A DNA stretch of 64,000 nucleotides from a virus (lineage: Duplodnaviria; Caudoviricetes), in the IMG/VR virus record IMGVR_UViG_3300047159_000056, positions 32,001 through 96,000 of that record; one strand, given 5' to 3'. A program made the translations under genes and the position numbers. Shown piece by piece: positions 1-64,000 of this stretch (positions within the stretch are counted from its first letter, which is position 1; the number at the start of each line of letters is the position of its first letter). Under the pieces are notes generated by a model, which was given only the letters and a program-made list of their open reading frames with translations, was not told the origin of the DNA and did not search any database.

Positions 1-558
1 GATGCAGAAAATAGTAGATTAGTTATTTCCTTCAATACTAACTTATTGCTTAAGTATTATCCAAATTTTTATGGTCTCTTGAATAAAGAAACCCAAGTAC
101 CTAGTGGTTTATCTATTAGTAAATCTGGAAAAAATACTGCCCTTATTACTTTTCCGGTAGGTAAGGGTCAAATAGGTGATAAGGAAAATGATAGAGTATA
201 TCTAGCTATTGATAAGAATAAGCTAACTAATATTATGAACGTTATTAATAGATTTATAACGGGAGCAATTAGAAAAGAATTAAATACAACAGAATTCTTA
301 CCTCTTGAAGGATATCCAGAGGGAGATATAAAAACCGATGTTGTAAAAGCAGTTGAAGGTAAACGTAATTTTTGTATAATAGATACATATGAAAATTATC
401 TTAAACAATGTAAAGACCGTGAGTATAACTACAATCAATATATGGTAGAATACGGAACGGATGAATACTATGATGTGGCAATAATGATAGAAACAGGAGA
501 ATTTAAAGATCTAGTTGAAAAATATAAATCTAAACTAGATAAAACATCCTGGCTATAA
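1..558 (+). CDS. hypothetical protein, 5'-truncated by window edge
   Basis: Frame is open from base 1 to TAA at 556-558; no recognised motif. Confidence 0.7.
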   Translation, partial: DAENSRLVISFNTNLLLKYYPNFYGLLNKETQVPSGLSISKSGKNTALITFPVGKGQIGDKENDRVYLAIDKNKLTNIMNVINRFITGAIRKELNTTEFLPLEGYPEGDIKTDVVKAVEGKRNFCIIDTYENYLKQCKDREYNYNQYMVEYGTDEYYDVAIMIETGEFKDLVEKYKSKLDKTSWL

Positions 559-570
559 AAAATAAAAACT

Positions 571-1149
571 ATGATAAATATTTCAGAAAATGTAACTGTA
601 CTGAGCCCGGGTGATAATTTTATAGATTCACCAGACTCATTAAAAATCTATCTTGCTGGTTGTATGTCAGCAATGGAAGGTGACCCATATGATTGGCAAA
701 GCAAATTTATAGACGGACTAAATAGACTTAGTAATCCATCTAGTCCACAAGCTCTTCTACAATTTAGAGGAAAAAAATTTATAGTTTGTAATCCAAGATC
801 AAATAAATCGGTCCCTGATAGAACAATGGATAACCCTGAATTTGTAACCTCGCAGAATTGGAAATATGATGCAATGGAATACTGTGACGGAATATTTTGT
901 AACTTCCTAAAAAAGAGTCAAGATGTTCTACCACTAGTTGAGTTTGGTTATATTATTAGATCTGGAAAGGCCGTTATTAGATGTCCAGAAGCTTATATGA
1001 ATTCTGGCATAATTAAATATAACTGCCAAAGATTTCAGATACCATATTTGCCAGAGGGAAGAGCAGGTGATGTATTATCTATTCTACAAACAATGTTCTC
1101 CTATGTACCAAGATTTCAGCAAGTACAAGGATTAAGTTTGCCAGAATAA
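571..1149 (+). CDS. nucleoside 2-deoxyribosyltransferase-like protein
   Basis: IYLAG...DWQ...NPR...CDGIF.F...LVEFG pattern typical of NDT-like (Nuc_deoxyri_tr2) proteins. Confidence 0.7.
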   Translation: MINISENVTVLSPGDNFIDSPDSLKIYLAGCMSAMEGDPYDWQSKFIDGLNRLSNPSSPQALLQFRGKKFIVCNPRSNKSVPDRTMDNPEFVTSQNWKYDAMEYCDGIFCNFLKKSQDVLPLVEFGYIIRSGKAVIRCPEAYMNSGIIKYNCQRFQIPYLPEGRAGDVLSILQTMFSYVPRFQQVQGLSLPE

Positions 1150-1156
1150 AAAAAAT

Positions 1157-1194
1157 AAAAGAGAGAAAACAATTTAAAGTTTCTCTCTTTTTTT
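1157..1194. terminator. bidirectional intrinsic terminator
   Basis: aaaagagagaaaac-loop-gtttctctcttttttt between convergent genes. Confidence 0.8.
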
Positions 1195-1202
1195 CGCTCT
1201 CC

Positions 1203-2957
1203 CTACATTATTAGAGCGAATAAGATAACTAGTATTGCTAATCCTCCAATGAATGATTGTAAGATATGCATAGTTAAGAATATTGAAAATCTCCCATACT
1301 TAAGATATAGGGAAAAATTGGTTATAATAAAATTCGCAGTAAATAAGAACATCACTCTACTGCCTGATACTAAGGGTAAACTAGAGTACCATATACCAGC
1401 TATTACAGATAGTATAGCTGATAAGAGTCCCATATCAAAATAATCCCTCTTCTTATCACCTAACTTTTCATCACAATTGAACATAACCATACAACCTAAG
1501 GATGAATATATCATGTTGAATATTCCTAAGATTGAAAAGATAAATATGTAATATGGATTTTCTTCACTATTCATAAATGCTAGGAGAGTAATAGTAGATA
1601 AGACCGAGCATATTAAAGTAATCTTCTCTAACTTATTAAACTCTTTTACCCTCTTTGCACCAGTTACTAACATTACTAACCAATCAAGATTATTAGTATA
1701 TTTTCCTAATAGTATTGGCAGGTTCTTCAAGTATTCAGCAAATTCATAATAGTTAACCCCTTTCTTCGTAGTAATATCACACTCATCTCTAGTTGATCCT
1801 AGACTATAACTTATATAACTTTTGCCAGATAAGAATATAGATCTCCTAGATAATTCAAAATTACAAGTATATCCTAGTCTGTTAGCAATATTACCAGAAT
1901 CAACAATAAGAGAACTATCAAGATTTACATAAAACTTTTCTGTAAATTCTTTTATTACATCATATCCACTATTAGAAACTATCTTATCTGTCACTAATCT
2001 TTTCCCTACATAATCTTTTGAATTAGGTCTAGGACAAAAATAGACATCTACTCCACAACTCTTTAAGGCAGTGATTTCATTATATCTCCTTATACTTATA
2101 TCTTCTGGAATAAATCTAATACTACCCAGATATACATAAGAACCTAAGGACATATTATAGACTACAAATGATATAATAGTTCCTCCCTTCTTGGAATATT
2201 CACTTGCTTCTTTATCTAATTTTTCTATAGTCCTATCTAAGAAATCACATCCTTCCTTTTTCTTATCCAAAAAACAATCACGCAAATCTTCTGGAGATCC
2301 CATTATCATTACATCATATCTTCCTTCTTTGTCAGATGGAAAATCACCAATAAGAAATGAACCTCTCTTTCTATCGTACTGATAAGAATTCCAACTCATC
2401 TTACCTGGAATACTTCTTAAAATATCTAATAAGACATCTCGGTAATTTTCATCTGGATATAATTTTTTTGATGCTAAGTATACATAATGAAGCATCCTAG
2501 TCTCTTCTATTCCACCACAAAGGGAATTATATACAGTATCATTAGTTAGTGTTGCACTACAATTAGCATCTGTATTTATCAAGTAGTAGTATGCAGTTAT
2601 CGCTTCTAAGAAACATCTATTTGCATATATATCAGAATTACTAAACTCTACACTACACTTATCAATATCTCTAAGGTAAGCATCTTCATCTAAGAGAAAA
2701 TATTTAGTATCTCCTACTATGTCATAACTCTTTTCTAGATCTTTAAAAACAGCATTAAATATTCTGCCATCTTTTTTTATCATGATCTTTTTAAATATTT
2801 CCGATCTATATAATAACGAAAATATTAAGCTAACCAAGACCATACTTGTTACTACTATTTCATTACCTAAGCATGTAGTCCAGATAGCTATAATAACAAA
2901 TATTAAGATCTCCGGAAAAATATTTATCTTTCCTAAACTATTATTATTAGTGCTCAT
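1203..2957 (-). CDS. degenerate P-type ATPase-like membrane protein (P/N domains + C-terminal TM helices)
   Basis: Remnants of type II ATPase motifs: FLLDEDAYL (DKTGT site), GGIEE, DRKR, MGSPE, YLGSIRF, LKSCGVDVYF; several C-terminal TM segments. Confidence 0.6.
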   Translation of the reverse strand: MSTNNNSLGKINIFPEILIFVIIAIWTTCLGNEIVVTSMVLVSLIFSLLYRSEIFKKIMIKKDGRIFNAVFKDLEKSYDIVGDTKYFLLDEDAYLRDIDKCSVEFSNSDIYANRCFLEAITAYYYLINTDANCSATLTNDTVYNSLCGGIEETRMLHYVYLASKKLYPDENYRDVLLDILRSIPGKMSWNSYQYDRKRGSFLIGDFPSDKEGRYDVMIMGSPEDLRDCFLDKKKEGCDFLDRTIEKLDKEASEYSKKGGTIISFVVYNMSLGSYVYLGSIRFIPEDISIRRYNEITALKSCGVDVYFCPRPNSKDYVGKRLVTDKIVSNSGYDVIKEFTEKFYVNLDSSLIVDSGNIANRLGYTCNFELSRRSIFLSGKSYISYSLGSTRDECDITTKKGVNYYEFAEYLKNLPILLGKYTNNLDWLVMLVTGAKRVKEFNKLEKITLICSVLSTITLLAFMNSEENPYYIFIFSILGIFNMIYSSLGCMVMFNCDEKLGDKKRDYFDMGLLSAILSVIAGIWYSSLPLVSGSRVMFLFTANFIITNFSLYLKYGRFSIFLTMHILQSFIGGLAILVILFALIM

Positions 2958-3663
2958 AATTATCCTCTCCTTCTTTAAAAAATTGAGTATATAAGTAACA
3001 ATACTCTCCTGTTCTAACTACTCTTCCAATTATATAATTTCCTTTATCTGTACTGGTAAATTCAAGATAAGTTCCAGCAAATAACATCTCTCTATATTTT
3101 ATTCTAGATGGATCATTACTAGTAGAATAAGAAATAGTAATTGGATGATTTAAGCATACGGGATTAGCATGTTTTGTTATATTAGCCAAGTTTATAGATC
3201 CTAAGAGTGTTTCATCTATAAAATAATCACACCTATTTCCACTAGTAGGATCTTGTGATATTTCTCCAATTATAATATCTGCTGGAATAGTCCAAACACT
3301 TCTACTGGCATCTAATTTCAATAAGTCACCAGTACGCAGATTTTCCCAAGGTACTTCTATCCATTCTCCATCCTTACTAATTTTATATGTTGTTCCTTCA
3401 TCTGGTCTAGGCCAAAATTCCTTACCTGACTTCATATTAGAATCAGTAACCTTGTAATATAATAACCTAAATACTAAGACAAAGGCTACAAATATACAAA
3501 TGCTTAAGAGAATTATTAAGAGACTATTAACTTTCCAATCAATAAGACTCACTAAAATTGGTCCTAAGATAACTCCAGAACAAGGGGCTGCGGCTATTAA
3601 AACTTTTATTAAAACTCCTTTAAATTTTTCTTTGCTACTTTCCATTTTTATTTTCTTTTTCAT
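2947..3663 (-). CDS. P-type ATPase actuator-domain protein with 2 TM helices
   Basis: VPWENLRTGDLLKL..IPAD..IDETLLGS..LFAGT..GRVVRTG matches the E1-E2 ATPase A-domain; TGES lost. Confidence 0.7.
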   Translation of the reverse strand: MKKKIKMESSKEKFKGVLIKVLIAAAPCSGVILGPILVSLIDWKVNSLLIILLSICIFVAFVLVFRLLYYKVTDSNMKSGKEFWPRPDEGTTYKISKDGEWIEVPWENLRTGDLLKLDASRSVWTIPADIIIGEISQDPTSGNRCDYFIDETLLGSINLANITKHANPVCLNHPITISYSTSNDPSRIKYREMLFAGTYLEFTSTDKGNYIIGRVVRTGEYCYLYTQFFKEGEDNYEH

Positions 3664-3717
3664 TTAAAATAAGGAATGGAATGGAATCCTTAATTATGAT
3701 ATAAAAATTTAAAAACT

Positions 3718-5304
3718 ATGGAAGAGAAAATCTTAATAGAAAATTCAAAATTAGTGATTAAAAAAATTATTAGTGGACCAAATACAAGTGGTTCTACAAA
3801 TTCCCCGGATATTATTGTTAAGCTAGATCTTGACAATATACAGGATATTAGTAGACCTTGTGTTGTGGCAACTTTTAAACATGAGAAAGACGGAACAATT
3901 AGAGACATCCTAAATGCTAGTTCTAAGTTTGCAGAGATTGGAAGTACTGGTATAGAATTTCGCTGTGACTTTGTAGGAGATGAGTTTTGGGTTCTTGAAA
4001 AATCTAAGAAACTAGAAAAGAATCCTCAACAATATTCTAATCATGATATAGCCGTAATAGCAGAAATGATTAAGACACTATACAATCCAAAGAACATAAC
4101 TAAGTGTGAAACCTTAGTCAGAGCCCTTGGAATAGATGACTTAACTGATGCTTTCTATAAGACACCAATGTTCTTTATTAATAGAGCAGATAATTCTTTT
4201 GGAGAAATACTGAAGAATATCCTAGTTGATTCTATTAGTAAAGATGATAAAGAGATTAAGAGAAATAAAACCTTCTTAAATAGAGAAACCTATAGTAGAA
4301 GTAGATATTCTGTTTATCACTTAATGAAAGACATTGTAGAGGATGGCGCCAGTATTATGATTAGCAAAGATCTAACTGGTGAATATAATAAAATCAGTAA
4401 GTCAGGAACACAAGGTTGGAAATTTGCTGCTACCTGGATGAAAGTTATAAACCTCCTAGGTAACAGAGAAAGAGCCAATATGAGTTTTAAATGTTCCTAT
4501 TCTGTTACAATAAAAGTACCGGAGAATAAAAAACTTGGTGTTGCAGCAGATGAGAGAGAACTAAACACAATTATCAACCTGAATATTATAAAGGATGGAT
4601 TGGTAAATATTGATAGCATTGGAATAAAAGGATCTAAAGAATTTATACAGAAACTAAAGAGAAAACATATAGTGGAATTCAATATCTTATATGAGAATGA
4701 AGTCCTGGTTGATCTCAAGAAGCTTCCAATTATTAGTAGATCCGATATTAGAAGACCTAGTATACAATTGCTAAGCGAACTGGTAAAAAATATAGAACTG
4801 TCAAGAATAGCCGCTAAGTTTTATGAATTAACTAAGCCGGCACCTAAGAAGACGGCCAAAGAAAAATACCTGGAAAGTCTTGGTATATATGGTAGCTGGT
4901 ATTTTAAGAAACAACAACCAGCAGTTCCAGCAACATATACTTATAATGCAACAACACTATGCTCGAACAACTCCCTCAAGTCTATTTCAACTGCAGATAT
5001 CTCAAAGTATACCAAAGGAATTAGAACTGCACAAATAAAAACAATATCTAATTTCCTGGATAATCTTTGCAGAATAAATCCAGAAAGGGAATATAAACTC
5101 TGGAGTGAAAAACATGAGGACTTAGTTCAAGATTATAGGAAGTATGTATTTGAGTTGATCCTTGGAAAAAATCTGAAACTTAAAGATATTAGAAAAAATA
5201 AAAATATCAAGATAGAGGGTTTATCCACATATGTTAGAGACTATAGAATAACTAACTATGTCAAGGTAAACTGGAATATAAAGGTTAAATCAATTGAAGT
5301 TTAA
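3718..5304 (+). CDS. hypothetical phage protein (528 aa)
   Basis: Long ORF preceded by ccttaattatg promoter motif and followed by a terminator. Confidence 0.8.
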   Translation: MEEKILIENSKLVIKKIISGPNTSGSTNSPDIIVKLDLDNIQDISRPCVVATFKHEKDGTIRDILNASSKFAEIGSTGIEFRCDFVGDEFWVLEKSKKLEKNPQQYSNHDIAVIAEMIKTLYNPKNITKCETLVRALGIDDLTDAFYKTPMFFINRADNSFGEILKNILVDSISKDDKEIKRNKTFLNRETYSRSRYSVYHLMKDIVEDGASIMISKDLTGEYNKISKSGTQGWKFAATWMKVINLLGNRERANMSFKCSYSVTIKVPENKKLGVAADERELNTIINLNIIKDGLVNIDSIGIKGSKEFIQKLKRKHIVEFNILYENEVLVDLKKLPIISRSDIRRPSIQLLSELVKNIELSRIAAKFYELTKPAPKKTAKEKYLESLGIYGSWYFKKQQPAVPATYTYNATTLCSNNSLKSISTADISKYTKGIRTAQIKTISNFLDNLCRINPEREYKLWSEKHEDLVQDYRKYVFELILGKNLKLKDIRKNKNIKIEGLSTYVRDYRITNYVKVNWNIKVKSIEV

Positions 5305-5359
5305 AAATATAAATAGAAAGTAGGGAGAAAAACTCTACTTTCTTTTCCTTATTCTTGAT

Positions 5360-6259
5360 ATGAAAACATTTAAAGACGTAGAAGTTGGAGATAAAATTTA
5401 TATAGCAATAAAAGGAGTGTTTGGCAGAATTCCTAGTAGATATATAATACAGGATGATCTTATTCTTGAAACAGCAAAAGTGAAAAAAATATTAGATGAC
5501 AAAAGAACACTCATTATCGAACATGGAAAAGAACAGGTAGAAGTAGAAAACCCTATTATCTTAGGACATATTAACTTAAGAAATAGTGTACATTATGCTA
5601 TGCCTTTTGATACTATTATTGATGGCAAGCCTATTTCTTGTAATCTGGTAGCTTGTTCTTGTGCTGAATCATTTATAAAATATGTGATAAATGAAAACAT
5701 AGAATCATTAGCTTCTAGAAGTAGAGATATTATGGACTATACCTTTTCTAAATATAATCCAGTAAAAGAAAATATAGACCAGCTAATAGATACAATGCTA
5801 AAAATACCTAGTTCAAATGATAAGCTAAAAGTAGGAGATACTGTTTATGGATTTCTTACAGTAACAGTATACTCAACAAATGAACCTATACAAAGTCTAA
5901 TTGATGTTGTTCCTGTAAATCTAGAAATAATAGATATCTTGGATGAAAATGGATCAGAATATAAGTTATTGGGAAAAGATAGTAATGGTGCAACTTATGA
6001 AGGAACAGCTTGGAGACCAAATCTAAGTGTATATGGTATGTGTTCTTTTGTTGGATCTGAGCTGGAAAAATTTAATGCTATTTGTATTAATTCGGAAGGG
6101 GCAGTAAAATATCTTAGATGCCTTTTATCAACTAATATACCTGGAGCCTATCAAAGACAATTAGATAGCTTTGATTCTAGGAATGAGATAAGAAAATGCA
6201 TTGAACTAATAGATGGACTAGAAAAATTAAAGGAAAAATATGAGAAGGAAACTATTTAA
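5360..6259 (+). CDS. hypothetical protein, paralog of next gene
   Basis: FKDVEVGDKIY and LKVGDTVYG internal repeat, shared with 6240..7145. Confidence 0.8.
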   Translation: MKTFKDVEVGDKIYIAIKGVFGRIPSRYIIQDDLILETAKVKKILDDKRTLIIEHGKEQVEVENPIILGHINLRNSVHYAMPFDTIIDGKPISCNLVACSCAESFIKYVINENIESLASRSRDIMDYTFSKYNPVKENIDQLIDTMLKIPSSNDKLKVGDTVYGFLTVTVYSTNEPIQSLIDVVPVNLEIIDILDENGSEYKLLGKDSNGATYEGTAWRPNLSVYGMCSFVGSELEKFNAICINSEGAVKYLRCLLSTNIPGAYQRQLDSFDSRNEIRKCIELIDGLEKLKEKYEKETI

Positions 6260-7145
6260 GGACATTAAAGCGGGAGATACTATTTATGCCTCAATCGGTT
6301 GTAAAGAATCATCAAAGTTAGTTGCACTATATAACCTGGAAAGACTTCACTGGAAAATGACAGTTAAAGAGACATGCCCAAATAAATATAGCGACATGAA
6401 AATAAATATAGTTCTAGAATATCCTAAGGAACTAAAAAAAGAAGTTACAATTCTAGACTTATATCAGAAGGATTATACAGCAGATAGACAAGTACTAATG
6501 ACGATAAATAGTGGAAGTAACTTGGATTTTAATATTAGATTCTGCACTGATCCTCATGATTTTGCCAATGAACTATTAAAGACTGAACTAGATGAAACCT
6601 GTGAAGCCTATAAAAAATGGTTAGACGATAAACTGGGATGGCCTATACTTCAAAAATCTATAATAGACAGTTCAATAGATAAATTATTAGCTTTTCCTAG
6701 TAGTGATAAGAAATACTATGACCTAAAAGTTGGAGATACTGTTTATGGAGTTAAGAATGAAGTAATAACAGATGGACATCTTTCTTTAACTGGATATGAA
6801 GAGGTTGAGATAAAAGTAAAATTAATTACAGATAAAATCTTTGAACTAGAATATTTTGACTGTAATACTGAAAGATTAATCTCTAGTTATTTCAAAGCGG
6901 ATGATAGTAATAGATTAGAAGAAATTACAGGTCCAGAAAATACATTCCCTAAATTTTATGATATTAGAAAAGTATATATAAACCCAAAAGATATGATAGG
7001 GAATCTTTTAAAGGATATAAGAGAAGAATTTAGTAGATCATATGTAGCTACACATTTTTATGACTTACAAGAAAAACTCTTAGGATATATGAGCTTAGTT
7101 AGGAAAATAGAAAATGAGATAGATAATTATAATCAGGCAATATGA
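6240..7145 (+). CDS. hypothetical protein, paralog of previous gene
   Basis: FKDIKAGDTIY, ID.LL.FPSS.D, LKVGDTVYG. Confidence 0.8.
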   Translation: MRRKLFKDIKAGDTIYASIGCKESSKLVALYNLERLHWKMTVKETCPNKYSDMKINIVLEYPKELKKEVTILDLYQKDYTADRQVLMTINSGSNLDFNIRFCTDPHDFANELLKTELDETCEAYKKWLDDKLGWPILQKSIIDSSIDKLLAFPSSDKKYYDLKVGDTVYGVKNEVITDGHLSLTGYEEVEIKVKLITDKIFELEYFDCNTERLISSYFKADDSNRLEEITGPENTFPKFYDIRKVYINPKDMIGNLLKDIREEFSRSYVATHFYDLQEKLLGYMSLVRKIENEIDNYNQAI

Positions 7146-7762
7146 TAAACTATATAATTGGAGATATATTTAATTCTGGAATGCAAACTATAGTAAATCC
7201 AGTAAATACACAAGGAGTAATGGGATCTGGTCTAGCATTATATTTCAGAATCTTATTACCAGGAATGTACAAAGATTATAGAGAAATTTGTAAGAAAAAA
7301 CTCCTAAAACCTGGTACACTCTGGTTATATAATTATGCTAAGAGATGGAGAGTACTATGCTTCCCTACTAAAGAAAGTTGGATGTCCTCTAGTAGCTATA
7401 CCATAATTGAACAAGGGCTACAAAAATTTATTAGTACCTATAAAGAAAAAGGAATAACTAGTGTAGCCTTTCCAATCCTAGGTGCTGGTCTGGGAAAACT
7501 AGATAATAAAACAGTCCTGGGAATTATGAGAAGATACCTGGAACCACTAGATATACCAGTAGAAATTTGGTCACATAGGAAAGGAGATGGAGACTTTATC
7601 TTGGAGGAAATAAAAAAGAGAAGCGATCCTAGAAAACCTATATACCAAGACTACTGTAAGTTCACTAGAATAAGAGACTATGTTGAATCAATTCCAGATA
7701 TGACGAAAGATGAAATGTACGAGGATATAGGACATTACTTGGAATTTGATACGAAAAAATAA
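7142..7762 (+). CDS. macrodomain ADP-ribose glycohydrolase (Poa1p/DarG-like)
   Basis: GDIF..TIVNPVNTQGVMGSGLA..FPTK..W..SVAFPILGAGLG. Confidence 0.9.
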   Translation: MINYIIGDIFNSGMQTIVNPVNTQGVMGSGLALYFRILLPGMYKDYREICKKKLLKPGTLWLYNYAKRWRVLCFPTKESWMSSSSYTIIEQGLQKFISTYKEKGITSVAFPILGAGLGKLDNKTVLGIMRRYLEPLDIPVEIWSHRKGDGDFILEEIKKRSDPRKPIYQDYCKFTRIRDYVESIPDMTKDEMYEDIGHYLEFDTKK

Positions 7763-7808
7763 AATAAAAGAGTAGATTTTAATTTCTACTCTTTCTTTTT
7801 TTTTCATC

Positions 7809-8090
7809 TCATCCTTGGTTATTAATGAGATATTCAAACTTATATTTTCTACAAGCCCTATGTAGGTTTTTTCTAGTGTCCCTTAATTTTCTTAGACGAC
7901 CTATAATAGAACATAATGCATCCGAATCTAAGAACTCTCTATTCAGTTTTAGGTTAGACACAATTAGTTTAACTTCAAGGTCAGTCTTAGAGACCCTACT
8001 TGCTGCATTCATCCATCTTCTCTTGTAATAAGATGCTCTCTTGTTCTTAATTTCTCTCATAAGTTTTTTATTTTTTAAAGGGGAAGACAC
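7809..8090 (-). CDS. basic hypothetical protein
   Basis: ORF in a minus-strand operon ending at a bidirectional terminator (7766-7804). Confidence 0.6.
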   Translation of the reverse strand: MSSPLKNKKLMREIKNKRASYYKRRWMNAASRVSKTDLEVKLIVSNLKLNREFLDSDALCSIIGRLRKLRDTRKNLHRACRKYKFEYLINNQG

Positions 8091-8114
8091 TATTATCCTC
8101 CCCTCCTATTTTTA

Positions 8115-8786
8115 TTACATATCAAAAGACTGCCACTCTAATCTCTTAATAGCACGATTCATATCAGAGTTCTTTGTTCTTCCATTAAACGTAATAGAAC
8201 TACAACTCTCTGGAACCGGCATAGGATTAGATAAGCAAATATCAAGATTATTGTATACTGCATCTGGAACCATCGTAATAGATTCCCCTTCTTTGTCACC
8301 CTCTAACTTATAAACTATAAAGTGATTCAAATCTAAAAGTACATCTATATAACGACCTGGATAAAAATGATAACACTTCCATCTAAGATCATCACGAAGA
8401 TTAACTATAATAGACTTCTGAATGTTATTATCACTACCCATCTCTAAGGCAGGAAATAATTCAGGACCTCTACCATAAATAACCGGATTCTCCTTTCTCA
8501 AGAATCCCTCAAGATACACTTTACTCTTCTCTTCAATATTCTCTCTACTGTGATCAAGAATAGTAGACATAACATCTATACTTCTCATATTCTTCTCAGT
8601 AGCCGAGAAATCTGAACTCTTAGTAATCTCACTTATTTTTTCTAAAGATACTAAGGGAATACATTTTTTACTAAGACCAGGACTAGTAATCTGATATAAA
8701 TAAACAGACGTACCTAGACCTTGATTGTTAAGAAACATTGGATAATAGTTACCAAGTAAACTACACTTCATGCAATATTTTCTCAT
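8115..8786 (-). CDS. hypothetical protein
   Basis: 223-aa ORF overlapping the infA stop (ATGA coupling). Confidence 0.75.
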
Positions 8787-9070
8787 TTCTTCTTTTTGTT
8801 ATTTTTGTTATTACTATTAGATGAACTTAATACAGGTCTATTCGAAGCAGTAATCCTTTGAAAAATTCTACCCTTCGTAAGATCATAAGGACTCATCTCT
8901 ATCTTAACTCTATCTCCAGCCATAATCTTAATGTAATTCTTCCTGATCTTACCAGAAATTGTACATAAGATTAAACTGTCATTATTTACATTGTCTAAGG
9001 CTACCCTAAACATAGAATTTCCTAGCTCTTGTTTAACAGTTCCCTCAAATTGAAGACTCTCTTGTTTCAT
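8783..9070 (-). CDS. infA: translation initiation factor IF-1
   Basis: [55 protein letters not shown]. Confidence 0.95.
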
Positions 9071-9108
9071 TTTCTCTTTCTTTACATATATAAGAATTTA
9101 GTAAGCTT

Positions 9109-9528
9109 CTAATCGTCAATTTGTACCTTTATTCGCTTCTTTACACTGTTAAATCGAATCTTTGTTCCTCCTAAGAGCTCCCTTACACGATCTAAATCCT
9201 CCTTTAGGTACTTATTGGAATTCTCAAACTTGGTAAGAGATATCAATTCAACCGTAGCTAAACTAAACCTCCTCTTGACACCATCAGCATCTTTCAAAGA
9301 CTTACAAATAAATAGATGACCACCAGTAATCTTCTGTATATCGGAAAATTCTGGCAACTTACTACTCTCCATATTAAACCGAATTTCTACATACTGCTCA
9401 AAAGACTTACAAACCTCTTTCTCAGATTCTGGCGTCCTCTTTAACTCTATGTAGTCATTCTCATAATACCTGAGAGTCTCATTAACTTTTCTAACAATCT
9501 CCTTTATTGTATTCTCTATACCGCTCAT
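9109..9528 (-). CDS. hypothetical protein
   Basis: ORF with minus-strand ccttataattg promoter motif just upstream (~9545-9556). Confidence 0.75.
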   Translation of the reverse strand: MSGIENTIKEIVRKVNETLRYYENDYIELKRTPESEKEVCKSFEQYVEIRFNMESSKLPEFSDIQKITGGHLFICKSLKDADGVKRRFSLATVELISLTKFENSNKYLKEDLDRVRELLGGTKIRFNSVKKRIKVQIDD

Positions 9529-9606
9529 ATATTTCTTTAAAATTTCAATTATAAGGAATTCACTCCAAATCCTTATCTAAAAGAAGCAATTCAAAATAAT
9601 AAAAAA

Positions 9607-10047
9607 ATGGAACAAAAAGAAAATTTTAAAACAGTGGTAAAAGACTACTGGGAAAAAAGTAATTTCTGGAGGAGCTTGATAAAAAATATAGCCCTCCTAG
9701 TAGTATTCTTATATAAGATGGTAAGAGTACTAATGTTAAAAATTAAAGCAAAAATAGTTAAATATCCTATACCTTTTTTGATAGGATGTGTAACAATTTT
9801 GATCCTAACAAACATATATACTTTTGTAAAATGGAAAGTCGGAGAGAAAAATGAGGATCAAACTTCCTATATAATTAAAACTAAAATCGATTCCGCAAGG
9901 ATCAATGCCTATAGCGAGGGTTATGAAGACGGTAAAAAAATAAAACCAATAGTAATCCCCAAAGTAGAAGAGGAAAAACCAATTCCTAAGAAAATATTTA
10001 GGAAGAAAGATAAAATAGGAAGCGAAGAAAAGAAAGACTCAGTTTAA
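9607..10047 (+). CDS. membrane protein
   Basis: Two hydrophobic segments; A-rich start context. Confidence 0.7.
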   Translation: MEQKENFKTVVKDYWEKSNFWRSLIKNIALLVVFLYKMVRVLMLKIKAKIVKYPIPFLIGCVTILILTNIYTFVKWKVGEKNEDQTSYIIKTKIDSARINAYSEGYEDGKKIKPIVIPKVEEEKPIPKKIFRKKDKIGSEEKKDSV

Positions 10048-10193
10048 CGATGTTTCTTTTTACTATATGTTTTTTAGTTGGAGAAGAGGAATCTAATAAT
10101 GGTTCCCTTCTTTTTCCTTCCAAAAACTATATAAAACCCTTATTAATGAAAAGGAAGATAATAATGTCTTTCCTTAATTTAAAAGATAGAAAA

Positions 10194-10301
10194 ATGATTA
10201 AAAAAATTAAAAGATTCTTTTTTACAGCAAAAAAGAACTGTAGAACTGAAAAAGAATTAAGAGAAAACGGGATTTGGGTTAATGACCTGAATCAATTCTA
10301 A
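10194..10301 (+). CDS. small early protein (35 aa)
   Basis: ATG right after promoter/leader hairpin; terminator follows. Confidence 0.55.
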   Translation: MIKKIKRFFFTAKKNCRTEKELRENGIWVNDLNQF

Positions 10302-10400
10302 ATAAGACAGAGGAAATAAAAATCCTCTGTTCTTTTTTTTTCACCTAGAACCCTTATATATGAAAGATAATAGTGTCTTTCGTTAATTTAAAAATAAAAT

Positions 10401-10502
10401 ATGATAGAATTAGTTTTAGCCTACACAGTAGCAGGCGTAGTGTTCTTAATAGTATGGAACACTTTTGTTAATCTATACGACAAAAATATAAAAAATAGAT
10501 AG
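10401..10502 (+). CDS. small membrane peptide (33 aa)
   Basis: MIELVLAYTVAGVVFLIVWNTF..., follows promoter/leader, abuts next ATG. Confidence 0.6.
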   Translation: MIELVLAYTVAGVVFLIVWNTFVNLYDKNIKNR

Positions 10503-10688
10503 ATGGAAGAAAATAAAATTTATGCCTTATTCGAAAATAAGGTGAGCGAGTTTGAATTTGATCTTAGTAAAGAGGAACAAGATCGAATTCTAAAAGAGTT
10601 AGGGATAGATGAAATCTCCCTAATATTCAATAGATACTTCACACAGGAAGGAGTAGAAAAAGTACTAAAAGTGTGGAGAAATAAATAA
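10503..10688 (+). CDS. small early hypothetical protein
   Basis: Coupled to upstream peptide; terminator follows. Confidence 0.7.
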   Translation: MEENKIYALFENKVSEFEFDLSKEEQDRILKELGIDEISLIFNRYFTQEGVEKVLKVWRNK

Positions 10689-10808
10689 AAGATTCTAGGA
10701 CAAGAGATAAAAACTTGCCCTATCTTTTTTCCGGCTAAAAAAGTAATAGGAGCCTTATATATGAAAGGAAGACAATAGTGCCTATCCTTAATTAAAAAAT
10801 AAAAGAAA

Positions 10809-11096
10809 ATGAAAAAGAAAGAAATGACCGACGCCGAAAGAAAGGCGCTGGAGATCAGATGCATCTTGAATAATAATTCAAGAAGAATAGAACTCTTCAA
10901 TTCCTTCATCGAAGGACATATTGAAGATAATGAGATCTATGACAAGCTAACAGAGGCAGAATGCGCCATGTTAGATGCGACAAACGAGATAGTAGGTAAG
11001 GCAAAGACTGACGAAGAATTTGCTGATGAAACATTAAAAAAGTTGGAGGAGAGATCTTTGTGGATCAATCCTATGACAAAAAGAGAAGGGAAGTAA
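10809..11096 (+). CDS. small early hypothetical protein
   Basis: Promoter-leader-ORF-terminator cassette. Confidence 0.75.
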   Translation: MKKKEMTDAERKALEIRCILNNNSRRIELFNSFIEGHIEDNEIYDKLTEAECAMLDATNEIVGKAKTDEEFADETLKKLEERSLWINPMTKREGK

Positions 11097-11195
11097 AAAT
11101 CCCCTTCTTTTTTATTTCCGTCTAGAAAGGTAATGAGTCCCTTATTAATAGAGAGGAGAGCAATAGTGCTATCCTTAATTAAAAATTGAAAAAAA

Positions 11196-11516
11196 ATGAA
11201 AAAAATCGTTAATTTTCAAGTTGACCTTCAACGGTCAAAAGTTGATTCTAGCAGTTTTACTATGTCTGCAAAGAAACAAAAAGCTCCCAATGAGGAGTTT
11301 GTAAAAATTGCAGAGATCAAGGAAAATCCTGATTGTTTGCACGATAGATCATCTTGGCCTTTTACGGCTGAGATTGATGGATTAGGATGCCGATTAATGT
11401 CCGTAAAACCGGCAAAGGACGAAAAGTCTCGGACGTACATTTCTTGGGTTAGAACATATTTGCCCAAGATACTGTGTAAGGTATTTGGGGAATCTATTCA
11501 CATATATAGTGAATAG
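11196..11516 (+). CDS. small early hypothetical protein
   Basis: Promoter-leader-ORF-terminator cassette. Confidence 0.75.
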   Translation: MKKIVNFQVDLQRSKVDSSSFTMSAKKQKAPNEEFVKIAEIKENPDCLHDRSSWPFTAEIDGLGCRLMSVKPAKDEKSRTYISWVRTYLPKILCKVFGESIHIYSE

Positions 11517-11637
11517 TCCAAAGTAAAGGAAGGTGGGAAGAAAAATCCCGCCATTCTTTTTTTCCGTCTAGCTTATTGTTAAAAACCTTATTAGTAGAGA
11601 GGAAGATAATAGTGTCTATCCTTAATTAAAAATTGAA

Positions 11638-11862
11638 ATGAAAATGGAAGAGATTTCAGAAATCCAGGAAAAACTACCTGGAATCATTGAAAAACTCCCG
11701 GAAGGGAAGTTAAAGGGACAGTTTATAAAGCTCAAAAGGAAAGTTGAGAAGGCCGAAAAGGTTGACAAAAGCGAAGGAGCAACATTCGCAAACTTATTGA
11801 GACTTTTATACATATGTTTTATGTATGAATATCTTAGAATAAGACTAGAAGAGGGAGTTTAA
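11638..11862 (+). CDS. small early hypothetical protein
   Basis: Promoter-leader-ORF-terminator cassette. Confidence 0.7.
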   Translation: MKMEEISEIQEKLPGIIEKLPEGKLKGQFIKLKRKVEKAEKVDKSEGATFANLLRLLYICFMYEYLRIRLEEGV

Positions 11863-11928
11863 TCTCCTTCTTTTTTTCAACCTCCTGATTCCTTATATAT
11901 GTTAAAATATATATATACAAAAAGAATT

Positions 11929-12048
11929 ATGGATAACAAAGTAGTAATTAAGACGACAATGCAAAGTGAATTAAGTCGCCAAAATGAAATTCTAGAGTCT
12001 ACTGTGAAGGAGGCTGTAGAAATGGTAAAAGCAAAATTTAAATTTTAA
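11929..12048 (+). CDS. small protein (39 aa, MDNKVVIKTT...)
   Basis: Own ccttatatatg promoter (~11891) and terminator (~12060-12097). Confidence 0.6.
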   Translation: MDNKVVIKTTMQSELSRQNEILESTVKEAVEMVKAKFKF

Positions 12049-12180
12049 TTGTGAAGTGTAAGGAGGTAAGAAATGAAGTCTTGCCTCTTTATTTTTCTTC
12101 CTTCTAGAAATAATATAATATAACCCTTATATATGTAGGGATAGGTAATAGTGCTTTATCCTAATTTAAAAAATAGAAAA

Positions 12181-12400
12181 ATGAAAAAATAAAAACTATT
12201 AGCCTTAAGAAATATAAATATAAGGCTAGAAAAAGAGCTGAAACTCTTAGGAAAAGAAAAAGAATGATGAGATGTGTAAAATCATTGATGGGACTGGGGG
12301 TTAAGGTAGCTATCATGATGATGGGATGCGCCGTTATAGAAAAAATGACGAACGACTTAATAGAGGTGGCAGAAAAATCAAAAACCACTGCTGTTAAATA
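12181..12400 (+). CDS. small basic protein, frameshifted in an A-run (probable sequencing error)
   Basis: Adding one A after ATG gives a 73-aa ORF (MKKIKTISLKK...TTAVK) that fills the cassette. Confidence 0.6.
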
Positions 12401-12507
12401 AATAAATGATAGGGTAGAATTAAGGACAAAAAATTCTACCCCTTTATTTTCGTCTAGAATCCTTATATCTGGATAAGCAATGAAGCTAATCCTTAAAATT
12501 TAAAAAA

Positions 12508-12839
12508 ATGAAAAAGAAACAGAAGAAGGATTCAGGATTGCAGGTATAATTATGCTAGCAGGAATCCAATTAAAAATTGCCTATGATGTAATTATCGGAT
12601 ATGGCAAAAAAGAGCTCAAAAGAAAAAGGGAGCTAATTGAAGAGATTTGTCGGCTGCAGGAAGCAACCGAGAAAAAATCAAAATTGATAGATGAGATCAT
12701 TTATGAAGATCCTATCCTATCAAGGATGAACTTAAATAACCTTGTAGAAAATGAGGTTATAGATCTGGAAAGACTGGCCAGGTTATTTAGGTCAGTTAAT
12801 AAAAACGACGCTAAAAAAGAAGAGGAGGAAAAGAAATGA
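12508..12839 (+). CDS. hypothetical protein; probable true start 12508 with an A-run frameshift
   Basis: Adding one A gives MKKETEEGFRIAGII joined to the 12552 ORF. Confidence 0.65.
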
Positions 12840-13222
12840 AAAAAATTTTTATCAACTTAGCGGAAACAACTATTGATCTCATTAGTGGTGCAACCATTTA
12901 TGAGTCGATAAGACAGCTGAAAAGAGATTTTGATGTCACAAAAGACAGAAGAGATCTCCTAGTAGAAAGAACTGTGGAGATGTACAAGGACAAAGAAGTC
13001 CTAGACACTTCTTTAGATATATTTGATGCTTCTAGAGGACACGAAGAAGCTTACAAGGTAGTGTTTGGTGATGATGGAAACATTGAATCAGTCAAAAAAT
13101 TGTGTAAAGATCTAACTCTGGATAATATAAAACATCCAGAGAATATAGGAAGATATAAATATGAAAAGGCTAACCAAGTCTATATGATTGCCGCAATGGC
13201 AAAGGCCCGGTTAAGTAAGTAG
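12836..13222 (+). CDS. hypothetical protein
   Basis: ATGA-coupled to upstream ORF; terminator follows. Confidence 0.75.
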   Translation: MKKIFINLAETTIDLISGATIYESIRQLKRDFDVTKDRRDLLVERTVEMYKDKEVLDTSLDIFDASRGHEEAYKVVFGDDGNIESVKKLCKDLTLDNIKHPENIGRYKYEKANQVYMIAAMAKARLSK

Positions 13223-13343
13223 TATTTGTAAAGAAAGGTAGAGAATATTAAAAAGTCTCTACCTCTTTTTCCGTTTCAAAAATATATAGGACCCTTATAT
13301 ATGAGAGACAATAATGCTTCTCAGAATTTAAAATAAAAGAAAA

Positions 13344-13778
13344 ATGGAAAAGAAAAAAATTTATGGGGACATGTTTATTATCCCCAACGAAGCAATTAAG
13401 TATTCAGAATTTTTACCCTTCGCTAAAGAAAGTGCGAGGGAGAAGTTGAATTATCTGGGAATAAACCCGGATGAAAATGAAAAGATGATTCAAGTATGGT
13501 TTACAGGATCCGGTGAGGATAACTGGAATGACCATGCCGGTGCTCTATGTCGGTTGGCTGGAATTGAAGAACCAAACATGGACGACAAAGACAGATACCT
13601 TAAGGAATATATCACGAGGTATCTTCCCGAAAGCATGCTAAAAAATGTGCATGAAGGAGAAACAATAACTATAGACTGTAATAATTTTAACTGCACGCTG
13701 GTATTAACTGCAAAGCAGCTTGATTACAGGTATAGGGGTTTTGGTAGATTTGAGGACGCATTGAAACACGTTCTCTAA
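13344..13778 (+). CDS. hypothetical protein
   Basis: Promoter-leader-ORF-terminator cassette. Confidence 0.8.
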   Translation: MEKKKIYGDMFIIPNEAIKYSEFLPFAKESAREKLNYLGINPDENEKMIQVWFTGSGEDNWNDHAGALCRLAGIEEPNMDDKDRYLKEYITRYLPESMLKNVHEGETITIDCNNFNCTLVLTAKQLDYRYRGFGRFEDALKHVL

Positions 13779-13829
13779 ATACAAAGGAGAAAGAAAGAAC
13801 TAGACAAAATCTGGTTCTCTTTCTTTTTT

Positions 13830-14590
13830 TTTCGATACCTATTAAATTTCGCCTAGGCTTACCATACGTATATTTTTTCCTTCACTTCGACCACAAAGGG
13901 TCTCGTTCAGGGTATGAATTGACTATAGATATAATATATAGGAAAAATTAATTTAAACTAATTGGAAAAATAAAGGAAATAAAGAAAGAAATAAAGGAAA
14001 AATTTAAAGGAAATTATATTTTAATTAGATTTTTAATTAATAAAAAAAATACCTAAAAAGTTGATGGAGTAATAAATTACATAGAGCCATACCGAAATAT
14101 TTTGGTAGAATTAGGCTTTTTTACTCTTCATAAAGGTAGTATATATCTTAATAATAGAATATTCATGGGGGTCAAAATATATGTTCTCTTTGTACACTGA
14201 GAATAATAAACTCTTTTTCTTTTTTCAGTCTTATAACTTATTTTTCGCGCATAGGTTGTCAGTCTGTGTAATTATCTTCACTTCGACCCTTAAGGGGTCT
14301 CGTTCAGGGAAAATTGACTATAACCCTAGAATATTTAATAAACAATTCTTTTTATTATTTAGGCTAATAATATATATTTTTATATTGATATTAAAAATAA
14401 AAGATTTAGCCTAGTTTAAAAAGAAAATAACTTATTAATTAGTATAACTTTTTTAATTTATTATTATAGTATCGATTTAAAATTTTTTAATTGGATAAGT
14501 TATTGCTCTTCTTATAGTATTAAATACCTTATAAATGAACCTGTAAACCTAGGCGATGAAAATAATGTTATTAATAAATTAAATATATAA
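13830..14590. other. putative replication origin (AT-rich non-coding region with two ~47-bp structured direct repeats)
   Basis: cttcacttcgacc-n-gggtctcgttcaggg-n-aattgactata at 13880-13927 and 14276-14322; very AT-rich tracts; adjacent helicase; codon skew flips across the region. Confidence 0.55.
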
Positions 14591-14593
14591 ATT

Positions 14594-16642
14594 ATGATTA
14601 AAAAAATTATTAATGTTCCTCCCGATATTAGATATATCAGTGATTGGACAGACTTTTCTCAGAATATTGATGAAAAGGATAAAAAATGTATTATTGATAA
14701 GAAGATTCCTGGATGTGGATTTACTGAATGGGTATTAACTAATAATCAAGATGTTATCTTATGTAGTCCAAGAAGAATTCTTTTACAGAATAAAACTGAT
14801 CAACATTTGGGAGAGGTATTTCTTGTGATAAATCTATTTGAAGAAGTAGTAGATTATGGGAAAGATTTAAATAGACCAGCTAAAGGGTCTAGTAAAATTA
14901 AGGTTCCATCTGAAAATGATAATAAAAAGAAAAGTGAATATTTTAAATTATTATCTAAACAAATTTTAAATTACATAGATTTAAGACATGCTGGTGGATT
15001 TCCTGCTAAGATCTTGGTTACATATGATAGTTTTCACCTAGTTAAAGATATACTAACCTTTCAGAATTTTGAATTATTACCAAAATTTCAGGTGGTTGTT
15101 GATGAGTTCCAAAGTCTGCTAGTTGATTCTAAATTCAAAGCTACTACTGAATTAAAATTTATTAGTGATCTTCAACATATAAATAGGGTGTATTATATTA
15201 GTGCTACTCCTATGATGGAAAACTACCTAGACCAAATAGATGAATTTAAAGACCTACCTTATTATGAATTAGATTGGAATGCTCTTCAACCAGGTAGAGT
15301 TGTTAAGCCAAATCTAAAGGTAAGATATGCTAGCTCTATAATAACATCGGCTAAAAAGATAATAAGCGATTATAAAACTGGGAATTTTGAAAAAACCTAT
15401 TTATATAACGAAACTGGTAGTCCTGTTGCTATAGAAAGTAAGGAGGCTGTAATCTATGTAAACTCTGTTAATAATATTTGTAATATAATAAAAAAGTGCG
15501 AACTATTACCAGAGGAGTGTAATATTCTTTGTGCTAAGACTCCTTATAATGATAAAAAAATTTCTAATAAATTGGGAAAAGTATTTAAAATAGGAAAGGT
15601 ACCATTAAAGGGAGAGCCACATAAGATGTTTACATTTTGTACTAGAACTGTCTACTTAGGGGCCGACTTTTATAGTACAAATGCTAGAAGTTTTATCTTA
15701 AGTGATGCTAGTATAGAAACATTAGCAGTAGATATTTCTCTAGACTTACCTCAGATTCTTGGTAGGCAGAGGTTATCAGAAAATCCTTGGAAAAATTCAG
15801 CTACTTTCTATTATAAACCCTTAGCCGCTAATAAGAAAATAACTCAGGATGAATTTAATAATATAATTCAAAAAAAGTATAAAGATACCTTAAATTTAAT
15901 TTCTGGTTATGATTCTGCAAAGTCAGATGAAGTAAGATCAACCCTAATGGATAAGTACAAATTAATTATAGAAACATTTAATTACAAGGATGATTATCTA
16001 GGTTTAAAAGTATTAATTGATAAAATAACTGCTGAAAAACTTTATAGTCCTGTAGTCAATAATCTAGTTATGCTGGCTGAACAGAGAGCTTTTGATATGC
16101 AGCAGATTGATTATGCTGATAGATTTACAGTATTCAATGCTATAAATAGAAATAATATAAATACTGACGATGAAATGAAACAAATTAGTGAGTTTTTTAC
16201 AACTTATAATAGTTTGCCTAGTTTCTTTGAAAAATTAAAATTTTTATGTGAATCTAATTTATCTGGAGTAGTATTGGAACAGGTATTATTACAAATAAAA
16301 GAGCCACATTTTAAAGAATATTATGAAGTTCTTGGACCAAAAAGAATGAGAGAACTAGGATACAATATAACTTTATTTAAGAAGGAATTGAATATAGTTA
16401 CCTTTGATAAAAATAAACTCTATATAGAAATCTATCTTAATTTTAAGGTTGGAGAAAAATATACGAAACCTGAGATAAGAGAGAAATTATCTGAGATTTA
16501 TAATAAGGTAGGATATAATGCTTATCCGAAAGCAACAGACTTAGAAAATTATTTTAATATTAAAAGTATATCTATATATATTAAAGAAAATAATGATCTA
16601 AAAAAATACAATGGGTTTGAAATTTTAAGTGTAAAAAAATAA
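14594..16642 (+). CDS. SF2 (DExD-like) helicase-domain protein, putative replication initiator/origin-binding protein
   Basis: KKIPGCGFT (variant Walker A), VVVDEFQ (II), SAT (III), CTRTVYLGADF (V), QILGRQR (VI); C-terminal extension. Confidence 0.75.
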   Translation: MIKKIINVPPDIRYISDWTDFSQNIDEKDKKCIIDKKIPGCGFTEWVLTNNQDVILCSPRRILLQNKTDQHLGEVFLVINLFEEVVDYGKDLNRPAKGSSKIKVPSENDNKKKSEYFKLLSKQILNYIDLRHAGGFPAKILVTYDSFHLVKDILTFQNFELLPKFQVVVDEFQSLLVDSKFKATTELKFISDLQHINRVYYISATPMMENYLDQIDEFKDLPYYELDWNALQPGRVVKPNLKVRYASSIITSAKKIISDYKTGNFEKTYLYNETGSPVAIESKEAVIYVNSVNNICNIIKKCELLPEECNILCAKTPYNDKKISNKLGKVFKIGKVPLKGEPHKMFTFCTRTVYLGADFYSTNARSFILSDASIETLAVDISLDLPQILGRQRLSENPWKNSATFYYKPLAANKKITQDEFNNIIQKKYKDTLNLISGYDSAKSDEVRSTLMDKYKLIIETFNYKDDYLGLKVLIDKITAEKLYSPVVNNLVMLAEQRAFDMQQIDYADRFTVFNAINRNNINTDDEMKQISEFFTTYNSLPSFFEKLKFLCESNLSGVVLEQVLLQIKEPHFKEYYEVLGPKRMRELGYNITLFKKELNIVTFDKNKLYIEIYLNFKVGEKYTKPEIREKLSEIYNKVGYNAYPKATDLENYFNIKSISIYIKENNDLKKYNGFEILSVKK

Positions 16643-16680
16643 TAAAAAATGATGTTTGTAGTTTAATTTAGGGAACTCAG

Positions 16681-17520
16681 ATTCCTTATATATGGAAAAT
16701 TAGAAGTTCCTAAATATTATTTGTTGGTAGAGGAGAAGTCGTGAGATTAGTTCCTCTACTTTTTTAATCATCTTAAATCCTTACTAGTGGAATAGGATTT
16801 ACCATTTCAATCAATTTTAATGAGTAAATAAGGGATAGTTGTGAAACTAGTTCCCCTATTTTTTCGCCCTCTCAAAAACACCTATAATCCTTATATGTGA
16901 AATAAAGAACCATCTTTAATTTTTTGCCCGAAAGGGGCGATTATTTATATTATAGGGGATAGTTGTGAAACTAGTTCCCCTATTTTTTTTTCACCCTCTC
17001 AAAAGCACCTATAATCCTTATATGTGAGTAATATGAATATCGTATCACAATTTTATACAGAGTACAGGGGAAAGCGGATCGTGATGATTAGCTTTCCTAT
17101 TTTTTTTCAACCCTCCTAATTCCTTATAAGTGAAATTAAGAAGAGATTCAATTCATGTTTTTTAATTTGTCCCGAAAAGGGAGTTATTATTTTTTAGGGA
17201 GAACAGATCGAGATGATTAGTTCTCCTATTTTTTTTAACCTTCCTAAAACACCTTAAATCCTTATATGTGAAAGTAAAAGAGATTTCATATTGTTTGCCC
17301 ATTAACGGGTGAATTTTAATTAATAATATTAATAATCTCAGTAGGAGATAGTCGTGATGATTAGTTCTCCTATTTTTTTTTTCGTCCCCCTTAGAAATAC
17401 TTTAAATCCTTATATGTGACAGAGATGTCATTCTCCATAATAAATAACTTCCAAGAGAGGAAGTGGAAAATTAAATGTTTTTTAGGGGATAGTTGTGAAA
17501 CTAGTTCCCCTATTTTTTTT
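16681..17520 (+). ncRNA. array of 7 putative small RNA genes (promoter + variable 5' segment + conserved 3' hairpin/U-tract)
   Basis: Units begin ~16681, 16776, 16886, 17013, 17119, 17257 and 17405 with ccttAnnnnTG, contain no ORF, and end in a GG.GA..RTYG(T/A)GA(T)RAYTAG.T..CCT hairpin + T-run. Confidence 0.7.
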
Positions 17521-17563
17521 CGTCCTTAGATCCTTACTAGTGTGAGAATAAAAATAAAAGTTT

Positions 17564-17743
17564 ATGAAGAGAGTAGAAATAGTGCTTGAGTCATTTTTAG
17601 CAATTGACATAGTTTTAATAGTTCTTAGATTATTTAGTGTAATTAGTTATCCTCCAGTCTGGGTACTCCTATTACCTATCTTAGTACCACTAGTAATTAT
17701 GGGTTTAATGATGTTTTATATATTTATTAGATTAGTAAAATGA
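17564..17743 (+). CDS. small two-TM membrane protein (59 aa)
   Basis: LIVLRLFSVISYPPVWVLLLPIL, similar to 31220..31426; follows a ccttactagtg promoter. Confidence 0.65.
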   Translation: MKRVEIVLESFLAIDIVLIVLRLFSVISYPPVWVLLLPILVPLVIMGLMMFYIFIRLVK

Positions 17744-18924
17744 GTAAGGTAGAAGAATTTTTATTAGGTAAGGATAGTTTAGATTTAGCTCAGCAGAAAG
17801 AGTTAAAAGGTTTCCTGCAGAATGAGTCTAATTATCCTAGGAAATTAGTCTTAGATTTTATTATAAAGTCTGCTATGGCTAGTGTATCTGTAGTACCTGG
17901 GGAAGGTTCTAGTGAATTAATTGTCTTAGATAAGGAGATAACTGAGCTAAATGGTCTTGGTGACTTAGCTAATATGGTTATTTCTGGTTTTCCTGATAAG
18001 GTTGAACTAGATAATTTTCTTATTAAGTTTAGGAATATTACTAGTCATCTGGATAAGATTAGGAGAGGATTTAGTGGAAGGGATGCTACTAAGAGGGTTT
18101 GCACTGTTGATATTGGTGGTAAACGGATTATAACAGAGCAGGTTCTTCTTATGAATTCTAGCATGTTTGGCACTAAGAATCTTCTCTTAATTATAGATAT
18201 GCAACTAGATTTTATTAGTGGTAGTCTAGCTGTTCCTGGTGGTAGAGATGCTGAGTCTAATCTAACAAAGTGGATAGACATTAATAGGAATAGGATTGAC
18301 AGTATCTTATTATCTAGGGATGATCATTACCCTTCTCATATAGGGATGACTTGTTCTTGGTTAGGGAAAGATGGAAATATAGTAGAGCCATTTATTACAA
18401 TTAGTTCTAGTCAGGTAAAGGATGGTACTTATACACCAAGATTTATGAGTAAGGAGGGTGCTATATCTTACTTAGAGGAAATAGAGAAGAGGGGATATAC
18501 ACATACTACTTGGCCTTTACATTGCATCAGGGGATCTAGGGGTCAGCAATTTAGTGAGGACTTATTACGATCTCTTAGGTGGTGGTCAATGTCTCATAAA
18601 GGGGAGCATTACTTAATTCTTGACAAGGGAGAGAAGGATGATTCTGAGATGTACAGTATTTTCTCTTACTTAAATGGTTATGATCCTTCTTATACAAAAA
18701 ATTGTTTAGATAATATAAGTTCTGGCAATTTTGATAAGATATTTATTGCCGGCTTAGCTAAGGATTATTGTGTAGCTAATAGTGTAAAGGATCTCTTAAG
18801 TGATTCTAGATTTGACGGAAAGCTTGTATTCTTAGATTCCTGTATGGCGTCTATTAATACAGAGTCCCCTAGTCTTAGCATTTATCTTGATGCTATAAAG
18901 AATCATTCAGATCAGATGGCATAG
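17740..18924 (+). CDS. pncA: nicotinamidase (isochorismatase family) with ~140-aa N-terminal extension
   Basis: LLIIDMQLDF..GSLAVPG, D.H..H, WPLHC, KG..EMYS, AGLAKDYCV. Confidence 0.85.
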   Translation: MSKVEEFLLGKDSLDLAQQKELKGFLQNESNYPRKLVLDFIIKSAMASVSVVPGEGSSELIVLDKEITELNGLGDLANMVISGFPDKVELDNFLIKFRNITSHLDKIRRGFSGRDATKRVCTVDIGGKRIITEQVLLMNSSMFGTKNLLLIIDMQLDFISGSLAVPGGRDAESNLTKWIDINRNRIDSILLSRDDHYPSHIGMTCSWLGKDGNIVEPFITISSSQVKDGTYTPRFMSKEGAISYLEEIEKRGYTHTTWPLHCIRGSRGQQFSEDLLRSLRWWSMSHKGEHYLILDKGEKDDSEMYSIFSYLNGYDPSYTKNCLDNISSGNFDKIFIAGLAKDYCVANSVKDLLSDSRFDGKLVFLDSCMASINTESPSLSIYLDAIKNHSDQMA

Positions 18925-18981
18925 AATCCTTACTAGTGGAAGCTAATAGTGGTTTCCATAATATCCAAAAAATTAGTAAAG

Positions 18982-19134
18982 ATGCATATTTTTGGAAAAG
19001 CTTTGAACAAGGCATTAAATGTGTCTTGGTGTGCTGTAGTTATATTTGCAGGAGCTACAGTTGTTGAATGGGGTATAAATGGGTTGATCGAAAACATTTG
19101 CTCCAAAGAAAAAAGAAGTAGAAGAAGTTCCTGA
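18982..19134 (+). CDS. small membrane protein (may extend to 19168 after an A-run frameshift)
   Basis: Preceded by promoter and leader hairpin (18928-18958); one TM segment. Confidence 0.55.
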   Translation: MHIFGKALNKALNVSWCAVVIFAGATVVEWGINGLIENICSKEKRSRRSS

Positions 19135-19225
19135 AGAGAAGAAGGACGAGGAGTTCGAGGAGCTTTAGAAAAACTTTGAGAGAAAGGTAATTAGTTTTGC
19201 CTTTCTTTTTTTGCTCCCCTTGATC

Positions 19226-19304
19226 CCTTATATATGTTAAATATGTTAATGTTTTTTTTTGAAAACGGGAGGAGAGCAGGTCGTGAGATTAGCTCTTCTT
19301 TTTT
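19226..19304 (+). ncRNA. orphan copy of the small-RNA unit
   Basis: ccttatatatg + short AT-rich body + gagagcaggtcgtgagattagctctt hairpin and T-run; same loop motif as the array. Confidence 0.6.
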
Positions 19305-19362
19305 GCTCCTTGTTTCTCTCTTAATCCTTATAATTGAATAAAAAAAACAAAAAAATTTAATT

Positions 19363-20055
19363 ATGACAGAATTAGAAAAATTTAAAGAGCGTTATGGTTT
19401 TAACACAGGTTCAGTAAAATGGTTACCTCAGGGTGGTGAATTATTGAAGTATATTGGTCAGGAGGTTATCTTGATTGAATATACAAAGAATGAGGACAGT
19501 AGTTGGTCTAGTTCTTACAGTCCAGTTCAGGTAAATTCTATTGATTCTTATGATCCAAAGACTAATACATATAAGATAGTTTATTCTTATAAGGACAAAC
19601 CTGAAGTAGATGAAGAGGAGAGAATTATTCCAGAGGGTTATAGATTTTTTCCTGGTGAGATGGTAGAGAATACGAATTATACTAATCAATTTATTCCAGA
19701 ATCTACTCACTTAAGATGTATTGAAGAAAGTGGGTTTTATTCTAGCCTAAGTTCTATGTGGTCGAGTAAGCCATCGGAGAACTTAGATAATATTAATAGT
19801 ATGATAAAGTCGAGTGATACGCAGAAGGGTGAGACTTTGATTAGAAGAATTCACTTAGCTGCAGTAATAAAGACATCTTCCAATGATATCTTATACTTTA
19901 GAATTATTAAGTTTAGGTATCGTACTAGGAAGGGAGGATTAGTTGAATTAGAGCTAAGGGATTCAGAGAATAACTTAGTAACTGCTACGGGTCAGAAGAA
20001 CAGTGTATCTTATAGATTATCTGGCATTGGAGAACTAAAAATTATATTATTATGA
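19363..20055 (+). CDS. hypothetical protein
   Basis: 230-aa ORF after a ccttataattg promoter. Confidence 0.8.
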   Translation: MTELEKFKERYGFNTGSVKWLPQGGELLKYIGQEVILIEYTKNEDSSWSSSYSPVQVNSIDSYDPKTNTYKIVYSYKDKPEVDEEERIIPEGYRFFPGEMVENTNYTNQFIPESTHLRCIEESGFYSSLSSMWSSKPSENLDNINSMIKSSDTQKGETLIRRIHLAAVIKTSSNDILYFRIIKFRYRTRKGGLVELELRDSENNLVTATGQKNSVSYRLSGIGELKIILL

Positions 20056-20202
20056 GAAAATTCACATCTAGTGACATTAAAGAAGACGACCAAGTATTAG
20101 AGGTTTTAAGAAAGAGTTTAAGAAGCATATAGCAAGAATAGGAGGACTTAGTCATTGGGATAAGATAGCACCTCCTGATATGTCTGTACTGCTATTAAAG
20201 AA

Positions 20203-20721
20203 ATGATAGTAGCTATAGATTCATACTATTACAGTGACACCGATTGTTATACAGTTGGTGTCCTGTTTTCCAAGTGGGAGCAATCTAAGCCAAGTAGGAT
20301 TATATCTTGTCATACTTCTGAATTTGCTCCATATTGTCCTGGTAAGTTTTATACAAGGGAGTTACCTGGTATACTTAACCTAATGAAGAGGAAAGAGGTA
20401 GAGGGAATTGATACTATTGTCTTAGATTCTTTCTTAAGTCTGAAGGATAATGATGGTAGTATTAAGGAGGGTCTTGGTTGTCATTTAAGGGAGTATTTTC
20501 CTAGTATATCTTTAATTGGTGTAGCTAAGTCTGAGTATTGTTTATCCAGGGACATTAGTATTCCTGTTATTAGAGGTTTAGCTAGAAATCCTTTATGGGT
20601 TCAGGGTATGGGAGAGTACAATAATAGTTTAGCGGCTAGTTGTATTAAGAGTATGTTTGGGGATTATAGAATACCGGATCTCTTAAAAATTCTAGATAAG
20701 GAGACTAAGAAATATAGATAG
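20203..20721 (+). CDS. nfi: endonuclease V family protein
   Basis: AIDSYY, PYCPGKFYTRELP, VLDS, GLGCHL, IGVAKS, YRIPDLL. Confidence 0.85.
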   Translation: MIVAIDSYYYSDTDCYTVGVLFSKWEQSKPSRIISCHTSEFAPYCPGKFYTRELPGILNLMKRKEVEGIDTIVLDSFLSLKDNDGSIKEGLGCHLREYFPSISLIGVAKSEYCLSRDISIPVIRGLARNPLWVQGMGEYNNSLAASCIKSMFGDYRIPDLLKILDKETKKYR

Positions 20722-20795
20722 TAAGAGGGGAGAAGACATTTTATAGTTTTCTCCTTTCTTTTCCTTATTTATGTAATGAAAAATAAATTTAAGAA

Positions 20796-21845
20796 ATGGA
20801 TAAATTATTAGAGTTAAGTGACATTACATTGTGTCCTTCCCCAACAAATGAGGGAAGATTTGGAAGTGCAGCAAATAATTATACTGTACTAGATATGACA
20901 GATAATAGTGGAATTGTTGGTACTCTTCCCATATTTACCAGTCCTATAGAATCAGTTGTTGGAATAAATAGCTGTGAATTATGGATTAAGAATGGGATTA
21001 GACCGATTATACCAAGGACCGAATCAGTTGAAAATAGATTGAAGTGGTGTGTTTGGATATTTTCTGCTTTTAGTTTGTCAGAATTAAAGAGGTTATTTTT
21101 GGATCAGGATAGGAGAAATCTAGGTCCAAAGATTCATATAATGGTTGACGGATCTAATGGTCATAGTATAGAGATAATTGGTATGTGTAAATGTTTAAGA
21201 GACAAATATGGGGATCAATTAATTATTATGGCAGGGAATGTAGAAAATCCTGATGCTTATGGTGTATATAGTGAAGCTGGTATTGATTATATGAGAGTAG
21301 GAAGAACTACGGGTGCTGTCCTAGATAGATCAAAGTATGGATTTCATTATCCCCTAGCTTCATTACTTCTTAAGTTACAGGAGTTTAGAAATCCCGACTT
21401 GCATGGTAAATTCTCAAAATGTAGGCCAGTAAAGATTATAGCTGATGGAGGTATAGGTAGTATGTCTGATGTTATGAAAGCTATGGCCTTAGGAGCAGAT
21501 TATGTTATGATAGGAAGGGAATTTGCTAGAATAATAGAGGCAGAGGGTTTAATATATGCCAGGTCAAAGAATCCGACTAGTGGAGAATTTGAATTAAATG
21601 AAGTAGATAAGCAGGATAGATATTATGAGTCTTCTGGTTATGAGGCCGCATGTAATGGTTTTTGCAGGTCTTATAGAGGAGGAAGAAAAGATAAAACTGC
21701 TGCTTCCTGGAATTGGGTAGACATTAATATATCCATGAAAGAGTGGGTAGATGAATTTAAGAACTGTGTTAATTATGGTTTTATGATGTCTAATACAAAG
21801 AACTGGGAGGATTTTAAGAAGAATACAATTTATGTTAGATCCTAA
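20796..21845 (+). CDS. IMPDH/GMP reductase-family TIM barrel, divergent
   Basis: LPIFTSP, VDGSNGH, IMAGNV, GIDYMRVG, IIADGGI..KAMALGADYVMIG; catalytic Cys loop altered. Confidence 0.8.
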   Translation: MDKLLELSDITLCPSPTNEGRFGSAANNYTVLDMTDNSGIVGTLPIFTSPIESVVGINSCELWIKNGIRPIIPRTESVENRLKWCVWIFSAFSLSELKRLFLDQDRRNLGPKIHIMVDGSNGHSIEIIGMCKCLRDKYGDQLIIMAGNVENPDAYGVYSEAGIDYMRVGRTTGAVLDRSKYGFHYPLASLLLKLQEFRNPDLHGKFSKCRPVKIIADGGIGSMSDVMKAMALGADYVMIGREFARIIEAEGLIYARSKNPTSGEFELNEVDKQDRYYESSGYEAACNGFCRSYRGGRKDKTAASWNWVDINISMKEWVDEFKNCVNYGFMMSNTKNWEDFKKNTIYVRS

Positions 21846-22300
21846 GAAAACCGGTAATGATATAATTTATAGTCTCGGGGGAGGATATTTAAGTCTCCCC
21901 CGAAATTTTTTATGATGCTAAGATAATAGAAACCCCATCCAATATATCTGCTGTCTATAGGTTCTCAACTATATATAGGATTGAAGTAACCGGGACAGAT
22001 AAGATAATTATATTTATTGGTAAGCGTAATTATAGTGAACAGGATATTTTAAAAATTGTAAGGTCTTATATTAATCAAGACTTAAGAATTATAGTTCGTT
22101 TAACTGGTAGATATAAGAAGATGGTGCCTAAGAATTTTGGTAAGTCTTATTTAATTAAGAGAGAAGAATATGAAACCTATAAAGAGGGATATAATGAAGG
22201 ATTTCTCACCAACAGTTTTATTAAGTGTTGGCCTATTGTAGAAAAAGAAGAATACTTAGTTGTGTTTGGACTTGGTGATTCTATTTTTGATTTTATATGA
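21832..22300 (+). CDS. hypothetical protein, frameshifted at C-run ~21897; paralog of next gene
   Basis: MLDPKKTG..YLSLP/EIFYDAKII..SYINQDL..CWPIVEKEEYLVVF. Confidence 0.6.
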
Positions 22301-22753
22301 AGAAGAACGTTATTTGTGAATCTGATGGCAGTTACTTAGATCTTTCTAGAATTTTTTATAGTGCTGAGATAACAAGTTCGCTTTAAAGATTTTGATTCAG
22401 TTCATTTATTTCCAACTATATTTAGATTTGAAATATCGGAAACAGATAAAATTGTTATTTTTATTAGTAAGAATAACTATAAAGAAGAAGATATTTTAAA
22501 GAAGATAATGTCTTATGTTAATCAAGACCTATCTATTTTGAATATCCTAGTTTATAATAGATATAAGAAAATGGTTCATAAGGATATTTGTAATTCTTAT
22601 CGTGTCAAAGAAAAAGAATATTATTTTTATGAAGAAAAGCATAACACTGCATTTATCGATAATAATCTTATTTATTGTTGGACTATTGTAGAAAAAGAGG
22701 AATACTTAGTTATGTTTAGATCAGGTGATACATATTTTTGGGAGTTATTATGA
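22297..22753 (+). CDS. hypothetical protein, frameshifted near 22380; paralog of previous gene
   Basis: MKKNVICE..YLDLSRIFYSAEI/..SYVNQDL..CWTIVEKEEYLVMF. Confidence 0.6.
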
Positions 22754-23316
22754 AGAAGATAATTTTTTACGAGATATTTTATTTTTCTAGTAATTATTAT
22801 GCTAGAAGTGTTCATTTTCTTTATGCTCAATTTAGATTAGACAGAAGATTATGGGTAGCTATAAGTTTCTCTTCTGATTTTAAAGATAAACCTAAGATGT
22901 TTAGTAAGAATATCATCCATAATTCTTTAACATATAGGAAGGATAAAATTTCCAAAAATAGAATGTGGCCTTTATATTATTACATATGTGAATATAAATA
23001 TGAGCTCTTAATTTCCCCGGCGATTAGGTCAGTAATAGAACATCCCGACTCATATCGTACTAGGTGGACTAATAAGATATGGATTAGTAAGACATATACT
23101 GTACCAATTAAGACTGTAGAAAAATATCTCTTAAGAGAAATAAGATCTTTACATCTTATTGAGTTTGCTACATCTAATACTACCGATAGAGCATATGATT
23201 TTTTAAAACATATCTTAGAAGATAAATATAAGAGTAGATATCAGGGAGTCTATATTTTATCAAAGACTGAGAAGAAAGTAACACAAGGGAGGAGAAGAAT
23301 ATATAAACCCCCTTAA
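22750..23316 (+). CDS. hypothetical protein
   Basis: MKKIIFYEIFY..., ATG overlapping the previous stop. Confidence 0.65.
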   Translation: MKKIIFYEIFYFSSNYYARSVHFLYAQFRLDRRLWVAISFSSDFKDKPKMFSKNIIHNSLTYRKDKISKNRMWPLYYYICEYKYELLISPAIRSVIEHPDSYRTRWTNKIWISKTYTVPIKTVEKYLLREIRSLHLIEFATSNTTDRAYDFLKHILEDKYKSRYQGVYILSKTEKKVTQGRRRIYKPP

Positions 23317-23363
23317 GCTTAGAATTAATTAAAGTTCTAAGCTTTCTTTTCCTTATTCTTGAT

Positions 23364-23792
23364 ATGAAAAAATTATATAAGTTATTTTTGAAAATGAAAA
23401 TAAAAAAGAAAGAAGAACCGCCAAAGGAAGTTTCAGGGAGTATCCTAGTAAAGTATCCTTGTAGTATGATTGGCAGAAAGGTATCATTCTATATAGATGG
23501 GAATAAAGCTCCTACTGGAATTATTATATCTGATCACTTAACGGAAGATTATAAGGGAAGGTGTTTTGATATAGAGTCACTAGGAAAGATATATAAGTCT
23601 ATTTCTGAGGAAAATATAGTCCTAGCTAGTAAAGAAGATTTTGATATCTTAACTAGTGGGAATAATAATTACTTAGACTTATTAGATAATGTAAGAGGCT
23701 ATTGCAATAATCAATGTTTGATGGATTGTAGTAAGTCTTGTAACCTATATAAATTTAAAAAGCACAATGATTTACAAGTGGAACGAAACTAA
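23364..23792 (+). CDS. hypothetical protein with C-terminal Cys cluster
   Basis: YCNNQCLMDCSKSC; promoter motif upstream. Confidence 0.7.
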   Translation: MKKLYKLFLKMKIKKKEEPPKEVSGSILVKYPCSMIGRKVSFYIDGNKAPTGIIISDHLTEDYKGRCFDIESLGKIYKSISEENIVLASKEDFDILTSGNNNYLDLLDNVRGYCNNQCLMDCSKSCNLYKFKKHNDLQVERN

Positions 23793-24528
23793 TCTTGAGA
23801 ATTTTTTAGAAGTCTTGAGAGGTTACTTAAGGGGAGATAGTTTTTCTAAGAATAAAATCTTGGAAGTACAGGATCTAAAGTATATCAGGGCTAGGCATGA
23901 TTTGTCTATGATGCCTGAGTTAATTAGTAAGGAACATTCATTTCCACTTGATTATTGTAGATTTTTTATAAGTAGTGGTATAGATCTTGACCCTTATATA
24001 GATCCGAATGATTCTTTTAAGAAAACAGCGGATTATATAGCAAATTTTTTTATGGAACAGGTAGGAGATAAAGTGGATTCGACTGATAAAGCTTGTGTTT
24101 GTAGATTTTCGGTAGATAATAGATTTCTTAGTATTAAACCTCTATATTATGATGCAATAGTCAGAATGGATGAAAGTTTAATAGATGTATATGTAGATAT
24201 TATTAGTTCATTAGATTTTGGAGAGAAGCCAACAACTGATACGATAAAAAGTATTGTCAAAATTATTGGTAAGTTACCTAAGAATATAAATACTTATTGG
24301 TTTACAAAAGATAAAGATGGTAATCGAATTATTCCTGAGTTATCTGTTCGTACGGAAGAAGATATCAAGAATAAAATGGTTAGATACAGAACTATAGATT
24401 TTGAACCAACCTGGAGAAGAATAGTAGAGGATAGGATTAATGAAGTACCTGATGCTATGGAAGAATTAGCGAAAGATGATCTAAAACCAGAACAAATAAA
24501 AATAGTTTATGAAGGAGGATTAATATGA
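23767..24528 (+). CDS. hypothetical protein
   Basis: 253-aa ORF in operon. Confidence 0.75.
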   Translation: MIYKWNETNLENFLEVLRGYLRGDSFSKNKILEVQDLKYIRARHDLSMMPELISKEHSFPLDYCRFFISSGIDLDPYIDPNDSFKKTADYIANFFMEQVGDKVDSTDKACVCRFSVDNRFLSIKPLYYDAIVRMDESLIDVYVDIISSLDFGEKPTTDTIKSIVKIIGKLPKNINTYWFTKDKDGNRIIPELSVRTEEDIKNKMVRYRTIDFEPTWRRIVEDRINEVPDAMEELAKDDLKPEQIKIVYEGGLI

Positions 24529-25622
24529 AAAATACTGATCTAGTTAATACAAAAAATAGTTGGACTAAAGATGAGATAGATTCTTTTGAAGAAATAACAA
24601 AGGACTTATGTGTAGAGGATCCGAATTCTATATTAAATTATGGATCAGATCTTAGAAATGCTGCAGAACAAGCGGCAGATTCACTCTTAAAGACAACTAA
24701 TTCTGGGGATTCTGGAGATATTGGTGTAAGTCTTAATAATCTTCTCTCTAGACTAGGTTCTATTAAATTTGATGATCCAGGTCAGACAAGTAAGTGGAAG
24801 AGAAGTTTATGTAAGAGGGTCCCATTTCTAAAGTCCATTATAGTCAATTATAAGAAGCTAGTTTCCCAGTATGAATCTGTAGGAACTATCTTTGACAATA
24901 TAAAGGAGGATGTAAGATCTATTAAGCTAGAGACTATGGAAGCTAATAACTCTTTGAAGGTTATGTATGATTCTAGTGAGGCTTATAAGAATGAGATAGA
25001 TAAATTAGTAGAGGCTGGAGAATATAAGCTATCTAAGTTTAGGGAAGAATTAAAAAATTATAGTCCTGAGTCTAGAGAGTATCAGAGTATCTTAATGTTT
25101 TGTAATTCTCTTGAGAGGGATCTGCAAACAAAGAAGTCTCAGTCTTTCTCTCTAACAAATACTATGAAGCTTATTATAATTATGTCTGGGGATAATCAGA
25201 TGGTATGTCAGAAAGCAGATAGAATAATGTCTGTTACTATACCTGATATGAAGAACCAGGCTAATGTTGCTATTCGGGCTATTAAGTTAACCTATTGTAG
25301 TGATGTAATAGAGGGGATTGATGGAACAGCTGAAAAGTTATTAAAAGAAACTACTCAGAATGTTCATGATGTATCTGTTAAATTAGCTAAACAAAATATG
25401 AGTGAAGATATTAATACTTCTACTCTCTTGGAAGCTATGAAGACAACCTCATCAACTGTAGAAGAGATGTTGAAGATATTTAGAGAAGATAATAAAAAGT
25501 CTGCTGAGAATCTTAAGCTCTTAGAAGTTGAACAGCGAAGAATGAATAACAATATAATTAGCACAAAAGAACAGGCTAAATTGTTAGAAGATAGAAAACC
25601 AAAACATGGATTCATCGATTAG
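24525..25622 (+). CDS. telA: toxic anion resistance protein (TelA/KlaA family)
   Basis: ILNYGSD..ADSLL..SGDIGVSLNNLL..YESVGTIFDNI; long coiled coil; ~365 aa. Confidence 0.75.
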   Translation: MKNTDLVNTKNSWTKDEIDSFEEITKDLCVEDPNSILNYGSDLRNAAEQAADSLLKTTNSGDSGDIGVSLNNLLSRLGSIKFDDPGQTSKWKRSLCKRVPFLKSIIVNYKKLVSQYESVGTIFDNIKEDVRSIKLETMEANNSLKVMYDSSEAYKNEIDKLVEAGEYKLSKFREELKNYSPESREYQSILMFCNSLERDLQTKKSQSFSLTNTMKLIIIMSGDNQMVCQKADRIMSVTIPDMKNQANVAIRAIKLTYCSDVIEGIDGTAEKLLKETTQNVHDVSVKLAKQNMSEDINTSTLLEAMKTTSSTVEEMLKIFREDNKKSAENLKLLEVEQRRMNNNIISTKEQAKLLEDRKPKHGFID

Positions 25623-26559
25623 TTACAGTCTTAATAGATTTGGGAACCTAATAACTGTATATGATATTGGGGGAGAGAGTTATAAGCTAGAATTATACTC
25701 TCCCCATTTCCCCACTAAGTCATCAGATATTATACCAGTTTATGAGTCAAAGGCAGATTTCTTTGTCCCAGGTAGAATATATAGTGTTGGTCTTAGTAGA
25801 TATGAGTTTACCAAGAGAATATATATAAAAGAAAATTATAGTTCCTTAGTATTTTTAGATATAGATCAAATAGATACAGACAAAAAGATTTACCTTGGGG
25901 AAGAAGATTGTAAGAAATATGGTATACCCAGTAATGGAAAGTACTTAGTATTATCACAAAACTTAGGTTGGGTAGATTCGGGTCTTAGTTTTGATCCTAC
26001 TACAGCAAACCTAGTAGATTATCCTGGGTCTAGTAGTGAAATAAAAGAAATGACACTCTTATTACAGGGCTTTACTAGATATGAAAAGGATCCTAGTATA
26101 ATTAGAACTCCAAGTGGTTCATTAATACCACAAGAGATTTTAATGTTTACTATGTCCCTGAGTCTAGGACATTCTATTCCGAGTATCTTAGGTTATCATG
26201 GTTTTAAGAAGGAAGAAAGATTAACTTATTCTTTCTGTAATTCTGATAACGAATCTATAGTAGAACTAGGTGGAGGAATAAAGATCCTAGTTAGTTTTAA
26301 AGATAAAGAAGAACAAGGAATTTCTAGAATATCGCTGAATGGATTAACAGCTAGTGAATTATTTGAGATTACCTGGGATGATTACTTGGGAAAAGCAGAT
26401 ATAGTTCATACAATATCTAGGACAAAGCCTCTTAGAATATTAGGGGCTTTTATAAATAAAGAGGGTCGTTATTGGGTTAATCCTGAGATATCTAGAACAA
26501 TCTTAGACTCACCAAATACTCTAGAACTGTGTGATTCTACTAAGTGGGTAGGAATATGA
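25606..26559 (+). CDS. hypothetical protein
   Basis: 317-aa ORF in operon. Confidence 0.75.
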   Translation: MDSSISYSLNRFGNLITVYDIGGESYKLELYSPHFPTKSSDIIPVYESKADFFVPGRIYSVGLSRYEFTKRIYIKENYSSLVFLDIDQIDTDKKIYLGEEDCKKYGIPSNGKYLVLSQNLGWVDSGLSFDPTTANLVDYPGSSSEIKEMTLLLQGFTRYEKDPSIIRTPSGSLIPQEILMFTMSLSLGHSIPSILGYHGFKKEERLTYSFCNSDNESIVELGGGIKILVSFKDKEEQGISRISLNGLTASELFEITWDDYLGKADIVHTISRTKPLRILGAFINKEGRYWVNPEISRTILDSPNTLELCDSTKWVGI

Positions 26560-26602
26560 TAAAACCCTTATATATAGAAGAGAAAATAAAAAAGATTCTT
26601 AT

Positions 26603-26959
26603 ATGAAAGTAGGATATAAAGAGTATGAAAAGGTCCTTATGGAATTGGGAAATTACATGGACCAAGTCATCATGAGTGGTGGTGACAGTAGAAGATACTC
26701 CGTGAAATTGGCGTTGAGTCATGTATTAGGCGGAGTAAAAAAAGTAGGTTCTCCCAAAGATGCTTACGGTGCTTCAATGATAAGTTACCTAGTTAAGAAT
26801 TGGGAGACAGATTGGAAGAAATGCGCTACTCTTGTAATAGTGTGGCGTGTTACAAATTTTAAAAAGGAGGATCTCTTAATTGAGGTATCTCCTACAGTTA
26901 AAATATTCTTTAGCAAAAATATGAGAGCTAGAGATATTTTAAAGCTACTAGGGTTATAG
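26603..26959 (+). CDS. hypothetical protein
   Basis: Own ccttatatatag promoter motif (~26566). Confidence 0.7.
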   Translation: MKVGYKEYEKVLMELGNYMDQVIMSGGDSRRYSVKLALSHVLGGVKKVGSPKDAYGASMISYLVKNWETDWKKCATLVIVWRVTNFKKEDLLIEVSPTVKIFFSKNMRARDILKLLGL

Positions 26960-26984
26960 TTAAAAAGCTATATCCTAGTTTTTT

Positions 26985-27026
26985 CTGCCATTTTGTCAGT
27001 ACCCCAGTTATGGTATATTAATTGCT
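26985..27026 (+). promoter_or_regulatory. sigma54-like promoter (GG-N10-GC) with upstream imperfect palindrome, upstream of hsp20
   Basis: ctgccattttgtcag at 26985-26999 and tggtatattaattgct at 27011-27026. Confidence 0.45.
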
Positions 27027-27086
27027 TATATCCTAGTAGAAAGAAGTAATGGACTGCTTCTAGAACTAATAAAATATATAAACACT

Positions 27087-27356
27087 ATGATACAGGAGAA
27101 TGATAAAGATTATAAGATTACGTTTGATGCACTTGGACTTGGAAAAGAAGACATTAACGTTGAGGTAGATGGAGATAAGATTATTGTTACATCTGAGAAG
27201 AAGGATTATTTTAATAGTCTAAATTACAGGAGAGTTGTTTGGTTGAGTGATGATACTGATAAAGAGAATATTAGTGCAACATGTGATAAAGGGCTTCTAA
27301 CAATTACAGTTCCAAAGAAAAAAGATAAACAGAGGAGAAGGATTGAAGTTGAGTAG
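27087..27356 (+). CDS. small heat shock protein (Hsp20/alpha-crystallin)
   Basis: GLGKEDINVEVDGDKIIV..ISATCDKGLLTITVPK. Confidence 0.9.
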   Translation: MIQENDKDYKITFDALGLGKEDINVEVDGDKIIVTSEKKDYFNSLNYRRVVWLSDDTDKENISATCDKGLLTITVPKKKDKQRRRIEVE

Positions 27357-27406
27357 AAAAAAAATAAAGGGAGAGATCTAAAGCGGTCTCTCCTTTTTTT
27401 ATGTCC

Positions 27407-27985
27407 TTATATTCTAAAGTATTTTAAGAAAAATGTTGTGTCTATTATAGTTATCTCATTTTTCTTAGCTGCATTAATTTTTGCTTCCCCAGGTGAATCT
27501 CCCATTAGTAGAAGGTTAGTATCTTTTCTTATATTCACAGTGTATCTTATTCCATGACTTTCGAATATCTTAATGTATTTTTCTCTAGTTGTACTTAGAG
27601 TTCCAGTTATGCAAATTACAGCTTCTCCTGGTTCTTTTGGGTCAGGTAAATATTCCATCATAAGTGTTTCTGACTTATCAAATTCTCTATAATAGCCACT
27701 AGAGATTATATCACCTCTATCTGTTTTAAATATCCAACTTCTTATATAATATTCTTCTTCAAATCCACAGTCTAATAATTCAAGATATGTTATAGTAATA
27801 ATAAATTTATTTCCATTACCTAATTCTACTATGGTATTATCCGGTGAATCTGGATCATCACTAAGTATTACAGTTGGACTAGTTCTAATTACATTAACTG
27901 GCAGTTCTTTATCCAGTTTACATACAACTTGATGAAACTTTAAGAATGTCTCATCTTTATTTTTTGCATTATTAATCAGATTCAT
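27407..27985 (-). CDS. BRCT-domain protein
   Basis: C-terminal ICITGTLSTTR..IRKDTNLLLMGDSPGEAKINAAKKNEITIID, like NAD-ligase BRCT. Confidence 0.8.
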   Translation of the reverse strand: MNLINNAKNKDETFLKFHQVVCKLDKELPVNVIRTSPTVILSDDPDSPDNTIVELGNGNKFIITITYLELLDCGFEEEYYIRSWIFKTDRGDIISSGYYREFDKSETLMMEYLPDPKEPGEAVICITGTLSTTREKYIKIFESHGIRYTVNIRKDTNLLLMGDSPGEAKINAAKKNEITIIDTTFFLKYFRI

Positions 27986-28250
27986 AATTTTCTATTAACC
28001 ATTTTTCAAGTCCGTCCACATCTAGTCCTGCCTCTAGTTCATAGTAACAGTCCTTATCGTGTCTATCTGTGTAACCTATTATGTTTATCTTTCCGTTATA
28101 GTTTATAATAACCTCTAAATTTCGTCCGCCTACTACTATGCAAAAGTAAGTTAGGCCAATTTCATTTAGACCATAATTATCAACTAGGATTTTTTCAGTT
28201 AGTCCTATATCTTTCTCCATATAATCAAATAGTTCTTTCCGTGTCATCAT
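27972..28250 (-). CDS. hypothetical protein
   Basis: Overlapping minus-strand operon. Confidence 0.65.
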   Translation of the reverse strand: MMTRKELFDYMEKDIGLTEKILVDNYGLNEIGLTYFCIVVGGRNLEVIINYNGKINIIGYTDRHDKDCYYELEAGLDVDGLEKWLIENYESD

Positions 28251-28615
28251 ACTTCTAGAGAAAATATAGCATCTTCTATGGTTGTATAGTTCCCAATTAC
28301 TTTACTAGTATTTATAAGTGTTTCTAATTTTGTAAGATCTGGAATATAGCCATCAAACATAACTAATTTTATTTCTCCCTTTACTAGACAATATACACTC
28401 TTGTAACAGCTTTTTTCAGTTACTAAGATTATTGGACTATCTGTTTTCCCATCATTTAATTCTAGGACTACAGGGAATAATAGTTTTGGAATAGTTAATG
28501 TTTTATCCACTATAAAATCTCCATAACTATCTTCTACTACTCTTCCACCTCTTTTAGATAAGAAGGCAAAAGATTGTTTTAGATAATAACCTTCTAAACG
28601 ATCAATTGTATTCAT
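28247..28615 (-). CDS. hypothetical protein
   Basis: ATGA-coupled operon. Confidence 0.7.
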   Translation of the reverse strand: MNTIDRLEGYYLKQSFAFLSKRGGRVVEDSYGDFIVDKTLTIPKLLFPVVLELNDGKTDSPIILVTEKSCYKSVYCLVKGEIKLVMFDGYIPDLTKLETLINTSKVIGNYTTIEDAIFSLEV

Positions 28616-28914
28616 TCTGGTTTATATATTAGACTAAATTGTTTTGGTGTTAGACTAAATATTTTTCCTCCACCAATACATATAATTGAATCTCTACTAG
28701 AAGCTTTTACCAATGATCCTACTCCTCCTGAATCTTTTATATCATATCCTCCATTGCTAAATTCAGACATCTCAAGATATTTATTTCCTTCTCCGTCTAT
28801 AAATTTAACTTTAGCTAGATCAGATAACCATTCAGGAACCACATTGCCTCTTATCCAGATATTTACTTGTTCTGGAAATAGGTCGTTTTTTCCTCTCTGT
28901 TTATAGTTTTCCAT
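28612..28914 (-). CDS. hypothetical protein
   Basis: ATGA-coupled operon. Confidence 0.7.
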   Translation of the reverse strand: MENYKQRGKNDLFPEQVNIWIRGNVVPEWLSDLAKVKFIDGEGNKYLEMSEFSNGGYDIKDSGGVGSLVKASSRDSIICIGGGKIFSLTPKQFSLIYKPE

Positions 28915-29602
28915 TATTATTAAGTTTTACTTTCTCTAAATAATTAATTCCCATATCCATTATTAAGGAAGCCACTACATCTTTTATACTGGATCCCTTG
29001 AATGTATTTAGATATTTAGAGATATTAGGATTTTCTAGCCACTTAGTAACAATTATATCTTTAAAGAATAGAACATCACTCTTAGAAGAATGAGTTGCAT
29101 ATTGATTATTACTATCTTCAATTTCTTTATATCCTCCCCACCAAGTTTTCTTATATTTTATTTTATACATTGAATATAGATCTTCTGGTGACTTTCTATA
29201 AATATTCATAATAGGACTAGCTATAGTATTTGCAGTCCATATTATAGATTCTGAATTAACTCTAGATATTTCACTTAAGGAGCTTATATTCCAATCTTCT
29301 AAGACTAAGTAAGATATATAGGTTTTCCATATTTCTCTACTATATTCTAAGACATCAAACATAGCTTCTCCAGAATTTTTAGAGCTAACTATATAACCCA
29401 TACCATTATAGAGAGATGTAAATTTATCTTGATTTATTCCTGTTTGTCTTGAATCAAATATAAAGAAGACATCTGTATCTTTTGCAAGTAGGTCTATAGA
29501 ATCATGTACTACTTTGGATTTAGGATATTCTTTTCCAACATATATCATTGTTAAGATAATATGTTTTGGTTGTCTTAATAAATAAATTGCATTCTTATTC
29601 AT
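28901..29602 (-). CDS. hypothetical protein
   Basis: First gene of minus operon; minus-strand ccttatatgttg motif ~29627-29638. Confidence 0.75.
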   Translation of the reverse strand: MNKNAIYLLRQPKHIILTMIYVGKEYPKSKVVHDSIDLLAKDTDVFFIFDSRQTGINQDKFTSLYNGMGYIVSSKNSGEAMFDVLEYSREIWKTYISYLVLEDWNISSLSEISRVNSESIIWTANTIASPIMNIYRKSPEDLYSMYKIKYKKTWWGGYKEIEDSNNQYATHSSKSDVLFFKDIIVTKWLENPNISKYLNTFKGSSIKDVVASLIMDMGINYLEKVKLNNNGKL

Positions 29603-29725
29603 ACTGTTTCTTTTTATTATTATTTACCACATATAAGGAACCCAAAACTACTTAAGTGTAAAAAGTCAAATTTGTAGTAACTTGATTCCTTAATTTTGAA
29701 TGAATAAAATAATAAATAAAAACTT

Positions 29726-30265
29726 ATGGAAAGAATAAAATATGTTGTAGAAGCATTACAATCCAATGGGGAATGGGTTCCTAGAATGGAATATTATAAT
29801 AGTTATGAGGCTAATCTTGAGTTAGAGAATGAGAAAAATCTAACCAAGTCTGATATCTTAATGGAAGAAGAAACAGAAGATCGTCCAGTAGATTTTAGGG
29901 TAACTGAAAAGCCGGAGCACTATATAGTTATGGGAACTAATGATAGAGAAAGTTTATTATTTAATGACTTACTAAACCTAGAAAATTTTATTGAGTCTAA
30001 CGATAAGGTAGTCCTAAGAAGGTTATCAATATGGTTTGGCCCAGAAACAGATCAAGATTTTATAGAAGAAATGGGAGACAGAACTAACCTAATGATAGTA
30101 GAATTTAGAAGAAAAAAGAAACATTGGTGGTCTCCTCTTCCAAAATATAAGCATATGTTTTTATGTTTCTATAGTGAGTCTGATTATCTTGAAAATATAG
30201 ACTACTTAGTAAACAAAAAATATTATAAAGAAGTCAAATCAGAATCTATAAAACTTGTCTTATGA
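29726..30265 (+). CDS. hypothetical protein
   Basis: Follows ccttaattttg promoter. Confidence 0.75.
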   Translation: MERIKYVVEALQSNGEWVPRMEYYNSYEANLELENEKNLTKSDILMEEETEDRPVDFRVTEKPEHYIVMGTNDRESLLFNDLLNLENFIESNDKVVLRRLSIWFGPETDQDFIEEMGDRTNLMIVEFRRKKKHWWSPLPKYKHMFLCFYSESDYLENIDYLVNKKYYKEVKSESIKLVL

Positions 30266-30579
30266 ACAACAAATATATAGAAACTGGAGAGGATGATTTT
30301 AGTTACAATAAACGTTTAGATCACCTAGATATTGTAGGAAAGCCTATATCTCTCGGTGATATTGTGGTTTATGTTATTGATCGTGGAGAATCTAGAAATC
30401 TTTCAATTGGCAAAGTCTATATGATGTCAAAGACGGGAGATAGAATTTATATAATAGATAAATCTAGTCCAGACTATGATAAAGATATTGAAACCTTAAG
30501 AGAAGCAAGCATCAATAATAGCTATAATATTTGCCATACCTGCTTTAGAAATTCTCTTAATACATATGCAATAAAATGA
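30262..30579 (+). CDS. hypothetical protein
   Basis: DIVGKPISLGDIVVY, a common phage SH3-like start. Confidence 0.7.
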   Translation: MNNKYIETGEDDFSYNKRLDHLDIVGKPISLGDIVVYVIDRGESRNLSIGKVYMMSKTGDRIYIIDKSSPDYDKDIETLREASINNSYNICHTCFRNSLNTYAIK

Positions 30580-31223
30580 AAAACAAGATTAAAGACTTTG
30601 TAATTAATAAGAATTACAAAAATTGTGTAGTAGACTTAGTGGATCCTTCTGATGAAAAATTTATTGATAACTTAGTGGATAGTGGACTTAGAGGCCTATA
30701 TCTAGATCTTAGTGATGAATTAAAAGATCAGTGGAGTGTAGATTTTTGGGAGAACATACCACTTGTTCCTCAGCCAGAAAAAGATAAGATGTTCTGTGAT
30801 ATTCTATTTACAGAGGACTTAAAAATTTGTAAGAAGGCAAGAGAGAATACTAGTGATTTTATTCTAGATAGATCCAAGTGTGCCTTTACTAATAGAGTAG
30901 GTCCTAAGAAGAATATAATAGAATATGTTTCCACCTTTGATTATGGTCCAAATATCGTGGAGTATATTTATTGGTGTGGTTCTTATTTTACTATTTTTAT
31001 ACCATACAGAGGAAATTGGTTAAATCTAGATACTAAGAAGATGCTTTATCAGGATATGGATAAAGATATTGACTATATAAAAAGCCAGGGAGTTAAGATA
31101 GATGAAGAGGAAGATTCTATCCTGGAAGCTCTAGGGCGTGTATGGAAAAGTTTAGGCGTTGGGATTGATTCATATGGTTATCCCCTGCCAAATTATAAAG
31201 AATGTAGAAAGGAGATTATATGA
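30576..31223 (+). CDS. hypothetical protein sharing a domain with 31965..33626
   Basis: YIYW..FTIFIPYRGNWLN vs FLYF..LNLYIPIRGNWIF. Confidence 0.75.
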   Translation: MKNKIKDFVINKNYKNCVVDLVDPSDEKFIDNLVDSGLRGLYLDLSDELKDQWSVDFWENIPLVPQPEKDKMFCDILFTEDLKICKKARENTSDFILDRSKCAFTNRVGPKKNIIEYVSTFDYGPNIVEYIYWCGSYFTIFIPYRGNWLNLDTKKMLYQDMDKDIDYIKSQGVKIDEEEDSILEALGRVWKSLGVGIDSYGYPLPNYKECRKEII

Positions 31224-31426
31224 AAATTAAGAATGAATCAGGAAAAATTACTATTACATTTAGTTTTAAGCCTCTTCTCTTATCACTGATCTTACTTGTC
31301 TTAAGATTGACAGGTGTAATAGGTTGGTCTTATTGGTGGATATTTTCTCCAATAATTGCTCAGTCTGCTTATATATTTCTTGTTTACTTAATAGTAGTAA
31401 TAGTGTGGACGATAAAGAAGAGTTAA
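31220..31426 (+). CDS. small two-TM membrane protein
   Basis: LLVLRLTGVIGWSYWWIFSPI motif common in phage membrane proteins. Confidence 0.75.
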   Translation: MKIKNESGKITITFSFKPLLLSLILLVLRLTGVIGWSYWWIFSPIIAQSAYIFLVYLIVVIVWTIKKS

Positions 31427-31577
31427 AGAATATATTAGAATTTTTAAAACTAGATGGAGGAAATAAGACTGAATTTATAGGAGAGCCAAGTCCTAGGGTA
31501 AAAGAAAAATTAGAAGAGCTAGGACTTGAAGTTTTAACTATAGGAGGTTTTATAGAATCACCAGTAACAATAATAAG

Positions 31578-31868
31578 ATGGAAAAAGAGGAGTATATAGA
31601 TTGGTTAGAAAAGTCCTATATGAATAACTTAGGACCAATTAGAAAAGAAATAAAAGACTTAGTTAGACAATCTTTTGATCTTGGCGCAAAGAATGTCAAC
31701 CTAGATAATATAAATCTTGGAGAACTTGAGAAAGAGTTTCCAGAATTATATGAAACCTTAGCTAGAGGATTTGTTTCTGGTATTAGGCTTGGTACTTCAT
31801 TTAAGAATAGTAATATGGAGGACTTAGAACAAATAGTAAAAAACAATCCCGGAGGTTTAGTAAAATAA
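31578..31868 (+). CDS. hypothetical protein
   Basis: ORF ending at a terminator. Confidence 0.65.
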   Translation: MEKEEYIDWLEKSYMNNLGPIRKEIKDLVRQSFDLGAKNVNLDNINLGELEKEFPELYETLARGFVSGIRLGTSFKNSNMEDLEQIVKNNPGGLVK

Positions 31869-31964
31869 AGAATAAAAGAGAGACTGAAATATGTCTCTCT
31901 GCTTTTTTCTTACACTAGTTTCCTTATATATGAAAAATAATTAATTTTAAAAATAGAAAGAAAA

Positions 31965-33626
31965 ATGGAAAAATTAAAAGCAAAGTGTTTATCACAAAGA
32001 ATTTTTTTAAAGAAATTAAATGAATTTCTAGGTAAGAACTATCCTGATGTTTTGAATAATGCTAAGGGAGTTTTATTATCTGAAAAATTGTGTAACGGGA
32101 TTATAGATGCTTTCTGTCAATCTATGAAAGAGAAGACTATATCGGCTGACTTTAGTGATCTTTATGATGACTTAGTTTGGGCTGGTCTTAGTACAAAAGA
32201 CCTTTCCCTGACAGGTGCATATACTCTTCCTACTAGTGGTATTCCGGTTTTAATTGGTACTAATAATCTTAGAGAAGTATTTTATATATTTATATCGGAA
32301 GATTCAAAATTTAGAGGATATAAATCAAATCTACCAACAACATCGGAACCTACCTTAGCTGAAATGGATAAAGAGTTTTCAACTAATATCTCTATTGGAA
32401 AATATGTTTCTAAGAAATTAGACAAGAAGATTATTATTCCAAATGATCCATATACACCTAATGAAATCTTAGATGTTTCTACTATGGAGATGGATTCTTT
32501 TAATAGGCTTTGTACAACAACGCTTACTAGAGAGATAAAAGCTTTTAATCCAGCTTCCCTAGCAGCTCTTGAAATAGATACAAATGATAGTCTATATGTT
32601 AAGTCATTGAAGATGGATCAGATTATAGAAAAGCTATCTTTATTGTATCTCTTAGGACTCAGTAAGGAAGGTCTTCTTAGTGGATTTAGCAAGGGAAAGA
32701 TTTCTACTGGAGCAAATCCTAAGATAGATGATGTAGAAATAATTGGATCTAATACAGCAAAGGGAGTGTCTTATATAGAGGGGAGACTTAGAACCTTAGA
32801 TACTCCTTGGGTATATTTCTTCTTATACTTTAATAGCAAGAAGAAATTAAATCTGTATATTCCTATTAGAGGTAACTGGATTTTTACGGAGTATTCTAGT
32901 ATATATAGAAGAGATTTTCCTATTCAAGATCTCAGCATCCTATCATTAGATTATGGGATTAATGGATTGCCTAGCGTCTTAGATACTACGGTTCCTGATG
33001 ATGTCTTGAGAGAAAAGATTGATAGTGTTGTAGAGGCAGATCCTAGGATTAAACTAGAACAGTACGATATAGTTCCTTCTGCAGACAAAAATGCTTGTGA
33101 AGGGGAATTTATGAGTTCTCTTCCTGGTACTGCTACAACAACAGGTACAGTAGAAACAAAGGCCACTACACAAAAACAGACAACAGTTTCTGGAACAAGT
33201 ATAGGAGCATTACCATTATCTACATTAACCAGTGCTATAGAGACTCTAAATACCATAAAGAATATAGATGAGGTAGGTGAACTGGTTACTAGGATAACTG
33301 ATGAAATTAAGATTAGAAAAGAAGCCATTAAAAAGAACTTGGTAAGAAATAACTATATAGGAAAAATTTATAAAGAATTTGTTCCAGATCATGAAGGAGA
33401 TTTTGTTATATTTAAGATAACAGATTATAACTTTGATCTTAACGAGTTCTCTACAGATACTATATATGTTGGTTCTACCATAATCTCTAGAGATAGTAGA
33501 ATTAATGTACACTTAGAATTAGATGAGACAACATATAAGGTAATTGACAGAACTTTAAAAGGAGCCAATATAATTCTCCAAAAGGATGAGTCGGAGTTTA
33601 AGAAATATAACGATTACTTTAAATGA
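31965..33626 (+). CDS. hypothetical protein (553 aa, Thr-rich linker)
   Basis: ccttatatatg promoter; TATTTGTVETKATTQKQTT linker. Confidence 0.8.
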   Translation: MEKLKAKCLSQRIFLKKLNEFLGKNYPDVLNNAKGVLLSEKLCNGIIDAFCQSMKEKTISADFSDLYDDLVWAGLSTKDLSLTGAYTLPTSGIPVLIGTNNLREVFYIFISEDSKFRGYKSNLPTTSEPTLAEMDKEFSTNISIGKYVSKKLDKKIIIPNDPYTPNEILDVSTMEMDSFNRLCTTTLTREIKAFNPASLAALEIDTNDSLYVKSLKMDQIIEKLSLLYLLGLSKEGLLSGFSKGKISTGANPKIDDVEIIGSNTAKGVSYIEGRLRTLDTPWVYFFLYFNSKKKLNLYIPIRGNWIFTEYSSIYRRDFPIQDLSILSLDYGINGLPSVLDTTVPDDVLREKIDSVVEADPRIKLEQYDIVPSADKNACEGEFMSSLPGTATTTGTVETKATTQKQTTVSGTSIGALPLSTLTSAIETLNTIKNIDEVGELVTRITDEIKIRKEAIKKNLVRNNYIGKIYKEFVPDHEGDFVIFKITDYNFDLNEFSTDTIYVGSTIISRDSRINVHLELDETTYKVIDRTLKGANIILQKDESEFKKYNDYFK

Positions 33627-34417
33627 AAACATATAAAGAGAAATCTATAAAGGAGCTAGTCTTGGATAGGAGAAAACTATCCAGGATTAGTTGTCCCGAT
33701 ATTTGTTATGTAGATATTTGTTATGGAGAAGAACTCTTAGATAGAACCAATAGTTTACATATAGATAACATAGTTGGTAAGTTATATAAAGTTACTAGTG
33801 GCAATAAAGTAATTTATTATACCTGTTTATCTTATGACTCTAGATATGGTCTAACAAAGTTTAGAAGTGTAACTGTTATTAGAGATAAATACAATGTAGT
33901 AACTGAAGTAATAGATAAGGAAATTTCTAGATATGTAACCGGATTTAAAAAAGTTTACTGTAGAGGAGAGGAAAAGGAACCGGTTGTTAGAAATGATATA
34001 TTCATCTTAGAAGGAAATCATGAACTTCAACTAGTAAATATTGATTCTTATTTTGATTTTCCAAAAGAATTCCTAAATATTAATAAGTCTGGTCAAAGAT
34101 ATATAATGTTTGAATTTAGTAGCAATATTGGAGCCAAATCCAATATTATGACTTATATAGGAGTATCAATCGGAAAAATCTATGGAAAATTTTTTAGAAT
34201 TTATACTAAGAAAAGGGGTCATTATAAAATAAAACAACTCCCTGTCGATATCTTAGTTGACCTATCGGATATAAAATGCGTTGGTAAAGATGCTAATGCT
34301 ATATTTATGAAAGAAAATACAAATAGAACTATAACTAGGTTTACTAAGTTTGACGTTGATGGCTCATTATATGATTTTTTAGATGCTCAGTTGGTAATAA
34401 TACGTAATTTGGCATGA
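33623..34417 (+). CDS. hypothetical protein
   Basis: ATGA-coupled. Confidence 0.75.
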   Translation: MKTYKEKSIKELVLDRRKLSRISCPDICYVDICYGEELLDRTNSLHIDNIVGKLYKVTSGNKVIYYTCLSYDSRYGLTKFRSVTVIRDKYNVVTEVIDKEISRYVTGFKKVYCRGEEKEPVVRNDIFILEGNHELQLVNIDSYFDFPKEFLNINKSGQRYIMFEFSSNIGAKSNIMTYIGVSIGKIYGKFFRIYTKKRGHYKIKQLPVDILVDLSDIKCVGKDANAIFMKENTNRTITRFTKFDVDGSLYDFLDAQLVIIRNLA

Positions 34418-34677
34418 AGAAAAGATTAGCTAGTATCCTAGACAATGCAAAAGGAGCTGCAATAGATGCTCTTAAAATGTTACTCTTAATGAAAAAGAAT
34501 AAAGAGCTGGTCTTAAATATGGAGATAGATGGTTTTACCTATAGATCCATCTTCCTATCAAAACATGGAGATCTTTTTGTTAGAAGTATATTCTTAGGAA
34601 AAATCTTAGATGAAAACATAGAAGGATGTAGCTATAAAGTTCTCTATTCTATCTTAGATCATATAGATAGTTACTAG
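34414..34677 (+). CDS. hypothetical protein
   Basis: ATGA-coupled; terminator follows. Confidence 0.65.
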   Translation: MKKRLASILDNAKGAAIDALKMLLLMKKNKELVLNMEIDGFTYRSIFLSKHGDLFVRSIFLGKILDENIEGCSYKVLYSILDHIDSY

Positions 34678-34745
34678 AATTAATTGAAGGGAGATATAGT
34701 TTCTCCTTTCTTTTCCTTACTTATGAAAATAATATAAAAAATTAT

Positions 34746-36155
34746 ATGTGGTTTAAAGAATTAAATAAGAATGAAGTATTTAATAGTTTATCAAAAATTA
34801 CGGATAGACTTGGTTTACAGAGTTTTGTAGTTGGTGGTTTTGTTAGAGATTATATTCTAGGAATTAAGAGTAGCGACATAGATATTGTTGTAGTTGGTTC
34901 TGGTATAGACTTGGCAAAAGAATATTGTAAAGAAGTAGGAGGTACACTTAGTATTTATGCTTCTTATGGAACAGCTGCAGTAAAGACACCCTGGGGAGAA
35001 GAAGTAGAATTTGTTGGTGCTAGAAAAGAATCTTATACTAGAGGAAGTAGAAATCCGGTTGTTTCTAGCGGTTCTCTTTCTGATGACTTAGGAAGAAGAG
35101 ATTTTACAATAAATGCTATGGCTATTTGTTTATGTGGAGATTCTAGGTTTGGGGAATTAATAGATATGTTTAACGGTTATACAGATTTACAAAATGGTAT
35201 TATTAAGACACCAGTAGATCCAAATATAACCTTCTTAGATGATCCCCTTAGAAGTCTTAGATGTATTAGATTTGCATCAAGATATGGTTTTAAGATAGAA
35301 GATAATACTTGGAATGGCCTAGTTAGAAATGCGTCATTAATAGGTAATATAGTTTGGGAGAGAATTTCATCAGAAGTTTGTAAGATCTTAGAAGGAAATA
35401 ATCCTAAATATGGAATGGAATTATTACAAGAATGTGGTATCTTAAAAATTATTCTTCCAGAGGTTAGTAGGCTTGATACAAATGATCTAACTGCTACAAC
35501 TAAACCTCATAAAAATAATTTCTGGCATTCAATAAGCGTCTTAGATAATGTTTCAAAAGTAAGTGGAAATATTTGGTTAAGATGGGCGGCTCTCTTACAT
35601 GATATTGGTAAAGAGTCTACAAAGCATTATGATCCTATTACTGGTTGGAGTTTTTATAATCACGAACTAGTTGGAGCAGATATGATTAAACCTATTTTTA
35701 CCAGATTTAAATTGCCATTGGGAGATGAATATTCTTATGTGTATAGATTAGTTAGTATGCATATGAGACCACAAACTATAGCTAATAATGAAGTTACAGA
35801 TTCAGCGGTTAGAAGATTATGTAATGATTTTGGTCCTGGTATAGAAGATCTCATTACCTTATGCGAATGTGATATAACTACAAAAAATCTAGATAAGAAG
35901 AATACGTTTATAGAAAGATTTGGTAGAGTAAGGGATATGATTAAGGACTTACAAGAAAGAGACTATATTAGACTATTTCAACCTGTCTTAGGAGGAGATG
36001 ATATAATGAGAATTCTAAACTTAAGACCAGGAAGATTAGTTGGAGAGTTAAAAGAGTTCCTAAAAGAATCTATCTTGGATGGTAAGATAGATAATAGGAG
36101 AGAAGACCTAGAAAGATTATTAATAGACAAAGCAAGAGATATAGGACTTATTTAA
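34746..36155 (+). CDS. cca: CCA-adding tRNA nucleotidyltransferase with HD domain
   Basis: VVGGFVRD..DIDIVV, EFVGARKESY, RRDFTINAMA, DDPLRSLRCIRF, ERI, ALLHDIGK; Bacteroidota-like. Confidence 0.92.
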   Translation: MWFKELNKNEVFNSLSKITDRLGLQSFVVGGFVRDYILGIKSSDIDIVVVGSGIDLAKEYCKEVGGTLSIYASYGTAAVKTPWGEEVEFVGARKESYTRGSRNPVVSSGSLSDDLGRRDFTINAMAICLCGDSRFGELIDMFNGYTDLQNGIIKTPVDPNITFLDDPLRSLRCIRFASRYGFKIEDNTWNGLVRNASLIGNIVWERISSEVCKILEGNNPKYGMELLQECGILKIILPEVSRLDTNDLTATTKPHKNNFWHSISVLDNVSKVSGNIWLRWAALLHDIGKESTKHYDPITGWSFYNHELVGADMIKPIFTRFKLPLGDEYSYVYRLVSMHMRPQTIANNEVTDSAVRRLCNDFGPGIEDLITLCECDITTKNLDKKNTFIERFGRVRDMIKDLQERDYIRLFQPVLGGDDIMRILNLRPGRLVGELKEFLKESILDGKIDNRREDLERLLIDKARDIGLI

Positions 36156-36203
36156 AAATTAGAAGTAGAGAAAGAGGAATTCTCTACTTTCTTTTCCTTA
36201 TTA

Positions 36204-36971
36204 TTGAATATGAAAAATATGAAAAAGAGAAAATATGATATTATAATCACAAGACATGGTAATACAATTAGAACCTATGTCGGTTTAATATTAAATTGGA
36301 ATCTGCAAACCATAAATGAATATATGGTTGACGGATTTATAAAAAGAAATCCTAATTACAAATACTATCCTTTTTATTCATTTAGTTATGAAGGTACAAA
36401 GTCAGGAGATCTTATAAATACAGTTCTCTATAGTGACTATGATCATGCTATTAGCTTAAACAATACTTATGGAAATATTAAGGAATTGGAAAATAAAGTT
36501 AGCCCAGAGTATTTTTATAATATTGTTTGTGGAGGATATAATGAGATGAGAGTTAAGACTAAAAATTATATGGAAATAGATTTTCAATTCTTTAACGAAT
36601 ATGATTATACACATGGAAATGATGTAGAAGAATATAAACTCTGGCGGGATCTTAAGAAAATGATGAGAGATTCTGATTATTCTAACTTACCAGATAAGGA
36701 AAGTGTTAAGAGCACAATTGAGTATATACAAGATAGAAAAAATCCTAAGTTTGGAATTAATCTGTCACATTATATATCAGGTCCAAATACAGTTTTTAGT
36801 AATACTCTGTACCTAATAGAAGATGTTAGCTTGGATATTAGTAATTCTATATATGTTTCTGAGTCTAGTACTAATCCAGGTGGAGAAGTATGGGAAAAGA
36901 CTAAGTTAAAAACAACATTCTTAGATGTAAATCAAGCTATTAATGATCAAGAAAAATTTATTGAATATTAG
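36204..36971 (+). CDS. paralog family A member 1
   Basis: RKYDI..YVGLILNWNL..LDI..FIEY. Confidence 0.75.
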   Translation: MNMKNMKKRKYDIIITRHGNTIRTYVGLILNWNLQTINEYMVDGFIKRNPNYKYYPFYSFSYEGTKSGDLINTVLYSDYDHAISLNNTYGNIKELENKVSPEYFYNIVCGGYNEMRVKTKNYMEIDFQFFNEYDYTHGNDVEEYKLWRDLKKMMRDSDYSNLPDKESVKSTIEYIQDRKNPKFGINLSHYISGPNTVFSNTLYLIEDVSLDISNSIYVSESSTNPGGEVWEKTKLKTTFLDVNQAINDQEKFIEY

Positions 36972-36973
36972 TT

Positions 36974-37597
36974 ATGAGAAAAACATATCTAATTAGACAA
37001 CTGGATGATAAAGATAAGACAACCTATATTAGATTAGTCTTACACTTAAATCCAGATAACTTAGAAAAATATATTTGTCCTGATTGTAAAATAACTTCTT
37101 ACTATAGGCCAATTTATACACTATTTGGGAATATCTCTGAACCAGATGAGCCCTTTAGATTAACATATAATGGCTTTAGTTATCCAAGACCAGAAGAGTG
37201 GTTAGAACAGTTTAATAAGATAGATGAACTGGTTGGAGATTATGGATATGATATAACTGTCTATATTAATATTAAATTTATAGAGCCTTATCTTTTATTA
37301 GATGAGAAGTTATATTCTAGTTACTTTATATATAACTCCATATTTCCTAGATATATGTTTATCTCTAATGTTTATGACGACTCCAAAGAAAAAACAGATT
37401 ACTTTATATCATTAGACCTGGAAGAAAACTTAAGAAATTTTTATATTCCAGAGCAATATCCAGGAAACTATTTGAAGATTTCTAAATTTTTCATTAACCT
37501 GGTAACAGAAAATGAAAAGGTTGGTTATAAGATTAGTAAATTTATAGAACTTGAAGAAGATGAAAAGGAAATATATTATAGGTCAGAGTGGAAATAG
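36974..37597 (+). CDS. paralog family A member 2
   Basis: RKTYLI..YIRLVLHLN..LDLEENL..FIELE. Confidence 0.75.
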   Translation: MRKTYLIRQLDDKDKTTYIRLVLHLNPDNLEKYICPDCKITSYYRPIYTLFGNISEPDEPFRLTYNGFSYPRPEEWLEQFNKIDELVGDYGYDITVYINIKFIEPYLLLDEKLYSSYFIYNSIFPRYMFISNVYDDSKEKTDYFISLDLEENLRNFYIPEQYPGNYLKISKFFINLVTENEKVGYKISKFIELEEDEKEIYYRSEWK

Positions 37598-38210
37598 TTA
37601 TGGATTTAATGCTTATATTTATTTAGATTTATACTGGAATATAGAAACACTTGGTGATTTTGTTTTCTGGAATAATAATCGTGATATTGACTCGGTAAGA
37701 CTTAATAGATTTTTCTGGGCTCTTAATGATCTTGATCCTGGTGAGACTCTTACGGATTATTTAGAAAGAAGAGGAAAATTTCTTCTAGATTCTGACGAGC
37801 AGGCTTGGGTTAGGAATAAAGTTAGAAGGCATTATAAGATGTCAGATATAGTTGCCCCAGATATAATTGTTAGAGACTATCCGGTAGGCATATATCCTAT
37901 AATAGATCCTAAACTAACTGGTAAGAAATTTGAGTCTTATTTTGAGAAACATAATATATTTGAATCATCAGAATTTTGTTTAGGTGATAAACCTACCTGG
38001 GAATTAGAACCACCAGAAGAAATGAAATTTTATGAAGTTAACTTAGATATAGAAGCTAATATAAAGAGGCAACTAGATGTTATATATTCAAGAACTAAGA
38101 TAAGGCCTAATCATAGAATCCATATATTTATTGATGATTTTATTTTATCTAATCTTAATCTTAAATATGGAACAGGATCCAGGTGTAATAGGTACGCAGA
38201 ATTAGACTAA
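37551..38210 (+). CDS. paralog family A member 3
   Basis: KRKYII..YIYLDLYWNI..LDIEANI..YAELD. Confidence 0.75.
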   Translation: MKKMKRKYIIGQSGNSYGFNAYIYLDLYWNIETLGDFVFWNNNRDIDSVRLNRFFWALNDLDPGETLTDYLERRGKFLLDSDEQAWVRNKVRRHYKMSDIVAPDIIVRDYPVGIYPIIDPKLTGKKFESYFEKHNIFESSEFCLGDKPTWELEPPEEMKFYEVNLDIEANIKRQLDVIYSRTKIRPNHRIHIFIDDFILSNLNLKYGTGSRCNRYAELD

Positions 38211-38214
38211 GAAT

Positions 38215-38856
38215 ATGAAAAGAACTTATAAGATAGTACTAGCATTAAAACCATTAGGAGGAGATAGAATTAAATGTCTTGGTGCATTTATTATTCTAAA
38301 TCTTAGATGGAATCTCAAACATCTACAAAAATATTTTAATGATTACTATAAATGTAGATATAGGGAAGATAGGATTTTATTTTTAGGAAATTTTAACAAG
38401 AAGAACATTACCAATAGTGTAATAGAAGATTATATAAAGAAATCACAAATAATTTCACTTAAGAAGGTTCATGATTGTGATTGGAAATGTAATTGCTGGA
38501 ATATTTTGGATATAGTCGGAGATGACCTAGTAATTCCAAGTTTGATTAGAATAAATGATCCAGTTCATGGTGTTGATAAAATAAAATTTATTGATACAGA
38601 GAACATAGAAAAATTCTTTGATTATAATCCTATATTTGATTGGAGATACTGTGATGGACTAGAAATAAATCCAGTTGTTCTTAGTGTTAGTGGGTATAGG
38701 GATTATCTAACCATTAACCTAGATGTAGAGAGAAATTTAGAGAAGTTTTTTATTACGAAGAATTCAAATTGCTGCATCTATAATAGGTTAGCTAAAGATT
38801 TTATTCTAGCAAATATAGATAGAGATTATAAAAAATATGCAGAATATGATGACTAA
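38215..38856 (+). CDS. paralog family A member 4
   Basis: KRTYKI..FIILNLRWNL..LDVERNL..YAEYDD. Confidence 0.75.
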   Translation: MKRTYKIVLALKPLGGDRIKCLGAFIILNLRWNLKHLQKYFNDYYKCRYREDRILFLGNFNKKNITNSVIEDYIKKSQIISLKKVHDCDWKCNCWNILDIVGDDLVIPSLIRINDPVHGVDKIKFIDTENIEKFFDYNPIFDWRYCDGLEINPVVLSVSGYRDYLTINLDVERNLEKFFITKNSNCCIYNRLAKDFILANIDRDYKKYAEYDD

Positions 38857-48899: not shown

Positions 48900-49250
48900 T
48901 TATTTAGTAAAAATTGTAGTTCCACCTAACATGATCTTAGTTAGATTTTTTGTAGTAGGATCAATAACAAAATATAGTTTATTATCAGACGGACTAGTAG
49001 GCTCCGCTTCTACTATTTCTATTCCTGAACAACTAAGAGATTGAACTAAGCCTGATGTATCTAAGCTAATTTTCTTATTTGTTGTTCCACTAGGAGTTTC
49101 TATCTTAATACCATCTCCCTGTATAAGATCACTAGAATCAAATGCATTGGTATATAGATACTCCAGGGCACTCTCTATTTTCCCTAAGTTTGTAGAATTA
49201 ACTGGGGTTTTACTATCTGTCCAAATAGTTTTAGTATATGATTTCTTCAT
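48900..49250 (-). CDS. hypothetical virion/tail protein
   Basis: YTKTIW..TPVNSTNLGKIE motif typical of tail-fibre N-termini. Confidence 0.65.
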   Translation of the reverse strand: MKKSYTKTIWTDSKTPVNSTNLGKIESALEYLYTNAFDSSDLIQGDGIKIETPSGTTNKKISLDTSGLVQSLSCSGIEIVEAEPTSPSDNKLYFVIDPTTKNLTKIMLGGTTIFTK

Positions 49251-49262
49251 TCTTATTTCATT

Positions 49263-49634
49263 TTAAGAAGCTGTAGTCGTAGAATCAACCTCATAACCAC
49301 ATATAGCTTGACCACATAAGAGACAATCACTACATATGGAAGGAGGATACATAAATAAGTCTAAGCCAACTAATTCTAAGTCTTTCCAAACAAAAGGAGT
49401 ATCTATCCCCTCTAAGTATATTGAACTAAAACATTGACCAAACGAATTTATTCTTATCTTTATATCTTTTATTAAGTAAGTCTGCGTTTCATCATAACCA
49501 AACATAGACTTGCTAACAGATAAAGACGATACCTTAACTGACGCTCCTAGTAATTGATAATAATCCCAATTTCCTGCAGGAGAGGTTACAGCTATTCTTC
49601 TATTCTCCATCTTAGTTTTCTTCAAGTAAGTCAA
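49263..49634 (-). CDS. hypothetical protein
   Basis: ORF in operon; C-terminal Cys cluster. Confidence 0.65.
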   Translation of the reverse strand: MTYLKKTKMENRRIAVTSPAGNWDYYQLLGASVKVSSLSVSKSMFGYDETQTYLIKDIKIRINSFGQCFSSIYLEGIDTPFVWKDLELVGLDLFMYPPSICSDCLLCGQAICGYEVDSTTTAS

Positions 49635-50028
49635 AAGCTTTCATGATTTCTGTTGTATCATGCCAGCCAGAATTCTCAACATCACTAATAGCACGTACTA
49701 TCTTTACTGCTACATCTTTCTTACCTAAGTCTATTACTTCATCAGCACCATAACCAGAACTTTTACTAACATATCCTATATAAGCAGTAGTATTATTCTC
49801 ATTATCTGGAGCCCACCTGTTAATAATCTTCCTAATCGTATTACAACCATACTTTTTCTCGTAATTCTGTAATATCTTAATTAGAGCTCTATAACCATAA
49901 ATCATAGACTTAAATTGCTTAAATGACTTATCAGTACTGGAAATCTCTCCCTGGAAATCATCTGGACTATGCCTGATGTTACCTGGGTTATTATTCCTCA
50001 TACCTCTAGTAATTTTATCTTCACTCAT
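49612..50028 (-). CDS. lysozyme-like/virion protein (RNNNPGNIR family)
   Basis: RGMRNNNPGNIR..F..GYRAL..TIRKIINRWAP..ENNT.AY..VE. Confidence 0.8.
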   Translation of the reverse strand: MSEDKITRGMRNNNPGNIRHSPDDFQGEISSTDKSFKQFKSMIYGYRALIKILQNYEKKYGCNTIRKIINRWAPDNENNTTAYIGYVSKSSGYGADEVIDLGKKDVAVKIVRAISDVENSGWHDTTEIMKAFDLLEEN

Positions 50029-50030
50029 AT

Positions 50031-50297
50031 CTATTTATTATTATTCTTCTCTTGATAAACTTTGTCAGCCTTTAAATCCTGTAACTGAATTATTCTACCT
50101 CGAATGTCAATAAGGCTGCTCTTTACCTCTTTAATATCATCATTCCACTTAATAATCATATCATGGTCATTCTTTACCTGAACTTCCAAAACATCTATCC
50201 TTTTATTCAAGTCCGTCCAAGCACCCGCAAATACAATACTTAAAGAAACAAGAGCAGTAATTAAAACATTTCTTAAGCCATTATCCTTATCTCTCAT
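50031..50297 (-). CDS. single-TM coiled-coil protein (holin-like)
   Basis: Probable start MRDKDNG; one TM helix then coiled coil, beside the muralytic gene. Confidence 0.5.
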   Translation of the reverse strand: MRDKDNGLRNVLITALVSLSIVFAGAWTDLNKRIDVLEVQVKNDHDMIIKWNDDIKEVKSSLIDIRGRIIQLQDLKADKVYQEKNNNK

Positions 50298-50301
50298 ATC
50301 A

Positions 50302-50518
50302 TTAGTAAACATTGAACAAACCCTCCCAAGATAGTTGCAATTCACTTCCGATATACCCATCATCATAAGCCAAATCGTGAGCATTACACTCGATTTTAAA
50401 ACAGAGCAAAAAACTCGTGATAAGGAAACCATTCTTCTATAAAGGCTTGAAGTATTTTAGAGCATTACCACTGAAAAACCGCACCTGAACCACATCCGTT
50501 TACGCTATTGTCTGCCAT
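50302..50518 (-). pseudogene. disrupted small gene with NGCG...C.HD.AY.G motif (phage phospholipase-A2-like)
   Basis: MADNSVNGCGS, FPYHEFF and KIECNAHDLAYDDG lie in different frames. Confidence 0.45.
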
Positions 50519-51120
50519 CAGAAAGCGAGTTTATCGGGATAACCTTTAGTAATATCATAACTCTCCACTTCTGCAATAGTTGTGAGCATTTCCACCTCTG
50601 CCTTGTGTTGCATAGTAACGAGATAGCAAGCATCAGCGTATCTCTGTATCTTCGCAAGCATGATTTTTGCAGTATCAAGCGACAAGTTGATAATTCCTGC
50701 GGTTGTCGGAATGCTGATTGTCGTTTCACCCAACAGGCTTGCGCTCTCAATGCTGTTTTTAAACCCTGCTCTAACCTCTGCACTGAACCACAACGGAATA
50801 TTGTTGTACGTAAAACTGTTTACCGCATCGCTGTTGTCGTAATCTGTTATTTCCTTCAACTTCTTTTCGATTGCTTCCGTTAACGAATTATCTACAACAT
50901 CAGTGCTTGTTAGACTTGCGTTATACGTTTCAAGCTGCTTGCGATAATACGTTTCAAGCTGCTTGCGATAATCAGTTGCTTGCGTGTCCGTTATCTCCTT
51001 CCACGTGCTTACATCTACCGTGTCGGGCAAATATAAACAATCTGAAATTACTCTATCTTGTATCGCTACATCCGCACTTTGTGTAAGATAGTAGCCTTCT
51101 TTTGCTTGTAATGTTTTCAT
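50518..51120 (-). CDS. DUF4376-type tail-associated protein (second copy)
   Basis: ITDYDNSDAVNSF..LAKIQRYADACY..YDITKGYPDKL; 24-bp tandem duplication (YRKQLETY x2). Confidence 0.8.
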   Translation of the reverse strand: MKTLQAKEGYYLTQSADVAIQDRVISDCLYLPDTVDVSTWKEITDTQATDYRKQLETYYRKQLETYNASLTSTDVVDNSLTEAIEKKLKEITDYDNSDAVNSFTYNNIPLWFSAEVRAGFKNSIESASLLGETTISIPTTAGIINLSLDTAKIMLAKIQRYADACYLVTMQHKAEVEMLTTIAEVESYDITKGYPDKLAF

Positions 51121-54100
51121 TAAGCTATTGTCCAGTTTTTATTTGTTGCAATTAATTTATCTGCATCAGTCAATAATACCTTAGTCGTAGAAGAAAGAGT
51201 AAGCGTTTGCGCCGTTCCTCCTGTCAAGTCTGCAAGTCCGTTTATTATGACTAATGCGCTTTCTCTTGAAAGTGGAGAAGATGAAAAACTTAAACTAATT
51301 TTAATGCCGCTTATGACTCCTGTTATAGTTGTTAATGCAACGCAATTGTAAAACATATATGACATAGAAGTAACAGCAGACGTGTCAAAGTTTCCGAGGT
51401 CGAGAGTTGTTAATGCAACGCAATTGGAAAACATATATGACATAGTTAGTAACAGCAGACGTGTCAAAGTTTCCGAGGTCGAGAGTTGTTAATGCACGCA
51501 ATTGTGCACATAGAAGTAACAGCAGACGTGTCAAAGTTTCCGAGGTCGAGAGTTGTTAATGCAACGCAATTGTAAAACATATGACATAGAAGTAACAGCA
51601 GACGTGTCAAAGTTTCCGAGGTCGAGAGTTGTTAATGCAACGCAATTGTTAAACATACCTGACATAGAAGTAACAGCAGACGTGTCAAAGTTTCCGAGGT
51701 CGAGAGTTGTTAATGCAGCGCAATTGTAAAACATACCTGACATAGAAGTAACAGCAGACGTGTCAAAGTTTCCGAGGTCGAGAGTTGTTAATGCAGCGCA
51801 ATTGTAAAACATACCTGACATAGAAGTAACAGCAGACGTGTCAAAGTTTCCGAGGTCGAGAGTTGTTAATGCAACGCAATTGTAAAACATATCTGACATA
51901 GAAGTAACAGCAGACGTGTCAAAGTTTCCGAGGTCGAGAGTTGTTAATGCAACGCAATTGCGAAAACATATCTGACATAGAAGTAACAGCAGACGTGTCA
52001 AAGTTTCCGAGGTCGAGAGTTGTTAATGCAACGCAATACTGGAAAACATATCTGACATAGAAGTAACAGCAGACGTGTCCCAGCCGCTAAGGTCAAGTTC
52101 AGTTATTGCAGTTCCATTAAAACAACCATACATGTTCGTAACTGAAGTTGTATCCCACTTTTCTGCATTGACATAAGTTAGATTAGTGTCGTTTTGGAAC
52201 AATCCCCAAATCGATGTTACTCCAGTCAAGGAAGGCATCGAATATATTTCTTCAATTTCCGTATCTCCCGCTAATGCAGATTTCCAGATAGCTCCAGAAG
52301 GTATATTCGATTTCTTAACTATCGTTCCATCCGTTTTTTTATAGATTAAATTCGTAAATCCGTCAAAACACTTGTATATGTCTGAAACATTTACGCTTGC
52401 ATTTGCTATTGCATCCGTTACCGCCTTTTGGCTCATCACATCCGTTGTACTCGTACCTGTAACCTGCACGACTGCTGCCGATGAAGTCGCTTGCTTAGAA
52501 GCAACACCGAGGTCAGTCCACGTTGTTCCTCCATCGGTTGATAACATCCAATTAAAGGTCGTGGTATCTATCTTTAATTGTGGAACAGTTGATGTTGTTC
52601 CTACACTAATTGAATTAATAGAATTAGTTTGTAAAGCAGTTATATTATCAGCATTTGTTTTTTCAGCTGCTTTAGCCCTAGTTACCTCACTATCTATATT
52701 TGTTTGTAGAGTAGTTTCTGCTGCTTTTGCTCTAGTAGTTTCTGTACTAATAGCTGTTGCATTTGCTACAATTAGTTTATTTAGGCTATATGCTTCATTA
52801 TCTGTAGTGATCCAACTTCCTGCTGCATGTGCTACGGTAAATCTTCTTAATGATTCGCTATAAATAACTATAGTACCAGCAGTATAAGCGGTAGATGCAG
52901 AGAATGTAGGATATTCAGTTACTCCAGTATTAGTATTTAATCTAGTAATATTAGTAGTGTTTGTGCTTATATTAGTAGTATTAGTTGCTATATTGGATTT
53001 AATAGTAGTATCGTTATAATTAGTTACGCTGGCTAATCTTGTTATTTCTGTATCGCTTATTAAAGATTTTCCAGTTACTTTATCTACTTTAGTTGCTTCT
53101 ATGGTTGTTGCTCTAGTTATTTCATCAGATATACTTTTTTTAACTGCTGTATCGTCATAGTTTGTTACGGTAGAGAGTCTAGCTATTTCTGAAGCTGATA
53201 TTTTTCTATCTACTCTATCTAGTCCTTGATTTATTTCATTCAAGGATTTAGATACAACATCTTCATTTTCTTTTACAGTTTTGCTAAGATCTCCTACTGT
53301 TACTGCTACAACTTTTTCATCGCTTTCTAGATCTGTATTATTTGCTTTTAGGTCTAGGGCTGTTTGTTGTGGTCCTGATACTGGTTTATTTAGGTCACTA
53401 GTATTATCAACCTGAGCTAGTCCTATATCTCCTTTTGTTAGAGTTATATTACTAGATAGTGGTATGGAATTAATAGTAGTTGTCTTATCTACTTTTTTAT
53501 CAAGTGCTGTCTGTTGTGGCCCAGATACTGGTAATGTAGTTGCTGTATAAGAAGCATAGCTACCAAGTCCAACCTGTGCTGCTGTTACACTATGAGGATT
53601 ATCTGTCCTGCTAGTATGTGCGCTAAGGTTATTAGTAATAGTAGTTGCGGTAGGAAGGCCAGCTAATTTTGTTATATCGGAATCAGGTACTAAGGAATAG
53701 CCAGTTTTTTTATCTACCTTTGTATTTAGGGCAGTTTGTGTAGCTGTTGATATTGGTTTACTAATATCGCTAGTATTATCTACATTTCCCAGTCCTATAT
53801 CACTTTTGGTTAAGCTAATATCAGAGCCGAGATCATAGCCATTAATTTTAGTATTATTTGTGGCCATTGTAGCTCTAATATTATTTAGGGCTCCTGCAGA
53901 TGTTTGTTCTAGTTCTTTTAGGCCATCCTTTATTTCTCCTGTTATTTGGGCGATTGATTTTTCGTCTTCCCCCAGATTATTTAGGATATCTGTATCAGCT
54001 TTTTCTAGTTCTGTTTTTACTTTTCCCAGGTTTTCTGTTGTACCTGATTCTAGTTCTTTAAATTTATTTGCTACTGCTTTATTTTGTATAGAATTTTCAG

Positions 54101-54335
54101 AGGATTCGTCTAGCTCGGTGTCTACTAATGTCGCCCATAGACCTGTAGTAGTATTAGGGGTATTGGAAGAGGAGAATATGTATCTAGTTTTTGTCTCAGA
54201 GCAGTAGGATATGTGCCCTTCATCGAGACTAGTGCTAGGATAATTTTTCATTTCTTCCAGTGTAGCAAAGGAATCTCTATTAAAGTTCGATTGTTTTCCC
54301 TGATAGTCAAAGTTATCACCTATTTTTAAAGCCAT
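51120..54335 (-). CDS. tail fibre/adhesin with C-terminal BspA/DUF285-type repeats; frame broken within repeats
   Basis: VDNTSD..KP.S...Q.ALD.K fibre repeats, then 26-aa repeats and an ATNKNWTI end; ORFs 52023, 51531 and 51120 join. Confidence 0.8.
51327..52079 (-). repeat. 10 tandem 78-bp repeats (LTTLDLGNFDTSAVTSMSxMFxNCxA)
   Basis: Invariant core agtaacagcagacgtgtcaaagtttccgaggtcgagagttgttaatgc; period 78 (51706 to 51784). Confidence 0.95.
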
Positions 54336-54338
54336 ATT

Positions 54339-55271
54339 TTATGAATAAGTTTGTTTAAATCCTGTTATAGTAGTTGGTTTAGTTAGAGTATATACATTAT
54401 AGGTTATTCCTCCTATACTAAGAGTGCTCATGGTATAAGAGTTTATATATTCAAAGTTATTTCCATCTTTTATAGAACTAAGTGAGCCAAAGTAGGAAGG
54501 ATAAGCGAAGCATGTTTTTTGATTAGTCATACTTATATTATCCCAACCAAATGATTTACTTCCTCCTAGTCTTTGTGTAAAGTTTCCTGTTATTAAGGTT
54601 GCACTTGGTACTACACCGTCATCTACTATACCATAATAAGATGGGTCAACTACATTAACTGTACAACTGGAGCTACTAGTTAGTCCTTGATATACAGCGC
54701 TCATTGTGTAGGATTTACTAGTATGAGCTGATTCACTAAGAGTAATTGTTGTTCCTATTTCAGTTGTTGTAGATCCGTTAAAGACTATAGTAGCTGAAGA
54801 AGTAACATCAGTACCTTTTCTATAAGCATGCCAAGTAAATATGACATTGCTACTAGTTTTTGTTTGTATTAGATATGTACTTGCTGATAGTGAAGTAGTT
54901 AGTGGGAAGAGTTGGTGTTGTAGTTCTAGGATTATGCTAGAGTCTATTTCTCTCCATCCCAAGATATTAGTAAATTCATAACCACCACCAAAGTATTCCC
55001 ATTCTTCATAATTACCAGAGCTATCAGTAAATTCGACTATAACTCCAAGTATTTTTTGGGAATCACTAAGTTTACCACCTAGTGTAGTTATAGCTGTATC
55101 TAGTGTATATGAATTACCAGATTTTAGGGGCCAAAGAACTGTTGCATTATATTTACCGAACAGCTTAGTAATAGTTGTACCAGTTTGTTCGTGTAGGATA
55201 GCATCTGTTACTGTAGCTGGCACAAAGTTTTTCCCTTCTTCTGATAGTATTCTTATTTCTTTTTTACTCAT
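54339..55271 (-). CDS. putative virion structural protein
   Basis: T/S-rich beta-type protein; C-terminal domain similar to 55884..57104. Confidence 0.7.
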   Translation of the reverse strand: MSKKEIRILSEEGKNFVPATVTDAILHEQTGTTITKLFGKYNATVLWPLKSGNSYTLDTAITTLGGKLSDSQKILGVIVEFTDSSGNYEEWEYFGGGYEFTNILGWREIDSSIILELQHQLFPLTTSLSASTYLIQTKTSSNVIFTWHAYRKGTDVTSSATIVFNGSTTTEIGTTITLSESAHTSKSYTMSAVYQGLTSSSSCTVNVVDPSYYGIVDDGVVPSATLITGNFTQRLGGSKSFGWDNISMTNQKTCFAYPSYFGSLSSIKDGNNFEYINSYTMSTLSIGGITYNVYTLTKPTTITGFKQTYS

Positions 55272-55274
55272 ATA

Positions 55275-55877
55275 TTATTTATTTATTCCAAAATAATCAC
55301 ATATGCCTTTTATAATAATCTCTGATAGTGTATCTTTTCCTTGATCGCTTAGAAGATATTTTACGTCTTCCAGGTTATCTTGGAATAGATTTTCTACAAG
55401 AACAGCTGGCATTGATGTTTTTGTTAGGACTGTAAAATTATCTACCCAGTAAGAGTGTTCTGGATCAGGTTTTCTTACTTTCATATGTTCTAGTCCTGCT
55501 TCTGTTGCTAGGAGTGAAGCTAATCTTTTAGAATTTCCGCTACATGTAGGAGATACAAATACTGACCAACCTCTTGCGCTCATCCATTTACCTTCATTTC
55601 CAGCTGCATTTACGTGAATAGATATGAATATAGATTTTTCCTTTGGATATTTTTTAGAGAATGCATTAGCTCTTTTACATCTATTAGTTAGTCCTACTTC
55701 TGGTCCTTCATCTTCTTCTGGTCCTGTAGTTCTAGTATGTCGTATATTAAGTTCATCTAATTTTTCCTCTAAGATTTCTGTTAATTCTCTTGCCCATCTG
55801 TATTCTCTTAATCTACCGTCTGGGCTTCTCTTACCAGGGACTTCTCCATTATGTCCTGGATCTAATATTACAATCAT
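55275..55877 (-). CDS. N-acetylmuramoyl-L-alanine amidase (Amidase_3), endolysin
   Basis: ILDPGH..GKRSPDG.LRE, LTNRCKRAN, FISIHVNAAG, MPAVLVENLF. Confidence 0.92.
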   Translation of the reverse strand: MIVILDPGHNGEVPGKRSPDGRLREYRWARELTEILEEKLDELNIRHTRTTGPEEDEGPEVGLTNRCKRANAFSKKYPKEKSIFISIHVNAAGNEGKWMSARGWSVFVSPTCSGNSKRLASLLATEAGLEHMKVRKPDPEHSYWVDNFTVLTKTSMPAVLVENLFQDNLEDVKYLLSDQGKDTLSEIIIKGICDYFGINK

Positions 55878-55883
55878 ATAAGT

Positions 55884-57104
55884 TTATTTAATTTCAATAT
55901 TAATAGGATTACCAGTTTGAATATAGGTAGTTCTAAATAATTTATAGTCTAAGATGATTCCTCTATTATTTTCTAGAGTAACATCACTAATTACAAAGTC
56001 AGAGTTTAGGTTTTTGCTTACATATGTTTTATAGCTACTATTATAGAGTTCCTTAGGTATTAGGATATAAGGATATTTACCACCACTACAATCAAATGCA
56101 GTATCACTAAGTCCTCCTGATTCTGTAAAACTATTAGAGAATCCAGTTAAGTCATTTTGGGTAATTAATTTCTTTTCACCAAAGCTAAGATCACCAGTTC
56201 CTGCATAGTATTTATAAGCAAATTTAAAAGTAACCGAACCACTAACTTTATTCACATCATCTATCCAAGAAGTAACATCATAAGTATAGCTAGCTCTTGT
56301 AGTTGAATGTATAATTTCTTTTGACATCCAGCTAAGAAAATCACTACTAATTACTCCTTTTGTTGGTCCTTCTACTGTAGATTTTATAACGTCTGACTTA
56401 TTATTTTCTGTTCCTTTTATTACGCTCCAGATAACAGATGAGCCAGATAGTGTCCAGGTAACAAGAGGTTTTACTACTTTCCAGCTTATTTTAGGAAGTA
56501 CATATCCTCCTATTTCCTGCCAATAAGTAGAACCAGTTCCAGAAGTATTATAAGGAAGATTAGCAGCAACAAGTTTATATAGTTCATTCCACTTATCTAT
56601 ATCAGTTTTATCCAGCGTTCCATCACTGTCTATATCTAAGTTTTCGTCATAAATTTTGCTTTCAACGTCAAATGCTGCTTTATCTACTGTATTTTGTCTA
56701 TCTGTTTCTGCTGTAGCTGCATCTGTATAGGCTGAACCTGCTACTAGTCCTGATATAGAGGAAGGGTGAACTGTATTTTCTGTAGACTTTACATAATCTT
56801 TAAGGGCATTTATATCTACTCCTACTTGATCAGATAAGTCTCTAAGGGCTGCAACTGATACTGCTCTACTATCGTCTGTTGTATCTTCTAGACTTTCTGT
56901 TACTCTAGGTATCCAATGTCCAGTATCATCTAGATTTTTTTCTGAATCATAGTAGTACCAGGTACCAGAGAGACAAATTTCAAAAGACTTAGGAACAGGT
57001 GTAGTCCAATTTTTTAATTCTTCTTTAGACTTAGCTATTCCCTGTCTACCATCTAGGAAATCTTCAGCTTTATAAGAAAAATTTGTTCCAATGTATGTTG
57101 ACAT
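55884..57104 (-). CDS. putative virion structural protein
   Basis: N-terminal IGTNFSY domain like that of the 54335 fibre; EF-hand/dockerin-like DIDSDGTLDKTD. Confidence 0.7.
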   Translation of the reverse strand: MSTYIGTNFSYKAEDFLDGRQGIAKSKEELKNWTTPVPKSFEICLSGTWYYYDSEKNLDDTGHWIPRVTESLEDTTDDSRAVSVAALRDLSDQVGVDINALKDYVKSTENTVHPSSISGLVAGSAYTDAATAETDRQNTVDKAAFDVESKIYDENLDIDSDGTLDKTDIDKWNELYKLVAANLPYNTSGTGSTYWQEIGGYVLPKISWKVVKPLVTWTLSGSSVIWSVIKGTENNKSDVIKSTVEGPTKGVISSDFLSWMSKEIIHSTTRASYTYDVTSWIDDVNKVSGSVTFKFAYKYYAGTGDLSFGEKKLITQNDLTGFSNSFTESGGLSDTAFDCSGGKYPYILIPKELYNSSYKTYVSKNLNSDFVISDVTLENNRGIILDYKLFRTTYIQTGNPINIEIK

Positions 57105-57191
57105 ATATTTTTATTTAGTTTAATATATATCTCTGTCTCTCCCCATTCTCTTTATATATTGGAGAAGAAAGAGAGACAGAAATACTAAAGA

Positions 57192-60100
57192 TTAAGTGTT
57201 AACTGTAAGTACTTTGATACCATCCTTAATAGTCTTGTAAGCTGCAATACTAGCTTCTGTACTTCCTTCAATCATGGCAGAAGTAATAGTCATAGTAGCA
57301 GAATTTCCAAAACTTATTATATTAGCCTTCGAGAAATCAGAACCACTTGCTGCTGGTGGGAATATACCATAACTAGATATTGTTCCATTATATGTATTCC
57401 AGATATACAGTGAGTTATCATCTTTCAGGGCATTTTGTAGAGAGAAGCCAGATCTAAAGTAGTTGCCATAATATACGTTAGTATAGTAAGCATTAAACAT
57501 AGAATCTACTCTAAGGCCAGAATAGTAAGCCATATCCATACCTTCACTTCCGCTATAGACTGGTGCCTCTGTTGTACCACTAACGATAGGAGTATACATG
57601 ATATTATGATGTAGCTTCAAGGAATTGTTATTAGTATAGTTATAGCCAGTCCAAGAATTAGAAGGTGTACTATTCTTAAACAGGTGGGCGCTCTTAGGTA
57701 TTGAACCAGATAAGAGCAAGTAATAATCATTGTGAGTTACTTTTAATCCTGAAACGTCTGTAACAGGAATAGGAGGTAAGATCAAATGAAAATTAAATGC
57801 CTGATTAAGAGATGTGCAACTAGTAAAGCCAACTGGGATATAGTAATAAACATTAGCTACATCTGTTACACCTGTTGAGCTATCTGTAGTAGAAGTTTGC
57901 CAATAATATCTAGGAAGGATATTTAGTCCATAGAAGGTATTATAAGGATTAACTGTTTTACAAGCTTTCAATAGATGTTCTGGCATTACTCCTTCTAGAG
58001 GTTTATCACTAGATGTAGAGAAGCAGTGACTTATATCGCAACTACTAGAGCAACCATAGAATATATCAGGCGGTGCAAATAGATAAGCATTACTAACAGT
58101 AGCAGTAGTAACAGAAAAGTTATTATATGTTACATTGCCACTCTGTATACTAGCTATATAGTCTGTTTTCTTAGTAACTCCATCATAATCTGTCCAGTTA
58201 AGATCATCTAGTTCAGAATTTTCATCATCTTTTGCAATAACTCCGCTCTCATAGAAATAATAACCAGTATCATCTTTCTTCAAGATATAGTACTTAGTTG
58301 TTCTATCTGTATAAGTAGCTGAGCCATCGTCAAGTTTGATAAAGTTTCTATTAGGTCTTTCTGAAACTTCCGTTGGTGGTATGAAGCATCTAGGTCCGCT
58401 TTCTCCATCATCCCAAGAAGTATTAGCAAAGCAACCATTCAAGCTAGTTATGGTATTTGTATATGAATACTTTGTCAGGGTTCCTTTTTTGAATGATGCA
58501 GCCACAGTTGAATCACTCTGATAAAATTTGGTTAATGTACTAGAGAGGGCTACATTATTAGTATTAACATAGACATCTGTAGTAATATTAGCTTGTCTCT
58601 TCTTAAAGAAATCATAAGTCAGTGTATTCTTTATATACATCCCATTAAACATATCAGGTGCATATGTTACTTTTGGAAGAGAAGCAAATATATTACCGAG
58701 TTTTACATAGAGATTAGTAGCTTCTTTACTTGATATAATACTAGCAACTGTATGAGTATCATCTATTGAACTATCTATCTTAGCTACTTTGAAATTGTAG
58801 AACATAGCTCCTGTACTAGTAACGCTATAATTTATCTTACCATCGGGGAAATTTATTACAGCTTTATTAGAATCAGTAGTATAGTATGTACAATTACTAA
58901 ACATGTTAGAGAAACTTGTTAACTTACAGTCTGTATTATTAACGTTAAACAAGATATTATAGAATAGATCCAGGTCGCCATCAATTAAGTATTTGCTAAA
59001 AGGTAGACCATTGTAGGATCTATCATTATTATCAATTAAGGTTGAAGTTGATCCGGCATTCTTAATAAATTGTGGCCAGTTAATAAATGTCCAGAGTCTA
59101 ATTGGATTATCAGTTGTATCTATATTGAAGGATGCTCTAATAGACTTTATTGTTGTACCTGAAGTCAAGCTATATAGGAGACCATCAAATGCAATTACTC
59201 CTGTGTATTTCCTATTCCACAAAAATCCGTAGATAGATGTTAAGGAAGGCCAATTAGTAGTAGCATTATCGAAAGCTCCTGTAAAGTCTATAGTAGTATT
59301 AGATGAACTGAATCCTAGATATTGTAAGCTAGTTACTTTCAATGGATGTTTACCACCTGGATGAAAGAAGTCAGATAATTTTACTGTACTTAGGGCATTA
59401 CAACTAGAATCAACTACTTTTAGAACACCATACCAACCATATCCATTCCACCACCATTCGCTATTCCAGATTACATTTATCTTTTCGATAATATTTTTCA
59501 TAATATCGATTGGAGTAGATATTTCCTGATAGTTTCTTGGATTCACATAACCTGTTATATCTATGGCGCTTGAATTACTACCAAAGCTAAACATATTATA
59601 GTGAAGGGCTGTTATCTGATTACCTGCAAAACATCTAGTTACATTGGTTACATTAGTGAATCCTGACATATCCAAATATAGTTTTGTAGATCCAGCCAAG
59701 TCACTCTTTAGGTTAGTTTCACTATATGCAATTCCCTGATTTAGGAACATATTAGAGACATTTGTTATCTTGCTTCTTGTAATTCCTTTTATATCTCCGG
59801 AGTTTCCTCCCCATATACTATCAGTGTTTATGAATTGTTTTGCTGCGGCTAATCCTATTGATCCTGTAAAACCATTAGTAATTGCAAACAAGCTAGCTAC
59901 GGATGTTGTAGTCTGAGGTACATAGAGTGGTGTTAAATATACTCCACCGGTTCCACTATTAGTACCAGATTGAGAGCATAGTGTATAGCTTCTGTCATCT
60001 GTAAAAATATTGGTTCCTTTTACATTTAACTGATTACCACCTATATAAGCTAGAGCAATATCTTGATAGAATGCATAATCAGGAAGATCTATTTCTCCAC

Positions 60101-63100
60101 CCAAATTATAAAATTGTATATCTGTTATTCTATTAATTCTACTTATTCTGCAGACTCTAAGATATTTAAATTTAACCAGATCTACTTTTCCCTCTGCTGT
60201 ATTTGAATCACCTATCTTAAGAGCACATGTAGAATATGTATTACAATCATCTATGAACAATTGAGTTAAGTGATCTCCTTTTACTACAGTGCTTGAGCCT
60301 GATACTGTTTCGTCTGGTTCTGAGATATATATTGTCTGTAGTTTTGGGCAGTCATTTATATAAACCTGAGAGAAACCAGAGATACTAAGGTCTGTTATAG
60401 TATTATCATGTTCAATGCAGAATCTAGATTTTCCATATAATAATCCATCTGAGCCTGTATATTCGGAATTAGTATTATTTGCAACGACTAGGCTACTAAT
60501 TGCACTATATTCAAATACAAGACCCCCACTAGTATTATCTGTACTACTAGTTGTACAGAGAGCTATAGGAACGGGTCTTATATCAAGTTTAGATAGGGTT
60601 GTACTAGGAGAATCAGAAGAACCAGAACCAGTTGTAATAGTAGATAGTTCATAACAGTTTGCTACAGTTACACTACCGCCCTTCATATAAGATATATTTA
60701 GGCTACCAAATGTTGATTCTTTTAATTCGACAGATAGGGCAGTCTTAGATATATTTACAGATTGAAGGTTAGGGAATTTTGAACCAGTAATTGAGTCATT
60801 TCCCGTAAAGCTACCAGTATAATTTGAACCAGTTAGAGTGAGTTCTCGTAGTGATGGCATACTAATATCAGAGCCACTAACAGACATAGATCTACTGTCA
60901 GTACCAGAAAGTGTCTGTAAGTATTTAGAATTTACTCTAAGAACTTTAAAGGCAAAACTATTGATACTATCTAGGTATGTCCATTCACTACTACCTCCGA
61001 ATCTATAAGTTTGTGTACCATTGATCTGAACAGTTACATTATATTTAGTGTCTCCACCACCAAATAGGTATCTGTGAGTCTCAGTAGGTGTTGTTATAAA
61101 TAGAGGAGAGTATTCCTTGGTCTTAATATTAATATTTAGATTACTACTACCTTGGTTATTATCGTTACCCGAGAATATATCCTGGAGTACAATGATATCA
61201 GTATTATTATCGAGCGCATATGTACTAGTTACTGTATCTGTAGAAGGTTCAGTTAAGTAAGATATGCTTTCTCCACTACCAGAAGTAACATCGGTATAAA
61301 CATTATCCGAGTTATAATATCTGATTGTACTAGTTTTATTTGGTATATTAAAGTAGGCATCAAGAATATGGAAACGACCTCTTAACCAGTCTGTTACTTT
61401 AGCTACACGGGTTCCATTAAATTTCTGGAAGTTAGTAGAGTTAAAAGAGTTTTCAGTTCCATTAATTATGAAGTACTTATTTCTATAGTTCATATTAATA
61501 AGTGGTATTTCCACATATTTCAAGTTATTCAAGAAATAGTTATTCATAAATTTCTCAGCACTACTTAAGCAACCTAAGGAAACATCGTCTGCACTTGAAT
61601 TAGATGATCTCCATTTTGCCCATAATACCTTTGGCCATGTTGAATCTATGATATCTTTATTTGTTACACCTGGTTCATAAGCTGCATACTTAGGAATTGC
61701 AAAGATATAAGAACTTGGTGTATCATAGAAGTCACCACTAGCTATAGATGTTCCACTTGTAACAGAACCAGCCTTTGGTGAGTAGTCCCTATATATTACA
61801 ATAGAGGTAGGAACAACAGTACCATCACTTAGTTTATTAGTTTCATCATAGCTCCAATAGTCTGAAAAGGCAAAGTAAGATACATCATAACCAGCATTAT
61901 TAATTCCCAAACTGGTATCCATATCATAGAACGCAGCATAGAATTTTCCATAGCCTGTATTTGTATTAGCGGTCCATGTCTTGATATTCATATTTTTCTG
62001 AACAGAGTCAACAAGACCAAATGCCATACAGATTGTGTAATATTCACTAATACTCTTAAAATCTAGCCAAGCATCTACATTATTAGCAGGATCTCCAACT
62101 AATATCTTTAAGTCAGATAATTTGAGCAGCACTTTGTTGAGCACCAGGAGTATAAGTAGCAATTTCATTAGGCATAGTTTTTACAAACTGGTATCTATAA
62201 TTTGGTACTTGGTTAGCTGGTACTGTTACACCGTTTATTACCCTAGTAGCATTATAACCACCATTGTCTCCACTATATCCATAATAATCTGTTGCGCTTG
62301 TACTAAATGATTTCTTTAAGAGAGAGTCACCAAATAGATAGCCTCCTCCTAGTGAAACTTTCTTTACAAAATTCTGGATAACTGATTTAGCTTGAGCTTC
62401 AGATATATTAGAACCAGTTACAAAGTCTCCAAACATATAAGACTCACTATTAAAACCATAAGAGTTATAAAGTATTGTCTTATCCCATTGTGAGAAATCG
62501 AAGTAGTTACTATTATTTTGAACCTCTGCTACAATTATATTATTCTTAAGAGAGTTATCATTTTTATTTACACTATAGAAGGTAAAAGGAACATTATCTG
62601 TACCTGCATCTTTTATTAGTGATGTTGTATTAGTTGAATCGCAGAATACCTTACAATCAATATATCCCAAGTTGTAGAAAGATTCACGACCCAAGTTAAA
62701 GTTATATACTCCCTGATAATAGTTTGTATAAGTTGTATCTCCCGTTGTGCTATCTTTCTGAGCCAATCTGATATAAACTACCATAGGAAATCCCTCTAGA
62801 CAGTTCTTTATATAAGATGCAAGAGGTCCTGTTGTTTTAGTATCAAAGTCAGAAGAAACTCTATTAACAAACTTACCAATTGAGGTATTATTTGAGTGTG
62901 AAGAGTCTACAACATCGGCTTTAAGGGTAAATGATTGTTCAGGTAAGAAGGTATTTTTATCTGTACTCTTATAGTTAGGAGAGAACAAATATACTGGTGC
63001 CTCATCATTTGTATTAGAGTTATTCAGAGTTAAGGTATAGTTTTTACACTTATAGGATCTTGTTGATGTACCTTGAACCTTCATTGTAAAGTAACCATCT

Positions 63101-64000
63101 GAATAAGGTGCAGTAATTTCAGCTAGTTCGCCACCATTTCCTGTAGCCCACTGTAGAGTAGTCTTATATTCATAGGAACTGAGTCATTTTCTCCATATCC
63201 CTTATCAAGAGCAGCTTTTGCAGTTTTATCGTCATCTTGAATAGTCATAACAAGAGTAGGAACAACTAGTTTTGTTGCTATATTCTTAACAGTGCCATCA
63301 TCACAAGTTACAGTACCATTATTATCTACTCTAACACTACTACAATTAGTTAGGATACCCTTTTCATTATCAGATATAGCTTCGGCTCTTAAGGCATTTT
63401 TAAACTTTAGATAGTATTGAAAGATATTTAAGTCTTCTGTCATACTATCTGTAGTTACTGTCTCTACACCATTAACTGTTTCTTTTCTAAATACGGTATC
63501 TGGGTAACTAATTTCTAGCAGATTAAATACAGTATTGCTACTTTCTATTACAAGTTTATCAAGGATTAAGCTCAAGGTAGAATATGAAGAATATGATCCC
63601 TCAATTATACCATCAACATAAACCATAATCTCGTAATAAGAACTAGTACCCTCTGTTTTAATTTGTCTTGATACTATATTTAGGAGGTGAAATTCGTTCT
63701 GATGATTATAATTTTCCTGAAGAGTTTTTGGAAGATAATACTTAATACTAATATCATTTCCAATTTTTACGGTTCCTTGTGTAATAGTAAGTTTCTTCTC
63801 TGATACTGTACCTGTTGTCTTATAACCAGTTAATATAATAGAACCACTCTGATTAGTTTCGGAATCATAAGGCTCCAAGTTTATCTCATTATATTTAAGA
63901 CCCAAAGAGATAACAGTATTGAAATTAGTTGCAGCAGAGTCAGGTACAGAAACATCGGTTATACTAAAGGCTGGTTTATTAGAAGCCTGTTGATATGGTG
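57192..64000 (-). CDS. giant virion protein with CotH-kinase-like domain and LRR-like region; runs off window, two frameshifts
   Basis: QGTST..YK.KNY, TLKADVVDSSHSNN, EGFP, YQGVYNFNLGR, DSVQKN, YDMDTSLG; ORFs 63123-64000, 62113-63084 and 57192-62168 are collinear. Confidence 0.7.

Follow-up and report, generated by a model that had tools for sequence, protein, structure and literature searches.

A hairpin with a nearly invariant loop and a freely varying but compensating stem lies shortly upstream of the start codon at 18 places in the 207-kb phage record (G000) from which the 64,000-nucleotide stretch analysed here (the window) is taken; it pairs preferentially as the sense strand and recurs in two other contigs. 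The motif is new, Rfam returning no match to it, and the kind of element is familiar. We suggest, with a confidence falling a little short of even, that an RNA-binding factor specific for the loop uses the hairpin as its operator. If this reading is true, one factor controls together the translation or stability of 18 or more genes that lack a known function and are in most cases tiny.

All nine hairpins that a first-pass annotation had listed were recovered (loop starts at 10160, 10369, 10774, 11162, 11608, 12147, 12479, 13310 and 18945), each with a promoter-like CCTTATATATG core on one side and an ATG on the other, and a tenth copy, on the minus strand and absent from that list, was found in the window. 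These copies, together with one example each of a promoter core and an intrinsic terminator, are as follows.

10137 to 10148, plus strand: promoter core, its final purine being the putative +1.
10306 to 10341, plus strand: intrinsic terminator, a GC stem with T-run just upstream of the next promoter.
10148 to 10193, plus strand: copy 1, long form, GGAAGAU/aauaau/GUCUUUCC with UUAAUUUAAAA leader; ATG at 10194 (35-aa ORF); 53.3 bits; ΔG −7.9, z −2.9.
10362 to 10400, plus strand: copy 2, short form, stem GAAAGAU/GUCUUUC starting from the promoter's last G, loop AAUAGU; ATG at 10401; 54.2 bits; ΔG −7.5, z −6.4.
10763 to 10808, plus strand: copy 3, long form, loop AAUAGU; ATG at 10809 (95-aa ORF); 54.9 bits.
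11150 to 11195, plus strand: copy 4, long form, loop AAUAGU; ATG at 11196 (106-aa ORF); 44.8 bits; ΔG −10, z −3.6.
11596 to 11637, plus strand: copy 5, long form, loop AAUAGU; ATG at 11638 (74-aa ORF); 51.9 bits.
12135 to 12180, plus strand: copy 6, long form, loop AAUAGU; 46.3 bits; ATG at 12181 starts no more than a mini-ORF of 3 codons (MKK-stop), with a 45-aa ORF after it at 12264.
12471 to 12507, plus strand: copy 7, short form, deviant loop AAUGAA; 33.7 bits, z −3.0; ATG at 12508 opens a 13-aa ORF overlapping the start of a 95-aa ORF at 12552.
13303 to 13343, plus strand: copy 8, short form, loop AAUAAU; ATG at 13344 (144-aa ORF); 41.1 bits.
18938 to 18981, plus strand: copy 9, short form, promoter variant CCTTACTAGTG, loop AAUAGU; ATG at 18982 (50-aa ORF); 37.2 bits; ΔG −9.2, z −4.6.
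8061 to 8107, minus strand: copy 10, intercistronic, directly 3' of the stop codon of ORF 8115-8786(−), loop AAUAGU; 42 bits; ATG at 8060, 28 nt past the loop; stem GGGGAGGAU/GUCUUCCCC, the strongest (ΔG −17.4); no standard promoter or terminator was found before the hairpin.

A covariance model built from the hairpin copies themselves scored the 18 copies at 33.7–54.9 bits and anything else in the whole 207-kb record at ≤21 bits, in keeping with the earlier claim that most metabolic and structural genes do not have the motif in front of them. Eight copies lie outside the window, at genome coordinates 25525 (minus strand), 198312, 198552, 199093, 199434, 199732, 205643 and 206252. Beyond this phage there are 7 further copies (total n = 25), of which five, all distinct, are in G002, a phage fragment of 73 kb from IMG/VR, and two in L331, a metagenome contig. 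The genes that they precede differ between the contigs and are unrelated: ORFs of L331 have zero BLASTP matches to G000 or G002, and the latter two have only helicase-like and AAA proteins in common.

Every stem column varies among the 25 copies, and pairing is nevertheless retained, as had been claimed: 85.6% (18 copies) or 86.2% (25 copies) of positions pair, compared with 48–58% when the 3' partner is slid. Double changes occur in 7/7 stem pairs, and the covariation score is 0.53–0.58 versus 0.12–0.27 in controls, the observed values being reached by 0/500 shuffles, although the copies are paralogous cassettes, probably arisen via duplication and recombination, so that the shuffle statistics overstate independence and part of the hairpin similarity reflects common descent. 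The loop, by contrast with the stem, is nearly fixed: it begins with AAU in 25/25 copies and follows the hexamer AAURRU (AAUAGU in 16, AAUAAU in 5, singletons in 4). What had been described as a near-fixed loop YAAUAGUG is hence indeed nearly fixed, but its flanking Y and G belong to the closing pair (C-G in 11, U.G in 11 and U-A in 3 copies), and the element would consist of a variable stem of 6–9 bp carrying an AAURRU hexaloop closed by Y-G. G.U pairs outnumber A.C juxtapositions in the stems by 33 to 6, making up 19% of stem cells including 11/25 closing pairs, and the mean ΔG is −8.46 kcal/mol for the sense versus −5.76 kcal/mol for the antisense strand, the sense strand being lower in 21/25 copies (p = 6e-4). 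This argues for an RNA structure rather than a template-strand DNA hairpin of the N4 type. The stems are modest, yet more stable than shuffles throughout (z −1.3 to −6.4).

A phage-specific promoter core, (aat)CCTTATATAT-G/A, stands in front of 24/25 copies, 0–5 nt before the hairpin, which agrees with the earlier description of the motif as lying directly after the promoter. A scan for the core returned 16 forward matches, 1 reverse and 0 in the control; its logo features CC and TTA, with T8 and R9 at 100%, and sigma-70-type sites are not enriched. Transcription probably starts at the last purine of the core, in which case short-form stems begin exactly at its final G and long forms at +3 to +5 of the transcript, the distance from promoter to loop being bimodal (6–7 or 9–12 nt). 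The first-pass annotation had presumed early genes and a host-takeover regulon, whereas the geometry resembles that of promoters read by the non-virion (middle/late) RNA polymerases of phages phiKZ and AR9, with a core ending in an invariant T plus purine and a conserved block ~10 nt upstream: the G of TATG is +1 in phiKZ late promoters (PMC4666361), and the last purine is +1 in the AR9 late promoters AACA-N6-T-A/G (PMC5312081). Furthermore, two relatives, G001 and G002, encode, like phiKZ and AR9, a beta-like RNA polymerase subunit (RNA_pol_Rpb2_6), and a phage multisubunit RNA polymerase is probably what reads CCTTATATAT-G/A. In contrast to phiKZ, the core CCTTATATATG is a different sequence, longer than TATG, and the papers cited on phiKZ and AR9 describe no family of leader hairpins. 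If the core were instead a Bacteroidota −7 box (TAnnTTTG-like, with the start 4 nt past the G), the RNA would carry the 14 short-form hairpins in truncated form. The hairpin is an optional module: about 30 promoters of this class, among them promoters of small RNAs and other genes, do not have it, and the 5' ends that they give are unstructured (ΔG 0 to −3.5).

Downstream, the end of the loop lies 23–31 nt from the ATG (mode 28–30) in all copies, including the intercistronic one at 8063-8107(−); counted from where the stem ends on its 3' side, the distance is about 15–23 nt, which corrects the ~15–25 nt given previously. The leaders are A-rich, and Shine-Dalgarno sequences are not used. Since the hairpin is about equally constrained in position with respect to promoter and ATG, the case for the start codon as its anchor is made chiefly by the single intercistronic copy. 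That copy has neither standard promoter nor terminator before it, and so links the element with the initiation of translation or the fate of the mRNA. The ~18 genes served are mostly ORFans of 33–144 aa, together with one AAA ATPase, and a pentapeptide-repeat protein is among those in a relative. Each cassette is closed by an intrinsic terminator, with 11 terminator-like sites in 9.5–14.5 kb versus 2.6 expected.

A free stem bearing a fixed loop, found also in two contigs with unrelated genes, suggests that the loop is most likely read by a trans-acting factor. The hairpin would form at, or within ~5 nt of, the mRNA 5' end, and its 3' side would be fused to a ~20-nt A/U-rich, Shine-Dalgarno-free leader (UUAAUUUAAAA...) ending at AUG, hairpin and leader thus forming one translation-initiation module. 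The loop would be recognized by a sequence-specific factor, probably a phage-encoded RNA-binding protein, which would regulate ~18 accessory genes together, through their translation, the lifetime of their mRNAs or both; the existence of this factor and the direction of regulation are what we infer, no candidate binding protein being common to the sampled parts of the three contigs. Alternatively, the loop could serve an intrinsic fold or a host factor (ribosome, RNase) rather than a phage protein. Stem covariation, fixed loop, sense-strand G.U bias and recurrence beside unrelated genes all speak for the cis-regulatory element common to small genes that the first-pass annotation had proposed, probably an RNA-binding-factor site or an mRNA stabilizer; its N4-like option is not supported.

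An operator of this kind would be in good company. Like the T4 gp43 and MS2/PP7 coat-protein operators, it is a short hairpin in the translation-initiation region with loop but not stem sequence conserved, and like the T4 RegA regulon it places the same site on many unrelated phage mRNAs, as in a post-transcriptional regulon. However, it ends ~20 nt before the AUG and covers neither Shine-Dalgarno nor AUG, the host type, unlike that of phage translational operators, uses no Shine-Dalgarno, and AAURRU matches none of the known phage operator loops.

Unlikely, though still to be reckoned with, is a factor-free constitutive element: placed at the very 5' end, the hairpin would protect the triphosphate there and hold upstream structure away from the A/U-rich leader on which ribosomes load, the loop being kept for folding reasons or through cassette homogenization. 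Base-paired 5' ends guard against 5'-end-dependent decay in T7 gene 10, E. coli ompA and B. subtilis aprE or SP82, and the T7 gene 10 leader has the order promoter, purine-rich 5' arm, pyrimidine-rich 3' arm and AU-rich leader. Ours shares with it a phage-polymerase promoter, a hairpin near +1 (starting at +1 in short and +3 to +5 in long forms of the inferred transcript), a purine-rich 5' arm, a pyrimidine-rich 3' arm and an AU-rich leader before the AUG. The ~20 nt of unstructured leader come close to the modal 5' UTR of Bacteroides thetaiotaomicron (23 nt; PMC7366714), and the stems, if modest, consistently beat shuffles. Yet such stabilizers need no particular loop and are single-gene features, whereas here AAU is invariant while stems drift with compensation, one copy is operon-internal and hence not 5'-terminal, and most transcripts from the same promoter class do without the hairpin.

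We consider it improbable that the element acts at the DNA level, as a non-template hairpin or inverted repeat forming a downstream promoter determinant or a repressor operator just past +1. Its place immediately downstream of the core in 24/25 copies would fit, as would the precedent of phiKZ, where sequences downstream of TATG boost nvRNAP transcription ~30-fold and the non-template strand is read (PMC4666361, PMC12809450), and the sense-strand bias suits non-template DNA as well as RNA. However, (i) the arms covary without keeping their sequence, which argues against a dimeric protein operator, (ii) the promoter–loop distance is bimodal and one copy misses the standard promoter, (iii) the frequent G.U pairs, also at the closing position, would be weak in DNA, and (iv) promoters of the same class work without the hairpin.

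Still less probable is a site akin to lambda nut/boxB, at which the nascent hairpin recruits an antiterminator for read-through of the cassette-closing terminators. A small conserved-loop hairpin does lie early in the transcript and a terminator at every cassette end, but with its own promoter each cassette needs no read-through, the 3' flank is plain A/U-rich leader devoid of a conserved boxA-like partner, the sites number at least 18 where an operon would have one or two, a constant distance to the ATG would not be expected, and the polymerase is probably not a host enzyme modified by N/Q-type factors.

That the hairpin is a passenger without RNA function of its own, carried in a terminator-promoter-leader block that recombines as a PeSL-like mobile cassette and shuffles ORFans, appears very improbable. 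As in the PeSLs of T4-type phages (PMC2839356, PMC4122927), the order is terminator, promoter, leader and small ORFan, and repeated blocks flank small ORFans in plastic regions, surpass the genes in conservation and recur in otherwise divergent phages: regulatory cassettes 80–85% identical over 70–100 nt are the main DNA similarity between G000 and G002 (BLASTN), next to a common 1.3-kb segment at 99.7%. Under homogenization, however, the stems should be identical, whereas they carry compensatory changes and the loop does not vary, and many cassettes have the same promoter and leader without the hairpin. Moreover, PeSL stem-loops are terminators upstream of a sigma-70-like promoter, whereas here a fixed-loop hairpin is added in the transcribed leader behind a promoter that is not sigma-70-like. 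Cassette mobility is compatible with an operator for a loop-specific factor, explaining the spread of copies and not the role of the hairpin.

Finally, an early promoter of the N4 type, a supercoil-extruded template-strand DNA hairpin used by a virion RNA polymerase starting downstream of it, is barely credible: a small conserved-loop hairpin upstream of small phage genes and followed by an A-rich stretch recalls N4, but the loop has 6 nt rather than 3, the template-strand version is less stable and has A.C mismatches, a separate core lies upstream, one copy lacks standard promoter and terminator, and the clade encodes the multisubunit beta-like subunit. A search of G000, G001 and G002 for a T7/N4-type polymerase (PF00940) returned nothing, which, run without a positive control, is not evidence of absence, and a giant virion polymerase could sit in the 44% of the phage genome that is missing. 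N4 has three such sites per genome, each a template-strand hairpin whose 3-nt loop has its centre at −11, and requires a giant T7-like virion polymerase (PMC4496689); here the sense-strand structure is favoured, at no fewer than 18 sites downstream of another promoter.

Between 10.1 and 13.8 kb of the window, the plus strand of the phage record (G000 in its entirety; IMG/VR, 207,396 bp, ~31% GC, 56% complete according to CheckV, the window being bases 32001–96000) carries a row of compact cassettes in which the elements follow one another in this order:

intrinsic terminator, C-rich patch, promoter-like core CCTTATATATG, small hairpin, (C)UUAAUUUAAAA, ATG of a small ORF

The terminators consist of a GC stem and a T-run (11 terminator-like sites versus 2.6 expected), and the exact 11-mer of the core is present in the record at 16 sites in forward and at one in reverse orientation, versus 0 in a reversed-sequence control. 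All nine of the leader hairpins listed in the first-pass annotation were located in the sequence. A covariance model built from an alignment of 18 copies, taken from the entire record, scores these copies at 33.7–54.9 bits when applied to both strands of the 207 kb, while the next best match reaches 21 bits (E ~0.4); because of this gap, the hairpin family can be considered sharply bounded. Ten copies lie inside the window and eight outside, seven of the latter being clustered at 198–206 kb of the record; the tenth window copy (minus strand, 8063–8107) had been overlooked in the first-pass annotation. A scan of 8–20 kb with Rfam at a permissive threshold yielded three chance-level matches only (E above 0.6), and no description of this motif was found in the publications searched. 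The motif is thus new; as a kind of element, a conserved hairpin in the leader of a phage mRNA is already familiar, and no concept is overturned. The observation is solid, and it is the function that we infer.

For scoring, the helix was taken as seven pairs flanking a hexaloop, and controls were obtained by sliding the 3' partner by one to three columns. Among the 18 copies, 85.6% of the cells are paired versus 49–58% in the slid controls, with a covariation score of 0.53 versus 0.12–0.27. When five distinct copies from G002, a 73-kb IMG/VR phage fragment, and two from the metagenome contig L331 are included, 86.2% of the cells are paired versus 48–57%, and double-sided changes occur at 7/7 pairs, so that the earlier claim of a stem whose pairing is retained despite sequence change holds for 25 copies on three contigs. 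None of 500 shuffles equalled the observed covariation of these copies, a count that overstates independence because the copies are paralogues; the slid controls, in which relatedness is preserved, are the fairer comparison and are likewise clear. Folding of the ten window copies yields -4.7 to -10 kcal/mol (z = -1.3 to -6.4 versus dinucleotide shuffles). The loop had also been described as nearly fixed, which is borne out: its first bases are AAU in 25/25 copies, the hexaloop being AAURRU (AAUAGU in 16 copies, AAUAAU in five, and AAUAUU, AAUAAA, AAUGAA and AAUGGU in one each). It is closed by C-G in 11 copies, by U.G in another 11 and by U-A in three, and RNAfold pairs A1 with U6 of the loop, giving an AUAG tetraloop as an alternative to the hexaloop.

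Outside the window, at genome position 185648 (minus strand; in L015, a stretch of G000), a promoter of the same type precedes the variant hairpin GAAAGA-cuuagua-UCUUUC (dG -6.6), which combines the usual stem with a 7-nt loop containing UAGU and falls below detection by the covariance model; judged by its sequence, it may be a diverged copy. In 23/25 copies, loop positions 3–5 (alignment columns 16–18) read UAG, UAA or UGA and, counting the UAA triplets of the following UUAAUUUAA, the leader has stop codons in all three frames. These may be a mere consequence of U-R-R plus A/U richness, and a loop-borne stop codon was dropped as a candidate signal since its frequency follows from U-R-R. The idea that the stem mimics a Shine-Dalgarno/anti-Shine-Dalgarno helix was likewise dropped, the distance to the AUG being wrong.

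On the sense strand of the 25 copies, 33 G.U pairs are present versus six A.C mismatches, and the mean folding energy is -8.46 kcal/mol for the sense strand versus -5.76 kcal/mol for the reverse complement, with the sense strand being the stabler one in 21/25 copies (Wilcoxon p=6e-4). The excess of G.U over A.C and the stabler sense folds indicate that the structure was selected on the sense strand, and hence in RNA or, less likely, in non-template DNA.

The position of the hairpin relative to the transcript depends on where transcription starts. A logo of 49 promoter instances reads aatCCTTATATAT-G/A, with CC, TTA and T8 invariant and a purine at position 9 in 100%. Promoters of the sigma-70 type show no enrichment in the region (17 versus 19.6 expected), and a search of the 207 kb of G000 revealed neither sigma-70 region 2 nor beta or beta' domains. 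G002, which likewise carries the promoter and the hairpin, encodes a 1034-aa protein matching RNA_pol_Rpb2_6 (57 bits, over the cut-off), and an orthologue is present in a 305-kb relative, G001:

G002 27730–30831 (L393/L395), minus strand, RNA polymerase beta-like gene with RNA_pol_Rpb2_6
G001 40187–43643 (L396–L398), beta-like orthologue (57–63% identity) split into three pieces, in-frame stops lying between the pieces or within them

Possible reasons for the split match in G001 are the presence of introns or inteins, a gene divided as in phiKZ, and the use of another genetic code; as a single query, the beta-like protein retrieved its own contig only. Since the beta-like subunit is present in both G002 and G001, the clade carries a multisubunit polymerase, and the polymerase gene of G000 presumably lies within the missing 44% of the genome. 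A search for PF00940, the domain of T7-like (virion) RNA polymerases, gave no match in G000, G001 and G002; it was run without a positive control and with G000 being 56% complete.

The promoter of the phiKZ non-virion polymerase is TATG with G as +1 (PMC4666361), and in the late motif of AR9, AACA-N6-T-A/G, transcription starts at the last purine (PMC5312081); the core described here matches this geometry, that is, T followed by a purine. Moreover, 14 stems of the short form start exactly at the promoter's last G and covary from there (GAAAGAU/GUCUUUC, GAUAGGU/AUCUAUC, GAGAGGC/GCUUCU, GGAUAAGC/GCUAAUCC), which makes sense in RNA only if this G is transcribed. Taken together, geometry and short-form stems point to the last purine (position 9) of CCTTATATAT-G/A as the probable transcription start, and the hairpin thus provides indirect evidence on where the polymerase starts. 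It would then begin at +1 in the short forms and, in the long forms, whose stem starts a few nucleotides later, at +3 to +5, that is, within 0–5 nt of the 5' end, with one copy being intercistronic. In an alternative register, TAtaTaTG would represent the Bacteroidota -7 box (PMC7366714) centred at -7, with the start located 4 nt past the G; the long forms are in perfect agreement with this register, whereas the short forms would be truncated.

The end of the loop is separated from the ATG by 23–31 nt, mostly 28–30 nt, which leaves an A/U-rich single strand of ~20 nt between stem and start codon. An SD-like tetramer is present at -18 to -5 in 10% of the ORFs of at least 120 aa, equal to the control window, and positions -20 to -1 contain 43–58% A, except for 32% at -1 (background 34%). 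By analogy, such SD-poor, A-rich starts are of the Bacteroidota style of initiation. Since 5' UTRs of B. thetaiotaomicron have a modal length of 23 nt (PMC7366714), as compared with the ~20-nt leader, the module looks like a host-optimal leader to which a hairpin has been added on the 5' side. The minus-strand copy at 8063–8107 is located directly 3' of the stop codon of the ORF at 8115–8786, is devoid of both the standard promoter core and a terminator, and maintains a 28-nt spacing to the next ATG; because of this intercistronic setting without a standard core, it cannot be part of a promoter or a 5'-terminal cap. Conversely, small RNAs and other genes are transcribed without a hairpin from ~30 promoters of this class, the predicted 5' ends being unstructured with two exceptions. 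Hence, the hairpin constitutes an optional module by which part of the transcripts is marked.

A near-invariant single-stranded loop on a helix with double changes at all seven pairs is the feature expected of an operator for an RNA-binding protein and, with the stem free in sequence and the loop fixed, the hairpin has the hallmarks of a site recognised through its unpaired bases. The likeliest, if still tentative, reading of these sequence patterns is that the loop is bound by an RNA-binding factor acting in trans and probably encoded by the phage, which might thereby jointly tune translation and/or decay of the marked mRNAs. Such an operator would be RegA-like in its logic and MS2- or gp43-like in its use of a hairpin. 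A candidate binding protein was not found; no suitable gene is common to the sampled parts of the three contigs. The main rival, which we consider rather unlikely, is that the hairpin, independently of any factor, stabilises the 5' end and insulates the leader in the manner of the T7 gene 10 leader: it accounts for the position of the hairpin, but leaves both the invariant loop and the intercistronic copy unexplained. A role at the level of DNA is improbable in view of the covariation of the arms, the G.U content of the stems, the variable distance from promoter to loop and the one copy without a standard promoter. More doubtful still is antitermination of the boxB type, which fits poorly because every cassette has its own promoter. 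The lambda nut site comprises boxB with a GNRA-like pentaloop and a conserved boxA, and occurs once or twice per early operon, whereas here an AAURRU hexaloop is found in 18 copies, each with a promoter, and the A/U-rich leader is the sole conserved flank. It would be equally bold to regard the hairpin as an mRNA address tag, the AAUAGU loop being recognised by a phage RNA-binding protein that would sort part of the transcripts, under a code specified by the virus, towards export, protected translation or destruction at a set time during the shut-off of host mRNAs. The setting would be a host that initiates translation independently of Shine-Dalgarno sequences, infected by a jumbo phage having a multisubunit polymerase of its own and, possibly, a separate compartment like that of phiKZ-like phages. 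Finally, the DNA hairpin promoter of the N4 type suggested in the first-pass annotation has next to no likelihood, since N4 virion polymerase promoters form on the template strand a hairpin with a 5–7 bp stem, a 3-nt loop and a conserved purine at its centre at -11 (PMC4496689), and two of these defining features fail here, the loop having 6 nt in 25/25 copies and the structure residing on the sense and not on the template strand.

If the loop is a protein operator, it would place genes of an uncultivated lineage of very large phages under common post-transcriptional control as one regulon. To our knowledge, gene control is almost unexplored in large phages that combine a multisubunit polymerase of their own with SD-less initiation. 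The hairpin motif offers a handle for finding the regulator by means of an RNA bait, and an operator would single out ~18–25 ORFans as candidates for host takeover or anti-defence that are controlled together. The ORFs that directly follow the hairpin encode 3–347 aa, mostly 33–144 aa, and for eight of the ten largest no significant match was found in Pfam or PHROG. The two exceptions are listed first, followed by two mini-ORFs:

L016:10288–11328 (L016 being a stretch of G000), hairpin-marked AAA ATPase
L267:6878–7939 (L267 being a stretch of G002), minus strand, hairpin-marked pentapeptide-repeat and DUF5758 fusion protein
window 12181–12189, mini-ORF after a hairpin leader, MKK-stop (3 codons), the real gene lying further on
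window 12508–12546, mini-ORF after a hairpin leader, 13 codons, lysine-rich, overlapping the start of the next gene

Pentapeptide-repeat proteins frequently act as DNA mimics, and the one found here would be suited to an anti-defence or host-takeover role. The mini-ORFs suggest an upstream-ORF or translational-coupling arrangement. Early regions typically hold small insulated ORFan cassettes, whereas the promoter geometry is here that of the non-virion (middle/late) polymerases of phiKZ and AR9. Short units with the same promoter core and devoid of an ORF are located at 16684–17520 and 19226–19304 of the window and at 206124–206200 of the genome; they end in a conserved hairpin apex (GUCGUGAGAUUAG-like) and a U-run, and represent an array of small RNA genes, in which CACUAUU, the complement of the loop, was not seen upon inspection by eye, so that pairing of these RNAs with the loop was set aside as a candidate role.

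The known distribution of the hairpin is narrow. Megablast of 10–18 kb against GenBank phages gave no match, and tblastn with the adjacent 682-aa helicase-like protein retrieved only distant, unannotated or unrelated phages. In IMG/VR, the same query identified ten loci (32–52% identity), and among the records of these relatives the covariance model detects the hairpin in G002 alone (IMGVR_UViG_3300047159_000048, 73 kb; six copies, one of which lies inside 1.3 kb shared almost identically with the end of G000) and none in G001 and G003–G010. G001 is 83% complete and devoid of the motif, and de novo k-mer inspection of G001 and the other relatives revealed promoter words unlike those of G000, while a hairpin of this kind was absent. 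When metagenomes were scanned with a stricter three-part pattern and the matches filtered with the model, 60 loci were returned, the sole real one being L331 (contig Ga0326511_10001527), with two copies having the loops AAUAGU and AAUGGU. In IMG/VR, this pattern returned G002 alone, and loop-plus-leader and promoter-plus-loop patterns gave single chance matches among the matches listed; a scan with the exact short-form pattern gave no match. A promoter-plus-leader pattern without the loop retrieved a near-clonal family of >45 IMG/VR contigs of 200–400 kb (L337–L391; samples 3300045988 and 3300035283), which has one identical promoter-like site, CCTTATATGTG, with an ATG 22 nt later, that is, the core as in G000 and no hairpin. 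The covariance model gave no match in two records of this family (150 of the candidate sites scored in each).

BLASTP of the L331 ORFs against G000 and G002 gave no match, and G000 and G002 have only the helicase-like and AAA proteins in common, while promoter core, hairpin and leader are 80–85% identical over 70–100 nt and constitute the bulk of the DNA similarity between the two phages. Since core, hairpin and leader are conserved despite differing genes, the regulatory module outlives the genes it serves. Being compact and portable, the promoter-hairpin-leader cassette could become an expression part for Bacteroidota. Its spread is probably explained by recombination as proposed for PeSLs, in which a terminator stem-loop and an early promoter, common to related phages, flank ORFans in plastic regions (PMC2839356, PMC4122927). 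Terminator-promoter blocks around each small ORF are likewise common to G000, G002 and L331, with the genes differing. The likeness is, however, confined to the frame of the cassette: the leader hairpin is absent from PeSLs, and PeSL-like shuffling leaves a compensating stem around a fixed loop unexplained. Finally, G000 206069–207396 (L016:10069–11396) and G002 4785–6113 (L267) are 99.7% identical in otherwise divergent phages. This stretch comprises a small RNA unit, a hairpin cassette and the AAA ATPase gene, and its near identity would reflect either a very recent cassette exchange or a chimeric contig end.

Follow-up and report, generated by a model that had tools for sequence, protein, structure and literature searches.

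A tandem array of candidate antisense small-RNA genes with a common 3′ hairpin in a jumbo phage

Positions 16684-17520 of the window (the whole 64,000-nucleotide stretch of viral DNA analysed here) hold seven head-to-tail units, each consisting of a promoter, an ORF-less body and a terminator that carries a conserved hairpin motif. Our preferred reading, to which we assign a probability of roughly 0.55, is that these units encode early phage antisense RNAs that block the initiation of translation on host mRNAs, with a tail that binds a helper protein. Transcription, early timing, host mRNA targets, repression and the protein partner are what we infer. We class the array as a variant of trans-acting small RNAs (sRNAs), new in its common tail and varying seed; at the sequence level, each unit has the promoter and terminator of its own and the lack of an ORF that are typical of such RNAs.

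Anatomy of the units and their terminal hairpin

The initial annotation had described seven consecutive ORF-less units of about 95-150 bp. This description holds: a promoter motif, CCTTA-nnn-RTG, starts each unit (at window 16684, 16779, 16889, 17016, 17122, 17260 and 17408), units 1-7 measure 95, 110, 127, 106, 138, 148 and 124 bp, and no ORF of at least 50 aa lies within the array. Every unit closes with a hairpin and T-run bearing the expected apex. An eighth promoter at 17532 drives the 59-aa gene that follows the array. The same promoter motif also precedes many genes of the phage (78 matches).

All seven units lie on the + strand. Unit 1 (16684-16765) has its promoter at 16684-16694, a body without CAU and a motif terminator at 16726-16765. 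Unit 2 (16779-16864) contains a CAU at 16803-16805, the reverse complement of which reads M-V-N-P-I, and ends in a terminator at 16827-16864. In unit 3 (16889-16991), a CAU at 16911-16913 (M-V-L) is followed by an internal hairpin at 16926-16938 and the terminator at 16952-16991. Unit 4 (17016-17107) has no CAU; its body may fold a 5′ hairpin with the RTG, and its terminator occupies 17068-17107. The CAU of unit 5 (17122-17236), at 17154-17156, precedes a U-run, an internal hairpin (17170-17182) and the terminator (17197-17236). Unit 6 (17260-17382) carries a CAU at 17287-17289 (M-K-S-L-L), an internal hairpin at 17297-17310 and a terminator at 17340-17382. Finally, unit 7 (17408-17520) has a possible 5′ GAGA-loop hairpin, a CAU at 17436-17438 (M-E-N-D-I) and, in its 3′ part, an internal AAGAGA-loop hairpin (17447-17464) and the terminator (17483-17520). 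The internal hairpins predicted earlier for units 3, 5, 6 and 7 are all present.

The early genes of this phage are arranged as promoter-ORF-terminator cassettes. A second motif, a 5′ leader hairpin with an AATARTG apex, lies immediately behind the promoter in many of the small early genes; 12 copies were found, and 1 in the related contig G269. Copies lie at window 10138, 10352, 10753, 12125, 13293 and 18928 (all +), at record 25543 (−), and at record 198291-199709 and 205626. Several of these hairpins pair from the RTG of the promoter motif, which points to this RTG as the probable transcription start. With such a start, the units could conceivably be leaderless mRNAs for micro-peptides that begin at this RTG. 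We regard this as highly improbable, since the RTG frames of units 1-3 end after two or three codons, since those of units 4 and 7 stay open across the terminator, and since the units have no peptide in common.

The terminal hairpin shows clear signs of conservation as a structure. Its upper 4-bp stem is 99% paired in 24 copies from three phages, with double-sided changes at three of the four pairs; in a slid control, pairing falls to 0-48%. Most copies have a GWGA or GWGAN loop, and the base behind the stem is a purine that is bulged or left unpaired. The conserved apex with a GNRA-like loop and compensating inner pairs that had been noted at the outset is therefore borne out; the ‘invariant UAG’ was an overstatement, with UAG in 24, UGG in 3 and UAA in 2 of 29 copies. 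In addition, seven units from three phages have a further hairpin in common, with covarying stems below a C-AAGMGW-G loop.

The motif is not a generic terminator of this phage. Among 96 terminator-like hairpins in the 207-kb record, it occurs in 11, of which 10 directly follow a promoter without an ORF and one is fused to an insertion sequence (IS) remnant. Terminators right behind stop codons in the record have plain A/U loops, as had been proposed for ordinary terminators, and none of them carries the motif. Scoring 106 candidates per genome in 61 bacterial genomes, the hairpin model returned three weak GUGA terminators. The tail hairpin may bind a protein, as first proposed. An exception to this distribution is the distant relative G272, where tail-like hairpins follow protein genes at 117770-117811 (+) and 115979-116019 (−), one of these genes being ClpP-like; they are possibly 3′-UTR-derived members of the family or the origin of the motif.

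Recurrence and turnover of the units in related phages

The window is part of a 207,396-bp virus record (32% GC, 56% complete). The same phage is also found on a 340-kb contig. Its clade of jumbo phages is a large one in which contigs reach about 430 kb, and wastewater metagenomes are the source of the closest relative. With a covariance model, 12 units are detected in the record, so that the seven-unit array stands as first described, but the family is not restricted to it: a solitary eighth unit without CAU lies at window 19226-19304 (+), and others at record positions 26420, 200902, 206068 and 206161. The model also detects 11 units in three clusters in the 73-kb contig G269. Six units are present in the relative L021, and single ones in G272 and G274. 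The candidate L014 is a false positive, and blastn against INPHARED gave chance-level matches only.

The array is flanked upstream by a 682-aa helicase-like gene (14594-16642, +), which is context with no demonstrated tie to the system, and downstream by an isochorismatase/nicotinamidase-like gene (17740-18924, +). In L021, where the helicase is 73% identical, the slot holds three different units, with unrelated bodies, the same tail and no ORF. This content bears on the idea that the units are emptied gene cassettes, i.e. functionless promoter-terminator shells left after the loss of ORFs, which would fit the cassette arrangement of the early genes and the two similar hairpins behind ORFs in G272. 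We judge it very unlikely: the L021 slot again holds ORF-less units, the motif is never found on the post-ORF terminators of the record phage, the units lack the AATARTG leader hairpin seen at many ORF cassettes, and the stems carry compensatory changes, including one in unit 7 of L016/L019.

Units are gained and lost individually. Unit 7 is duplicated in strain L172, unit 6 is absent from strain L173, and unit 3 is absent from strain L176. The 5′ sequences are distinct among copies, yet nearly invariant between strains. The initial proposal of an RNA family with a variable 5′ segment and a constant 3′ hairpin is consistent with the anatomy, the covariation, the recurrence in other phages and this unit-wise turnover, all of which support it as a predicted family.

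Exchange between phages is suggested by a segment of 1,329 bp (record 206069-207396 and G269 4785-6113) that is 99.7% identical, although G269 is elsewhere only about 70% alike to the record. The common segment comprises a complete unit, a second unit's tail and an AAA ATPase-like gene. The disparity points to a recent exchange and a common host for the two phages.

Mobile elements are found close to some units. At L001:11005-11107 (record about 206004-206106), an IS200/IS605-type end remnant takes the place of one unit's promoter and body; the intact version of this unit is found in G269 (L144). A complete element with TnpB, about 1.7 kb long, immediately follows a unit in L003. The region upstream of the helicase-like gene contains two similar non-coding stretches (window 13850-13940 and 14270-14330), with counterparts in L021 at 6330-6400 and 6990-7050; these may represent an origin or a structured element. 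In L021, the intact helicase-like gene is also preceded by a truncated second copy of its start, which has a promoter of its own (L021:6583-6910).

Statistical complementarity of the variable bodies to translation-start regions

We infer that the host is a Bacteroidales species, because the start regions of the phage genes are A-rich and nearly free of Shine-Dalgarno (SD) sites, and because one IS end of the record has matches in genomes of Prevotella and Bacteroidales. The leaders are rich in A; 60% of them have A at −3, and 18 of 204 genes show an SD-like word. Such a start pattern is that of Bacteroidota (PMC6847099). The TnpB element is 84-85% identical to two genomes of the Bacteroidaceae group, one of them Prevotella lacticifex; no exact copy was found. 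No spacer-like match to 20 kb of the phage was found in 391 genomes. A phage gene at window 8783-9070 (−) has 68-77% nucleotide identity to Bacteroidales genomes over about 100-160 bp; it probably corresponds to the IF-1 gene in the Pfam matches.

Many bodies contain a CAU followed by a U-rich run, and their reverse complement resembles an A-rich Bacteroidota start-codon region. This anti-start complementarity, which is absent from the initial annotation, is the best lead to function. With a threshold of 4 bits and windows that were both chosen after the pattern had been seen, a model of phage-gene starts scores 15 of 27 bodies at or above threshold, as compared to 7.6 in dinucleotide shuffles (p 0.001); a model trained on Bacteroidales loci also gives 15 of 27, against 9.5 in shuffles (p 0.009). 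For the array units on their own, the figures are 5 of 7 and 1.5 (p 0.003-0.005). Counted over all 29 units, 15 bodies look like start regions in this way, against 6-8 in shuffles. Other segments downstream of promoters reach the score in 7 of 67 cases. The signal persists under local block shuffles. Sense and reversed strand controls are not significant; for the complement-only control, the summed score is not significant and the count has a p value of 0.015 under the phage model.

In 14 of the 17 units with CAU, the first one lies 7-22 nt past the promoter motif. The presence of CAU alone is weakly enriched (p 0.01-0.1), and about 12 of 29 units, including array units 1 and 4, have none. Unless G-U pairs are admitted, unit 5 and a few others read a stop codon shortly behind the AUG. 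The unit 7 guide shows a single change (n = 1), C to U, which faces the third base of codon 2 (GAG/GAA).

This picture is somewhat complicated by the probable start of transcription at the RTG, since a CAU might then merely close a 5′ hairpin. In six or seven units, CAU or nearby bases are indeed able to pair with their own 5′ RTG. Overall, RTG pairing is at the level of shuffles (0.298 as compared to 0.293), and after removal of seven RTG-pairing units the anti-start score is still reached by 10 of 22 bodies against 4.8-5.7 (p 0.01-0.016); a 5′ hairpin was therefore rejected as a general explanation for CAU. We regard the anti-start effect as real, though of moderate size and found post hoc; about 40% of units do not show it.

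In principle, conserved hairpins on variable RNAs could also serve as decoys or sponges. The 3′ hairpin, together with the AAGMGW loop, would then titrate a nuclease or an RNA-binding protein of the host, with the 5′ parts as AU-rich filler or stabilising hairpins. What is conserved are hairpin motifs, many copies raise the dose (as would the duplicated unit 7), about 40% of units have no CAU, and target searches found none. We still think this unlikely, because the copies have distinct 5′ sequences that hardly vary between strains, because the anti-start signal is strand-specific and survives its controls, and because the 5′ parts pair with the RTG no more often than shuffled ones.

Under the antisense reading, the units would be genes for trans-acting RNAs of about 75-115 nt, whose early transcription would run from the phage's own type of promoter to the intrinsic terminator of each unit. 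As the seed, such an RNA would use its variable 5′ segment. About half of the units have a seed that contains CAU, with anti-codon letters on its 5′ side and a U-rich stretch on its 3′ side; it could pair over both the AUG and the A-rich leader, on which Bacteroidota ribosomes rely in place of a Shine-Dalgarno site. Pairing would block initiation on one or a few mRNAs. Besides its role as a terminator, the constant 3′ hairpin is the probable dock of a helper RNA-binding protein, with the C-AAGMGW-G loop hairpin of seven units as a probable second part of this dock. Units may recombine via the common promoter and terminator, so that the repertoire would be swapped as cassettes.

A wider version of this reading is possible, though rather doubtful: programmable silencing by jumbo phages, in which interchangeable guide cassettes, loaded through the hairpin onto a dedicated phage protein or a hijacked host protein, are directed to the start codons of chosen host mRNAs (e.g. 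those of defence or RNA-decay genes), and the repertoire is updated by exchange between co-infecting phages. If the antisense reading is true, one can read from the seeds which host genes the phage wants off, the hairpin is a bait for the sRNA helper of the Hfq-less Bacteroidota, and seed plus handle form a natural 80-nt scaffold for knock-down in gut Bacteroidales.

Relation to known small RNAs, and searches for targets and partners

CRISPR arrays, Racr repeat units and CreA/CreR-type RNAs combine a variable guide with a constant handle, and are gained and lost by unit. The array shares this logic, and only the logic: rather than near-identical repeats behind one leader promoter, there is a promoter and a terminator per unit, and the handles are diverged structural motifs, with repeat families 60-90% alike. 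No cas gene lies beside the array, and the best match to a CRISPR direct repeat scores 20.9 bits against a gathering score of 45. Both the exclusion of a CRISPR and the absence of a recognised ncRNA family, as first annotated, are upheld; searches of Rfam at gathering and E-value level gave no real match.

The closest comparison within Bacteroidota is to the Bacteroides sRNAs GibS, MasB, BatR and FopS, which pair near start codons (PMC11697453). FopS of Bacteroides thetaiotaomicron is a multicopy family with a single-stranded 5′ part and an intrinsic terminator; its members are scattered over the chromosome and have a conserved 5′ R1/R1′ seed in all paralogues (PMC11697453). Binding to RbpB is taken as a further mark of the family. 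One FopS-like sequence has been seen in a phage, and the FopS structure was deposited in Rfam according to the same paper (PMC11697453). The array resembles these RNAs in the proposed pairing near start codons, in copy number, and in having a 5′ part, in some bodies partly folded, ahead of a Rho-independent terminator. In FopS, however, the seed is constant, whereas here all 5′ bodies are different and the tail is constant; in addition, the units are tandem and phage-promoted. Membership of FopS was rejected, since the seed is not common and Rfam gives no match despite the reported deposition.

Phage sRNAs such as lambda PreS and VP882 VpdS alter host mRNA expression with an RNA chaperone (PMC12197685; bioRxiv 10.1101/2024.10.31.621285). 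The array units are proposed to do likewise with an RNA-binding helper. PreS and VpdS differ in being single RNAs of temperate phages and Hfq-associated, whereas the array has multiple units. The words ‘array’ and ‘Bacteroid’ do not occur in the cited phage-sRNA review. In literature of incomplete coverage, the reported phage sRNAs are single genes, with no report of a lytic phage with a dozen sRNAs as swappable common-handle cassettes, nor of such sRNAs in any Bacteroidales phage. Bacteroidota are not known to have Hfq.

Exact and near-exact seed searches in GTDB genomes, for which units 2, 3, 6 and 7 were scanned, gave chance-level matches. Two candidate targets were rejected. PNPase as a target of unit 2 rests on an 11-nt match with poor upstream pairing in one small family; 1 of 30 Bacteroidales pnp starts begins with M-V-N-P-I (duplex −19.5 kcal/mol). 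For rpsA as a target of a G269 unit, the 17-mer occurs in 0 of 151 Bacteroidaceae genomes.

The antisense RNAs might instead be aimed at phage genes, either the phage's own, as a timing control, or those of competitors. Start regions of phage and host look alike, and with the record 56% complete and a 340-kb contig in existence, about 130 kb fall outside the own-target search. Within the 207-kb record, no own start region rises above the null, and the longest own matches are 12-15 nt; there is nothing above the null in G269 or the 305-kb G272, one marginal match (15.5 against a null maximum of 15.0) in other phage loci, and no match of the unit 7 seed in viral contigs. We consider phage targets distinctly unlikely. 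For the antisense reading as such, empty target searches are weak evidence either way, because pairing in trans is usually imperfect.

As to a partner protein, no Sm, RRM, KH or Argonaute domain is present among 25 of the 35 Pfam families listed for 149 early ORFs of the 56%-complete record. The families of this early region do include ClpP, CCA-adding enzyme, TelA, a DarG-like macrodomain and IS607/TnpB. RVT_1 and bAvd are also among the Pfam matches of early ORFs; window 44450-46428 (−) probably holds the corresponding reverse transcriptase and Avd genes of a diversity-generating retroelement, at a position deduced indirectly.

Follow-up and report, generated by a model that had tools for sequence, protein, structure and literature searches.

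A large phage carries seven tandem units (U1-U7; 16683-17517) between a helicase-like gene and a 59-aa open reading frame (ORF), each composed of a promoter motif, a variable body and a hairpin followed by a T-run. Judged from the sequence, we consider it probable (about 0.6) that these units encode base-pairing small RNAs (sRNAs) with which the phage silences host mRNAs at their start region. The case for pairing centres on U5, whose 5′ part (the seed) is complementary to the start of trpA in a bacterial genome, G773. Unless marked otherwise, positions refer to the window, meaning the whole stretch of 64,000 nucleotides that was analysed, which corresponds to bases 32001-96000 of a 207,396-bp virus record (G000).

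Seven promoter-body-terminator units in tandem

The array of seven promoter-body-terminator units was confirmed. Its components and neighbours are as follows.

14594..16642, plus strand: helicase-like gene (682 aa), upstream of the array; syntenic marker
16683..16764, plus strand: U1; promoter 16683-16694, short body without CAT, GNGA-capped hairpin, T-run
16778..16863, plus strand: U2; promoter 16778-16789, CAT at 16803, 3′ hairpin 16826-16863
16888..16987, plus strand: U3; promoter, seed with CAT at 16911, small internal hairpin, AU linker, 3′ hairpin 16950-16987
17015..17104, plus strand: U4; promoter, body with CAC at 17046, 3′ hairpin 17066-17104
17121..17233, plus strand: U5; promoter 17121-17132, seed, internal hairpin, linker, 3′ hairpin 17195-17233
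17133..17168, plus strand: U5 seed, spanning from just past the promoter to the first hairpin; complementary to the trpA start of G773
17259..17377, plus strand: U6; promoter, seed with CAT at 17287, internal hairpin, AU linker, 3′ hairpin 17339-17377
17407..17517, plus strand: U7; promoter, seed with CAT at 17436, internal hairpin, 3′ hairpin 17480-17517
17531..17743, plus strand: eighth promoter (17531-17542) with an ordinary 59-aa membrane-type ORF without family match; the array ends here
17740..18924, plus strand: nicotinamidase-like gene, downstream of the array; syntenic marker
19226..19303, plus strand: dispersed stand-alone unit of the same family as the array units, without CAT

Every unit has the layout of an sRNA gene, with its own promoter and an intrinsic terminator around an ORF-less unit of 50-150 nt. 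The promoter motif is common to the small promoter-ORF-terminator gene cassettes of the phage. The bodies contain a variable, AU-rich 5′ part and often a small internal hairpin; every seed of the array differs, and some seeds fold weakly on themselves. A search of Rfam, including the C4 model and the CRISPR repeat families, placed the units near the gathering score of no family. In contigs assembled from low-depth RNA runs, cover of the array was patchy with many loose ends, and RNA ends, strand and level are not readable from such contigs.

The helicase-like gene is a neighbour of the array rather than a demonstrated partner, and the majority of its copies in relatives occur without an array. 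At L009:6637-7300, a truncated duplicate of the start of this gene lies just upstream of the intact gene.

A GNGA hairpin shared among related phages

In a terminator census of the 207 kb, a GNGA-loop apex was present in 11/11 ORF-less units, compared with none of about 45 gene-ending terminators, whose loops are AU-rich. One of the 11 is preceded by the end of an insertion sequence in place of a promoter, and a twelfth GNGA unit was found in the record beyond those of this first census. The loop reads G-N-G-A(-N) in all but two of 27 copies. The stems change on both sides, with two-sided changes in 7/8 consensus pairs, and U7 shows one compensatory pair change between strains. A covariance model located 2-19 copies of the hairpin in 9/12 related phage records, and the apex persists, with covariation, even between phages whose proteins are only about 50% identical. 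In most of the tabulated cases, the hairpin comes after a promoter and a short body without an ORF, and about a third have no nearby promoter. A closer relative carries three different units at the syntenic site and three more elsewhere. Assignment of the apex to box C/D or K-loop motifs was ruled out; there is no box D, and the box C word is absent from half of the loops.

These findings bear on the idea that the units are empty promoter-terminator cassettes, left behind by ORF loss and without RNA function. While the phage is rich in promoter-ORF-terminator cassettes that use the same promoter and recombine, these end in AU-loop terminators and never in the GNGA apex, and the retention of that apex with covariation among such divergent phages also argues against decay. 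We regard this origin as very unlikely.

Strains differ by the gain and loss of complete units. U6 is missing as a complete unit from three strain contigs and U7 is duplicated in one, a single duplication that could be a repeat assembly error. The seeds are nearly invariant across strain contigs, and variation falls in the spacers and linkers; in a U3 strain variant, the 19-nt core around CAT is kept. The sole hint of covariation between seed and target is the U7 variant C17433T, which is synonymous in the mirrored frame or wobble-compatible; the U5 seed is invariant. A variable front joined to a fixed 3′ hairpin, together with gain and loss of whole units, supports the guide-plus-scaffold design proposed in the initial annotation of this DNA. 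Architecture, conservation and modularity of the array are in this respect visible in the sequence itself.

Four more dispersed family units lie outside the window, at G000 200835-200945 (L258:4845-4947), 206124-206200, 26420-26505 (minus strand) and 206070-206108. Further ORF-less promoter-terminator units without the GNGA apex, one of them long and GC-rich, occur at window position -728 (G000 31273-31340) and at G000 198812. In the gut jumbo phages G514 and G007 (L266, L269, L275 and L277), the unit bodies are strongly self-complementary and the 3′ hairpin is identical; one of these bodies has possible alternative pairings. In G742 and G771 of the Parabacteroides group (L357:1501-1536 and L358), an intergenic terminator is 90% like the stem and T-run of U6, with the GNGA loop absent. 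Pattern scans of IMG/VR and JGI for similar arrays returned nothing or chance matches.

Start-region likeness and the match of U5 to trpA

The initial annotation had read the bodies as antisense to translation-start regions, pointing to a CAT or CAC shortly after the promoter. The underlying observations are correct: CAT begins 14 (U2), 12 (U3), 22 (U5), 17 (U6) and 18 nt (U7, with a second at 11) after the promoter TG, U4 has CAC at 20 nt, and U1 has no CAT. Moreover, five of the six reversed bodies have A at position -3, the exception being U2 with G. CAT by itself, in 5/7 units against 3.3 expected by shuffling, is near chance. Scoring of the reversed bodies with a start-region weight matrix placed the array above shuffles, with p<2e-4 for phage-trained weights and p=0.0025 for host-trained weights, both post hoc; U1 and U4 were not significant singly. 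The proposed resemblance to Bacteroidota starts was thus upheld for the array and did not extend to 29 other independent family members, the units of relatives (p=0.23; CAT in 13 against 10.4 expected). Because these 29 members fail the test, the start-like signal belongs to the long units of the array and not to the whole family. Relatives share the hairpin scaffold, but most of their units are without the anti-start signature.

As the initial annotation stated, no body matches a gene start in the window, and there is no exact match longer than 14 nt elsewhere in the 207 kb. Duplex energies against 541 of the phage's own starts in the 207 kb, which includes an apparent structural module, were at shuffle level except for two marginal, heavily bulged scores. 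Both host and phage mRNAs had been put forward as targets; these data support a target outside the 207 kb of phage DNA and identify none among the phage's own starts within it.

The same data weigh on a reading in which the RNAs are antisense to own genes in the remaining roughly 133 kb, or to competing phages or mobile elements, in the manner of the c4 antisense RNA of P1/P7. The latter is a small phage RNA that occludes the ribosome-binding region of the phage's own antirepressor mRNA. The record is about 60% complete, because the same phage is also present as a 340,045-bp contig, about 133 kb of which lies beyond the 207 kb analysed, and start-like mirrors would fit any Bacteroidota-type gene. 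However, own starts scored at shuffle level, two seeds of a 93%-complete relative found no target in their own genome, and searches of phages, plasmids and IMG/VR gave no relevant seed match. The array also differs from c4 in having no own-genome target in the 207 kb and no match to the Rfam C4 model. Targets of this kind appear distinctly improbable.

Host searches covered about 840 Bacteroidales genomes in total. In the many-genome BLAST, the top 2-3 candidates per genome were scored and a short exact word was needed, so imperfect targets can be missed. One set comprised 183 genomes, the family of a genome with a Parabacteroides-like 16S. The strongest match of all searches joins window positions 17131-17168 to C8:33446-33483 of G773 (34/38 identical; BLAST E 5.3e-7 per genome). 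Here the U5 seed (17133-17168) is complementary at 32/36 nt to -12..+24 of trpA, antisense and in register across the ATG, and the match spans exactly the interval from the U5 RNA start to the first hairpin. The matched gene is the last of the trp operon and scores above the curated cut-off for trpA. The initial annotation had cautioned that the perfect complement of U5 meets a stop at codon 3. This is so, and a second stop occurs at codon 7; both are single mismatches relative to the Arg3 and Leu7 codons conserved in TrpA. In register, the seed scores 32/36 on trpA of G773 compared with 13.4±3.1 on other starts, and 30 other trpA genes of the family reach 13-25 of 36. Against shuffles, the seed scored 29/33 where the maximum in 300 shuffles was 23/33. 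The calculated energy of the U5-trpA duplex is -31 kcal/mol.

Per-start tail estimates for this match range from 8e-12 to 1.7e-7, depending on model and background. Applied to six seeds and about 2.5 million starts, the models predict 1e-4 to about 0.5 chance matches, while the smallest background (60 starts) gives an unreliable value of about 2.5. Extrapolation of the empirical identity histogram yields roughly 0.03-0.1 such matches anywhere, and about 1/10 of the inspected seed matches fell in register on a true start; by our own estimate, the chance of the trpA match is therefore about 0.3-1%. Because about 840 genomes were searched, coincidence stays a conceivable origin.

The GC content of G773 is 53%, compared with about 30% in the phage. 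G773 could be related to the host, could itself be one host among several, or could match by coincidence. No CRISPR spacer linking G773 to the phage was found in 1.59 Mb (about half) of this genome, and a 28-nt match between the two was ruled out as a spacer link, since it sits in a coding region and not in a CRISPR array. In the same amount of G773 sequence (1.59 Mb), U2, U3, U4, U6 and U7 scored at shuffle level, and these five seeds gave no strong BLAST match in the whole assembly. U6 was also tried as a mirror of trpG, and failed. The dispersed unit at 19226..19303 has a weak match to -23..+7 of a G773 gene (BLAST E 0.32; 40/40 shuffles beaten), which from its N-terminus looks like a cytidylyltransferase.

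Elsewhere, an exact scan of all species genomes with the U7 mirror produced 26 matches scattered across phyla, none of them a Bacteroidota gene start. The top matches in 401 Bacteroidales genomes were mid-gene or non-coding, and a 20-nt exact match of U2 in G141 was rejected as a target, being mid-gene. Among 250 Bacteroides-genus genomes there were seven matches, one of them at a start (SurE-like, 19/20, U7), which was judged to be chance; four seeds from a gut relative had no start-site target in 250 genomes of that genus. Two small genera gave no seed match, and the L009 units found nothing in five Parabacteroides-group genomes. Targets for seeds other than U5 are lacking probably because the real host is absent from the genomes searched.

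The proposal of anti-start silencing RNAs thus gains one whole-seed, in-register match, that of U5 to trpA, and no target for U2, U3, U4, U6 or U7; U5 exceeds shuffled controls at trpA, with the five other seeds at shuffle level in G773. The suggestion that defence genes are targeted finds no backing, as the only candidate target is biosynthetic. Why a phage would silence trpA is a matter of guesswork, one guess being that it saves precursors for the phage.

The main rival is a decoy or sponge. In this reading the active element would be the GNGA hairpin, which would titrate an RNA-binding protein, a nuclease or a defence sensor of the host; the AU-rich fronts would serve as spacers, and the CAT triplets and trpA match would be coincidental. 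It would account for the hairpin being the only clade-wide constant and for the bodies of relatives, most of which are without CAT, some strongly self-folded, and one, in a gut phage, varying by 5′-end indels; high copy number would suit a dose effect. Mere spacers are harder to reconcile with seeds that stay nearly invariant across strain contigs while spacers and linkers change, and coincidence with a trpA match that covers precisely the RNA from its start to the first hairpin. On balance we find a decoy role unlikely.

We favour silencing of host mRNAs by base pairing and propose a model in which each unit would yield a separately transcribed RNA of 65-105 nt, made by host RNA polymerase early in infection. 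In the long units, the first 25-36 nt at the 5′ end would base-pair with particular host mRNAs over their A-rich leader and start codon and so block ribosome loading, with trpA of a Parabacteroides-like bacterium as the candidate target of U5. The 3′ hairpin may stabilise or protect the RNA and might bind a host or phage protein. The short units that lack CAT may have their pairing sites in other parts of mRNAs or serve as decoys. Recombination between near-identical flanks could shuffle the units. Transcription, pairing and repression are what we infer from these patterns, as are the identity of the host and any effector. As regards RbpB binding, which goes with the FopS family, no RRM gene was found in five phage records, and the control was detected in Bacteroides thetaiotaomicron.

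A more far-reaching version is a reprogrammable library. Pieces of host starts, 25-36 nt long, would be captured in reverse into promoter-scaffold cassettes, recombination would exchange these cassettes with a change of host, and silencing would fall to a dedicated protein that recognises the GNGA hairpin. This version is doubtful; if true, the phage would possess its own CRISPR-like array of guides directed against host translation.

Host, known systems and neighbouring elements

The phage was recovered in bioreactor sludge and wastewater runs, and is a jumbo phage of roughly 340 kb, probably with Bacteroidales as host. Its helicase-like protein shares 47-56% identity with those of other large phages from gut samples, many of them 360-400 kb. 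From size and habitat, these relatives are probably Jug phages of Bacteroides/Phocaeicola (PMC12880540), in whose description small RNAs are unmentioned. It is because of these probable Jug relatives that a Bacteroidales host is likely. The hairpin family reaches abundant gut jumbo phages, which from size and gut origin are probably the Jug group.

The closest parallels in working are GibS and FopS of Bacteroides thetaiotaomicron, which repress by pairing at start regions (PMC11697453). Like the proposed RNAs, these are multi-copy, 65-70 nt long, with their own promoter and terminator and, in a phylum whose leaders are A-rich, a 5′ seed that pairs beside the start codon and blocks initiation. 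While FopS copies share the R1 seed at the 5′ end and differ downstream, the array units share the 3′ hairpin and all seeds differ, a layout that sets FopS apart. Unlike GibS and FopS, the array units are phage-borne and tandem, and the U5 pairing is long (32/36).

PreS of lambda, which targets dnaN, and VpdS of VP882 are, like the proposed RNAs, phage-encoded and base-pair with host mRNA, but they are single, Hfq-dependent RNAs of temperate Proteobacteria phages (PMC12197685). The same review of phage sRNAs mentions neither arrays nor Bacteroidota phages (PMC12197685). Our literature searches found no phage array of such small RNAs. To our knowledge, Bacteroidota lack Hfq, and the array, if it works as proposed, would point to sRNA function without it.

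Viral sgRNAs and RNA anti-CRISPRs are also compact phage RNAs, whose 5′ guide is joined to a 3′ scaffold with a terminator at its end (10.64898/2026.06.01.729453; no Bacteroidota cases are named there). The units, with their variable 5′ part and fixed 3′ structure, could on this precedent be guides or mimics for a host CRISPR effector. However, they have a single terminator hairpin without a repeat:anti-repeat duplex or tracr-like tail, match no CRISPR repeat family at threshold in Rfam, and vary freely in stem sequence, and the candidate target is an mRNA start and not a cas9 promoter. A role of this sort is barely credible. By analogy, the best reading is that the array resembles trans-acting base-pairing sRNAs in its working, yet fits no described family.

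Given that the described host-mRNA-targeting phage sRNAs are single RNAs of temperate Proteobacteria phages, a modular tandem set in which many long seeds share one scaffold, carried by a lytic-type Bacteroidales jumbo phage, would, if true, constitute a new route of host takeover. Such a set would also provide a natural scaffold for knocking down genes in Bacteroidota, and its seeds could be used as host-prediction tags. The U5-trpA pair makes the antisense idea directly testable.

Several other features of the phage were noted. A reverse transcriptase gene (415 aa) beside an Avd-like gene (122 aa, below cut-off) forms a diversity-generating retroelement at 44450-46428 (minus strand), and in one relative the same pair adjoins the helicase-like gene. 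At G000 4690-6469 (minus strand), a gene pair resembles IS607 resolvase and TnpB, judged by eye. A 5′ leader hairpin directly after the promoter is common to small monocistronic genes (10139-13340 and 18928-18960). Finally, about 25 small genes of the late region (G000 135205-179177, minus strand) encode nearly the same N-terminal motif, in which M, I and basic residues are followed by F-S; the motif resembles a signal for packaging or targeting.
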